A stretch of DNA of 32,000 nucleotides, taken from the NCBI RefSeq assembly GCF_025527015.1, contig NZ_JAODIM010000043.1:1241862-1273861 (forward strand), given 5' to 3'. Of this stretch, positions 1 to 32,000 are shown in pieces; positions within the stretch are counted from its first letter, which is position 1, and each line of letters starts with the position of its first letter. The notes below the pieces were generated by a model. It worked only from the letters and a program-made list of their open reading frames with translations. It searched no databases and had not been told where the DNA came from. The position numbers and the translations under genes are program-made. The DNA comes from Winslowiella arboricola (GTDB lineage Bacteria > Pseudomonadota > Gammaproteobacteria > Enterobacterales > Enterobacteriaceae).

Positions 1-67
1 TGCTTGCAAAGCCACCCTCAATACCCGGTGCTGGATATTGGTTAATTACACTCTGAAAACCTGCCAT
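1..67 (-). CDS. 5' end (22 codons, MAGFQSVINQYPAPGIEGGFAS...) of the next late structural gene; continues off the window
   Basis: ATG at 67-65 sits 1 nt after the TAA stop of the upstream gene (69-71). The frame stays open to position 1. Confidence 0.5.
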   Translation of the reverse strand, partial: MAGFQSVINQYPAPGIEGGFAS

Positions 68-68
68 G

Positions 69-1265
69 TTAGAAACCTCGTTTCAGTTTGCCAGCGGTCG
101 GATAAGCTTTCTCGAAGTCGCTGACGGAAGCGGAATCCTGAGCAATAACAGGACGTGAATTTGCTTTCTGGCTGATAGCCATGCGAACCATTGCCGGATA
201 GGCTGAAGGGTGTACGCCTTTGATATCCACATCAGCCTGTTCAAGCGCGGTGCGATAAACATCATCAGCGGAATCCATAGCTACCAGATCGCCTACCAGT
301 GGCTTGACGTCCTGCTCGGCCTGACGAACGGCGCGGAAGTCTTTAGCGGCCTGCTTGCGGGCGCCGTCCTGAGCTAACCGAATAGCTGAGTCCATCGCGG
401 TTTTGGAGACTTTTTCGTCTTTCTTGTCATCCTCATCGTCTTCGTCATCAGCTGTTTTTTTCTTTTTGTCGTCGTCGCTGTCGTCATCTTCATCAGCGTC
501 GTCGGCGGTTTTCTTTTTCTTGTCATCGTCCTTGTCGTCGTCATCCTCGTCTTCGGCTGGCTTCTTGTCTTTCTCGTCTTCCTTGTCAGCTTCATCGAGT
601 GCCAGAAGCGCCTTGCGCACTTCAGCTTCCAAATCCGCGTCCTGCGCCAGTAACGGCTTCAGCGTGGCGCGAATAGCCGCAGCTTTGCGTTTGCTCATGT
701 GTTTTAACTCCGGGGGTAGTGAATCTGCGACCAATACGTCGCTTCCTGCGCGGCCTGTTTCTACCAGCGCTACGTGGTTCCCGACCATGTCCCGCATGAT
801 GCCGTCATAGACTTCACCATCCGGGGTAGTGCCGGGTGTCATGTCAGCGACGTATTGGTACGACGAAGACAGTTCTTCTTGCTCTTCAGTCTCAATCCCT
901 GCGATGGCTGAGTTATCCCAAATAGACAGCCCGTTTTGCAGGAACGGGTGTACAAACTCACAACCTGAATGAGTCGTGCCAACACGATATTGACGCGGCG
1001 GATCACCAGGGAAATCGGGGGTGTGAATACAGAGGAGCGGGATATTGTTGAATGTGGGTGCGGCTTTCTTCAGTTCATCAGGGTGGCGCCAGAGCCGGTA
1101 TATCTTGTCAGGATCTAACCCCAGCTTTTCATGATTTGGAATTTCTCGCCCATAGTACGGGCAGACGTTCGCCTTGCTAATGTTGCTGACCTTTACCTGA
1201 AGCCGACCGTTACCATCAAAACTGCGCACGGATGCGCGGTCAAACGCTAACCGTTCGATTGTCAT
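69..1265 (-). CDS. Putative prohead protease/scaffold protein: DUF2213-like N-terminal domain plus an acidic/lysine low-complexity linker
   Basis: 398-aa ORF immediately downstream of the portal and Mu-F-like genes. The N-terminal 180 aa resemble the DUF2213 phage family as remembered. The central D/E/K-rich stretch is typical of scaffolds. Confidence 0.55.
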
Positions 1266-1277
1266 GTTTGCTTCCGA

Positions 1278-2096
1278 TTAATTAAGTCCGGGTATCACTG
1301 GTGACCACGTACAACGGCAGTTAATCTCTTCACCAGGCATCACCCATTTATCATCCAGATACATCCCCTTACTCAGATCGAACACCTTTCCATCAGCCTT
1401 GACGTGTGATTTCCGAGGTTCTTTACCTGCGTGAGAGTGTCGCCATATGCCTTGTGTGATGCCTAATGACTGCTGTCTTGCGGCCTGCATTACTGATGTG
1501 GCCTTGTTGTTCTGGTCACGTGCAATCAGCGCGGCACGGCGGCGGGTGATGCCGTATCGCCTTTCTAATTCGTCCGTCAGCGCGCCAAGGTCACGACCAC
1601 GGGTAACCGACTGCATTACCAGAGTCTGCACCTGAGTAAAATACTGTTCAGGAATGCTACGGATCAGCCCGACGTTTTCGGCAATGGTCGCCTGTAGTGC
1701 GTTGTTCATCGGCGCGGTCATTTTGAACTCTACCGTGAATCCCGCTGTTTCAAGCGCGTTGTATAACGAAACATCTGAGTTTTTCAGCGCGTCACCTGCG
1801 AACCGAGCAGCCAGCTTATGCGCTATACCGTCAAAGGCTTTAGTCCAGCGCTTTGCCAGCTTACGCATAGCATCACGCATGAATATCGCCGGGGATGCGT
1901 CCATTGCCACCACCGCGCCGCTGGCTTTGTAGTTTGCAGCCAGCCAGTAAACAACTGACTTCTGCATCGCACTAACCTGATTATCAAGCTGCTTACGATA
2001 CCAGGCTTCGACGCCAGCATTAGGCCGCACTGGCCTTATCGTCTTCTGGCTCGGCTTCCTCTTCTTCGTCATAGTCATCTTCGATGTCGAGGTCAT
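1278..2096 (-). CDS. Head morphogenesis (minor head) protein, Mu gpF / SPP1 gp7 family
   Basis: The C-terminal region ...ITRRRAALIARDQNNKATS...WRHSHAGKEPRKSHVKADGKVF...EINCRCTWSPV matches the Phage_Mu_F signature. The start is uncertain (ATGs at 2096, 2078, 2072) and all overlap the portal 3' end. Confidence 0.8.
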   Translation of the reverse strand: MTSTSKMTMTKKRKPSQKTIRPVRPNAGVEAWYRKQLDNQVSAMQKSVVYWLAANYKASGAVVAMDASPAIFMRDAMRKLAKRWTKAFDGIAHKLAARFAGDALKNSDVSLYNALETAGFTVEFKMTAPMNNALQATIAENVGLIRSIPEQYFTQVQTLVMQSVTRGRDLGALTDELERRYGITRRRAALIARDQNNKATSVMQAARQQSLGITQGIWRHSHAGKEPRKSHVKADGKVFDLSKGMYLDDKWVMPGEEINCRCTWSPVIPGLN

Positions 2097-3546
2097 CGCT
2101 TAAGTCCAGTGAGTGATAAGGGCTGTCAGGGTCGTCGGCGATCTTCTCGCGAATCTCGTTATTCGACAAAGCGCCGGCAGTGACATACACCGCATCGGTA
2201 TCAGCATCGATTTTACGAATCTCTGCTTTCTCCTTCGCGCTCATCTCGTAGAGCGGCTCGAATTCGAAGTAGATATCCGGGTCGATAGCGCCAAATTCAG
2301 ATAGCTGAATGACGTCCAGAGCGCGCTTCAGGTTTAGCTTAAACATTGCCTGCTGCAGCGAATGGATGTAGTCGTAAAAGACTTTAATCTCGCCGTCTGA
2401 TGAAGCATTCAGGCCGTTCGGGGTGATGCCCAGCAGGAATACCAGTGGGATGCCTGCTACGGAAGCTGTCTGCTCCTGTGCCTGAGCCTGCAGAGAGTCC
2501 AGCGTACCAAGCGGGGCATTAACGAATTCCACTGTTTCTGGCTGCTGAGGGTTGTTATCTGCTGCGAATGCACCGCGATTATCACGGCACTGATTGAACA
2601 GCTGCAGTCGGGAGATTAATGTTTCAGCCCCACCGCCTTGCAGAATAGCCCCCATGTTGGTGCCAATTACAGGGACGCTGAATGAGTGGATCATGTCACT
2701 GACACTATCGCGCGTCCTGAGCCAGTTATTAACGTATGGCTCTGCAATCTGCGTAAGTGATAATCCACGAAAGTTGTATGACGCTTTCAGCAGGTCAGGA
2801 ACCTGCCGGGAAACGAAGTCAATCATGCGGCTGGCGTGCACCGTCTTGCCCATCACAAACCATTCGGTCGGCTTGTAGAAGTCAGGACTTAACGGGTTCT
2901 GAGCGTTATACACTCCCGGATATGTCCAGACAGGCTCAATCACCCGGAAACCTTTCAGGCTGCCTTTGGTGATTTTCTTGTTGCTGATGAAAAGCTTCGA
3001 CTGCAGCTCAGTGTCGTCAGTCCAAGCTGAAACGTTTTTCGACGTCTGCACATCGATGTAAATCTGACCGCCGCCAAAGTACCCGTCATGCTCCGCTGCT
3101 TCACGGAACTTGTCGCGCACCTCGTACCGCTCCAGCGCATCCATGATCTGCTTAACGCGGTCTGACTTATCGTCATCACCCACCGTTTTCAGCTTGATCC
3201 ACTTACTGGTCATTTTCTCTGCAATGATTCCGACCATCTTCCGGTATTCAGGCTTCTGAGCCATCATTGCCAGATAGGGGTAGCCGGGAAAGCTGTCGAG
3301 ATTTCCGTAGCCATATCCCATCGCGTAGGCATCATTCATGGCAGTGTAGTCGGTTGAGTCCATCGCAAGGATGGCTTTCTCAATCGCGGACGGAATGACG
3401 CCTTTCGGCGGCTCATAGCGCTGAAACTCCCTCGGCGGCTTTGGCAGAATAGCCGCCACCGCCTCCGCGCTAATCTTCATCTGAAGCTTTTCAGGCTGTT
3501 TCACCGGCTCAGGCGCGGCAACAGTTTTCTTTTTAAACGGCCACAC
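2020..3546 (-). CDS. Portal protein (DUF1073-type)
   Basis: 508-aa ORF directly downstream of the large terminase. It has an acidic C-terminal tail and its composition and size fit the DUF1073 portal family. Confidence 0.8.
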   Translation of the reverse strand: MWPFKKKTVAAPEPVKQPEKLQMKISAEAVAAILPKPPREFQRYEPPKGVIPSAIEKAILAMDSTDYTAMNDAYAMGYGYGNLDSFPGYPYLAMMAQKPEYRKMVGIIAEKMTSKWIKLKTVGDDDKSDRVKQIMDALERYEVRDKFREAAEHDGYFGGGQIYIDVQTSKNVSAWTDDTELQSKLFISNKKITKGSLKGFRVIEPVWTYPGVYNAQNPLSPDFYKPTEWFVMGKTVHASRMIDFVSRQVPDLLKASYNFRGLSLTQIAEPYVNNWLRTRDSVSDMIHSFSVPVIGTNMGAILQGGGAETLISRLQLFNQCRDNRGAFAADNNPQQPETVEFVNAPLGTLDSLQAQAQEQTASVAGIPLVFLLGITPNGLNASSDGEIKVFYDYIHSLQQAMFKLNLKRALDVIQLSEFGAIDPDIYFEFEPLYEMSAKEKAEIRKIDADTDAVYVTAGALSNNEIREKIADDPDSPYHSLDLSDDLDIEDDYDEEEEAEPEDDKASAA

Positions 3547-5223
3547 TTAAATTCTCCTGAGTTGGTTCGGGTCGATGACCATTGGCTGGCGACCGGAAAT
3601 AAGGTTGTCGTCAATGGCATCCATCCATGTGTCCAGAATGTCGTCATTGTCGTGGCTGTCATCAGCAGAGAATGCAGCACATTCGGTCATGGCAGTCAGC
3701 ACCCATGATGTTGTCCCGGCAATCGTTCCGTCCTCGTAATAGACGTGCATAATCGCCGCACCGTCATGATTGTGCGTGGCGGGTACGTATACTTTGCCGG
3801 TCTTAATCTGTGGGATAACGTTCAGGCAGCGAACCAGTTTGTTCTGGCCGGTGCCGCGAGGAATTTCTTTAACCGGGATGCTCATCTGGCCGGGTGTGGC
3901 GCTGCGTTTCTTTAGCGTGGTAATCAGACCTTGCCCGGCCTGTTTCTCTTCGATAGCCATATGACGCATTGGCATCATGCGAACAGAGCCAGCCATGCGC
4001 CAGCGTTCCCAAAGCTCTTCCGCTTTCTTCAGCAGGTCTTCAGGGTCCCAGCGGCCACGCACCACATCAATGATGTAGAGATTGCCATCAACACCCATAC
4101 CGACCAGGGTGAATACGGTGTAGTCGAGCCAGTCCTCTACCTTGCCGCTGTTGGTATCAACATAGACAGCGCGATACTGCAGTTTTGGCAGTGTGGTGTA
4201 GGTCTGGAACCAGTCCGTTTCGATAATGCCACCAGTGAGCGCCATCGGGTTTTGCTGGTATTGAGACAGGAAGGTATAGCGATCCTTTTCCCACAGCTGG
4301 ATGAGGTCGTTAACATCTTCCATCTGCGGCCAGTATGACCAGTAGCGTTCGCCGAGGTATTCGACTGATTCTGTATCTTTTACTGTTTCCCAGCACAATG
4401 AGCGCCATGGTTCAGCCAGTGATGCAATGTACTTTTCGGTAATGAGTGCCGGGATAGCTACATGGTGGAATTTAACCCCCATGCCACCAGACATCATGAA
4501 CCCTGTGGCGTCGTCAGTGTGCAGTCGCTGCTGGATGCTCACGAATGGCGTAGGATGCTCTTTCGACTTATCACCACGACGTGATCGGATGGTGTTAACC
4601 AGCAGCGTGTTGGCGCTATTGCGGCGCGACTCACTGAGCATATCGACAGGCTTGTTGTAGTCATCCAGCATCACAACGCCGGAGAACAGCTCGCCGTAAT
4701 AGCCACCACGACCACCCGTAATCTGTCCGTTGCTTGAGCGGGATATCGTCTGGCCGGTTGAGCGGGCTTTGGTGTCGATTATTTCCCACTCTTCCGCCTG
4801 GTTGACGCCGAAGCCGCACGGCCACAGCTCCTGATACTCTTTGCTGGCGATGATGTCGCGGGTGCGGCGAGAGTTACGCTTAACCAGCGTGTCAGCAAAC
4901 GAGATATTAAGGTTGCGGAAGCGTTTCAATCTTCCTTCCTGCACCAGCGCGTTAACATAGGCCGGGAAGTGGATGGAGAAGAATTCTGTTTTGGTGCCGC
5001 CTGGCGGGATGTTGATAATCAGGTTGCGGGGATTAAGGCGACCGGCTATCAAATCATCAATTTTGGATGCCATCAGGCGGTGATGCCAGTTAACCAGCAG
5101 ACGATCACCCTGTACCAGCTCGAACCATAACCGCGTGAAGTTGAGAAACGATTTCGTGGACTTTGACTTAAGAGCAACACGCTCAGGGAAGGTTAAATCC
5201 TCCCACTCGATGACTTTGCTCAT
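3547..5223 (-). CDS. Terminase large subunit
   Basis: 558 aa with a Walker-A-like IPPGGTKT and a C-terminal nuclease-like region. It follows the small terminase with a 1-nt gap. Confidence 0.9.
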   Translation of the reverse strand: MSKVIEWEDLTFPERVALKSKSTKSFLNFTRLWFELVQGDRLLVNWHHRLMASKIDDLIAGRLNPRNLIINIPPGGTKTEFFSIHFPAYVNALVQEGRLKRFRNLNISFADTLVKRNSRRTRDIIASKEYQELWPCGFGVNQAEEWEIIDTKARSTGQTISRSSNGQITGGRGGYYGELFSGVVMLDDYNKPVDMLSESRRNSANTLLVNTIRSRRGDKSKEHPTPFVSIQQRLHTDDATGFMMSGGMGVKFHHVAIPALITEKYIASLAEPWRSLCWETVKDTESVEYLGERYWSYWPQMEDVNDLIQLWEKDRYTFLSQYQQNPMALTGGIIETDWFQTYTTLPKLQYRAVYVDTNSGKVEDWLDYTVFTLVGMGVDGNLYIIDVVRGRWDPEDLLKKAEELWERWRMAGSVRMMPMRHMAIEEKQAGQGLITTLKKRSATPGQMSIPVKEIPRGTGQNKLVRCLNVIPQIKTGKVYVPATHNHDGAAIMHVYYEDGTIAGTTSWVLTAMTECAAFSADDSHDNDDILDTWMDAIDDNLISGRQPMVIDPNQLRRI

Positions 5224-5224
5224 A

Positions 5225-5806
5225 TCAGTCCAACCCGTCTAGTTTCTCCTCCAGCTGCTGTTGTGCTGCTGCGTAATCTGCCGGGGTATAGTTCACCACC
5301 TGAATAGGCAGTCCATCCTTACCAACATGTTCAGCTTTCACATTCTCTTTGAATGCCTGCACCGTGACGTGCTTGCCGAGCAGTTCAAGGTTCTTCACCT
5401 TGTCCGGCCATTTGATCTTCTTCAGGATGCCGACCATCTCACGGTCTTCACCGCGCCCTTCGAACATGTCAGCCAGATCGAAGCCGCTCAGGTATCGCCG
5501 CCATGATGCAGGCCATTCAGATACAGGCTTGATGCTCATGTCGTCGGTCATGATGTCGAGAACGTCCATCTGGTCAATCTCGACCAGGCGTCGAAGCACA
5601 TAGGCAGCATCAATTCCCACCTCTTCGTTGCGATCACCCTTCAACTGGACGATACGCTCAACGATGTCAGGTTTTGTTAGGTTCTCGCAACCTGTTGCGC
5701 GGGCTGTCTTCTCGCTGTAGCCCGCCCTGATAGCTGCCTGTGTGGCGTTTAAATCCTTCAGGTACTCACGGGCAAACAGCTCTTGCTTGTCGGTGAGCTT
5801 TGCCAT
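5225..5806 (-). CDS. Terminase small subunit (Terminase_2-like)
   Basis: MAKLTDKQELFAREYLKDLNATQAAIRAGYSEKTARATG is the classic small-terminase HTH. The start was moved to ATG 5806, which sits directly after the stop of the upstream ORF (5808). Confidence 0.85.
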   Translation of the reverse strand: MAKLTDKQELFAREYLKDLNATQAAIRAGYSEKTARATGCENLTKPDIVERIVQLKGDRNEEVGIDAAYVLRRLVEIDQMDVLDIMTDDMSIKPVSEWPASWRRYLSGFDLADMFEGRGEDREMVGILKKIKWPDKVKNLELLGKHVTVQAFKENVKAEHVGKDGLPIQVVNYTPADYAAAQQQLEEKLDGLD

Positions 5807-5807
5807 C

Positions 5808-5999
5808 TTATTTCTCGTAAACTGGTTTGACGTGGTAGCCAACAAGGTTGGCGGTGAAGTAAACAGCATCTGAACCATCATCTTCACTGATGATCAGCAG
5901 ACCATCACTCATCGTCGGGTTTTTCTTTGTCTTGTGATTCCAGGTGGACTCTTCAGAGTTAACAGTGATGTCATAGCTTTTAATCACGCTCTCACCCAT
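5808..5999 (-). CDS. Hypothetical small phage protein (63 aa)
   Basis: Tightly packed between neighbouring genes, touching the upstream stop and lying next to the terS start. Confidence 0.6.
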   Translation of the reverse strand: MGESVIKSYDITVNSEESTWNHKTKKNPTMSDGLLIISEDDGSDAVYFTANLVGYHVKPVYEK

Positions 6000-6220
6000 T
6001 ACATCATCCCCGCAGTTGTTAGCTTGGTGATCAGTGCGTTCAGATCAGTGACGACGCCCGCAACATCTGTCGCAGTTGATGCTGCCTGAGTGGTCATCTT
6101 TTTGACGCCGCCAATTGTTGCGGTAGTGGCCGCTGGCAATGTGTAGCCACCCTCTTCAATATCTTCAGGTGTTGCAACTGTGACGGGGTAGCCGCCGACT
6201 GACATGCATTTAGTGGTCAT
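5999..6220 (-). CDS. Hypothetical small phage protein (73 aa, T/A/G-rich)
   Basis: ORF with an AGGAAA SD-like motif 8 nt upstream. It is the first gene after the moron-island terminator. Confidence 0.55.
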
Positions 6221-6332
6221 TTAGCATTTCCTGCTGGTTGGATAGATATAACCCTCGGCGATGCTGATACCAGCAACCGATGATTCAGTGTGTTTATGCT
6301 GAAAAGTGAACTCAGTGAATGCAGTATTCAGA

Positions 6333-6362
6333 ACAAAATAAAAAAACCGCCCAGAGGCGGTT
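6333..6362 (-). terminator. Rho-independent terminator of the 80-aa moron gene
   Basis: On the - strand: AACCGCC-tctg-GGCGGTT followed by TTTTTTTTATTTTG. Confidence 0.75.
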
Positions 6363-6603
6363 AATGTGTTGAGTCACGATCTGAATAATTAGGCTCTTTA
6401 AGCTCAGCGTGTAAAAAACCCAAAATGGTTGAAGCAGATATCTTATTGAGAGGCTCCTGCAGGAAAGCTGAACCACTTTTTAATTCTGACTCCCATACAA
6501 ACCGCAAACCCAATTCCCATATTTCAACTTTCAAATGGCCTTCTGGAAATTTCTCTCGTGCTATCTCATAAACTTCGTTGATGCCGATTGATTCACCTGA
6601 CAT
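6361..6603 (-). CDS. Hypothetical 80-aa protein (moron), divergent from the GGDEF gene
   Basis: Strong SD (AGGAGG, 4 nt before the ATG), its own terminator, lower GC than the flanking phage genes. No family recognised. Confidence 0.7.
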   Translation of the reverse strand: MSGESIGINEVYEIAREKFPEGHLKVEIWELGLRFVWESELKSGSAFLQEPLNKISASTILGFLHAELKEPNYSDRDSTH

Positions 6604-6896
6604 ATGACCTCCTGTTTAGAGAGGTATCAACATATCATCATCAGGCGCACTCGCAAATGCGCCTTGCGACGGTCACTAAAGAGCGTAAGGGGTTTTCACT
6701 CCAATAAAACCTCCTGCGGACTACTCTTATCAGGAGCATCCTTAAGAATAAAACCAGTCTTCCGACAGCCCCATTATCTTTCCACAAGTGAGTGAGATGC
6801 CAATCCCAAACCACCTAAAAGCCTCCACGATTGTGTAGATTTTTTGTTCAGTACTGGCGTACATTAGGTGTAATGTTCTGTTACAGAGAGCCTGAT

Positions 6897-7817
6897 ATGA
6901 CTTATTCCAAGCCAAGTATTGCCCCAATACTTCCTGTGTGTAGCGCAGAAAAAATAGACTTACTTACTGATATGCTTAACGTAAGTGTGGACTGCATCAA
7001 AGTTATCAATACGAATGGCTGCCTGATTTTCATGAACAGATCAGGATGTGAAGCCCTGGGTGTTAGCGTTGAAGAAAAGGAATTCGGTATGGCATGGTTG
7101 AAACTGCTACCAGACTCTGTTCACCGCAAGGGAAGAATTGCCTTAAAAAAAGCAGTTAATGGAGAATGCTCAGGCTTCAGGGGAATAAGCGTTCTTTCTG
7201 ATGGCTCAGTCACCCACTGGGACAATATGCTCACGCCAGTTTTGGACAATGCTGGCAAAACGACCAGCATTCTTTGTATCTCAAGGAATATCACGTTACA
7301 AGTACAGGCCGAAGAAAAACTAAAGGTCAGCAGCGAAACCGACCCGCTTACAGGCTTGCCAAACCGGAGAATGTTCAAAAAACATTTGAAGTCGACACTC
7401 GCTAAAGCTAAACGTCGTACCGAAAATGTAGGCGTTTTGTTCATTGACCTGGACAACTTTAAGGGCATAAACGATACCCTGGGCCATGCTGCCGGAGACC
7501 GTGCCCTTATACAATTCACTGCTGATTTAAAAAAAATCAGTCCAGACCACGCTTTCATATCGAGACTGGGAGGCGATGAATTTGCTGTTGTGATGGATAG
7601 TGCAGATCCGAACGTTCTGACCAGCTATGCCAACTATATCCTTTCTGAAGTCAGGCGAAAAATCAGATTCAGTCGTTCAGAAGCAGACTTTGGGCTGACT
7701 ATTGGTGCAGCTGTTTATCCTGTGCACGGTGGTACGGCAGATGAACTAATGAAATGTGCTGATACAGCCATGTATCAGCAAAAATCAAACGGTAAAAACG
7801 GTTTCATGATGTTTTGA
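6897..7817 (+). CDS. PAS-GGDEF diguanylate cyclase (306 aa)
   Basis: Intact active-site motif RLGGDEFAVV preceded by LTGLPNRR and DLDNFKGINDTLGHAAGD. The N-terminal ~120 aa are PAS-like. The start was set at ATG 6897 (GAGAG SD) rather than the track start at 6831. It lies on the + strand inside an otherwise - strand late region. Confidence 0.85.
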   Translation: MTYSKPSIAPILPVCSAEKIDLLTDMLNVSVDCIKVINTNGCLIFMNRSGCEALGVSVEEKEFGMAWLKLLPDSVHRKGRIALKKAVNGECSGFRGISVLSDGSVTHWDNMLTPVLDNAGKTTSILCISRNITLQVQAEEKLKVSSETDPLTGLPNRRMFKKHLKSTLAKAKRRTENVGVLFIDLDNFKGINDTLGHAAGDRALIQFTADLKKISPDHAFISRLGGDEFAVVMDSADPNVLTSYANYILSEVRRKIRFSRSEADFGLTIGAAVYPVHGGTADELMKCADTAMYQQKSNGKNGFMMF

Positions 7818-7869
7818 GTAGAAAAAAGTTATCAATTGTTTGATAAAATACACATGCATGGCTCAATCA

Positions 7870-8157
7870 TTAGCGCGATGCCTCAATCTTACTTATACCT
7901 GCACGATCTATATTGCACTGCCACAGCAGGCCGAATAACTCTGCATTAAGGGACACGCTGTCGCCAAATGTCAGTGGGTCAGGTACTTCTGGAACGTTAA
8001 TCTGGCTTGTCAGCTCTGCCGGTAGCTTCAACTGAGGTTGCTTTATTGTCCGATATTCCACCTGCGGCTTTTGCTGCGGCGCGCAACCTGTCAGCAGCAT
8101 CAGCGGGAACAGGAGCAGTAGCGCATTTATCAGCCTCGAGGTAACGCTTGATTTCAT
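7870..8157 (-). CDS. Rz1: o-spanin (Rz1-like outer-membrane lipoprotein)
   Basis: Signal peptide with lipobox LLTGC. It starts inside the Rz frame and extends 127 nt past the Rz stop, which is the overlapped spanin architecture. Confidence 0.8.
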   Translation of the reverse strand: MKSSVTSRLINALLLLFPLMLLTGCAPQQKPQVEYRTIKQPQLKLPAELTSQINVPEVPDPLTFGDSVSLNAELFGLLWQCNIDRAGISKIEASR

Positions 8158-8443
8158 TCTGGAGCTTCCTGTTTTGCTGCGCGGTAACTACCCGCTGGTC
8201 TGTTACCTGCGACATCACATCGTTCTGCTGTCGGACAGCGCTCACCAAACCAGTTACGCTGGCGGCCAACCCGTCGTTTTTAGAACGCAGATCGTTAATC
8301 TGGTCGTCTTTGCTGTTAGCCAGCTTTTCGAGGCGATCATTTGTGGCAGTAAGTTGTGAGTTGCGGGCGTTAAGCCCCCACAGTGCTACGCAGATGAGGC
8401 CAATAACGATGATGTGAGAATAGTTTTTGATGAATGGGATCAT
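7997..8443 (-). CDS. Rz: i-spanin (Rz-like)
   Basis: N-terminal TM helix (IIVIGLICVALWGL) followed by a coiled-coil periplasmic domain. ATGA overlap with the endolysin stop. Confidence 0.8.
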   Translation of the reverse strand: MIPFIKNYSHIIVIGLICVALWGLNARNSQLTATNDRLEKLANSKDDQINDLRSKNDGLAASVTGLVSAVRQQNDVMSQVTDQRVVTAQQNRKLQNEIKRYLEADKCATAPVPADAADRLRAAAKAAGGISDNKATSVEATGRADKPD

Positions 8444-8877
8444 TTCAGAAATAGCTCCCTTTCTCGCTTACGACGCGGCAGGAGGATATCCGGGGCATTT
8501 CCGGCTCGCTTCCACATCAGGATTGCTTCTGCTGCACCGGTATAATCACTTTTGTTAATGCGATTAAGGACAGTTGAATTAGCGAACGCCGTTGCACCAA
8601 TGTTGAAAACCAGACTGCAAAGAGCGTCATACTGGTTCTGCGTAAGGTTGGCTGTGACATTTGAATTCACTGATCGCTCAACCCAGGCAAGGTCCGAAAG
8701 GAGAAGCTCAGTAGATTTGTTCTGGCTGATGACCATGCCACGTATTACTGGCTTACCGTCCACCGTGCCGGTATGACCGACACCAACGGTTGGAATCCCC
8801 CGAGTATCCAGATAACCAGTTAGCCTTTCACCCTCTTCTAGCTTGATGAAAACCACACCATTATTGCTAAGTTTCAT
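8440..8877 (-). CDS. Endolysin, GH24 (T4/P22 lysozyme-like muramidase)
   Basis: The E-x8-D-x5-T catalytic pattern is present in IKLEEGERLTGYLDTRGIPTVGVGHT. The gene lies between the holin and the spanins. Confidence 0.9.
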   Translation of the reverse strand: MKLSNNGVVFIKLEEGERLTGYLDTRGIPTVGVGHTGTVDGKPVIRGMVISQNKSTELLLSDLAWVERSVNSNVTANLTQNQYDALCSLVFNIGATAFANSTVLNRINKSDYTGAAEAILMWKRAGNAPDILLPRRKRERELFLK

Positions 8878-9223
8878 CGGTACCTCCGAATTTACGATCA
8901 GTTAATTTCCTGAAACGGAATGAGATGTAGTCGATACCGATGAATCCAATAAGAATGGCGGCCACCCATGCGAAGTCGTCACCAATCTGCCATCCGAAGA
9001 TAGACATAATCAGCTGCAGGGTTGGTTTTACGAAGAAGGCAAAGATGCTGCACATAGCAGCATCCATAAGGCGGCGCGGCCACGTGTCTTTTCCAAAATA
9101 TGATGCTCTCAGCAGAGCCATTGCCCCAGCCAGTGCGGCATAACCTGATTCATTTTTATGGGCATAAAGCCAGGCTATCAGGCTTGCCCAGAAGCCCGGA
9201 TCTTTATCTGGCATGCGTTTCAT
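8867..9223 (-). CDS. Class I holin, lambda S-like, with dual-start motif MKRM
   Basis: Similar to lambda S (MK.MP.K...AMA.LR..Y.G......DA.MC.I.A.F). The start was set at ATG 9223 (GGGGGTGG SD) and a second ATG lies at 9214. Confidence 0.85.
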   Translation of the reverse strand: MKRMPDKDPGFWASLIAWLYAHKNESGYAALAGAMALLRASYFGKDTWPRRLMDAAMCSIFAFFVKPTLQLIMSIFGWQIGDDFAWVAAILIGFIGIDYISFRFRKLTDRKFGGTDET

Positions 9224-9351
9224 TTCCACCCCCGTATGCGGGGACTTATCCAATTTAGGAATTGGTTACATTGTGAACTGGACAAGTCCGGGTAAACTCT
9301 TTCTTGACGAGAGAAAAGCACCGCCCTGCCGTGAGGTAGCCAACCGAATAG

Positions 9352-9376
9352 AATCCGCCAATGTGCGGATTTTTTT
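9352..9376 (+). terminator. Intrinsic-terminator-like hairpin oriented for + strand transcription
   Basis: AATCCGC-caatgt-GCGGATT followed by T7 on the + strand. On the - strand the hairpin is followed by CTATTCGG, a poor U-tract. Confidence 0.5.
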
Positions 9377-9435
9377 AATTTAAGCGCGCTACCGTGACAA
9401 AAGACACAGGAGTTTTTTTGGGATTCACGGGCGCG

Positions 9436-9466
9436 GAAAATGAAAAGGCCCACCGAAGTGAGCCTT
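9436..9466 (-). terminator. Rho-independent terminator, candidate tR' of the late leader
   Basis: On the - strand: AAGGCUCAC-UUCG-GUGGGCCUU (9 bp, UUCG tetraloop) followed by UUCAUUUUCC. Confidence 0.65.
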
Positions 9467-9498
9467 AAATTTATGCTGAATATGTGACTGAAGAAATA

Positions 9499-9609
9499 TT
9501 GCAGTGCCGGGTGCCTCCCGGTGAGTCAGGAAAGCTACAACCTGACCCGCTCCTTTCAAGCAAACGTATAAAGTAGCTTAGCCCCACCGCGTAGGGGGAT
9601 TCACTGCAA
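9499..9609 (-). ncRNA. Structured multi-hairpin element in the late leader: an 8-bp closing helix enclosing three hairpins
   Basis: Closing helix TTGCAGTG (9499-9506) pairs with CACTGCAA (9602-9609). Hairpins are CCGGG/CCCGG (9507-9521), GTCAGG/CCTGAC (9525-9546) and CCCC/GGGG (9582-9597). Transcription direction is inferred from the flanking genes. Confidence 0.35.
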
Positions 9610-9616
9610 CACGTAA

Positions 9617-9644
9617 ATAATAATTAACTTTCTCATAAAAGCAA
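9617..9644 (-). promoter_or_regulatory. Candidate late promoter (PR'-like)
   Basis: On the - strand: TTGCTT (9644-9639), 16-nt spacer, TATTAT (9622-9617). The predicted start near 9610 coincides with the 5' end of the structured element. Confidence 0.35.
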
Positions 9645-9751
9645 AGTTACATTCTCGCCAGCCTCTAAGCCAGACCATTAATCAAGATGAATGATGCTGT
9701 TGAACCAATGAGAATCCGATTGTTAGCGGATGTACCTGCCCTTGAGCAGGC

Positions 9752-9785
9752 AATAAAAAAGCCCCAAGCTATTAACTCAGGGCTT
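9752..9785 (-). terminator. Possible terminator after the Q-like gene
   Basis: On the - strand: AAGCCC, 15-nt loop, GGGCTT, then TTTTTATTG. The large loop lowers confidence. Confidence 0.45.
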
Positions 9786-9880
9786 ATCTTCTTTCAATCC
9801 GTCGCTCAGTTCGCTTTACTTCCCGAGCATAGCTGTAATGTACCAAGACTATTGCCTTTTATATTTAGCTATTCGTGCTA

Positions 9881-10597
9881 TCATGCTACAACCGATAGGA
9901 TTTCTTTCTCCATCTCCCGCTTTACGGCATAAAACAATTCCCCTTCAAGTATGTCCTGCGCCCATTCCATTCTGTTTCGAGCCTCCTTTGTGGTTATACC
10001 GGTGAAATAAATCAGACTTGAAGCGATGTTTTGCGCACTCTTGCGCTTGCAGTATCGTAATCTGGCTACAGAGCGGATCGGGTTATCCCGGCCAAAGGTT
10101 TTCACGATTACCGATTCCATAAAGGCAGCATCATCTGATTCTTTGGCGAGAGCGATGATGTTGCCAGTTGAGGATTGAGGTACGAGTATATCTCTGGCCT
10201 TACGGAGTAATTCCTCCCCTCTGTAGCCTTCGCAGTGAAGCTCAGAGACGACTTTCTCTATCTGCTTGCCCTTCTGTTCACTCCATTCACAGCGCATCAT
10301 TAGCCGACCTATAACGTTTACTTCGCCGCGCTCATACTCGTCGCCGGAAAGGTGATCACCCCAAACGGTTAGCAGGTGACGAATCCATGCCTGTTGTGAT
10401 CGGTTAATGGTTTTCCATCCGGTGCCGAACAGGCGGCGCATGTCTGCTGCTGTGCGTACTCCGGCCAGGCGGACAATCTGCTGATAGTCACGTTCGATTC
10501 TCATGCTCTCATCCCCATTAGCTTTGCTGTGTTCCTGATGATTCGGTAATTTATTTCCAGCATTCGCCTGGATCTGAATAAGCGAAGCCTTAACCAT
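9881..10597 (-). CDS. Putative late-gene antiterminator (Q-like)
   Basis: Located between ninG and the lysis cassette. It has a WG-containing N-terminal region and a C-terminal HTH-like segment (RKSAQNIASSLIYFTGITTKEARNRMEWAQ). The start is ambiguous: ATG 10597, or ATG 10504 (MRIERDY...). Confidence 0.6.
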   Translation of the reverse strand: MVKASLIQIQANAGNKLPNHQEHSKANGDESMRIERDYQQIVRLAGVRTAADMRRLFGTGWKTINRSQQAWIRHLLTVWGDHLSGDEYERGEVNVIGRLMMRCEWSEQKGKQIEKVVSELHCEGYRGEELLRKARDILVPQSSTGNIIALAKESDDAAFMESVIVKTFGRDNPIRSVARLRYCKRKSAQNIASSLIYFTGITTKEARNRMEWAQDILEGELFYAVKREMEKEILSVVA

Positions 10598-10732
10598 TTC
10601 TGCCTGAGGTAGTCCGTCATTTCTTCCTCCGCTTGGTGAGTTTTGCGGCGCCTGCCGGGTAGCTGGATCGTTTACACTGCACAGGTATAGGCTGAACAGG
10701 TCTGAAGTGGTTTAGTAATCTGGTTAGCCAGG

Positions 10733-11374
10733 TCATGCGGCCTCCTGTTTCTTAATTAATTCCCGACACTTCCTCCGGTATTCGTCCCGGATGCGGATAT
10801 AGTCTTCTCGCCGGTATCGGGTCATTTCGTGCGGGCCATTAAGCCAGTCAACCAAGTCTTGCCCAAACAGCCTCACCAGATTGGACTCATAGTAATGAGC
10901 AACCGTCGCTGCTTTAGCCCCATGCTTTGCCGAACCGCCATTACACGATTTGCACTGGCGATAGGCGTTGCGTTCTTCGAATCGCAATTCAGGGAATCCA
11001 CCAACCGTTTTGAAGTGTCCGCAGTCCCACTGTCCGCCAAATAAATCAGGCGGATCGGTTTCACCGCAGCTGATACAGGGCTGGTTATGGTCACGAAGGC
11101 GGATGAACTGGTTGAAGGCTTGCTGGGCTTGCGCTTTGAAGTAGTTGGTAGGTTTGATGGCTAACTTGCGGACTTTCAGGCTATGGCGTTCTTGCTGCTC
11201 TTTATCCTTTCGATGTCGCTCGGCTTCCTGTATCGCTTTCTGGCGGTCTTTCTCCCTTCTGGCTAACGCTATCACTACTCCACATTCTGGACTGCACCAC
11301 GTGTGATTCTGATAGGGAGGATGGAACCATTCGCGGCAGTCAGGGTTTTTGCATCGTCGGCGTGGTAATTTCAC
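10733..11374 (-). CDS. ninG: NinG/Rap recombination endonuclease
   Basis: Strong similarity to lambda NinG (RRRCKN..CREWFHP......WCSPECG..IA; LPCISCG; CGH; RFEERN; CK.CN). The start was set at GTG 11374 (GAGGAGG SD, GTGA overlap with the ninE stop). Confidence 0.9.
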   Translation of the reverse strand: MKLPRRRCKNPDCREWFHPPYQNHTWCSPECGVVIALARREKDRQKAIQEAERHRKDKEQQERHSLKVRKLAIKPTNYFKAQAQQAFNQFIRLRDHNQPCISCGETDPPDLFGGQWDCGHFKTVGGFPELRFEERNAYRQCKSCNGGSAKHGAKAATVAHYYESNLVRLFGQDLVDWLNGPHEMTRYRREDYIRIRDEYRRKCRELIKKQEAA

Positions 11375-11544
11375 CTTGCCCTCCTCATCCTGTCCCACTT
11401 TGCTTTTAGCAGTCCGTAGGTGTAGTCAAATGTGACGACCTGGCTGGCGGAAGGGATTGGTTTGCGTTTGCTGCGGGTTCTTCGGGTGGGCTGGTATATC
11501 AGGCTGTCGATTGCTAACTGGGTCGGTGATTTCCTGCTGCTCAT
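11371..11544 (-). CDS. ninE: NinE-like small protein (57 aa; not in the ORF track)
   Basis: MSSRKSPTQLAIDSLIYQPTRRTRSKRKPIPSASQVVTFDYTYGLLKAKWDRMRRAR resembles lambda NinE as remembered (..PTKR.RNKRKPIP.ESDVKTFNYT...W.RRRAR). ATGA overlap upstream and GTGA overlap downstream. Confidence 0.7.
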   Translation of the reverse strand: MSSRKSPTQLAIDSLIYQPTRRTRSKRKPIPSASQVVTFDYTYGLLKAKWDRMRRAR

Positions 11545-11906
11545 CTCATCCGCACCTCGCCGATTAGCTGGTTAAACTGAGCCATCAGCACGCCAGGCGG
11601 AATTTTCACTCGCGGCTGAATCAGCTCTTTCATCCAGTCGGTCAGGTCTGCGCGGTCTGCCCTTCTGATGGAGTTGATTAAGTAGTGGGTGTCCATATCG
11701 AGCAGCTTGTACTGATATTCTTTTACCTTTCCCCTGCGGTGCATGGTTACGTTGGGAGAGAGGTTTAGCCTGATTAATAACCAGCTTACTTTTGTGCCGT
11801 CCTGCGGGCCGTATTTGCGCTCAATAATGAATTTCACCTGCTGATTAGTCAGCCATTCTTTGCGTGGCATGACGTCAGCCAGCATAAGGTTAAGTGGTAG
11901 TGTCAT
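11541..11906 (-). CDS. Hypothetical nin-region protein (121 aa)
   Basis: Start set at ATG 11906, which forms an ATGA overlap with the ninB stop. Confidence 0.7.
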   Translation of the reverse strand: MTLPLNLMLADVMPRKEWLTNQQVKFIIERKYGPQDGTKVSWLLIRLNLSPNVTMHRRGKVKEYQYKLLDMDTHYLINSIRRADRADLTDWMKELIQPRVKIPPGVLMAQFNQLIGEVRMR

Positions 11907-12334
11907 GCTGCGCTCCCGAACCGACCAGCCCACTCTGCGGCCAGTGCTGCTTCATCGCTGAATCTGACGTTATGCTCTGCACCAAAGGCATGCATTAGCG
12001 TGATTAAGTCTTTCATCTCACTGACGCGCATTTTGCTGGTCGACTGACCGAGAACGACAAAGCCGCCATCGATACCCGGCACCGTCTCCTGCTCTTTCAA
12101 AGATGCAGTGAAGACGTGTTTCCAGCTCTCCGAATCCATCTTGCGTCCGTACCAGATGACCTGCTGCGAGATGTCATGTAGGCAAGCCCAAAGCATGCGA
12201 TTTTGCGCAAGGCTGCGGGTGTCTTCCTGGATGATTACTTGCAATGGTTTGGCGGGATTGGCGGGTAGTTGCTGGATGGCTTCAATGCAGTTGCGTCGTA
12301 TGTTGCTGTCTCGCAACACGAACGTTTGTTTCAT
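11903..12334 (-). CDS. ninB: NinB/Orf-family recombination mediator
   Basis: Clear similarity to lambda NinB (IQE..RSL.QNR.LWACL.D.S.QV.W.GR..D.ESWK.VFTA.LK......GQSTS.MRV). Confidence 0.9.
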   Translation of the reverse strand: MKQTFVLRDSNIRRNCIEAIQQLPANPAKPLQVIIQEDTRSLAQNRMLWACLHDISQQVIWYGRKMDSESWKHVFTASLKEQETVPGIDGGFVVLGQSTSKMRVSEMKDLITLMHAFGAEHNVRFSDEAALAAEWAGRFGSAA

Positions 12335-12336
12335 GG

Positions 12337-12525
12337 TTACCTCCCCTCTAATGTCTCCACGTAGTCGTAAAGCTCATCAGCAATTTTACTCGCCAGTAAG
12401 TCCATGGCCTGAATGTCATGGTCACCGGCAAGAATCATCGACCTGAGAACCAAAATCCCCAAGCGAGCATCTTTCACCTGCTGGTGCTGTTGTTTGGGTT
12501 TGAATGGGATTACTTTTGCGGTCAT
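12337..12525 (-). CDS. Hypothetical protein (62 aa)
   Basis: GGAG SD and an ATGA overlap with the upstream stop. Confidence 0.6.
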   Translation of the reverse strand: MTAKVIPFKPKQQHQQVKDARLGILVLRSMILAGDHDIQAMDLLASKIADELYDYVETLEGR

Positions 12526-12821
12526 GGCTCACTCCAGTTATCTTCGATTGCAACGCTCAGGCGATGCAGCCAGTCGGCCAGCTTGAGCATTGATTCACGG
12601 TCGGTTAACCCTCGCGGAAAGTCATCAAGCGCAATGGTCGGCTTAAATTTTCCGTATGCGTCTCGCTCTACCGTCAGGTTTTGTTCCAGTGTTGCTTTTT
12701 GAACCGATGAACTGTGTCGCAGGAGGTAAACAGATTTCTGATCTCTATCCTTTGGGTCGTAATGATATTCGGTGAGTATCATCTGACACTTTCCCGATGG
12801 TCTGCTAATCCACAAGGCCAT
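12522..12821 (-). CDS. Hypothetical protein (99 aa)
   Basis: Start moved to ATG 12821, which has an AAGGAG SD 7 nt upstream. The track start at 12959 would overlap the upstream gene heavily. Confidence 0.6.
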   Translation of the reverse strand: MALWISRPSGKCQMILTEYHYDPKDRDQKSVYLLRHSSSVQKATLEQNLTVERDAYGKFKPTIALDDFPRGLTDRESMLKLADWLHRLSVAIEDNWSEP

Positions 12822-13005
12822 CACTGATCTCCTTTGATGCGGATGCACGCCACGCACACCATGCCAGATGTACGCCGTAGATTGCATAACAGTTGCGCTC
12901 TGGCTGCCACACAAGCTCTTCGGGAGTGCACAGGTGGTCACGCTTAAGCCATGCTTCAAATTCTTCCCGACTCTTATCTGCGGTATTTACAGATGTCTCT
13001 GTCAT
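12805..13005 (-). CDS. Hypothetical protein (66 aa)
   Basis: AAGGGG SD and an ATGA overlap with the upstream stop. Confidence 0.6.
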   Translation of the reverse strand: MTETSVNTADKSREEFEAWLKRDHLCTPEELVWQPERNCYAIYGVHLAWCAWRASASKEISDGLVD

Positions 13006-13160
13006 GGTTTCAACCCCTTAATACCCCAGCGACCAATCCTGATTTCTCGCTGATAGCCATATCTGACAGAGAAAGGCGTGTATTTACTTCTGTCATTGAT
13101 TGCCAGGCCATAGCCAAAAAAACGAAACCAGAAGCCTTTTTTATGAAAATGAATTCCCAT
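13002..13160 (-). CDS. Hypothetical small protein (52 aa, MGIHFHKKGFWFRFFGYGL...)
   Basis: Start set at ATG 13160 (TGATG overlap with the upstream stop; AAGGGGGAAGG SD). Confidence 0.55.
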   Translation of the reverse strand: MGIHFHKKGFWFRFFGYGLAINDRSKYTPFSVRYGYQREIRIGRWGIKGLKP

Positions 13161-13345
13161 CACCTTCCCCCTTGCGCTGCCTTGAAACGCTCTTTGCCGG
13201 TGCCGTCGCATGACCCACAATGTGGCGACCCGTTGTTGTCGTAATACCCGCTGCCGTTACAGGCTATGCAGTCGCGTAGCTTCCAACCGTGAATAAACCG
13301 GTTATAAAACTCTGTGCGGAATTTTTTTCGCTGATGGAATGTCAT
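13160..13345 (-). CDS. Small DnaJ-type zinc-finger protein (two CxxCxGxG motifs)
   Basis: CIACNGSG and CGSCDGTG lie within 61 aa. Confidence 0.65.
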   Translation of the reverse strand: MTFHQRKKFRTEFYNRFIHGWKLRDCIACNGSGYYDNNGSPHCGSCDGTGKERFKAAQGGR

Positions 13346-13536
13346 GACGTGCCACCTTGCGCTGGCTTATCGGCCACCAAGTAAGCACCTACAGAGATAA
13401 ATACCAGCGATACCTCGTAGCTGAATAAACGGAGATTTTCCCGCTTCTCTGCCGTGTCAACTTCGCCGAGCCAGTTAAATTTCCCGGCTGCGTATTTGTC
13501 GATGACCACGTAATCATCAGAGTTTATTTGCATCAT
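13342..13536 (-). CDS. Hypothetical small protein with a C-terminal hydrophobic helix
   Basis: ATGA overlaps at both ends. The segment VSLVFISVGAYLVA is hydrophobic. Confidence 0.6.
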   Translation of the reverse strand: MMQINSDDYVVIDKYAAGKFNWLGEVDTAEKRENLRLFSYEVSLVFISVGAYLVADKPAQGGTS

Positions 13537-14381
13537 GCAGCCCTCGACCGGTAGCTATCCCAGGTGAATGCCAGAGTGCAGCCGCCGCCATCATTCATGC
13601 GATCGATAACCCGCTCACCAATGAACGCTGACAGCTCGTCTTTTGGCAGGTTGCTTATCAGGATGGTTGGCTTCATGCGCTCGTATCGGGTGTTGATGAT
13701 TTCGAAAAGAATCATCTTTTCTGCATCGCTGCCGAACTGCACGCCAACCTCATCGATAATCAGCAGATGCGGATCCGTATATGCCGTAATAACTTCGTGT
13801 TCGCTGCGCTCGGCGTTCTTGCTCCAGGTGGATTTAAACATACGGGCGACGCGCAATGCGGTAGTGAACATCGCTGAACTTTGATGCTCAGTGATAACGT
13901 GCTTTGCGATAGCCAGCGCCAGATGATTCTTGCCAGTACCAGGTTTGCCACACATGACAAGACCGCCACCCTGCTTTAGCCGATCCGGCCACTTAGCCGC
14001 ATAGGCTTTGCAGAGCTTCAGGCACTGTGCAGCGTCGCTGTTTACCGGCTCATAGTTATCCAGTGTTGATTTAGAAAATCGCTCTGGCAGTAGCAATGCA
14101 TCCATCAGGCGATCAATCTCACTGGCTTTTCGCCGGCTAAAATATTCAGCTTCGTCACTTTCGAGCTTCGCCAGCTTTTCTTTCAGGCACGACGGGCATT
14201 CACTTCGGGTTTCGAGAGTCTTGTTGAGTACCTTCATGATGCGAATGCGCTGCGTAAATTGGCCGTGTTTCTCGCAGTCAGACTGGCACTCATCAAATAT
14301 CGTGTTCTCAACCTGTTTTGGTGCTGCGCTGAGGTCTACCAGCTTCTGGCGGACAGTTTCGATTTGAGATTTAAAATCCAT
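13533..14381 (-). CDS. DnaC/IstB-like AAA+ helicase loader (replication protein P position)
   Basis: Walker A is GKPGTGKNHLA and Walker B is LLIIDEVG. Start set at ATG 14381 (GGAGGG SD), directly after the upstream stop. Confidence 0.9.
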   Translation of the reverse strand: MDFKSQIETVRQKLVDLSAAPKQVENTIFDECQSDCEKHGQFTQRIRIMKVLNKTLETRSECPSCLKEKLAKLESDEAEYFSRRKASEIDRLMDALLLPERFSKSTLDNYEPVNSDAAQCLKLCKAYAAKWPDRLKQGGGLVMCGKPGTGKNHLALAIAKHVITEHQSSAMFTTALRVARMFKSTWSKNAERSEHEVITAYTDPHLLIIDEVGVQFGSDAEKMILFEIINTRYERMKPTILISNLPKDELSAFIGERVIDRMNDGGGCTLAFTWDSYRSRAA

Positions 14382-14383
14382 GG

Positions 14384-15289
14384 TTAGCCCTCCGCCCATG
14401 CTGGATTTTCGGTGATGCCGTAATCTTTAGCCTGGAAGCCCTCAGATACCGCCCGATTCTGTCCAGCAAAACGCTGAGCAGGTTGGCGATTAGCCGACTG
14501 CTTGTTCTGGTAGCTAAGTTTCTGGCTGGCAGTGATAAACCAGTTTTTCGGCTTATCGTGAGTGAATTCGATATCAAGCTTTTGCAGCTCGTAATTCAGA
14601 TCGATATTCGGGTACAGGTTCTTCCAGGATTCGTAGTCCTTGTGATTCAGTCGAACGATGTTGCCTTCGAATGCATAGCGTCCTGCCATTTGATGAACCG
14701 TTGCCTGAGACTGCTCTTCCGAAATCACTTCCTCGCAAGTCGCCTCAGCGGCTTGGGTGTTGAAGGGAATCAGGTTAAGGGAATCAGGAATCAGGTTAAG
14801 GGAATCAGCAGGATTTAAATTGTTCTCGCCTGATTCTTGCACTGTATTAGAACTGTGCTTTTCTGGTGCTTCATCATTTTCAATAACTTGCGGTAATTCT
14901 TCGGATAAAAGCACAGAACCAGCATCGTTCTTTACTGGTGCTTCTTCCGGTTCAGGTTCGGTCACTAACGGTTCTGGTATCTCACTCGCCGCTTCTTTGC
15001 AGTGTGGGTTCTGGTGCTTCTTCCAGTTATTAATCTGGATGAATGGGTTACTTTCCACTGAATAACGGGTGATGAAATTGCGATCATGCAGTTACTGAAG
15101 CATTACATCGCAATCAACGCTATCGAACGGCAGCACCAGCGCTTTAATCTTCTTGGGGCGGTCATCAAGGCGACCCTCTTTATCGGCGATTGTCCATAGA
15201 CCAGCGAACAATAGCCGGGCATATGGGTCGCATTCGGCCAGTTCATCATTAGTGAAAAAGCCTGGCTTTATATTTCTTGAGCGGGCCAT
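14384..15289 (-). pseudogene. Replication initiator/organizer gene (lambda O position) interrupted by one in-frame TAA. The fragments are 15092-15289 and 14384-15058.
   Basis: The two track ORFs are in the same frame. They are separated only by TAA (15094-15092) and 11 sense codons (LHDRNFITRYS). Read through, the sequence gives one continuous protein with internal iterons. Confidence 0.6.
14765..14836. repeat. Iteron-like array (candidate ori) inside the replication gene
   Basis: GAATCAGG/C occurs at 14767, 14781, 14788 and 14802; a 21-nt unit is duplicated in tandem at 14767-14787 and 14788-14808. An inverted copy lies at 14829-14836, separated by the AT-rich GATTTAAATTGTT. Confidence 0.55.
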
Positions 15290-15693
15290 TAATCATCCTC
15301 CAGTGCGTAATCCGCAAAATAACCAGATGTCATCTTGAGGAATCTGGCCTCTGTTACTGTGTATGCTTGCCTGCCCTTCCTCTCTCGACCGTCAGGATCA
15401 ATTAGGTGGCAGGCGTAAATAACTCTTCGTTGCCATTTACCAGGCATTTCCGCAACTGACAGTACCTCAAGGATTCTTTTCCCCTCTGCATCAGCTGTAT
15501 AAACAAGCTGATCTCCATACCCGCAATCAGCTGGCTCAGTTGTCTTTCGACAACCACCAATCCACCTCTCATCGGTGAAAACATCTCCTTCATATAATTG
15601 AAGGTCTGTGCAGACAAATATGAATGGATAGACAGTTTCGAAACGGCCACCGGCACGAATGTCATGGTTTACTTGTTTGTTTTGTCCAGGCAT
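15289..15693 (-). CDS. Hypothetical protein (134 aa) between the cII-like and replication genes
   Basis: GGAG SD and a TAATG overlap with the downstream start. Confidence 0.7.
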   Translation of the reverse strand: MPGQNKQVNHDIRAGGRFETVYPFIFVCTDLQLYEGDVFTDERWIGGCRKTTEPADCGYGDQLVYTADAEGKRILEVLSVAEMPGKWQRRVIYACHLIDPDGRERKGRQAYTVTEARFLKMTSGYFADYALEDD

Positions 15694-15727
15694 AATTACT
15701 CCTGTGAATTGATCCAGTTAATTTGCA

Positions 15728-16012
15728 TCAGGCGTCGAAGCTGTTACCGCAGCTCGGCGCTTTTTCTTTTGGTGCAATAGCGTTGATAGTTTCCAGTACC
15801 AGCCTGCCTACCGGACTCACCTCCCACGCCATGCGCGCAGTGCAGATAACCGCTGCAATAAAGCGCCAGTCAGCCCTGCTGATTTTTGATTCGTGACATC
15901 CAACACTTTTGGCGAATTCACGCCCTGTTAATGCCGATACTGCGAGAAGTAGATCAGTCTCTGCGCGATCAACCTCACGCTGAGTTGGTTTGCTGTAGTT
16001 TGCTGATTCCAT
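15728..16012 (-). CDS. cII: cII-like transcriptional activator
   Basis: The HTH ...GREFAKSVGCHESKISRADWRFIAAVI parallels lambda CII (TAEAVGVDKSQISRWKRDWIPKF). It lies after cro and nutR. Start set at ATG 16012. Confidence 0.65.
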   Translation of the reverse strand: MESANYSKPTQREVDRAETDLLLAVSALTGREFAKSVGCHESKISRADWRFIAAVICTARMAWEVSPVGRLVLETINAIAPKEKAPSCGNSFDA

Positions 16013-16096
16013 GGTGAATACTGTCCTTGTTCGGTTAGTAGTTACGTGACAATGCAGTGAGCCTGTCACAGTGATTTAATCGTTGTTTTGATTACT

Positions 16097-16127
16097 GCCC
16101 TTTTTCAGGGCGAGATGTTAATGAGCG
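16097..16127 (-). promoter_or_regulatory. nutR (boxA CGCTCATTAA plus boxB GCCCTGAAAAAGGGC)
   Basis: boxB at 16111-16097 (- strand) is identical to lambda nutR boxB. boxA at 16127-16118 is close to the CGCTCTTA(A) consensus. The site lies between cro and cII, as in lambda. Confidence 0.8.
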
Positions 16128-16134
16128 GTGGGGC

Positions 16135-16356
16135 TTATGCGGCGTTGCGGTCACTATTTGGCGGAAAGACTTCATCCAGAGAGCAGTTACCGCCCAGCTG
16201 TTTCAAGCCCTCGACAATCTGACGACATTCATTCAGTCCAGGGGTACGGATGTTCAGCTCATAGTTGGCGATGCGAGATTGCCCCCAACCAATAGCTGAA
16301 GCTAATACAGCCTGCGAAATTCCGATTTTCTTTCGCTGCTGGGCAATGTTGTTCAT
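16135..16356 (-). CDS. cro: Cro-like repressor (XRE-family HTH)
   Basis: The HTH is IGISQAVLASAIGWGQSRIANYE. Start set at ATG 16356 (GGAGG 5 nt upstream). It is divergent from cI. Confidence 0.8.
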   Translation of the reverse strand: MNNIAQQRKKIGISQAVLASAIGWGQSRIANYELNIRTPGLNECRQIVEGLKQLGGNCSLDEVFPPNSDRNAA

Positions 16357-16386
16357 TGCAACCTCCATAGCTTAAGTACAGACGCT

Positions 16387-16456
16387 ATTACACACGTATT
16401 GTGATTAACGGTCAACCTCAAAACGTGTAATTACTGCAATCACGTTACGTGTTAAT
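16387..16456. promoter_or_regulatory. OR/PR/PRM switch region
   Basis: PR on the - strand is TTGACC (16415-16410), 17-nt spacer, TGTAAT (16392-16387). Operator-like 13-mers (A/T)CAC-N5-GTG(T/A) lie at 16392-16404 and 16440-16452. A half-site is centred near 16422, so the three centres are 24 bp apart. Confidence 0.6.
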
Positions 16457-16464
16457 CTAATGAG

Positions 16465-17118
16465 ATGAAAACAATGCATGAAGTGATCGGCGAAAGAATT
16501 AAATCTCTTCGCGAAGCAAAAGGCCTAAGTCAGGCGCAACTATCTAAGTTGTGCGGATGGGCTGCGCCTTCCAGGGTCGGGAATTACGAGCTGGGTGTGC
16601 GTAAGGTTAGTGCTGACGAAGCCATCACCCTCAGCAAGGCACTCGGTGTATCTCCTGCGCAGATAATGTTTGGCGATGATTCAAGTGCTGTTTTTAAGCA
16701 GTATGAATACCCACTATTCACATCAGTGCAGGCCGGATCTTTTGCAGAGGTTGGAACTTATACGGGCGATAACGCCAAGCTGTGGGTCGCCACCACGAAA
16801 AAGGCGAGCGAAAAAGCTTTCTGGCTTGAAGTCTCGGGGCACTCGATGACGGCCCCACAGGGCAGTAAGCCGAGCTTCCCCGAGGGAATGCTGATTTTGG
16901 TGGATCCAGAAGAAGACGTGGAGCCAGGTGATTTCTGTGTCGCGGGTATACACAATGACAGCGAAGTAACATTTAAACGCTTCGTATGGGAAGACGGCAA
17001 GCCGTGGCTGGAACCATTAAACACTAACCCACGATATCAGAGCATTGAGTGCAACGAGAACTGCCGCATCATCGGCAAGGTGGTCAAGGCTCAGTGGCCG
17101 GAAGAGACGTTCGGATAG
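16465..17118 (+). CDS. cI: CI-type repressor (XRE HTH plus S24 LexA-like autopeptidase)
   Basis: N-terminal HTH ([22 protein letters not shown]). An Ala-Gly cleavage site is present (VQAGSF). The Ser (GHSM) and Lys (TFKR) catalytic dyad is present. Confidence 0.9.
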
Positions 17119-17180
17119 CGGTAAAGACGAAGAAGCGGCTGGTTTAGGCCAGTTGACAGAGTGGTGTTCGGGCGGGATGG

Positions 17181-17201
17181 GTCGCAGATATGCGGCCTTT
17201 T
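17181..17201 (+). terminator. Weak candidate terminator after cI
   Basis: GTCGCA-gata-TGCGGC followed by CTTTT. The stem is short, it includes a G-U pair, and the U-tract is short. Confidence 0.3.
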
Positions 17202-17214
17202 GCTATATGTAGTA

Positions 17215-17245
17215 TTGACAAATAGCATTAAAGACAACATATAGT
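17215..17245 (+). promoter_or_regulatory. Candidate sigma70 promoter for the Panacea-like cassette
   Basis: A perfect TTGACA (17215-17220) and TATAGT (17240-17245) with a long 19-nt spacer. CATATA at 17 nt is an alternative -10. Confidence 0.4.
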
Positions 17246-17476
17246 CACTGACCTGTATCGATGCGTCATATTAGCGTTTCGTGCTGTCATTCATGAATCA
17301 TCAGCATTAGATCCTATCCGAAAGTAAGTGACTGAAAACCTTTATGCGATTAAGATAGACGTTATGTTGTACTCGGCGTAATATAAATACTGTAAATCCA
17401 TACAGGCACTTCTGAAAGCTATCAGTTTTTGGAACTGGCTGCTATTGTCTAAATTTAAACCAAAAGGAGGCATAAC

Positions 17477-18001
17477 ATGGCTTATTCTGCTATCGCGGTC
17501 GCTAATGCCTTCATTCAGAAAGCCAAGAAAAAAGGCATCAAAGACATAACGCCAATGAAGCTGCAAAAGCTTGTTTTCTACGCTCATGCGTGGTCACTTG
17601 TTATGTCAAATAAGCCACTTGTTAAAGACAAAGTGTTCGCGTGGCCATATGGGCCGGTGATCGAATCAATTTATCATGAGTTCAAAGGCCATGGTTCTAC
17701 GAACATTACTGTTCCTGGTACCGAGCTGGAGTGGGATGATTCTCCTAGTGCTTTGATAGAGTTTAAGTATGTCACACCTCATGTTCCTGAGGGTGATGAC
17801 CTGTCGCTATCAATCATAGATTCTGTGCTTGAAGTTTATGGCGATCAGTCCGCAGGCGCTCTATCCAATCTGACTCACCGCCCTGGGTCTGCCTGGTATC
17901 ATGTCGTTGAGGAGCACGGCGGTGGCGAGCCACGGAATCTTATTATCCCTAATGATGTTATAAAGGAATGCACATCAAGGGAGTTGGGATTAGGTGATTG
18001 A
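17477..18001 (+). CDS. Panacea/DUF4065-domain protein (SocA/GepA/PanA antitoxin-like), 174 aa
   Basis: The motif block ITPMKLQKLVFYAHAWSL...FAWPYGPVIESIYHEFK...DSVLEVYGDQSAGALSNLTH...W is typical of DUF4065. GGAGG SD 7 nt upstream. Confidence 0.75.
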   Translation: MAYSAIAVANAFIQKAKKKGIKDITPMKLQKLVFYAHAWSLVMSNKPLVKDKVFAWPYGPVIESIYHEFKGHGSTNITVPGTELEWDDSPSALIEFKYVTPHVPEGDDLSLSIIDSVLEVYGDQSAGALSNLTHRPGSAWYHVVEEHGGGEPRNLIIPNDVIKECTSRELGLGD

Positions 18002-18542
18002 CCCAAGCCAGCCTTTAGACAAGAAAAAGGAAGCTCTTGAGGCGCTCATAAAGAGGGCGAGAGAAAAAGTTGAAAGAGCCAGCGTATCCAATGGCGATGA
18101 GAAAACTTCATTGGAGCGCCAGCAGCTGGAAGGGGAAAGAGGTCAAGACGAAAAAGCGCTTGATGACTTAAAAAGCGCCGTTGAATCTCTCGCAAATGCA
18201 GTTCAGCAAATAGACACTCGCTCTAAGGACTTGGAAAACGAAGGGCAAGAGCAATTTCTTACAATGCGCGAAATGTATGCCAAAAAGGCTTACAGATTCG
18301 TATGGTTGTGGTCAGTTGCTCTAATCGTTATTCTTGTGCTTCAGGGGGCAAAATATCCCCACCTTAAGCTCTGGGTTGTTGAATTCAAAGCATCCGATTT
18401 TAATTTGGAATCCAATGTTCTTATAGCTCTAATTTCAGGAGTGACCGTCAATATCGTTGCCGTTTTCATTGTTGTCATGAGAAATCTTTTCCCATCTGAA
18501 ATGAAGGCTAGGACGACAGAGAAGAAAAAGGATGCTGACTAA
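17994..18542 (+). CDS. Coiled-coil protein with two C-terminal TM helices (182 aa); candidate toxin or abortive-infection effector partner
   Basis: GTG start overlaps the upstream stop by 8 nt (GTGATTGA). About 95 aa are charged and helical, followed by the hydrophobic segments FVWLWSVALIVILVLQGA and VLIALISGVTVNIVAVFIVVM. No family recognised. Confidence 0.65.
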   Translation: MIDPSQPLDKKKEALEALIKRAREKVERASVSNGDEKTSLERQQLEGERGQDEKALDDLKSAVESLANAVQQIDTRSKDLENEGQEQFLTMREMYAKKAYRFVWLWSVALIVILVLQGAKYPHLKLWVVEFKASDFNLESNVLIALISGVTVNIVAVFIVVMRNLFPSEMKARTTEKKKDAD

Positions 18543-18567
18543 CCCGGCCACCGCGCCGGGTTTTTTG
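18541..18567 (+). terminator. Rho-independent terminator of the cassette
   Basis: AACCCGGC-caccgc-GCCGGGTT followed by TTTTTG. Confidence 0.8.
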
Positions 18568-18570
18568 TGC

Positions 18571-18747
18571 CTACCGATCCAGCAAATCTATTGCGAACAC
18601 CACAGCCAGGTTAGGCTCACCATCTGACAGCAGCCCAATCATCTCAATTATCGCCTCGTTAGTAACCGCCCTTTCCTCTGCCAGTATCTGAACCACAGCC
18701 TCGCCGATCACCTTCACAATGGCTTCATGCGCCTTTTCCATGTCCAT
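18571..18747 (-). CDS. Hypothetical 58-aa acidic helical protein (not in the ORF track), divergent from PL
   Basis: TAAGGAGG SD 4 nt before ATG 18747. Clean 59-codon frame: MDMEKAHEAIVKVIGEAVVQILAEERAVTNEAIIEMIGLLSDGEPNLAVVFAIDLLDR. Confidence 0.65.
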   Translation of the reverse strand: MDMEKAHEAIVKVIGEAVVQILAEERAVTNEAIIEMIGLLSDGEPNLAVVFAIDLLDR

Positions 18748-18827
18748 ACAGCCTCCTTAGCTTGGAATTTTAAATTACCACGCCCTTTAATATCGCCAAA
18801 ATAAAAAAATAAACACAGAAAATACAT

Positions 18828-18897
18828 ACACATATCGTGTTTCATATGATTTATACACAATTTGTGTTTGACTATATAATCACGTTTTGTGTACATT
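18828..18897 (+). promoter_or_regulatory. OL/PL region
   Basis: There are three 13-mers of the same type as in OR: ACACATATCGTGT (18828-40), ACACAATTTGTGT (18855-67, a perfect palindrome) and TCACGTTTTGTGT (18880-92). TTGACT lies at 18868-73. Possible -10 elements are TACATT (18892-97) or TATAAT (18875-80). Confidence 0.55.
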
Positions 18898-18951
18898 AAT
18901 TCCATCAGCAGGACGCTGAAGCAACAAACCGAACACGGAACAGAGTTCGAA

Positions 18952-18981
18952 GCTCATTAAAATTAGGCGCTGAAAAAGCGC
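18952..18981 (+). promoter_or_regulatory. nutL (boxA GCTCATTAA plus boxB GCGCTGAAAAAGCGC)
   Basis: The spacing and sequence mirror lambda nutL. The boxB loop GAAAA is conserved and the stem carries a compensatory C-G to G-C swap relative to nutR. Confidence 0.75.
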
Positions 18982-19125
18982 AAACATACAAAGCAGAAAG
19001 CTTTGGACAGGCGTGTCGTGGAGCTAAGGCCCATAACCACTCGGGCTGGACTGAGAAGCGACTTGAAATCTGGAAATTGAAATAGGTTCCAGCGCCTGTA
19101 CCAAAGCTAACTGACAGGAGGATGT

Positions 19126-19386
19126 ATGAACGCACAAGAAAAACGCCGTAAAGCCCGCGCTGAGAAGCAGGCAGCATGGAAGCAAGCTAACCCCTTGTCG
19201 GTTGGCGTGAAGGCTAAGCCAGTTCGCCAGGTGCTTATTCTTAATCGTAAAGCGGTTGACCGGGTTGAAAAGGCTATCGCGGTGCAGACCACGAAGTATT
19301 ACCCGAGCGCAGACAACATCTGCTTACCGCAGGTGGCGATATACGCCGCTGGCCATCGTAAATCAGAGAATGTCACAGCGAGGTAG
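19126..19386 (+). CDS. N: Antitermination protein N
   Basis: MNAQEKRRKARAEKQAAWKQANPLSVGVKAKPV..LNRK closely parallels lambda N (MDAQTRRRERRAEKQAQWKAANPLLVGVSAKPV), including the arginine-rich motif. GGAGG SD. Confidence 0.88.
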   Translation: MNAQEKRRKARAEKQAAWKQANPLSVGVKAKPVRQVLILNRKAVDRVEKAIAVQTTKYYPSADNICLPQVAIYAAGHRKSENVTAR

Positions 19387-19388
19387 TG

Positions 19389-19550
19389 ATGAAATTTAGC
19401 GAGATACCAGAAAATGTGCAGGAAGTGGCAGCTGAATTGTTAAGCGAACAACTGGTGCATTATGATAGTTTGGGGTTTGTAAATCGGACGGATAAATCTA
19501 AAGAAATTGCCGAAACCGTCCGTGAGGCTTTCGTTAAGCTTTACGAGTAA
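19389..19550 (+). CDS. Hypothetical 53-aa protein (not in the ORF track)
   Basis: GAGG SD 6 nt upstream. Clean frame: MKFSEIPENVQEVAAELLSEQLVHYDSLGFVNRTDKSKEIAETVREAFVKLYE. Confidence 0.5.
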   Translation: MKFSEIPENVQEVAAELLSEQLVHYDSLGFVNRTDKSKEIAETVREAFVKLYE

Positions 19551-19715
19551 TTACTTTCTGCTTATGCGGTCATATTGCGCTACAAGATTTTCGTAAATAG
19601 CGATTATCTGGTCGCCACTATCACCCGCACCCAGCTTACCCGCTCGAATTAGCTCAACGATAATTTGCTGGGCGGCAATTTTAGAATTAGCTGATGGGTT
19701 AGCAATGTCTGACAT
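19551..19715 (-). CDS. Hypothetical 54-aa protein encoded antisense to the PL operon (not in the ORF track)
   Basis: AAGGAA SD 8 nt before ATG 19715. Its stop abuts the stop of the convergent 53-aa ORF (TAA|TTA). Frame: MSDIANPSANSKIAAQQIIVELIRAGKLGAGDSGDQIIAIYENLVAQYDRISRK. Confidence 0.45.
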   Translation of the reverse strand: MSDIANPSANSKIAAQQIIVELIRAGKLGAGDSGDQIIAIYENLVAQYDRISRK

Positions 19716-19730
19716 TTATTATTTCCTTAT

Positions 19731-19777
19731 TTTGACTGTAGAAACAGCAGTCTATCCTTTTCCTTTGACTGTGGAAA
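19731..19777. repeat. Direct repeat TTTGACTGT(A/G)GAAA, two copies 33 bp apart
   Basis: Copies at 19731-19744 and 19764-19777, each preceded by a CCTT-rich stretch. They lie in the intergenic region upstream of the antisense ORF. Confidence 0.6.
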
Positions 19778-19864
19778 GCCGGGAAGGCACGCGCCGGGCG
19801 TGGATAAATATCCCGGCACACTTCCCCCCTACCCCGCAATGCGGTTCATATAGTGAGGTGAGAA

Positions 19865-20017
19865 ATGCATGAAGTAGTGGCATTTGAAGATGATCACCAG
19901 GTGTTCTCGTTTCACATTGCAGCTGACGATGACGAAGCGGCAGAGGAAACAGTTGCCATGCTTAATAGTACTGCTCACCCTGACATTAACTTTAAACTTT
20001 CCGAAACGGTCGCGTAA
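19865..20017 (+). CDS. Hypothetical 50-aa acidic protein (not in the ORF track)
   Basis: GAGGTGAG SD. Frame MHEVVAFEDDHQVFSFHIAADDDEAAEETVAMLNSTAHPDINFKLSETVA. The terminator overlaps the stop codon. Confidence 0.5.
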   Translation: MHEVVAFEDDHQVFSFHIAADDDEAAEETVAMLNSTAHPDINFKLSETVA

Positions 20018-20030
20018 CGCGGCCTTTTTT
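20008..20030 (+). terminator. Rho-independent terminator (tL-type) in the early-left operon
   Basis: GGTCGCG-taa-CGCGGCC (one G-U pair) followed by T6. Confidence 0.7.
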
Positions 20031-20031
20031 A

Positions 20032-20238
20032 TTGCCTAAATCTTTGGTGCGGCATCTGGGTATCAGCTTCGGCTATGACGCTCAGTATCGTGCTTACATC
20101 GCAGAGGTGGAGCCAGCCACCACATTTAATCTGGCGCGCTACCGGAGGGCGGGTTATGTGAATCGCAACGCCGACGGGCGAATACGCAAACTTTCTGCCC
20201 TGCACATGCGGGGCTTTTTTACGCCAGGTGAAACATGA
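20032..20238 (+). CDS. Doubtful 68-aa ORF (TTG start, no SD); may be non-coding
   Basis: In favour: an open frame and an ATGA junction with the next ORF. Against: it starts inside a terminator U-tract, has no SD, and contains an intrinsic terminator at 20197-20220. Confidence 0.3.
   Translation: MPKSLVRHLGISFGYDAQYRAYIAEVEPATTFNLARYRRAGYVNRNADGRIRKLSALHMRGFFTPGET
20197..20220 (+). terminator. Rho-independent terminator
   Basis: GCCCTGC-acat-GCGGGGC (7 bp, one G-U pair) followed by T6. Confidence 0.7.
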
Positions 20239-20393
20239 TAGTCGAACGCAAGGATGGTAAATGGCGCGTCACAAAGCTGTTCTGCGGCTATCTGTGGCGT
20301 GCAGATTTAATAGAGGGCTACGGAGTCTTTGCAGGAAAGGTAACCAGCAAGACGATGAATGCTGAACAGCTGAAGAAATGGGAGGAAGGATGA
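20235..20393 (+). CDS. Hypothetical 52-aa protein (not in the ORF track)
   Basis: AGGTGA SD 5 nt upstream and an ATGA overlap with the next gene. Confidence 0.55.
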   Translation: MIVERKDGKWRVTKLFCGYLWRADLIEGYGVFAGKVTSKTMNAEQLKKWEEG

Positions 20394-20662
20394 GTGAGTT
20401 TAAAGGCACAAAGGAAAAGTGGAGTTATCAGGGTCCGCTGGGTGAAATAATCAGCGATAAAGGAGGGCTTATTGCTGATCTGATAGTTAACGGAAAAGAG
20501 GATGAAAACGGCCAGCTAATGGCTGCTGCCCCTGAACTATTCGAGGCACTTCAGCGCATTGAAGTGTGGGCAACAACGATGCACGGTCACAATGTTGAGT
20601 ATTCAGGCGACCATCCGATCACAAAAGCTAAAGCCGCAATTGCCAAGGCGCTCGGCCAATAA
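20390..20662 (+). CDS. Hypothetical protein (90 aa) with an AAAPELFEAL motif
   Basis: Start set at ATG 20390 (GGGAGGAAGG SD). Confidence 0.7.
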   Translation: MSEFKGTKEKWSYQGPLGEIISDKGGLIADLIVNGKEDENGQLMAAAPELFEALQRIEVWATTMHGHNVEYSGDHPITKAKAAIAKALGQ

Positions 20663-20683
20663 CAGCTGCTTAAGGAGATGAGA

Positions 20684-20869
20684 ATGGAGTGGATAGATTT
20701 AGAAAAGCAGACGCCTGAAGATGAGCAGCGCTGCGTAGTGTTCACGGATGATGGCGAATATAAAACGGCGGTCTATCAGGAGGATGCTGGAGATTTTTCT
20801 GACTTAGACTGGGACGAGCGGATTTATGACGTGAAGGCGTGGACTCCTCTTTATGAATGCACCATCTGA
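20684..20869 (+). CDS. Hypothetical small protein, DUF551-like
   Basis: MEWIDLEKQTPED... Start set at ATG 20684 (AAGGAG 6 nt upstream). Confidence 0.6.
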   Translation: MEWIDLEKQTPEDEQRCVVFTDDGEYKTAVYQEDAGDFSDLDWDERIYDVKAWTPLYECTI

Positions 20870-20939
20870 GTGACACCGCAAGCCGTTATTAACCGATAGC
20901 GGCTGACGATGTGACCCACATCACCCATGACACTTCTTT

Positions 20940-20962
20940 GCCCTCTTCGTGAGGGCTTTTTT
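20940..20962 (+). terminator. Rho-independent terminator
   Basis: GCCCTC-ttcgt-GAGGGC followed by T6. Confidence 0.75.
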
Positions 20963-20981
20963 ATGCCCACAGGAGAGGAAT

Positions 20982-21986
20982 ATGACAGAGACAACGGATA
21001 TTGCAGTTATCGAAATTAAGCCTGACCAGGCACCAGCGCTTTATGTTCCAAACGGGCTTGATGCTTACCTCGAAATCATTCGTCAGCAGGTTAACGAGGT
21101 GCCTGACCTTAGCACCACCAAAGGCCGCACCCGCGTGGCATCACTGGCGGCGCAGGTATCACGCAGCAAGACGGCAATAGAAAAGCCGGGACGTGAGTAC
21201 CTGAAGCGCCTGAAAGAGGCTATGAAGCCAGCTGAAGTGGAAATAAAGCGATTCGTTGATGCCTGTGACGAACTGCGCGATGCAACACGCCAGCCACTGA
21301 CTGAGTGGGAAGCCGAGCAGGATCGCTTAAAAGCGGTAGCGGAAATGGAAGCCTGGCACGAAGAAGCGCTGACGCTGAATGCCGATTTCGACAAAGCGCT
21401 GGCTGAGCGTTTCGAAGCCGATTACGAAGTCGCCCTGCTCATGAATGACAAATTCGACCGTGATGCCGCCGATGCTAAAGCCGAAGCCGAGCGCAAACGG
21501 ATTGCTTACGAACAGGAGTTACAGCAGCAGGCAGCAGATAAGGCCAAACGCGAAGTGGCTGAAGCAGCACGCCTTGAGTTGGAGGCAGCGGCACAGCGCG
21601 AAGCAGCACTTAAAGCCTCAGCTGAGAAAGCAGAGAATGACCGCATTGAAGCGGATCAACGAGCTGAACGTGAAAAGAAAGAAACAGCTGAGCGCGTCGA
21701 GCGTGAAAAAAATGAAGCCATTGCAGCCGAGCAGCTGAAGGCAAAACAGGAAGCCGATCGCATTAAGCTCGAAGCTGAGCAGAAAGAAGCCTCCCGCCTG
21801 GCTGAAGAGAAACGCGTAGCCGATGAAGCTGCCGCCCGCGCAGCTAACGAAGCGCACCGTAAGTCCGTTGGCACTGCCGTTGTTAACGCTCTTATGGCGA
21901 ACGCTGGCCTAACTCGCGTCCAGTCCATTGATGTTCTGATGCAAATCAAAGACGGCAACATCCCGCATACCAGCATCACCTACTAA
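20982..21986 (+). CDS. DUF1351-like recombination-module protein with a long E/A/K/R coiled coil
   Basis: Start set at ATG 20982 (AGGAGAGG SD). The N-terminal region resembles DUF1351 proteins, which commonly accompany Erf/RecT recombinases. Confidence 0.6.
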   Translation: MTETTDIAVIEIKPDQAPALYVPNGLDAYLEIIRQQVNEVPDLSTTKGRTRVASLAAQVSRSKTAIEKPGREYLKRLKEAMKPAEVEIKRFVDACDELRDATRQPLTEWEAEQDRLKAVAEMEAWHEEALTLNADFDKALAERFEADYEVALLMNDKFDRDAADAKAEAERKRIAYEQELQQQAADKAKREVAEAARLELEAAAQREAALKASAEKAENDRIEADQRAEREKKETAERVEREKNEAIAAEQLKAKQEADRIKLEAEQKEASRLAEEKRVADEAAARAANEAHRKSVGTAVVNALMANAGLTRVQSIDVLMQIKDGNIPHTSITY

Positions 21987-22006
21987 TCAAATTTAAGGAA
22001 TCACCC

Positions 22007-22183
22007 ATGCAACAGTTAGCTATTGCAGGGGCTACCCGCGTGGGTGGCTCCAGTTTTGACGCGTTTAAATCTATCCAGTTTCACCCATCCAACATCCTGA
22101 CCAGCGCAAGCTTCACCCCGCCACCGCGTAAAAGCTTGCTGGATAAGCTGGTCGAATTTCTTCGTTCGGAGGGCAGACCGTGA
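22007..22183 (+). CDS. Hypothetical 58-aa protein (not in the ORF track)
   Basis: AAGGAA SD and a GTGA overlap with the next gene. Confidence 0.55.
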   Translation: MQQLAIAGATRVGGSSFDAFKSIQFHPSNILTSASFTPPPRKSLLDKLVEFLRSEGRP

Positions 22184-22374
22184 AAATCACCATTGAATGC
22201 AGCGATATCACCACCCGCGCCGGTTATCGACCCGGGATGATGGTGGCAGAGATACACGATGTAACTCTGCAAAAATTCTCAGACAAGGAGTTGTTGGGGC
22301 AGATCGACATCAAGGAAGTTTTCGAGTGGCTCAACGAGCAGGGCTACATAGTCACTCAGGAGGCCGTAGCGTGA
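22180..22374 (+). CDS. Hypothetical protein (64 aa)
   Basis: GTG start with a GGAGGG SD, coupled at both ends. Confidence 0.65.
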   Translation: MKITIECSDITTRAGYRPGMMVAEIHDVTLQKFSDKELLGQIDIKEVFEWLNEQGYIVTQEAVA

Positions 22375-22529
22375 CACTGGAAGATACCGAGGCTGATGCA
22401 TGTTTTATCAGCCTGATGGCCGCAGTCATCGAACCAATGACATTCGAACTGGCGCAGCAGGAAGCTAACGCCGATCATCGCACGGAGCAGCAGGATATGA
22501 TGATGGGAGGCTTCTATGAAGGTTTATGA
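22371..22529 (+). CDS. Hypothetical 52-aa protein
   Basis: GTG 22371 with an AGGAGG SD 7 nt upstream and a GTGA overlap. It corresponds to the 3' part of track ORF 22197..22529. Confidence 0.55.
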   Translation: MTLEDTEADACFISLMAAVIEPMTFELAQQEANADHRTEQQDMMMGGFYEGL

Positions 22530-23130
22530 GGCTATCAGTAATGTCGCCAGGGATATGGCAGAAAAAGGCATCAGCAAGGACAGGAAGAACGTGCAGCAGG
22601 GGTTTCAGTTTAGAGGCATCGACCAGGTATATAACGCGCTCGCGCCGATGCTGGCGAAACATGGCCTGGTTATTCTCCCCCGGATTACCGAGCGAACAGT
22701 GACGGAGCGAGTCACGCAGAAAGGCGGCGTGCTGTTTTATGTTGTCGTTAAAGCTGAGTTTGATTTTGTCGCCACGGAAGACGGCAGCAAGCATACGGTT
22801 GTCACCTACGGTGAAGCGATGGATAGCGGCGACAAAGCCACCAATAAGGCAATGTCTATCGCCTACAAATACGCTGCATTTCAGGCATTCTGCATACCTA
22901 CGGAAGAGACGGCAATTGACGCTGATTCGGAGGTGCATAACGTAACCCCTCAAAACGCCGACGCTATTTTATCTCAATTCACCGAGTACGCCGGGAAAGA
23001 GTCCGACAAAGCCACCCTTCAGAGTGAGTACAAAAAGGCATGGTCAGCACTGAATGGTCACCCCGATCATCAAATGAAGTGCAAAGACATCACCGGCATT
23101 CGCCTGGCCGAGCTGAAACAAGCCGCCTAA
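22516..23130 (+). CDS. erf: ERF-family single-strand annealing recombinase
   Basis: QQGFQFRGIDQVYNALAPMLAKHGLVILP...GEAMDSGDKATNKAMSIAYKYAAFQAFCIP fits the ERF superfamily pattern. Confidence 0.8.
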   Translation: MKVYEAISNVARDMAEKGISKDRKNVQQGFQFRGIDQVYNALAPMLAKHGLVILPRITERTVTERVTQKGGVLFYVVVKAEFDFVATEDGSKHTVVTYGEAMDSGDKATNKAMSIAYKYAAFQAFCIPTEETAIDADSEVHNVTPQNADAILSQFTEYAGKESDKATLQSEYKKAWSALNGHPDHQMKCKDITGIRLAELKQAA

Positions 23131-23150
23131 CTAACGACAGGAAACCCACT

Positions 23151-23501
23151 GTGCAGCTAACACCTCGTCAGACAGAGGCGGTATCGCTATGCCCGGAAGA
23201 AAGCAGAGCGCGCCTGATAAGGATGTATGAATCAGATAACCGCATGGAGGCGCAGAAACAGGAAGTTTTGGCTGGCGTGGTGGCTGCATGGTCGGCGGCT
23301 AAACGCGGCGAACAGCATGACCGGCTTAACCAGATGAAGATTAAAACGAAGAGGAAGCGGACTTCCCTGCTGGCGCTCGAATCATCCTTCTGGCCTAAGC
23401 AGCCGAAAATCATCGTCACTGACCCGGCAGAAATCCGAGAAGTTTACTCCGATTACACAGACCGACGCTTTGGTTTGGGTGGCGCCGCAAGGCAGGAATA
23501 A
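23151..23501 (+). CDS. Hypothetical protein (about 116 aa); start uncertain
   Basis: GTG 23151 has an AGGAAA motif upstream. The track start at 23040 would overlap the erf 3' end. Confidence 0.5.
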   Translation: MQLTPRQTEAVSLCPEESRARLIRMYESDNRMEAQKQEVLAGVVAAWSAAKRGEQHDRLNQMKIKTKRKRTSLLALESSFWPKQPKIIVTDPAEIREVYSDYTDRRFGLGGAARQE

Positions 23502-23511
23502 GGAGATAGTC

Positions 23512-23925
23512 ATGCGAAAAATAGCCATGTATCGCCGTGGCCGTGGCTGCCCCAATGACGGGCTAAGGGAGAAAGTAGCCTGGCAACTCAGCAAAGTCCC
23601 AATGACCGGCAAGGAGCTGGCCGCGATATTCAGGATGGAACCGCGCGAGTTGCATAAAGCCTTAGGCTCTCACTTTGACCGCACCAAAGTAGCCACAATA
23701 ACCGCCACCGAATGGACTACCGACAGCGAAGGGAATCGCGACCGAACCTACACCCTCACCGCCAGCCCTAAACGCATCGCGCCAAAAGTCACCCCGAAGA
23801 AAACTATCGTCGTCAGCTGGAAAGCATTTGCTGAATCGGGCGAAGAGCAGCGTCAGGAAAATATTCTGGCAGCACAGCGGCGTGCGCGATTGATAAAGGC
23901 TGGACTATGGATAACGGAGCTATGA
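23512..23925 (+). CDS. Hypothetical protein (137 aa)
   Basis: Start set at ATG 23512 (AAGGAG SD). Confidence 0.65.
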   Translation: MRKIAMYRRGRGCPNDGLREKVAWQLSKVPMTGKELAAIFRMEPRELHKALGSHFDRTKVATITATEWTTDSEGNRDRTYTLTASPKRIAPKVTPKKTIVVSWKAFAESGEEQRQENILAAQRRARLIKAGLWITEL

Positions 23926-23926
23926 G

Positions 23927-24088
23927 ATGAGTAAAGAATGCGAAAATTGCGGATGCAGAATCCGCTCTGGTTACTGCACGAACTGTCAGGAAGAGGCGTA
24001 TATCGCTTTTGCGCAGGCTCCTGAAATGGAATTTAGCGAAGGGTTTATGGATAAGGCGTGGGAGCAGCAGAAGGAAGCCAGCCGATGA
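23927..24088 (+). CDS. Small Cys-rich (zinc-ribbon-like) protein, 53 aa (not in the ORF track)
   Basis: MSKECENCGCRIRSGYCTNCQEE... GGAG SD and an ATGA overlap with the next gene. Confidence 0.55.
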   Translation: MSKECENCGCRIRSGYCTNCQEEAYIAFAQAPEMEFSEGFMDKAWEQQKEASR

Positions 24089-24477
24089 AAATAACCGAAC
24101 ACAAAATGCGCGGAATAATCCTCGGGAAAGCGCTACCTGGCGACATCAAGGTTAGCGAAGGCATCCCGGCTTATCTGGTACGTAAGTTCGCCGAGTTGCA
24201 TCAGCAGGTTCAGGCGCTGGAAGCTGAGCGTGACTCAGCCACATTGCAGTTTGACTGTATGCAGGACCAGATTAATTTTCACTCTGAAAAGGTGGGGAAT
24301 CTGGTTGAGGCGCAGCGCGCCGAAGTGGGCGAATTGTCTATGCAAATTCGACGTTTAGTCCACGCGCTAAAAATATCCAACCCAGACAATAGCTTGCTAA
24401 AGTCAGTGCCGGACTACATGAAAAGGAAGGGTTACTGGAAAATCACCGACTGTTTGCGCGCGGGAGAGCAGCCATGA
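24085..24477 (+). CDS. Hypothetical coiled-coil protein (130 aa)
   Basis: Start set at ATG 24085 (ATGA coupling). Confidence 0.65.
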   Translation: MKITEHKMRGIILGKALPGDIKVSEGIPAYLVRKFAELHQQVQALEAERDSATLQFDCMQDQINFHSEKVGNLVEAQRAEVGELSMQIRRLVHALKISNPDNSLLKSVPDYMKRKGYWKITDCLRAGEQP

Positions 24478-24677
24478 GCAAGCTTGCAAAAGGCAAGGTC
24501 AGGATTGAGGTTTGCCACAGCCAGTCTGGGGGCTTCTCCCTCTGCATTGGCGATGATAATACCGGTCATCGCCTTGCAGGCGGGAAAGTTGGTGGCATGG
24601 AAACTGTTCACACCTTCACTGTAGACGCCGAGGAGTTGATTGAACAAGCTGCTGCTTACGGGAAGGTGAAACCATGA
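24474..24677 (+). CDS. Hypothetical protein (67 aa)
   Basis: ATGA-coupled at both ends. Confidence 0.6.
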   Translation: MSKLAKGKVRIEVCHSQSGGFSLCIGDDNTGHRLAGGKVGGMETVHTFTVDAEELIEQAAAYGKVKP

Positions 24678-24940
24678 CCGAAGAAAAACGCCTGGCGTTG
24701 ATTGCTGATGCCAAAGAGGAAATTACTCAAATACAGAAATGCCTTACCACATACGGCAAAGGCTGGGTTGCGTATCATGAAAGCAAGCTGGAGCGCCAGC
24801 AAATCGCCCTGTCAGCGCTTCAGGCTGAGCCGGTTGCGTTGCCTCACCCTTACCTCTATGCAGACGATAAGGAAGGCTACCTGACACGCATAATGGCAGC
24901 ACTTAAGGCGGCCAATATCCCTTACAAGGTGGCAGAATGA
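24674..24940 (+). CDS. Hypothetical protein (88 aa)
   Basis: ATGA-coupled ORF. Confidence 0.6.
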   Translation: MTEEKRLALIADAKEEITQIQKCLTTYGKGWVAYHESKLERQQIALSALQAEPVALPHPYLYADDKEGYLTRIMAALKAANIPYKVAE

Positions 24941-25047
24941 CCACAATCGCCATCATCGCCTTAGTCTTCCCTGCTGCCTATCTTCTCGGCTTCATACATG
25001 GTGGTTTATACACTCACCAGAAGATGAAAAAGCAGATTAAGCATTAG
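24937..25047 (+). CDS. 36-aa hydrophobic single-TM peptide (not in the ORF track)
   Basis: MTTIAIIALVFPAAYLLGFIHGGLYTHQKMKKQIKH. ATGA overlap with the upstream stop. Confidence 0.45.
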   Translation: MTTIAIIALVFPAAYLLGFIHGGLYTHQKMKKQIKH

Positions 25048-25098
25048 CAAACATGCCGCCGAGAGCGGTTTTTTACGCCCAAAATCGAGGAGTTACCC

Positions 25099-25317
25099 AT
25101 GAACTACGCCGATCCGGTAGATGAAGCAGCAGCCCTCGCAGAGCTGCAAATTGAGATTGCACTCAGGAACAAGAAGCCAGCGCCGCCGCCGTCACCGGTC
25201 TGTTTGAATGGCGATTGCGGCGAGAAGTCGCTTACCGGCACAAGCTATTGCTGCCCTGAATGCCGGGAAGATCATGAGCGCGAACTGTGGGCGATTAGCC
25301 AGCGGAGAGTGGCATAA
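25099..25317 (+). CDS. Zinc-ribbon protein (possibly TraR/DksA-like)
   Basis: CLNGDCGEKSLTGTSYCCPEC supplies four or five Cys ligands near the C-terminus. GAGGAG SD. Confidence 0.6.
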   Translation: MNYADPVDEAAALAELQIEIALRNKKPAPPPSPVCLNGDCGEKSLTGTSYCCPECREDHERELWAISQRRVA

Positions 25318-25331
25318 CGGAGTGAAGGAGC

Positions 25332-25547
25332 ATGACGCCAGAGCAGAGTAATGCTTTGCGCGCTGTCGCCCGGCAGTGCAATCAGGAAATCAAAGACGCC
25401 ATTAAGGCCAATCCCAAAGTTAACCGCGACGACATCAGCAGACCAATCATTCAGGCGCACTATAAGCGGATCGAGCCGGTATATCGGTTCGTCGATTTGC
25501 TGTGGTGCATTGGCGTGCTTAATGGCGTTCTGAAGGAGAGATTATGA
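25332..25547 (+). CDS. Hypothetical protein (71 aa)
   Basis: AAGGAG SD and an ATGA overlap with the methyltransferase gene. Confidence 0.6.
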   Translation: MTPEQSNALRAVARQCNQEIKDAIKANPKVNRDDISRPIIQAHYKRIEPVYRFVDLLWCIGVLNGVLKERL

Positions 25548-26020
25548 CCGAAATTAGCATTCTGGATATGTGCTGTGGTTCCCGCATGTTCTGGATGGAT
25601 AAGAAGGATAGCCGGGCAGTTTTCGCCGATAAGCGAGACGAGTCGCATATTCTTTGCGATGGTCGCGCGCTGCAAATTAGCCCGGACGTTATTTCAGACT
25701 TTCGACACCTGCCCTTTGCCGATGGCTCTTTTGCACAGGTGGTCTTCGATCCGCCGCACCTTGAACGCGCCGGGGAAAATAGCTGGATGCGTAAAAAATA
25801 TGGCGCCCTTGATAAATCAACGTGGCGGGATGACATCCGCGCCGGGTTCAATGAAGCATTCCGCGTGTTGCGGCCACACGGCACTTTGATATTCAAATGG
25901 AATGAAACGCAGATACCGGTAAGCCAGGTGATCGCCCTTACTGACCAGAAACCGACTATCTGGCAACGCACCGGCAAAGCCGATAAAACGCACTGGGTAA
26001 TTTTCCTGAAAGCATCATGA
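25544..26020 (+). CDS. Small orphan SAM-dependent DNA methyltransferase (DPPH motif)
   Basis: The motif I-like segment is ILDMCCGS and the motif IV-like segment is VVFDPPH. No cognate endonuclease lies nearby. Confidence 0.75.
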   Translation: MTEISILDMCCGSRMFWMDKKDSRAVFADKRDESHILCDGRALQISPDVISDFRHLPFADGSFAQVVFDPPHLERAGENSWMRKKYGALDKSTWRDDIRAGFNEAFRVLRPHGTLIFKWNETQIPVSQVIALTDQKPTIWQRTGKADKTHWVIFLKAS

Positions 26021-26091
26021 TCACCCTTCCCCACATTCTCATAGCTGCAGTAATCGTAATCATCATCTGGGCGTTATTCGCCAGACTTTAA
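26017..26091 (+). CDS. 24-aa hydrophobic micropeptide (speculative)
   Basis: MITLPHILIAAVIVIIIWALFARL. ATGA overlap with the methyltransferase stop. Confidence 0.3.
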   Translation: MITLPHILIAAVIVIIIWALFARL

Positions 26092-26103
26092 TCAGAGGTA
26101 AAA

Positions 26104-26355
26104 ATGGACCGATATAATGTTGAGCCTGAGCAGGCGCGGCTAATGCTCACCCATTACGGTGAAAAATATGACCGTGTCATCTACGAAGCAGAGCGCCGAA
26201 AGATAACCGGCATTTGCCGCACCTACTCGTACTATCTGGAGCAGGATGGAAAATATCCGGCACGTCGCATGTATGGCAAAAAATGCGGATGGCTGTTGTC
26301 AGAATTATTGCACTGGGTTCACAATCAACCCATGGCGGACTTACGGGCCGCGTAG
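26104..26355 (+). CDS. xis: AlpA-family excisionase/regulator
   Basis: The C-terminal ...YPARRMYGKKCGWLLSELLHWVHNQP matches the AlpA pattern (F/YP.....G....W...E...W). It converges on int with a 31-nt overlap. Confidence 0.7.
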   Translation: MDRYNVEPEQARLMLTHYGEKYDRVIYEAERRKITGICRTYSYYLEQDGKYPARRMYGKKCGWLLSELLHWVHNQPMADLRAA

Positions 26356-27569
26356 GTGTTCAATAAAACAACGTTCTCAGCATTCCCGCCCAGCAACTCT
26401 AACCTTTCCAACCAAACCTCCATAGCCCGCCTTTTCTCTGGTATATACTGGCTGCGATTATATACAGCCATTATGCCGCCAAGTCTGTGCCCGATCAGCT
26501 GCTCTACCACATGGGGGGCGATGCCAAGATCATTCATTTTGGTTGAAAAGGTGCGGCGGAGGTCGTGAGGTGTCCATGGATCATCGTGCCCCAGTCGGGC
26601 GTAAATGTGCCTGCACATCTGGCTCACAGCCTCGCCCGATTTTAACTCTCCGAGTATCAGGTCGTCCCGGCCAGCATCGCCCTTCAATTCTTTAAGCCAC
26701 GAAACTATGCCATCAGGTATTGGCCGGATGATCTCTTCACTGTTTTTGCTGTGCAATACAGGAACCGTCCACAAAGATTCATCAAAGTCCCATTCTTTCC
26801 AGGTTGATAGTCTTACCTCTTGGGTGCGAGAACCAAATAAGGCAAGTAGCTTAAGCGTCCTGCTATGGTAAGGCGTTATTCCTTCGGAGTTAACAGCGCG
26901 CCACAATTCGCCAAGCTCTTTATCCTTAAGCGTTCTGGCCCTCCTGCTTGCCATCTTTCCAACATCCGGCACCGAAAGCAGATCCAAGGCCTCAGAGACT
27001 GCATAATTTCTTACCCTGCAAAATTTCATAGCCTGCTTAGCTGCAACCAGTATCGTTCCAGATGCCACCGGATATTTTCTTTTTACACGGTCTAAGCACG
27101 TCAGCCAGTGACGTGTTTCGGTATCCTTAAGTGGCATGTCGCCAATAAATGGATAAATGTGTTTAGAGAACTGCGCGCGCCGATCCTTCTCGTCGGAGCG
27201 ATTTGTTGCTGCATATTCAGTTAGCCAGTATTCCAGAGCATCTTTTACAGTGACCGGCGTAAGCCTCTCGTCTCTGCTTTCTTTAATCTTCGCCTTTGGA
27301 TTGTGTCCGTCAGCAAGCCACGTCCGGCATTCATCCCTTTTTTCTCTTGCCAGCTTAAGGCTGACGTCCGGGTAGGCGCCAAGAGAAATGCGCTCAAGCG
27401 GGCTTCCCCTCCCACCCAAGCGGTAAGCATAAACCCAGCTGACATGACCAGACTTACTGACCCGGATTGATAATCCTTTGCCATCGGCCACGGTTATTTC
27501 TTTTTCCCTCGGGCTACCAAGGTAGGTTTTGAGCTTCTTATCGCTTAATTTATTGATCTCACCCATCAC
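26325..27569 (-). CDS. int: Tyrosine integrase, P4-type (DUF4102 N-terminal domain)
   Basis: The N-terminal LSDKKLK......ADGKGLSIRVSKSGHVSWVYAYRLGG fits the DUF4102 arm-binding domain. The catalytic region contains HDLRRT, LIGH and a C-terminal Y in VYNRSQY. Confidence 0.92.
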   Translation of the reverse strand: MMGEINKLSDKKLKTYLGSPREKEITVADGKGLSIRVSKSGHVSWVYAYRLGGRGSPLERISLGAYPDVSLKLAREKRDECRTWLADGHNPKAKIKESRDERLTPVTVKDALEYWLTEYAATNRSDEKDRRAQFSKHIYPFIGDMPLKDTETRHWLTCLDRVKRKYPVASGTILVAAKQAMKFCRVRNYAVSEALDLLSVPDVGKMASRRARTLKDKELGELWRAVNSEGITPYHSRTLKLLALFGSRTQEVRLSTWKEWDFDESLWTVPVLHSKNSEEIIRPIPDGIVSWLKELKGDAGRDDLILGELKSGEAVSQMCRHIYARLGHDDPWTPHDLRRTFSTKMNDLGIAPHVVEQLIGHRLGGIMAVYNRSQYIPEKRRAMEVWLERLELLGGNAENVVLLNTYAARKSAMG

Positions 27570-27599
27570 TGCCTCGCGCGTGATATACGCCGTGATACA

Positions 27600-27720
27600 C
27601 GATTTAGTGAAAGATGATGAACGACAGTGATTGCTGGTGACAAGTTATTTTGTGAAATGTGTTGGTTTGGCGGGATTTGGTGCGATGAGATATGAATGGT
27701 GGTGATCTGTGGTGAATAGT
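27600..27720 (+). repeat. Cluster of same-orientation (T/A)GTGA motifs upstream of int (possible arm-type or regulatory sites)
   Basis: TAGTGAA, CAGTGAT, TGGTGAC, TTGTGAA, TGGTGCG, TGGTGAT and TGGTGAA all occur within about 120 bp. Confidence 0.3.
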
Positions 27721-28134
27721 TAGTTAGAGTTACCACCGCTTTCTAAAGCAAGCTTTCGGGGTCCTGATACAATGTTGTCAGGACCTATAAAATCCTCTGT
27801 TCCAACCTTCATTACGCTGCGTTCCACCTCCCTGCTTAATTGCCACGCCCACGGTGACATCCTTATTAACCAACTGAGTTACTTGAATATTTTACTCTTT
27901 GTAAAAAAAAGATCATTTTATTGCTCTCCGCTCTGGCCTGGATAAGATAAGCGCCATCAAACCGTACTCAATGGCAGTAACGGTGATAATTTTTCTGTAC
28001 GCCCTGTTTTTCAGTGGAGAGATAGCGATGACAAGAAAGGAAGTGGCGGGTAAAATATGCGCAGTAATCTGACGATATCAACAGTAAGTAACTGGAAGGT
28101 CGCAAAACATAGCCGGGATGGCGGAGGGTATAGC

Positions 28135-28488
28135 ATGGAATCCAGAGTGACAAGGTTTGAGTCAGATGTCAGACATATCAATACTACCCTGACGGATATG
28201 AAGCAGGATATTCGTGAGCTTCGTTCTGATGTTAAGACATTAGAAGAAAAGATGGATAACAAGTTTGATGCAATGGACACCAAATTCAGTGCCAGGTTTG
28301 ATGCAATGGACACCAAATTCAGCGCCATGTTTGATGCAATGAATACGCGGTTTGATTCATTCCAGGGGCGGTTTGATTCATTGCAGGGGCGGTTTGATTC
28401 ATTCCAGAGATGGTTATTGGGCATCCTGTTAACATCTTTAATTATCCCTGTGGTTATCGCGTTAATAACCCCGCTTATCACAAAGTAA
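28135..28488 (+). CDS. Tail-anchored coiled-coil repeat protein (DUF1640-like), 117 aa
   Basis: Start set at ATG 28135 (GGAGGG SD 7 nt upstream); the alternative is ATG 28057. It has FDAMDTKFSA(R/M) and FDS(F/L)QGR repeats followed by a C-terminal TM helix (WLLGILLTSLIIPVVIALITPLI). Confidence 0.7.
   Translation: MESRVTRFESDVRHINTTLTDMKQDIRELRSDVKTLEEKMDNKFDAMDTKFSARFDAMDTKFSAMFDAMNTRFDSFQGRFDSLQGRFDSFQRWLLGILLTSLIIPVVIALITPLITK
28264..28413 (+). repeat. In-frame tandem repeats: 33-nt unit x about 2.6, then 21-nt unit x 3
   Basis: 33-nt units lie at 28264-28296 and 28297-28329, with a partial unit at 28330-28350. 21-nt units lie at 28351-71, 28372-92 and 28393-413. Confidence 0.9.
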
Positions 28489-28527
28489 TTACTCTCGCCT
28501 GCACAGCCTCTCAGCTCCAGAAACGAA

Positions 28528-28550
28528 AACCTCCGCGCTTAGCGGAGGTT
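28528..28550 (-). terminator. rmf terminator, placed between convergent genes
   Basis: On the - strand: AACCTCCGC-taagc-GCGGAGGTT followed by TTCGTTTCT. Confidence 0.75.
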
Positions 28551-28577
28551 AACTTCCTTAAAACAGTGGACAGCCAG

Positions 28578-28748
28578 TTACGCTGCAGTAACCGCCCTGT
28601 CCTCCATGGCTTGTCGCCAACCTCCCAACCAGTGAGATCGTTGATCAATCAACTGATAGGGACACATCTCTTTTGAGCGTCCAGAGATCCCCGCTTGATA
28701 ACCCCGTGAATGCGCGCGATCCAGGCGATCACGTTTCTGTCTCTTCAT
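28578..28748 (-). CDS. rmf: Ribosome modulation factor
   Basis: My translation of the - strand gives MKRQKRDRLDRAHSRGYQAGISGRSKEMCPYQLIDQRSHWLGGWRQAMEDRAVTAA. This is near-identical to E. coli Rmf and lies next to pqiC as in E. coli. At 56 aa it falls below the ORF-track cutoff. Confidence 0.92.
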   Translation of the reverse strand: MKRQKRDRLDRAHSRGYQAGISGRSKEMCPYQLIDQRSHWLGGWRQAMEDRAVTAA

Positions 28749-28949
28749 CATGCCTCGTTTCCCTCATTTTAGGTCTGCTGGAATTTGGTATCAAAGAAAA
28801 CAGTGGTTACAGAATGTGCAGCCACACTTAAGTTCTACATTCTTAAACTGGAAAGATCAATGCGCAATATTCACGCCAATGTCATAAATGTGAGCTAAAA
28901 TTATAAATTCCGCCAGGCTGTTGAATCACAAATACTCTTTTTATCTCAC

Positions 28950-29011
28950 TGAAAAAACAAATAAAAAGTCCCTGATCCTCAGACAATGCTGCTATCTGAC
29001 AATCAAGGACT
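28950..29011 (-). terminator. Probable pqiABC operon terminator
   Basis: A long imperfect hairpin (AGTCCTTGAT...ATCAGGGACT) followed by TTTTTATTTGTTTTTT on the - strand, 17 nt after the pqiC stop. Confidence 0.6.
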
Positions 29012-29027
29012 TAGCACTAAAGAAAAA

Positions 29028-29597
29028 TTACTTCTGATTTAAGCGTGATAATTCATTAGCGATTTGCTGCGCTTCCTGCTGCCATCCTTTAGCCAGCGTT
29101 CTTACTAACGCATCGTAACCATCTTCATTTTGCGGCAGAGAAAGCTGGAATGGGCGCTTAATCAACTGGTTGTTATGTTGCAAAATCCACTCACCACTGA
29201 CGATAACATTACCATCGTAGCGGCCATGGAAACCGCTGACATTAACATTTAGCGTGTCATGCTGCTCGCCGAGGGGAGAGGCGGAAACAATCCACTGCGG
29301 CAATGCGGCGCTGAGATTGCTGACCAGCGTCTGCTGCAACTGTTGATCCAGTGGGCTGGCCCACAGGTTATTCGCGGCGATAACGTACTGCACATCGCTG
29401 GTCTGATAGACCACACCATTCCCCGCCAGATAATCCGGTACCGAAACATGCTCCACCCACAGCACTGCCTGCGGGCTGTCGCTACTGCTGGCAGACTGGC
29501 CGGCGGCGGTGGCCGGCAGTTGATAGTAAGTGGTCTCTGGCGTACTGCTACAGGCGCTTAACGCCAGCGCCATCGCCAGCGGGATCCATTTCATCAT
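29028..29597 (-). CDS. pqiC: Intermembrane transport lipoprotein PqiC (YmbA)
   Basis: Lipobox LALSAC; size and position immediately after pqiB. Confidence 0.9.
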   Translation of the reverse strand: MMKWIPLAMALALSACSSTPETTYYQLPATAAGQSASSSDSPQAVLWVEHVSVPDYLAGNGVVYQTSDVQYVIAANNLWASPLDQQLQQTLVSNLSAALPQWIVSASPLGEQHDTLNVNVSGFHGRYDGNVIVSGEWILQHNNQLIKRPFQLSLPQNEDGYDALVRTLAKGWQQEAQQIANELSRLNQK

Positions 29598-31237
29598 TAT
29601 TTCGCCCTCTTCGGCTGTGGGTCCTGACCGGGTTTCGCTTCAAACACCAGCGCATTGCTCTTACTGTTCAGGGTCTTCAGTACCGGTTGCAGTTCACGCA
29701 TGACCTGGTCAAGACGCTGCATATCACCCACCATTTTACTGTAAGCCGGTGAACCTGGCTGGAAGCCCTTCATACTGCGATTGAGTTCACGCAGCGTCTG
29801 CTGCATATCCTGTGGCAGATCCTTCATCGACTGACTGGAGGTGATCTGATTCAGGTTATCCAGCGTTTTCTGCAGTTCGCGTAGCGTGCGCTGGCTTTCT
29901 GCCAGAGTGCCGGTCGCTTCATTGATCATCGGGTTCAACGGCAACGCGTTGACCTTATCCAGTGCCGCCATCAGTTTCTGCTGAATCTGACTCAGGCCAC
30001 CGCTGGTGGTCGGGATAATCTCATAGCCGCCAATCTTATTCGGCCCGGTGTAAGGCTTGATGCCATCGTAGAAGTCGAGATCGATATACAGTGAACCGGT
30101 CAGCAGGTTAGCGGATTTCAGCGATGCCCGCAGTCCGCGCTGCTTGCCTTCCTGCAGATGCTGTTCAAGATTGAAATCCTCGCCTAAACGGTTGAGGAAG
30201 CGCTCAGGTTCAATGCGGATCAGCACCGGAATGCGATAATCGGTATTCAGCTTCTGATTAGTGCCCGGCACCAGGAACGGTACCTGCGCCACCGTGCCGA
30301 GACGAATGCCACGGAATTCTACCGGCGCGCCCGGCTGCAGGCCGCGGATCGAATCACTAAAGAACATGACAAAATCGACATGATCGGTGTAGAGCGAATC
30401 CTGGATACTGCGCTGGTCGTCGAACAGCTGGTATTCAGCATTGTTTTCCGCCGGCACACCCAGTTCCCGGCCATCCGGGATATCAAAGCTGACGCCGCCG
30501 CTAAACAGCGTGGTCAGAGAGCCCATCTCCACCCGCATGCCGGAGGCAGACATATCAACGGCAATACCGCTGTCTTTCCAGAAACGCACATTACTGGTGA
30601 TCAGGCGATCGTAAGGCGCGGCGATAAACAGCTGATAACGCATCGCACGCTTGTCCGCATCGAATTTGCTGGTCTCCACAGAACCCACGCGATAGCCGCG
30701 GAACAGCACCGGATCGCCCGCATTCAGCTGGCCCGCTTTATTACTGTCGAGCGTAATGCGGATACCTTTCGCATCGGGTGGCGCCAGCGGTGGCGCGTCG
30801 AGCAGGTCATAGCGCTCGGGCTGCTCACCCTGATTACCGGGCTGCAGTTCGATATAAGCGCCAGAAAGCAGCGTGCCCAGACCGGTCACGCCTTCGCTAC
30901 CGATCTGCGGCTTCACTACCCAAAAGGCGCTATCGCCATGCAGTAGCTTCTCCATGCCGGAATTCAGGCGGGCTTTAATTTCAACGTGTTTCAGATCGTC
31001 GCTCAGTACCGCACTCTCGACGACGCCGACATTGACGCTACGACTTTTAATCGCAGTTTTTCCACCTTCAATGCCTTCAGCATTGGTGGTGATAAGGGTA
31101 ACTTCCGGCCCCTGATGGCTGAAGTGATAAAACAGGATCCACGCCCCAATCAGTATGGTGACAATGGGAATGATCCAGACGGGCGACCAGCGTTTGATCT
31201 GCTCGACTTTGGCGACGCCGTGATTATTTTCCGTCAA
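29597..31237 (-). CDS. pqiB: Intermembrane transport protein PqiB (multi-MCE domain)
   Basis: High similarity to E. coli PqiB along its whole length. A TTG start at 31237 (AGGAG 7 nt upstream) gives 546 aa, which I recall as the E. coli length; the track GTG start at 31264 adds 9 aa. Confidence 0.92.
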   Translation of the reverse strand: MTENNHGVAKVEQIKRWSPVWIIPIVTILIGAWILFYHFSHQGPEVTLITTNAEGIEGGKTAIKSRSVNVGVVESAVLSDDLKHVEIKARLNSGMEKLLHGDSAFWVVKPQIGSEGVTGLGTLLSGAYIELQPGNQGEQPERYDLLDAPPLAPPDAKGIRITLDSNKAGQLNAGDPVLFRGYRVGSVETSKFDADKRAMRYQLFIAAPYDRLITSNVRFWKDSGIAVDMSASGMRVEMGSLTTLFSGGVSFDIPDGRELGVPAENNAEYQLFDDQRSIQDSLYTDHVDFVMFFSDSIRGLQPGAPVEFRGIRLGTVAQVPFLVPGTNQKLNTDYRIPVLIRIEPERFLNRLGEDFNLEQHLQEGKQRGLRASLKSANLLTGSLYIDLDFYDGIKPYTGPNKIGGYEIIPTTSGGLSQIQQKLMAALDKVNALPLNPMINEATGTLAESQRTLRELQKTLDNLNQITSSQSMKDLPQDMQQTLRELNRSMKGFQPGSPAYSKMVGDMQRLDQVMRELQPVLKTLNSKSNALVFEAKPGQDPQPKRAK

Positions 31238-32000
31238 CGCTCGGCTCCTCAATACTTTTTTCACGTACTCGATCCCAGGTTAAGCGCGGATCAAAGGTCA
31301 TTGCTGCGAACATGGTCAGTATCACCACCATCGCAAACAATAACGCGCCCACTGCGGGATAAATACTCATTAACCGCCCCATACGCACCAGCGCAGAGAG
31401 TACGGCAATCACAAATACGTCGATCATCGACCAACGTCCGACAAATTCAACCACTTCATAGATCAGATGCATCTTTTCACCGTCACGGCGGCCATAGCCC
31501 TGCGCATCCCAGCACAGCCAGGCGATGGCAATCATCTTCAGCGTCGGCACCATAATACTGGCAATAAAGATCACCAGCGCCACCGGATAAGATCCGTCAC
31601 TCCAGAGTAAAATCACCCCGGCCATAATGGTCGAGCTAATCTGGTTACCCAGTGCTTCAGTGACCATAATCGGCAGCAAATTGGCGGGAAAATAGAGCAC
31701 GATTGAGGTAATCAGCAGCGCCAGCGTCCATTGCAGGCTGTGTTTACGCCGCGCATGACCGGCAGCGCCACAGCGTGGGCAGTGAAGCTGGTCGACAGGC
31801 AGAATCGCGGTACAGCAGCGGCAGGAACGCACGCCCTGACGCAGCCCGCTGATACCCGCCAGCGGTTTTAGCGGCAGTGCTGGCATGGGCGCCACACGCT
31901 GCCACAACCAGCGTCGATCGACACACTGGAAGGCGCGCAGCTGTAACAGACAAAACAGGCACCAGGGTACAAAACTGCTGCCGATACCAATATCGCCATA
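31224..32000 (-). CDS. pqiA: Intermembrane transport protein PqiA, C-terminal part (5' end off the window)
   Basis: The frame stays open from 31907 to the window edge (...YGDIGIGSSFVPWCLFCLLQLRAFQCVDRRW...). It contains a CxxC zinc-ribbon and TM helices, and it overlaps the pqiB start. Confidence 0.9.
   Translation of the reverse strand, partial: YGDIGIGSSFVPWCLFCLLQLRAFQCVDRRWLWQRVAPMPALPLKPLAGISGLRQGVRSCRCCTAILPVDQLHCPRCGAAGHARRKHSLQWTLALLITSIVLYFPANLLPIMVTEALGNQISSTIMAGVILLWSDGSYPVALVIFIASIMVPTLKMIAIAWLCWDAQGYGRRDGEKMHLIYEVVEFVGRWSMIDVFVIAVLSALVRMGRLMSIYPAVGALLFAMVVILTMFAAMTFDPRLTWDRVREKSIEEPSVDGK

Follow-up and report, generated by a model that had tools for sequence, protein, structure and literature searches.

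A lambdoid Erwinia prophage in Winslowiella arboricola carries, within its late region, a + strand gene for a PAS-GGDEF diguanylate cyclase whose kin are bacterial rather than phage. The best explanation, to which we assign a probability of roughly 65%, is that this gene is prophage cargo drawn from a mobile Erwiniaceae family of stand-alone PAS-GGDEF cyclases, and that its product would be expressed in the lysogen, gated by a signal, and serve as one input to the host c-di-GMP network. Positions given below refer to the window, the entire 32,000-nucleotide stretch of DNA that was analysed.

Domain structure and active site of the cyclase

The open reading frame spans 6831-7817 on the + strand, and an ATG at 6897 with a purine-rich SD opens a 306-aa product (gene 6897-7817). 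Pfam matches, PDB relatives, and a family alignment identify it as a PAS_4-GGDEF diguanylate cyclase. The PAS_4 domain covers residues 27-135 (E 7.7e-11) and the GGDEF domain residues 147-301 (E 6.9e-44), with scores of 149.9 bits for PF00990 (cut-off 23.8) and 134.4 for TIGR00254 (cut-off 37.4). Relatives in the PDB include TpbB/YfiN, RbdA, WspR, and PleD.

The active-site stretch reads ...FIDLDNFKGINDTLGHAAGD...SRLGGDEF..., and RLGGDEF at residues 223-229 preserves an intact GG(D/E)EF motif. Among 24 family members the catalytic positions are all invariant. D227, E228, and F229 never vary in these relatives and the first G nearly never does, and the family likewise shows no variation at D184, D186, K189, N192, D201, and K296, positions that align with TpbB/YfiN and 3icl. 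The window cyclase keeps every family-invariant residue, catalytic ones included. By analogy with PleD, we take the Asp pair of DxD-FK, the Asn of IND, the Asp of GD, and the C-terminal Lys to have roles in metal and GTP binding. Enzymes specific for c-di-GMP typically have this Asp in the GD motif, as is known from work on Hypr GGDEF proteins.

The four residues that lie five before GGDEF, where an RxxD I-site would be expected, are PDHA, and the relatives in the family alignment also lack RxxD at this position. A previous reading of the window from sequence only (the sequence-only reading) had described intact GGDEF and substrate-binding motifs and a missing I-site, and the protein sequence bears out each of these statements. 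We predict a catalytically competent enzyme from this intact-looking site, and one free of product feedback from the absent I-site. The PAS domain has three cysteines, Cys33, Cys51, and Cys127, that are conserved in the family. Compared with PDB sequences, the PAS half gave weak matches only (best E 0.004) and no clue to a cofactor.

A mobile family of Erwiniaceae

The nearest relative of the cyclase is a chromosomal gene of Erwinia typographi (L010; 86% amino acid identity), and a homologue in Pantoea cypripedii (L011) shares 79%. In the phylogenetic tree the window cyclase is sister to the E. typographi protein (support 97/98) within an Erwiniaceae clade. Full-length identity to PAS-GGDEF genes of this family (E. 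typographi, P. cypripedii, the Pantoea sp. At-9b plasmid, and others) ranges from 58 to 86%, with a common architecture, invariant residues, and a conserved 5' region. These relatives reside in chromosomes, IS-flanked islands, or plasmids, whereas the window copy sits in a prophage late region. Nine other cyclase loci (the two named above plus seven further) each have a neighbourhood of their own, with IS elements adjoining the gene in four, and two more copies are borne on plasmids of Pantoea and Enterobacter. None of the nine has a prophage setting, the neighbouring 80-aa gene described below (orf80), or any phage protein of the window. Taken together, the sequence comparisons show a roving, single-gene, mobile accessory family of Erwiniaceae with bacterial kinship. 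Apparently no member has been characterised, the sources giving generic names only.

The distribution is patchy. Two of 50 Erwinia species genomes carry the cyclase, and its location inside a prophage late region was found in one genome only. A megablast search of 5,426 E. coli genomes with the region returned no match, and a scan of IMG/VR with the cyclase gave remote matches only (31-32% identity). When genome contigs were scanned for the cyclase, generic GGDEF patterns swamped the output and E. typographi was the sole useful match. Two E. coli GGDEF matches annotated as phage in the phage collection were considered as cargo and rejected, being the host flank genes DgcM and DgcN, outside the integrase.

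Between the window cyclase and the E. typographi copy dN/dS is 0.06, a low value that mostly reflects history before or apart from capture, given that dS to this nearest relative is 1.33, a divergence too great to point to a donor.

Prophage context and the cargo slot

The element hosting the cyclase is structurally complete, with an integrase, a CI-like repressor, a CII-like gene, replication genes, NinB/NinG, Q, lysis genes, terminase, and portal, along with virion genes for the major head protein, sheath, tape measure, baseplate, and fibres. It may be decaying, as its replication gene contains an in-frame TAA. To one side of the cyclase, on the - strand, is the lysis cassette (7870-9253), composed of holin (8867-9253), endolysin (8440-8877), Rz (7997-8443), and Rz1 (7870-8157) and recognised through Pfam Phage_holin_3_1, Phage_lysozyme, and LysC/Rz1; a Q-like gene lies on this same side and strand. 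Beyond orf80, also on the - strand (3547-6220), are a 73-aa ORF resembling a head-fibre C-terminus (5999-6220), the small terminase (5225-5887), and the large terminase (3547-5223), for which the evidence was Pfam Phage_head_fibr and Terminase_2 and the PHROG terminase small subunit. The cyclase gene opposes this late operon from between the lysis genes and terminase, as had been described from the sequence, and the comparisons that follow support its reading as moron-type cargo acquired horizontally.

Insertion is evident from an empty-site relative, L109, in which a low-G+C segment of 1192 bp (6678-7869) is missing at the same junction; there the orf80 cassette directly follows the Rz1 stop, and similarity to the window sets in at 6677. 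Rz1 abuts orf80 in L025 too. Elsewhere other genes occupy the site, either ANT/Rha antirepressor genes or, in L110, an Acb2/Tad1-like sponge gene. To judge from these arrangements, cargo genes tend to settle between Rz1 and orf80, which makes this gap a hot spot. Base composition sets the insert apart as well: the cyclase gene has 44.2% G+C against 50-53% in the phage backbone and 55% in the host flank, and G+C is 40-47% across 6150-7950 with flanks of 50-54%.

The palm-domain fold of the cyclase, and the presence of a cyclic-oligonucleotide sponge homologue in the same slot of L110, could be read to mean that the enzyme is the signal or decoy synthase of a defence or decoy module that works with cyclic nucleotides, as CBASS, Pycsar, and Panoptes do, the last of them using a GGDEF-like minimal polymerase (PMC12657218). 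We find this scarcely credible. PADLOC returned no match for the cyclase, orf80, or the 73-aa ORF, no effector is adjacent, and neither a membrane nor a nuclease domain is present in orf80. The cyclase itself is a canonical signalling enzyme that keeps the Asp of the GD motif, and its chromosomal orthologues stand alone in nine unrelated contexts.

The orf80 cassette

Orf80 (6361-6603, - strand) encodes an acidic 80-aa phage protein (pI 4.9) defined by homologue clusters and an AlphaFold2 model of alpha-beta3-alpha form (pLDDT 76). Its SD, AGGAGG, is at 6613-6608, five bases ahead of the ATG. An intrinsic terminator (6335-6362, - strand; AACCGCC-TCTG-GGCGGTT followed by a T-run) has its GC-rich stem at 6362-6345 and then T5AT4, and was the strongest of six terminator-like sites in a region where 2.1 are expected. 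The SD and strong terminator ascribed to this gene from the sequence were verified by coordinates and terminator scan. The 5' region (6604-6677, - strand) is nearly invariant in an alignment of ten loci; conservation rises abruptly some 68 bp ahead of the ATG and is higher there than in the coding region. It contains the palindrome AGGCGCA-N8-TGCGCCT (6664-6643) and the promoter-like elements, so interpreted from the sequence, TTGCGA (6656-6651) and TATGTT (6634-6629) with a 16-base spacer. One compensatory change in the palindrome stem, from G-C to C-G, is present in L109.

Far from being an orphan, as the sequence-only reading had termed it, orf80 is a conserved late-strand gene that recurs in 11 other loci of phages or prophages and follows Rz/Rz1 in every one. 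The block 6337-6677, terminator included, has 80-87% DNA identity in other phages, and the protein homologues form 24 clusters at 62-89% identity with dN/dS of 0.07-0.28. A megablast search among phages matched the orf80 block alone, in Cronobacter phage ENT47670. The HMM and structure searches that had been suggested for this protein gave no significant match in Pfam, PHROG, NCBIfam, PADLOC, or a PDB profile search, and none by Foldseek of the model against PDB and BFVD. A profile search of 1.84 billion representatives found no function and just 14 clusters at 50% identity. Its alpha-beta3-alpha likeness to a dsRNA-binding domain was considered and rejected on TM-scores of 0.25-0.32.

The cyclase and orf80 are head to head, 293 bp apart (6604-6896), and both lie in the low-G+C stretch. 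This arrangement had been taken for one island, in which the two genes would share an intergenic control region and orf80 might work as partner, effector, or regulator for the cyclase, and we now regard that as very improbable. A survey for the two genes travelling together found no linkage in other genomes: within the fetched flanks, a GGDEF gene is present at 0/11 other orf80 loci, and orf80 at 0/9 other cyclase loci, an outcome that the sequence-only reading had itself named as refuting the pair. The conserved blocks 6337-6677 and 6814-7817 are separate and have different relatives, and the 136 bp joining them had no match in the loci compared. Orf80 also has no match to PilZ, MshEN, or another known c-di-GMP-binding family. 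The intergenic distance of about 290 bp and the inverted repeats AGGCGCA/TGCGCCT (6643-6664) and CTCCTG/CAGGAG (6711-6737) were as first reported, but the description of this DNA as hairpin-rich was unsupported, with folding no better than that of shuffled sequences (z -0.47 on the + strand, -0.71 on the - strand). Of the two repeats, only 6643-6664 is conserved in relatives, and in the alignments this palindrome is part of the orf80 cassette and not of a shared control region. By the same comparisons orf80, with its promoter-like region, SD, ORF, and terminator, is a separate 335-bp phage cassette that is unrelated to the cyclase and merely adjoins the slot.

Upstream region and proposed transcription of the cyclase

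The DNA homologous to the E. typographi chromosome runs from 6814 up to, and no further than, the stop codon at 7817. When ten family loci are aligned, about 75-85 bp ahead of the ATG are conserved, and this 5' region (6814-6896, + strand) accompanies the gene in every genomic context. Within it are the SD (ACAGAGAG) and a TGGCGTA motif, and the region, TGGCGTA included, presumably holds the cyclase promoter or a regulatory site. A consensus scan upstream of the gene found no strong or convincing sigma-70 match, and no sigma-70 promoter could be placed consistently over the ten aligned upstream regions. From the cyclase stop to Rz1 (7818-7869), a terminator scan detected no terminator-like site; the + strand has its first such sites at 8021-8042, 8260-8276, and 9350-9373, some of them inside Rz.

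In the best explanation the gene was inserted into the Rz1-orf80 slot of the lambdoid prophage and brought along roughly 85 bp of its upstream DNA, and we hypothesize that it is transcribed from that conserved region while the prophage is repressed. The PAS domain, with its three conserved cysteines, would respond to some signal and gate dimerisation of the GGDEF domain, and the feedback-free cyclase would then add c-di-GMP to the host network, shifting the lysogen toward matrix production and away from motility. That the prophage may rewire the c-di-GMP signalling of its lysogenic host, as proposed by the sequence-only reading, is plausible. The host encodes about 18 GGDEF, about 16 EAL, and 2 PilZ genes, and one extra cyclase among ~18 may have little phenotypic effect.

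Alternatively, the cyclase could be a neutral or decaying passenger, brought in by illegitimate recombination without benefit to phage or host and persisting in a young or defective prophage. The single genome with this arrangement, the missing terminator of the gene, the in-frame stop in the replication gene, and a terminal branch twice as long as that of the sister (0.12 vs 0.057) are compatible with this account. It is nevertheless unlikely in our judgement, as the ORF is intact, the family-invariant residues are all kept, the conserved 5' region is retained, and the slot is one in which related phages keep functional cargo.

The cyclase might instead serve the phage itself, by remodelling the cell surface (cellulose, other glycans, flagella) against competing phages, by relaying a PAS signal to prophage maintenance or induction, or by antisense damping of leaky lysis genes. 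In both E. coli and Erwinia, phages use glycans under c-di-GMP control as receptors (PMC8669472; PMC9544554), and counter-defence or regulatory genes of the Acb2/Tad1-like and ANT/Rha kinds occupy the slot in relatives. Transcripts from the cyclase would meet no terminator ahead of Rz1 and could run to the + strand sites inside Rz and at 9350-9373. These points are outweighed by others, and we consider such a role doubtful. An Rfam scan of the window found no c-di-GMP riboswitch or other c-di-GMP element, and the scanned prophage genes included no PilZ or other c-di-GMP receptor. In the E. coli and Erwinia studies c-di-GMP raises, rather than lowers, sensitivity to the phages concerned (PMC8669472; PMC9544554), and the antisense component draws on terminator absence alone. 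An extended version would make the post-Rz1 slot a locus for signalling and counter-defence, in which a PAS-gated, feedback-free cyclase reshapes receptors against rivals or ties prophage maintenance to an environmental or redox cue, with a possible antisense transcript over Rz1/Rz and orf80 perhaps in an anti-defence or regulatory role; this too strikes us as a long shot.

Comparison with known morons and mobile cyclases

On the lambda map, bor lies next to Rz on the opposite strand. The window cyclase is similarly placed, immediately past Rz/Rz1 and ahead of the packaging genes, against the late operon, and it resembles bor and morons in general in being extra DNA relative to related phages at the same site and in its deviant G+C (44% vs 50-53%). 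The products differ, bor encoding an outer-membrane lipoprotein and the window cargo a cytoplasmic sensor cyclase. Morons were defined in HK97/HK022, and bor is expressed in lambda lysogens (PMC3594210, PMC7067206), whereas lysogen expression of the window cyclase is a prediction and a terminator was found for the neighbouring orf80 cassette, not for the cyclase. Of the promoter expected of a moron, the cyclase offers its conserved 5' region of ~85 bp, with no consensus sigma-70 match in the scan.

In enteroaggregative and other E. coli, the accessory diguanylate cyclase DgcX, which is related to YeaI, travels with lambdoid prophages and has a patchy distribution; its authors proposed hitchhiking by specialised transduction (Richter et al. 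2014, PMC4287979). DgcX is situated beside a prophage at the chromosomal edge, in contrast to the window cyclase within the late region, and the two are likened here by description, not by sequence. Measured against these systems, the window cyclase is a clear but fairly ordinary moron that does not change current concepts.

Implications

For annotators, the analysis delimits a mobile PAS-GGDEF family, so far without a name, whose PAS domain has three conserved cysteines, as well as a small conserved phage cassette, orf80, and it identifies a post-Rz1 cargo hot spot that holds an Acb2/Tad1-like sponge gene in one relative. Experimental cases of sensor cyclases moved by phages are few, DgcX in E. 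coli being the nearest. Should the window cyclase prove active and be made by the lysogen, it would offer a clean example of sensor-cyclase transfer between Erwiniaceae by a temperate phage, and biofilm, motility, and phage-receptor traits would be altered by lysogenic conversion.

Domain architecture and prophage context

The + strand ORF in the cargo slot between Rz1 and the orf80 cassette spans 6831-7817, with a likely ATG start at 6897 that gives a protein of 306 aa. Pfam places a PAS_4 domain at residues 27-135 (E 7.7e-11) and a GGDEF domain at residues 147-301 (E 6.9e-44), within the sequence FIDLDNFKGINDTLGHAAGD ... SRLGGDEF ... ADTAMYQQKSNGKNGF; NCBIfam returned domain-level matches only. 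The catalytic residues align with those of the active cyclase TpbB/YfiN and other solved GGDEF domains, and an alignment of 24 relatives shows the Asp pair, Lys, Asn, GD Asp, R-L-G-G-D-E-F and C-terminal Lys to be invariant or nearly so. The sequence-only reading was right that an RxxD I-site is missing: the position reads PDHA, and RxxD-type product inhibition is therefore absent. Comparison of the PAS half (6897-7337) with solved structures yielded no informative relative. In the same 24 relatives, which reach down to 39% identity, C33, C127, Trp67 and Trp108 are invariant and C51 nearly so, and it is only a guess from these residues that the domain might be a thiol- or cofactor-based sensor matched by no solved structure. 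PADLOC had no match for the cyclase, and we consider a defence or decoy module barely credible.

On the lysis side the cyclase adjoins Rz1 (7870-8157, -), followed by Rz, endolysin, holin and a Q-like antiterminator (9881-10597, -). The other flank carries orf80, an 80-aa entry of the ORF list (6361-6603, -), and then, from Pfam and PHROG annotation, a 73-aa ORF and the small and large terminase genes, all on the - strand. For the 73-aa ORF (5999-6220, -), which separates orf80 from the small terminase, the match to phage head-fibre protein is confined to the final ~50 residues of that protein (positions 228-276 of 277 in PF11133), and an unrelated conserved 66-aa ORF takes its place in relatives. 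A full-length Rfam match to the STnc100 sRNA (RF02076; 9435-9639, -; 99 bits vs a gathering score of 47) falls within the late leader, with the Q-like gene on one side and holin on the other.

Elsewhere in the window and over 20 kb on its left lie an integrase, CI-like repressor, CII-like gene, replication genes, NinB, NinG and ERF, together with portal, head protease, major head protein, tail sheath, tape measure, baseplate and fibres, and pqiB/pqiC-like host genes adjoin the prophage. Because integrase, repressor, replication, head and tail genes are all present, the prophage is structurally complete; its regulation is of lambda type and its tail contractile. The rexAB position next to the CI-like repressor is occupied by a gene with a Panacea/SocA-type antitoxin domain and by an ORF downstream of it (17477-18542, +). 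The replication-initiator gene (14384-15289, -) contains a single in-frame TAA (...DVMLQ*LHDRNF...), so the prophage is perhaps not fully functional: it may be replication-defective, or the initiator may be made as two proteins.

Origin of the cyclase gene

Measured against the empty site, the insertion covers 6678-7869. Its part 6814-7817 is traceable to a bacterial gene family; the leftover 136 bp and 52 bp have no counterpart in the loci compared. The nearest proteins are from Erwinia typographi (86%) and Pantoea cypripedii (79%), then other Erwiniaceae, and a maximum-likelihood tree places the window copy as sister to E. typographi (support 97/98) within an Erwiniaceae clade. The gene is rare in the genus, being present in two of 50 Erwinia species genomes (E. 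typographi and the window genome), and a 400-genome family sample held only remote relatives at 40-48% identity. Nine family loci inspected have nine different neighborhoods, none of them prophage and none with a single phage protein of the window; IS transposases adjoin the gene in four and pgaABCD in one. At L130, a locus of the family, an IS element separates a 63%-identical member from the neighboring polysaccharide operon pgaABCD (1320-9234). Plasmid copies occur on a 394-kb Pantoea and a 167-kb Enterobacter plasmid. The copy on Enterobacter soli plasmid NC_015963.1 (16698-17575) aligns in two pieces, has a cluster representative of only 203 aa, and may be disrupted.

At the DNA level the window is homologous to the chromosome of E. 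typographi from 6814 to exactly the stop codon at 7817. The 75-85 bp 5' of the ATG are kept in all ten aligned loci, which show no conservation 3' of the stop, so what moves is the gene together with its own 5' region. Its G+C is 44%, against 50-53% in neighboring phage genes and 55% in the host flank. Relative to E. typographi dN/dS is 0.06, but dS is 1.33, so the true donor is absent from databases and there is no way to ascribe the selection to the time in the prophage. A neutral passenger within a decaying prophage would accommodate the interrupted initiator; given catalytic residues that are retained in the window copy, we regard it as unlikely.

The cargo slot and the orf80 cassette

Among the loci compared, only the window carries a cyclase in the slot, and on the opposite strand. 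Two other phage or prophage loci (L109, L025) have it empty, and L112, L117 and others hold an ANT/Rha antirepressor-type gene. The nearest relative at the junction (L110, IMG/VR contig IMGVR_UViG_3300011609_000009) has two small ORFs there: a 96-aa ORF without a match, then a 78-aa ORF (3939-4175) matching the Acb2/Tad1 hairpin domain PF24729 (E 6.6e-18). Members of the Acb2/Tad1 family are cyclic-oligonucleotide sponges that counter CBASS and Thoeris.

A terminator, the ORF and ~70 bp upstream make up the orf80 DNA block (6337-6677). Nine IMG/VR contigs, among them one that appears to be Cronobacter phage ENT47670, carry the block at 80-87% identity, as do other genomes. At every one of these loci orf80 comes after Rz/Rz1, on their strand, and before terminase genes that belong to several unrelated types. 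The family is small (24 clusters at 90% identity, 14 at 50%), and its protein is under purifying selection (dN/dS 0.07-0.28). An AlphaFold2 model (pLDDT 76) has a helix, three strands and a helix; structural and profile searches gave no significant match. Conservation in the 68 bp 5' of the ATG exceeds that of the coding region and has the same sharp onset in ten loci. These 68 bp hold AGGAGG, the palindrome AGGCGCA-N8-TGCGCCT reported earlier, with one compensatory change in L109, and TTGCGA, a 16-base spacer and TATGTT, possibly a promoter with its -35 inside the palindrome. The intergenic DNA had also been described as hairpin-rich, which did not hold for the 293-bp region as a whole, no more structured than shuffled sequence. 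With its strong terminator, the orf80 cassette is a closer match to the definition of a moron than is the cyclase gene. The sequence-only reading had joined the two divergent genes into one island; they do adjoin in the window, but no GGDEF gene was found in the other orf80 loci, orf80 is something else, and a two-gene unit is highly improbable.

Proposed role in the lysogen

On the lambda map bor lies next to Rz on the opposite strand, the same slot and orientation as the window cyclase. Expression of lambda bor in lysogens is documented (PMC3594210, PMC7067206), and on this model the region upstream of the cyclase would likewise drive its transcription in the lysogen, independent of and against the late operon. 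DgcX of E. coli is, like the window gene, a cyclase that travels with lambdoid prophages (PMC4287979). The 'diguanylate cyclase' genes in E. coli phage records ON470595.1 and ON470592.1 are not phage cargo; they are host dgcM and dgcN, outside the integrase, and the prophage boundaries deposited for both records overshoot into host DNA.

No terminator was found between the cyclase stop and Rz1, the first + strand terminator-like sites being at 8021-8042, 8260-8276 and 9350-9373. The transcript may thus continue into the lysis genes as antisense RNA. Such read-through would suit antisense damping, one form of a phage-centered role alongside induction control and receptor remodeling; we think a role of that kind distinctly improbable. 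In the lysogen-expressed cyclase that we favor, the PAS domain would control the GGDEF dimer, and output, lacking an I-site, would be limited only by signal and host phosphodiesterases. The host already encodes ~18 GGDEF, ~16 EAL and two PilZ genes, of which one encodes a protein the size of a cellulose synthase and the other a protein the size of YcgR; the prophage would thus add one input to an existing c-di-GMP network.

Follow-up and report, generated by a model that had tools for sequence, protein, structure and literature searches.

A predicted Panacea-type toxin-antitoxin cassette with a conserved LexA box in the rexAB slot of a Winslowiella arboricola prophage

The window analysed here is a stretch of 32,000 nucleotides of Winslowiella arboricola DNA containing a lambdoid prophage, in which a cassette of two overlapping genes, panA and panT, occupies the slot between a cI-type repressor and the OL/PL/N region. 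The genes and the elements that delimit the cassette are listed below, with coordinates referring to the window.

16465..17118, + strand: cI-type repressor, HTH_3 and Peptidase_S24 domains (Pfam 9.4e-12 and 2.7e-23; phrog_4, transcriptional repressor, 2.9e-54)
17179..17198, + strand: terminator-like hairpin at the left cassette edge, downstream of cI; 8 pairs (5 G-C) followed by TTTGCTAT, a short T-run
17477..18001, + strand: panA, predicted stand-alone Panacea-domain antitoxin; 174 aa, ATG start, WP_267144338.1
17994..18542, + strand: panT, predicted membrane toxin; 182 aa, GTG start, WP_267144337.1
18541..18572, no strand assigned: bidirectional intrinsic terminator at the right cassette edge; AACCCGGCCACCGCGCCGGGTT followed by a T-run, with 18541-18562 called strong in the terminator scan
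18827..18897, + strand: OL operators and PL, with three dyad sites, TACACATATCGTGTT, TACACAATTTGTGTT and AATCACGTTTTGTGTA
19126-19386: N gene (Pfam N_peptide, 1.4e-14)

A sequence-only reading of the same DNA had described a Panacea-like gene coupled to a gene for a protein with two transmembrane helices, and both genes, their 8-nt overlap (GTGATTGA), the GGAGG, the terminator, the TTGACA and TATAGT hexamers and a palindrome were all found at the positions given here. Its placement of the cassette in the rexAB slot was confirmed by Pfam searches and operator dyads, with cI upstream and OL/PL and N downstream. The three OL dyads (18827-18893) are of the ACAC-N5-6-GTGT type and have 9-mers in common with OR, and a consensus scan returned two overlapping promoter-like sites for PL at 18852-18897. 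The G+C content of 17181-18567 is 43.8%, compared with 50.1% for the whole window, which, together with a conserved and probably translationally coupled pair of genes that move together, agrees with the earlier description of an autonomous unit of lower GC. Both edges recur elsewhere. DNA similarity to four related loci (L026, L010, L012 and L001) stops at 18565-18572, and the right-edge terminator is also found 3' of PanT in E. coli S51. A 22-nt stretch of the left-edge hairpin is 95% identical ahead of the cassette in Cronobacter (L012), and the hairpin also follows the cI stop codon in viral contig L070. An Rfam search matched no RNA family in 17100-19150.

The identity of PanA was assessed by profile-HMM searches. 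Residues 29-141 matched Pfam PF13274 (SocA_Panacea) with an E-value of 1.4e-19 and a score of 71.5 bits, the cut-off being 25.7, and the match spans the full profile (positions 1-113 of 113), thus confirming the DUF4065/Panacea domain proposed earlier. PanA also matched phrog_1281 in PHROGs (6e-40), is 44% identical to PanA in the E. coli S51 prophage, and returned an E-value of 2.6e-32 with the NCBIfam SocA equivalog NF047745 (SocA_antitoxin), its 111.9 bits lying below the cut-off of 190. Panacea was the sole match in the Pfam search, which detected no DNA-binding domain, and the PanA of the Yersinia orthologue of our pair is entered as "noNTD" in the published table (Kurata et al. 2022, PMC8832971).

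Translation of panT would start at a GTG preceded by GGGAG 9 nt upstream. The N-terminal 95 residues are charged (16 K+R and 22 D+E), while hydropathy analysis located two hydrophobic segments, TM1 at about residues 101-119 and TM2 at about 141-162, both with K/R-rich flanks on their N- and C-terminal sides. An AlphaFold model of moderate confidence (pLDDT 70.9, pTM 0.34) placed helices at 8-32, 51-118 and 140-165, and the resulting helical hairpin agrees with the hydropathy profile; the two methods thus concur with the charged N-terminus of about 95 aa and the two hydrophobic helices noted earlier. Conserved positions comprise a juxtamembrane motif (R92, A96, K98-A99-Y100), T151/N153 within TM2 and an RNLFP motif after TM2, giving the core family pattern R..A.KAY ... 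T.N..A.F..V.R.LFP. All 54 PanT homologues are labelled "hypothetical". Across 2297 cluster representatives (E<=1e-3) the C-terminal core is retained, and a 127-aa protein paired with PanA in the same slot of a lambdoid prophage in E. coli S51 is homologous to it. Foldseek comparison of the model with the PDB returned no match, and profile searches against PDB sequences returned no relevant one. Assignments of PanT as BLOC1_2, EMP24_GP25L, Vps53_N, LmuB, SMC-like or ABC-F were rejected, their scores in Pfam, PADLOC and NCBIfam being far under the cut-offs; since these weak matches are also confined to the charged helical region, we regard them as coiled-coil or compositional.

The sequence-only reading had proposed a novel membrane effector, a claim that did not hold. 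The PanT orthologue from Yersinia frederiksenii (P0013, WP_098904332.1; 65% identity over 92% of PanT, E 7e-64) is already entered in Dataset S1 of Kurata et al. (2022, PMC8832971) as pT3/T3, with PanA WP_098904333.1, order A|T and a distance of -8, and it is marked "notest", that is, as a predicted T3 member only. By homology, PanT is therefore assigned, through this orthologue, to a catalogued family of PanA partners and is not a new effector. In the same work the validated T3 pair comes from E. coli STEC O31 (PanA WP_000287252.1, PanT WP_000019185.1; PMC8832971). The T3 toxin and the T12 toxin of Bartonella both have a charged N-terminus and C-terminal transmembrane helices, both depolarise and permeabilise E. 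coli, and each is neutralised by its own PanA, while several other predicted PanT candidates were non-toxic in E. coli (Kurata et al. 2022, PMC8832971). The hydropathy, charge distribution and AlphaFold helices of the W. arboricola PanT match this description of T3, a loosely delimited FlaGs/jackhmmer grouping of proteins rich in TM segments, and the resemblance to the validated toxin is one of architecture. T3 PanATs resemble our pair in encoding a stand-alone Panacea antitoxin upstream of the toxin, and the listed Yersinia orthologue has the same -8 overlap. The W. arboricola subfamily differs in its length of 180-185 aa and its long N-terminal helical region, and lies outside the experimentally validated set. 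The PanT of Bartonella choladocola (apis) (T12, or NetFlax D11), a membrane-depolarising, pore-forming toxin neutralised directly by a stand-alone Panacea domain, is assigned to another toxin cluster and is likewise comparable by description. The gene family is thus already known, and earlier experiments have established the effector class of small PanTs that depolarise the membrane.

The two genes remain together in other genomes. PanA lies directly 5' of PanT in all enterobacterial loci examined, most of which show the 8-nt overlap, and the same neighbours and overlap occur in unrelated surroundings in Salmonella, Klebsiella, Yersinia, Cronobacter, Enterobacter, Cedecea and Erwiniaceae. The identical pairing was found in at least 10 unrelated genomic contexts, in line with the earlier view of the two genes as one unit, and such recurrence, as judged from the sequences compared, places the pairing with its 8-nt overlap far beyond chance. 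Many prophages carry the cassette, which then follows cI or lies at the tail-fibre/att end; most copies lie at prophage ends beside tail-fibre genes, outside immunity regions, and some occur in satellite-like and chromosomal contexts. Viral contigs L034, L067 and L070 share the order cro-cI-PanA-PanT, as does a prophage of E. coli S51. Nucleotide and protein searches of a phage collection gave no match, the only near-identical match in E. coli genomes was the generic terminator, and a scan of genome contigs returned only distant relatives, in Pseudomonas, Serratia and Citrobacter.

The region between the left-edge hairpin and panA contains the following elements.

17215..17245, + strand: P1, distal sigma-70-like promoter candidate with predicted activity; TTGACA (17215-17220), 19 nt, TATAGT (17240-17245), or alternatively 17 nt and CATATA
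17280..17308, + strand: leader element A, CGTGCTGTCATTCATGAAT-N4-AGCA, including the palindrome ATTCATGAAT (17289-17298)
17382..17387, + strand: -10-like hexamer TATAAA of a putative proximal promoter, P2, directly 5' of the LexA box
17388..17407, no strand assigned: LexA (SOS) box, TACTGTAAATCCATACAGGC, 69 nt 5' of the panA ATG
17410..17434, + strand: possible 5'-UTR RNA hairpin immediately 3' of the LexA box, RNAfold stem of 11 bp
17466..17470, + strand: Shine-Dalgarno of panA, GGAGG; 10 aligned leaders all have AAGGAGG

The LexA box agrees with the consensus in 15 of its 20 positions, and CTGT-N8-ACAG occurs nowhere else in the 32 kb window. Of 59 distinct related upstream regions, 34 contain the exact motif in the 200 nt that precede panA, the background computed across all fetched loci being 0.019 per 200 nt. 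Alignment of 10 diverged leaders showed that the only invariant blocks are the CTGT and ATACAG halves of the box, the Shine-Dalgarno and the ATG, and in most of them an AT-rich -10-like hexamer (TATAAT, TATAAA or CATAAA) adjoins the box; a convincing -35 for P2 was not found in the leader. The box is absent from the Salmonella and Enterobacter copies of the cassette. SOS genes are frequent neighbours in other loci and encode, for example, DinI, UmuD-like proteins or a Y-family polymerase. Since related cassettes retain the LexA box in leaders that have otherwise diverged, the cassette is probably SOS-regulated, with DNA damage as the switch and LexA as the predicted binding protein. SOS is not mentioned in Kurata et al. 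(2022, PMC8832971), where LexA control and a placement behind cI are likewise absent, and the LexA box before panAT is a regulatory feature newly reported here. Several E. coli SOS toxin systems (tisB/istR-1, symER, hokE, dinJ-yafQ and yafNO) likewise have a LexA box ahead of the toxin operon; they differ from panAT in their antitoxins, which are RNAs or belong to other protein families, none of them Panacea. DNA damage induces TisB, itself a small toxin that depolarises the membrane.

The distal promoter proposed earlier was recovered in part: TTGACA and TATAGT are present as described, yet their 19-nt spacer caused P1 to be passed over by the consensus scan. The TTGACA...CATATAG arrangement is retained in Klebsiella (L005) and in viral locus L037, and TTGACA or TTGACT follows the hairpin in L012 and L070. 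P1 could permit LexA-independent expression.

Further downstream, the 28-nt leader stretch 17279-17306 is 96% identical to L026, compared with just 71% for the coding DNA, and element A also occurs in L034, L056 and L067, so that four other loci keep the 29-nt block; in the L056 copy the palindrome is broken (ATTCGTGAAT). The window contains 16 perfect 10-bp palindromes, and ATTCATGAAT alone is therefore within chance; it is its conservation in other loci that makes it notable. The suggestion that it serves as an autoregulatory operator for PanA had to be abandoned, since PanA has no DNA-binding domain. In the literature, Panacea has been argued to be probably no transcriptional autoregulator and possibly a sensor (Ernits et al. 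2023). An 11-codon ORF at 17262-17297 was rejected as a leader peptide, as it is not conserved in L026. The RNA hairpin following the LexA box is weakly suggested: folding of a 101-nt stretch of the 5'-UTR was by itself non-significant (z = -1.07), and RNAalifold recovered the stem from 10 leaders with many G-U pairs, 3 compensatory pairs and a small covariation term of -0.17.

On these data we consider it probable that the cassette is a PanA-PanT type II toxin-antitoxin system of the membrane-PanT kind (T3), carried as a moron in a lambdoid immunity region. The domain identity, the architecture, the conserved pairing and overlap, the cluster of the orthologue and the conservation of the LexA box were observed directly in this analysis, while the toxicity of PanT and its neutralisation by PanA are extrapolated from other members of the cluster. 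In the proposed mechanism, panA and panT would be transcribed as a single mRNA, with the 8-nt overlap coupling their translation. PanT would form a helical hairpin in the inner membrane with a predicted N-in/C-in topology, its cytoplasmic helical N-terminal region probably driving oligomerisation, and free PanT would depolarise or permeabilise the membrane and thereby stop growth. Cytosolic stand-alone PanA would hold PanT inactive by direct binding. Because PanA has no DNA-binding domain, transcription of the operon would fall under host control: predicted binding of LexA at the proximal promoter would keep the operon low in undamaged cells and release it in the SOS response, coinciding with cleavage of the S24-type cI. 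The most plausible roles that we infer for the system are abortive infection or exclusion, or SOS-linked growth arrest.

The position of the cassette invites comparison with lambda RexA/RexB, which occupy the same slot, from cI to OL/PL on the cI strand, and like panAT form a two-gene unit of a cytosolic and a membrane protein with loss of membrane potential as the common outcome, predicted in the case of PanT. A RexAB-like exclusion module would be constitutive in the lysogen, through PRM read-through and/or P1, with PanA sensing phage and PanT collapsing the membrane potential. The exact slot, recurring in the three viral contigs and in E. coli S51, speaks for such a module, as do P1 with its perfect, retained -35 and the lack of an intervening terminator between cI and the cassette in L034 and L067. 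Precedent comes from the proposed role of Panacea as a sensor and from RosmerTA (RmrT/RmrA) of Gordonia phage Kita. The toxin of this phage-encoded toxin-antitoxin system causes both depolarisation and permeabilisation of the membrane, and the system was shown to defend against some coliphages; it differs from panAT in its antitoxin type and belongs to unrelated families. However, RexA and RexB have no sequence similarity to PanA and PanT (Pfam, PHROGs, NCBIfam and PADLOC), PADLOC models gave no significant match to either protein, and PanT has two transmembrane helices, compared with four in RexB. Moreover, rexAB is co-transcribed with cI from PRM, whereas in W. arboricola cI is separated from panAT by a terminator-like hairpin and by the leader that carries the LexA box. 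The majority of copies are found at prophage ends by tail-fibre genes, and anti-phage defence by any PanAT was not found in the literature searched. Conservation of the LexA box speaks for a cassette that is repressed while the lysogen is unstressed, and it probably weakens the premise, taken from the sequence-only reading, that the cassette is expressed in a lysogen like rexAB; together with the hairpin after cI, the box points to SOS control instead. We therefore regard a RexAB-like module as rather unlikely.

A more specific form of the preferred type II reading, which we hold to be doubtful, would make panAT an SOS-licensed abortive-infection switch in the role of RexAB. In an undisturbed lysogen LexA would keep PanAT levels down; they would rise in response to DNA damage or to the ends of incoming phage DNA, and PanA would sense a phage or induction cue and release the membrane-depolarising PanT; element A with its palindrome, the distal promoter and the 5'-UTR hairpin would then represent a second layer of control. 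If so, a trigger and a regulator would be defined for a PanAT for the first time, and the cassette would exemplify a toxin-antitoxin system that borrows the host LexA because its antitoxin is unable to bind DNA. In the PanAT literature toxicity and neutralisation have been validated, and a natural regulator or cue has not been identified. The LexA box suggests how antitoxins without a DNA-binding domain stay under transcriptional control, and a membrane-toxin PanAT clade with this box, recurring in the rexAB slot, offers a handle on SOS induction, prophage induction and superinfection.

SOS control would also match expression of the cassette in time to cI cleavage if PanT were a lytic-cycle helper, acting as a holin-like or superinfection-exclusion membrane protein upon SOS induction, with PanA as its chaperone or timer. 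Class II holins have an N-in/C-in topology with two transmembrane helices, and PanT resembles them in its small size, its two helices, its predicted topology and its highly charged C-terminus. Nevertheless, such a function is very improbable, as the cassette lies outside the lysis cassette in every locus seen and occurs in satellite-like and chromosomal contexts too, the validated partners of Panacea proteins are growth-arresting toxins, and the cassette is flanked on both sides by its own terminators. Least credible of all is a type VI mechanism as in Caulobacter SocAB, in which PanA, as a ClpXP adaptor, would direct PanT to degradation rather than sequester it: the Panacea domain common to PanA and SocA and the NCBIfam match favour it, but the score is far under the equivalog cut-off, SocB targets DnaN and is unrelated to PanT, and five other PanATs form stable PanA:PanT complexes and are classed as type II (Kurata et al. 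2022, PMC8832971).

Among E. coli genomes, the RM11911 copy consists of a degenerate PanA inside an ICE, without PanT. Genome look-ups for the validated T3 toxin returned the E. coli relatives WP_060710354.1, WP_061892490.1 and WP_001402904.1.

The cassette formed by panA and panT lies in a lambdoid immunity region, whose features are given below with their window positions.

16135-16368, minus strand: cro-like HTH gene, facing cI across an operator-rich spacer
16465-17118, plus strand: cI-type repressor with HTH_3 and Peptidase_S24 domains
17388-17407: predicted LexA box TACTGTAAATCCATACAGGC, from the leader alignment, 69 nt upstream of the panA ATG
17477-18001: panA (gene 1), 174 aa, with GGAGG upstream
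17994-18542: panT (gene 2), 182 aa, GTG start with GGGAG 9 nt before it
18541-18562: strong terminator at the end of panT
18827-18893: three dyad operators of the ACAC-N5-6-GTGT type, the same type as those by cro and cI, with overlapping promoter-like sites
19126-19386: N antiterminator gene (Pfam N_peptide, 1.4e-14)

Both reading frames are thus located between cI and OL/PL, confirming the rexAB-slot placement proposed in the sequence-only reading, and the two ORFs, their overlap (GTGATTGA), the GGAGG Shine-Dalgarno sequence, the strong terminator and the lower GC content (43.8% for the cassette versus 50.1% for the window) were all found as described there. The proposed boundaries, 17181-18567, matched the conserved unit well, as judged from the extent of DNA similarity to other loci, with a left limit inside the leader (17279 in locus L026, 17383 in Yersinia) and a right limit at the terminator (18565-18572), and from a hairpin at 17180-17201 that is common, together with the TTGACA after it, to the Cronobacter locus L012 and viral contig L070. 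Viral contigs L034, L067 and L070 have this gene order too (cro, cI, PanA, PanT), and their cI proteins carry the same WPEE.FG motif at the C-terminus; in L034 and L070 the pair appears, from the sequence read by eye, to precede an ORF whose arginine-rich motif resembles that of N. The order recurs in an E. coli S51 prophage, there with kil, gam, bet and exo downstream, and both long and short PanT forms occur in the rexAB slot, a location that is real and recurrent, yet a minority one for the family. Further along the early-left operon, a 345-aa protein (20949-21986, plus strand) is conserved in L070 (5689-6693); it contains a long repeat-like stretch that is highly charged and rich in A, E, K and R.

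The assignment of gene 1 to the DUF4065/Panacea family was verified by profile search, which returned a Pfam SocA_Panacea match of 1.4e-19 covering the full profile and a phrog_1281 match of 6e-40, while the score against the NCBIfam SocA equivalog (111.9 bits) was well under the 190 cut-off. Gene 1 is a stand-alone Panacea protein and carries no DNA-binding domain. A Panacea gene was also observed within an integrative conjugative element of E. coli RM11911 (L083, 2794-3567); its annotated product has 257 aa, an unusual extension at the N-terminus and a C-terminus that diverges. As no PanT-like ORF occurs downstream, this locus looks like a decayed PanAT.

Gene 2 (WP_267144337.1, Winslowiella arboricola, Erwiniaceae bacterium BAC15a-03b) matched no curated family in profile searches, which returned only sub-threshold coiled-coil-family matches on the charged helical region. 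Its N-terminal 95 residues contain 16 K+R and 22 D+E, and two hydrophobic segments (about 101-119 and 141-162) follow, with K/R flanks on the N- and C-terminal sides. The AlphaFold model, calculated from a 55-sequence alignment (pLDDT 70.9), showed helices at 8-32, 51-118, 140-165 and 171-180, the second being continuous with TM1; neither fold nor sequence search returned a solved structure resembling the model. The 54 close homologues, spread across Enterobacterales, are all labelled hypothetical. In alignments of 22 and 55 relatives the N-terminal region varied whereas a core was conserved: R92, A96, K98, A99, Y100, T151, N153, A156, F158, V161, R163, L165 and P167 were invariant in the former, and nine of them (R92, A99, T151, A156, F158, V161, R163, L165, P167) remained so in the latter. 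A profile search against 1.84 billion cluster representatives returned 2297 relatives at E<=1e-3 and 656 at 1e-10, nearly all matching just positions 60-175 or so, and only 15 at 1e-30, all of the long form to which gene 2 belongs. In E. coli prophages PanA is paired with short forms of 127-128 aa, and residues 91-168 of gene 2 aligned with the E. coli S51 partner at 1e-8.

Gene 2 had been proposed as a novel membrane effector, a suggestion that did not hold, since Kurata et al. 2022 (PMC8832971) had already paired its orthologue WP_098904332.1 from Yersinia frederiksenii FDAARGOS_417 (65% identity, E 7e-64) with PanA WP_098904333.1 in their Dataset S1 (toxin cluster T3, order A|T, intergenic distance -8, not tested). 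Gene 2 is therefore a predicted member of a catalogued class, and the pair, a PanA with a predicted membrane PanT of the T3 type, belongs to a kind that a published list of candidates already contains. In the same paper the T3 toxin from E. coli STEC O31 and the T12 toxin from Bartonella both depolarised and permeabilised membranes of E. coli, and each was neutralised by its own PanA. The putative homology of gene 2 to a validated toxin calls for caution, as it follows the authors' clustering and T3 groups TM-rich proteins only loosely.

In every enterobacterial relative of PanT examined, PanA lies directly upstream, usually with an identical 8-nt overlap. The surroundings differ greatly: the Salmonella copy is beside a polyvalent MuF/LPD protein at ssrA; the Klebsiella copy lies within a primase/T5orf172 element; copies of Yersinia, Cedecea and E. 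coli have integrase/DinI on one side and tail-fibre genes on the other; and in Cronobacter, Enterobacter and another Erwiniaceae genome the cassette follows tail-tip and tail-spike genes. This conservation as neighbours across genomes supports the expected pairing, and on sequence comparison the pair is a mobile unit. SOS genes (DinI, UmuD-like proteins, Y-family polymerase) are frequent neighbours in other loci.

The leader was then considered. The promoter proposed earlier, TTGACA at 17215 and TATAGT at 17240, is present, but its spacer is 19 nt and a consensus scan did not call it; being conserved in L005 and L037, this distal candidate may provide some LexA-independent transcription. TTGACA occurs only twice on the plus strand of the window (17153-17158 and 17215-17220), both within 70 nt downstream of cI. 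Likewise, the palindrome ATTCATGAAT at 17289-17298 exists but is unremarkable alone, the window containing 16 perfect 10-bp palindromes. It is included in a 29-nt block (17280-17308) better conserved than coding DNA: against L026, identity is 96% over the 28 nt of 17279-17306 and 71% over coding DNA. The block also occurs in L034 and L067, where it comes straight after the stop codon of cI, and in L056, where the palindrome is broken. The role proposed for the palindrome as an autoregulatory operator was not supported, as PanA lacks a DNA-binding domain and Panacea is probably a sensor rather than an autoregulator, as argued by Ernits et al. 2023. Host LexA is a plausible substitute regulator.

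The predicted LexA box is the only CTGT-N8-ACAG in the window, where 0.41 are expected by chance, so that it is not significant alone. Among distinct related upstream regions, however, 34 of 59 carry the exact motif within 200 nt upstream of panA, against a background of 0.019 per 200 nt in all fetched loci. Carriers include Klebsiella, Yersinia, Cronobacter, Cedecea, Hafnia (two boxes), Serratia, the short-PanT clade and Pseudomonas relatives. When ten diverged leaders (61% mean identity) were aligned, CTGT, ATACAG, the Shine-Dalgarno sequence and the ATG emerged as invariant blocks. In most leaders an AT-rich -10-like hexamer adjoins the box (TATAAA here; TATAAT in L012, L034 and L067), the usual layout of LexA-repressed promoters, and no convincing -35 for it was found in the leaders. 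RNAalifold returned a G-U-rich hairpin directly downstream of the box with three compensatory pairs, the covariation term being small and the single-sequence fold not significant; it would fit a 5'-UTR stem if transcription begins at the box. The Panacea paper (PMC8832971) makes no mention of SOS and the literature searched returned no link between Panacea/DUF4065 and LexA; conserved LexA control of PanAT, predicted from these leaders, is apparently an unreported feature.

Simple co-expression with cI in a lysogen, as first supposed, is weakened by the terminator-like hairpin that follows cI and by the conserved predicted LexA box. Together with the lack of a PanA DNA-binding domain, these features suggest that the cassette is expressed more strongly during the SOS response, which also triggers cleavage of an S24-type cI. 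LexA would hold transcription down until DNA damage, after which one bicistronic, translationally coupled mRNA would yield PanA and PanT. By the positive-inside rule PanT would insert as an N-in/C-in hairpin and, by analogy with validated membrane PanTs, depolarise or permeabilise the membrane, PanA probably neutralising it by direct binding as in type II systems. Sequence architecture and conservation are what the data establish for the cassette, the steps beyond them being proposals. Candidate roles are abortive infection or exclusion (comparable in function to RexAB or RosmerTA), a TisB-like arrest of growth tied to SOS, and element stabilisation.

Some minor observations concern the leaders and neighbours. 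The leaders of L005, L028, L030, L037, L040 and L041 share with window 17280-17380, in addition to the 29-nt block, ATGCCATCC-N7-8-AGTGAC and an ATGTACT motif; several then carry a short hairpin, TTTACC-N5-GGTAAA with a varying loop, upstream of the LexA box. At L010, L030/L031, L082, L084, L026 and L035, which are prophage ends close to att sites (ssrA, for instance), PanAT repeatedly adjoins SOS-associated morons, either DinI or a UmuD-like protein with a Y-family polymerase; this suggests a cluster of LexA-controlled cargo genes. In Cedecea lapagei PIQM01000002.1 the DinI-PanA-PanT block occurs twice (L030, L031), about 41 kb apart with the same genes downstream, indicating a duplicated segment or two related prophages.

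The cassette terminator AACCCGGCCACCGCGCCGGGTTTTTT (18540-18574; also in E. coli genomes H1-H8 and at L009 3852-3876) recurs at 96-100% identity behind unrelated E. coli genes, for example beside a YafO-family toxin, and seems to represent a terminator module of wide distribution. [quoted passage not shown] It matches phrog_3946 (7e-13) and gives a weak match to Pfam YmgB/AriR (0.0039); its putative promoter, which would diverge from PL, must be in the OL operators or adjacent to them. Homologues are convergent directly after panT in L070 (4451-4603) and L035 (2241-2426), and in L026 the homologue follows, in the same orientation, a gene cluster with a LexA box and a Y-family polymerase.
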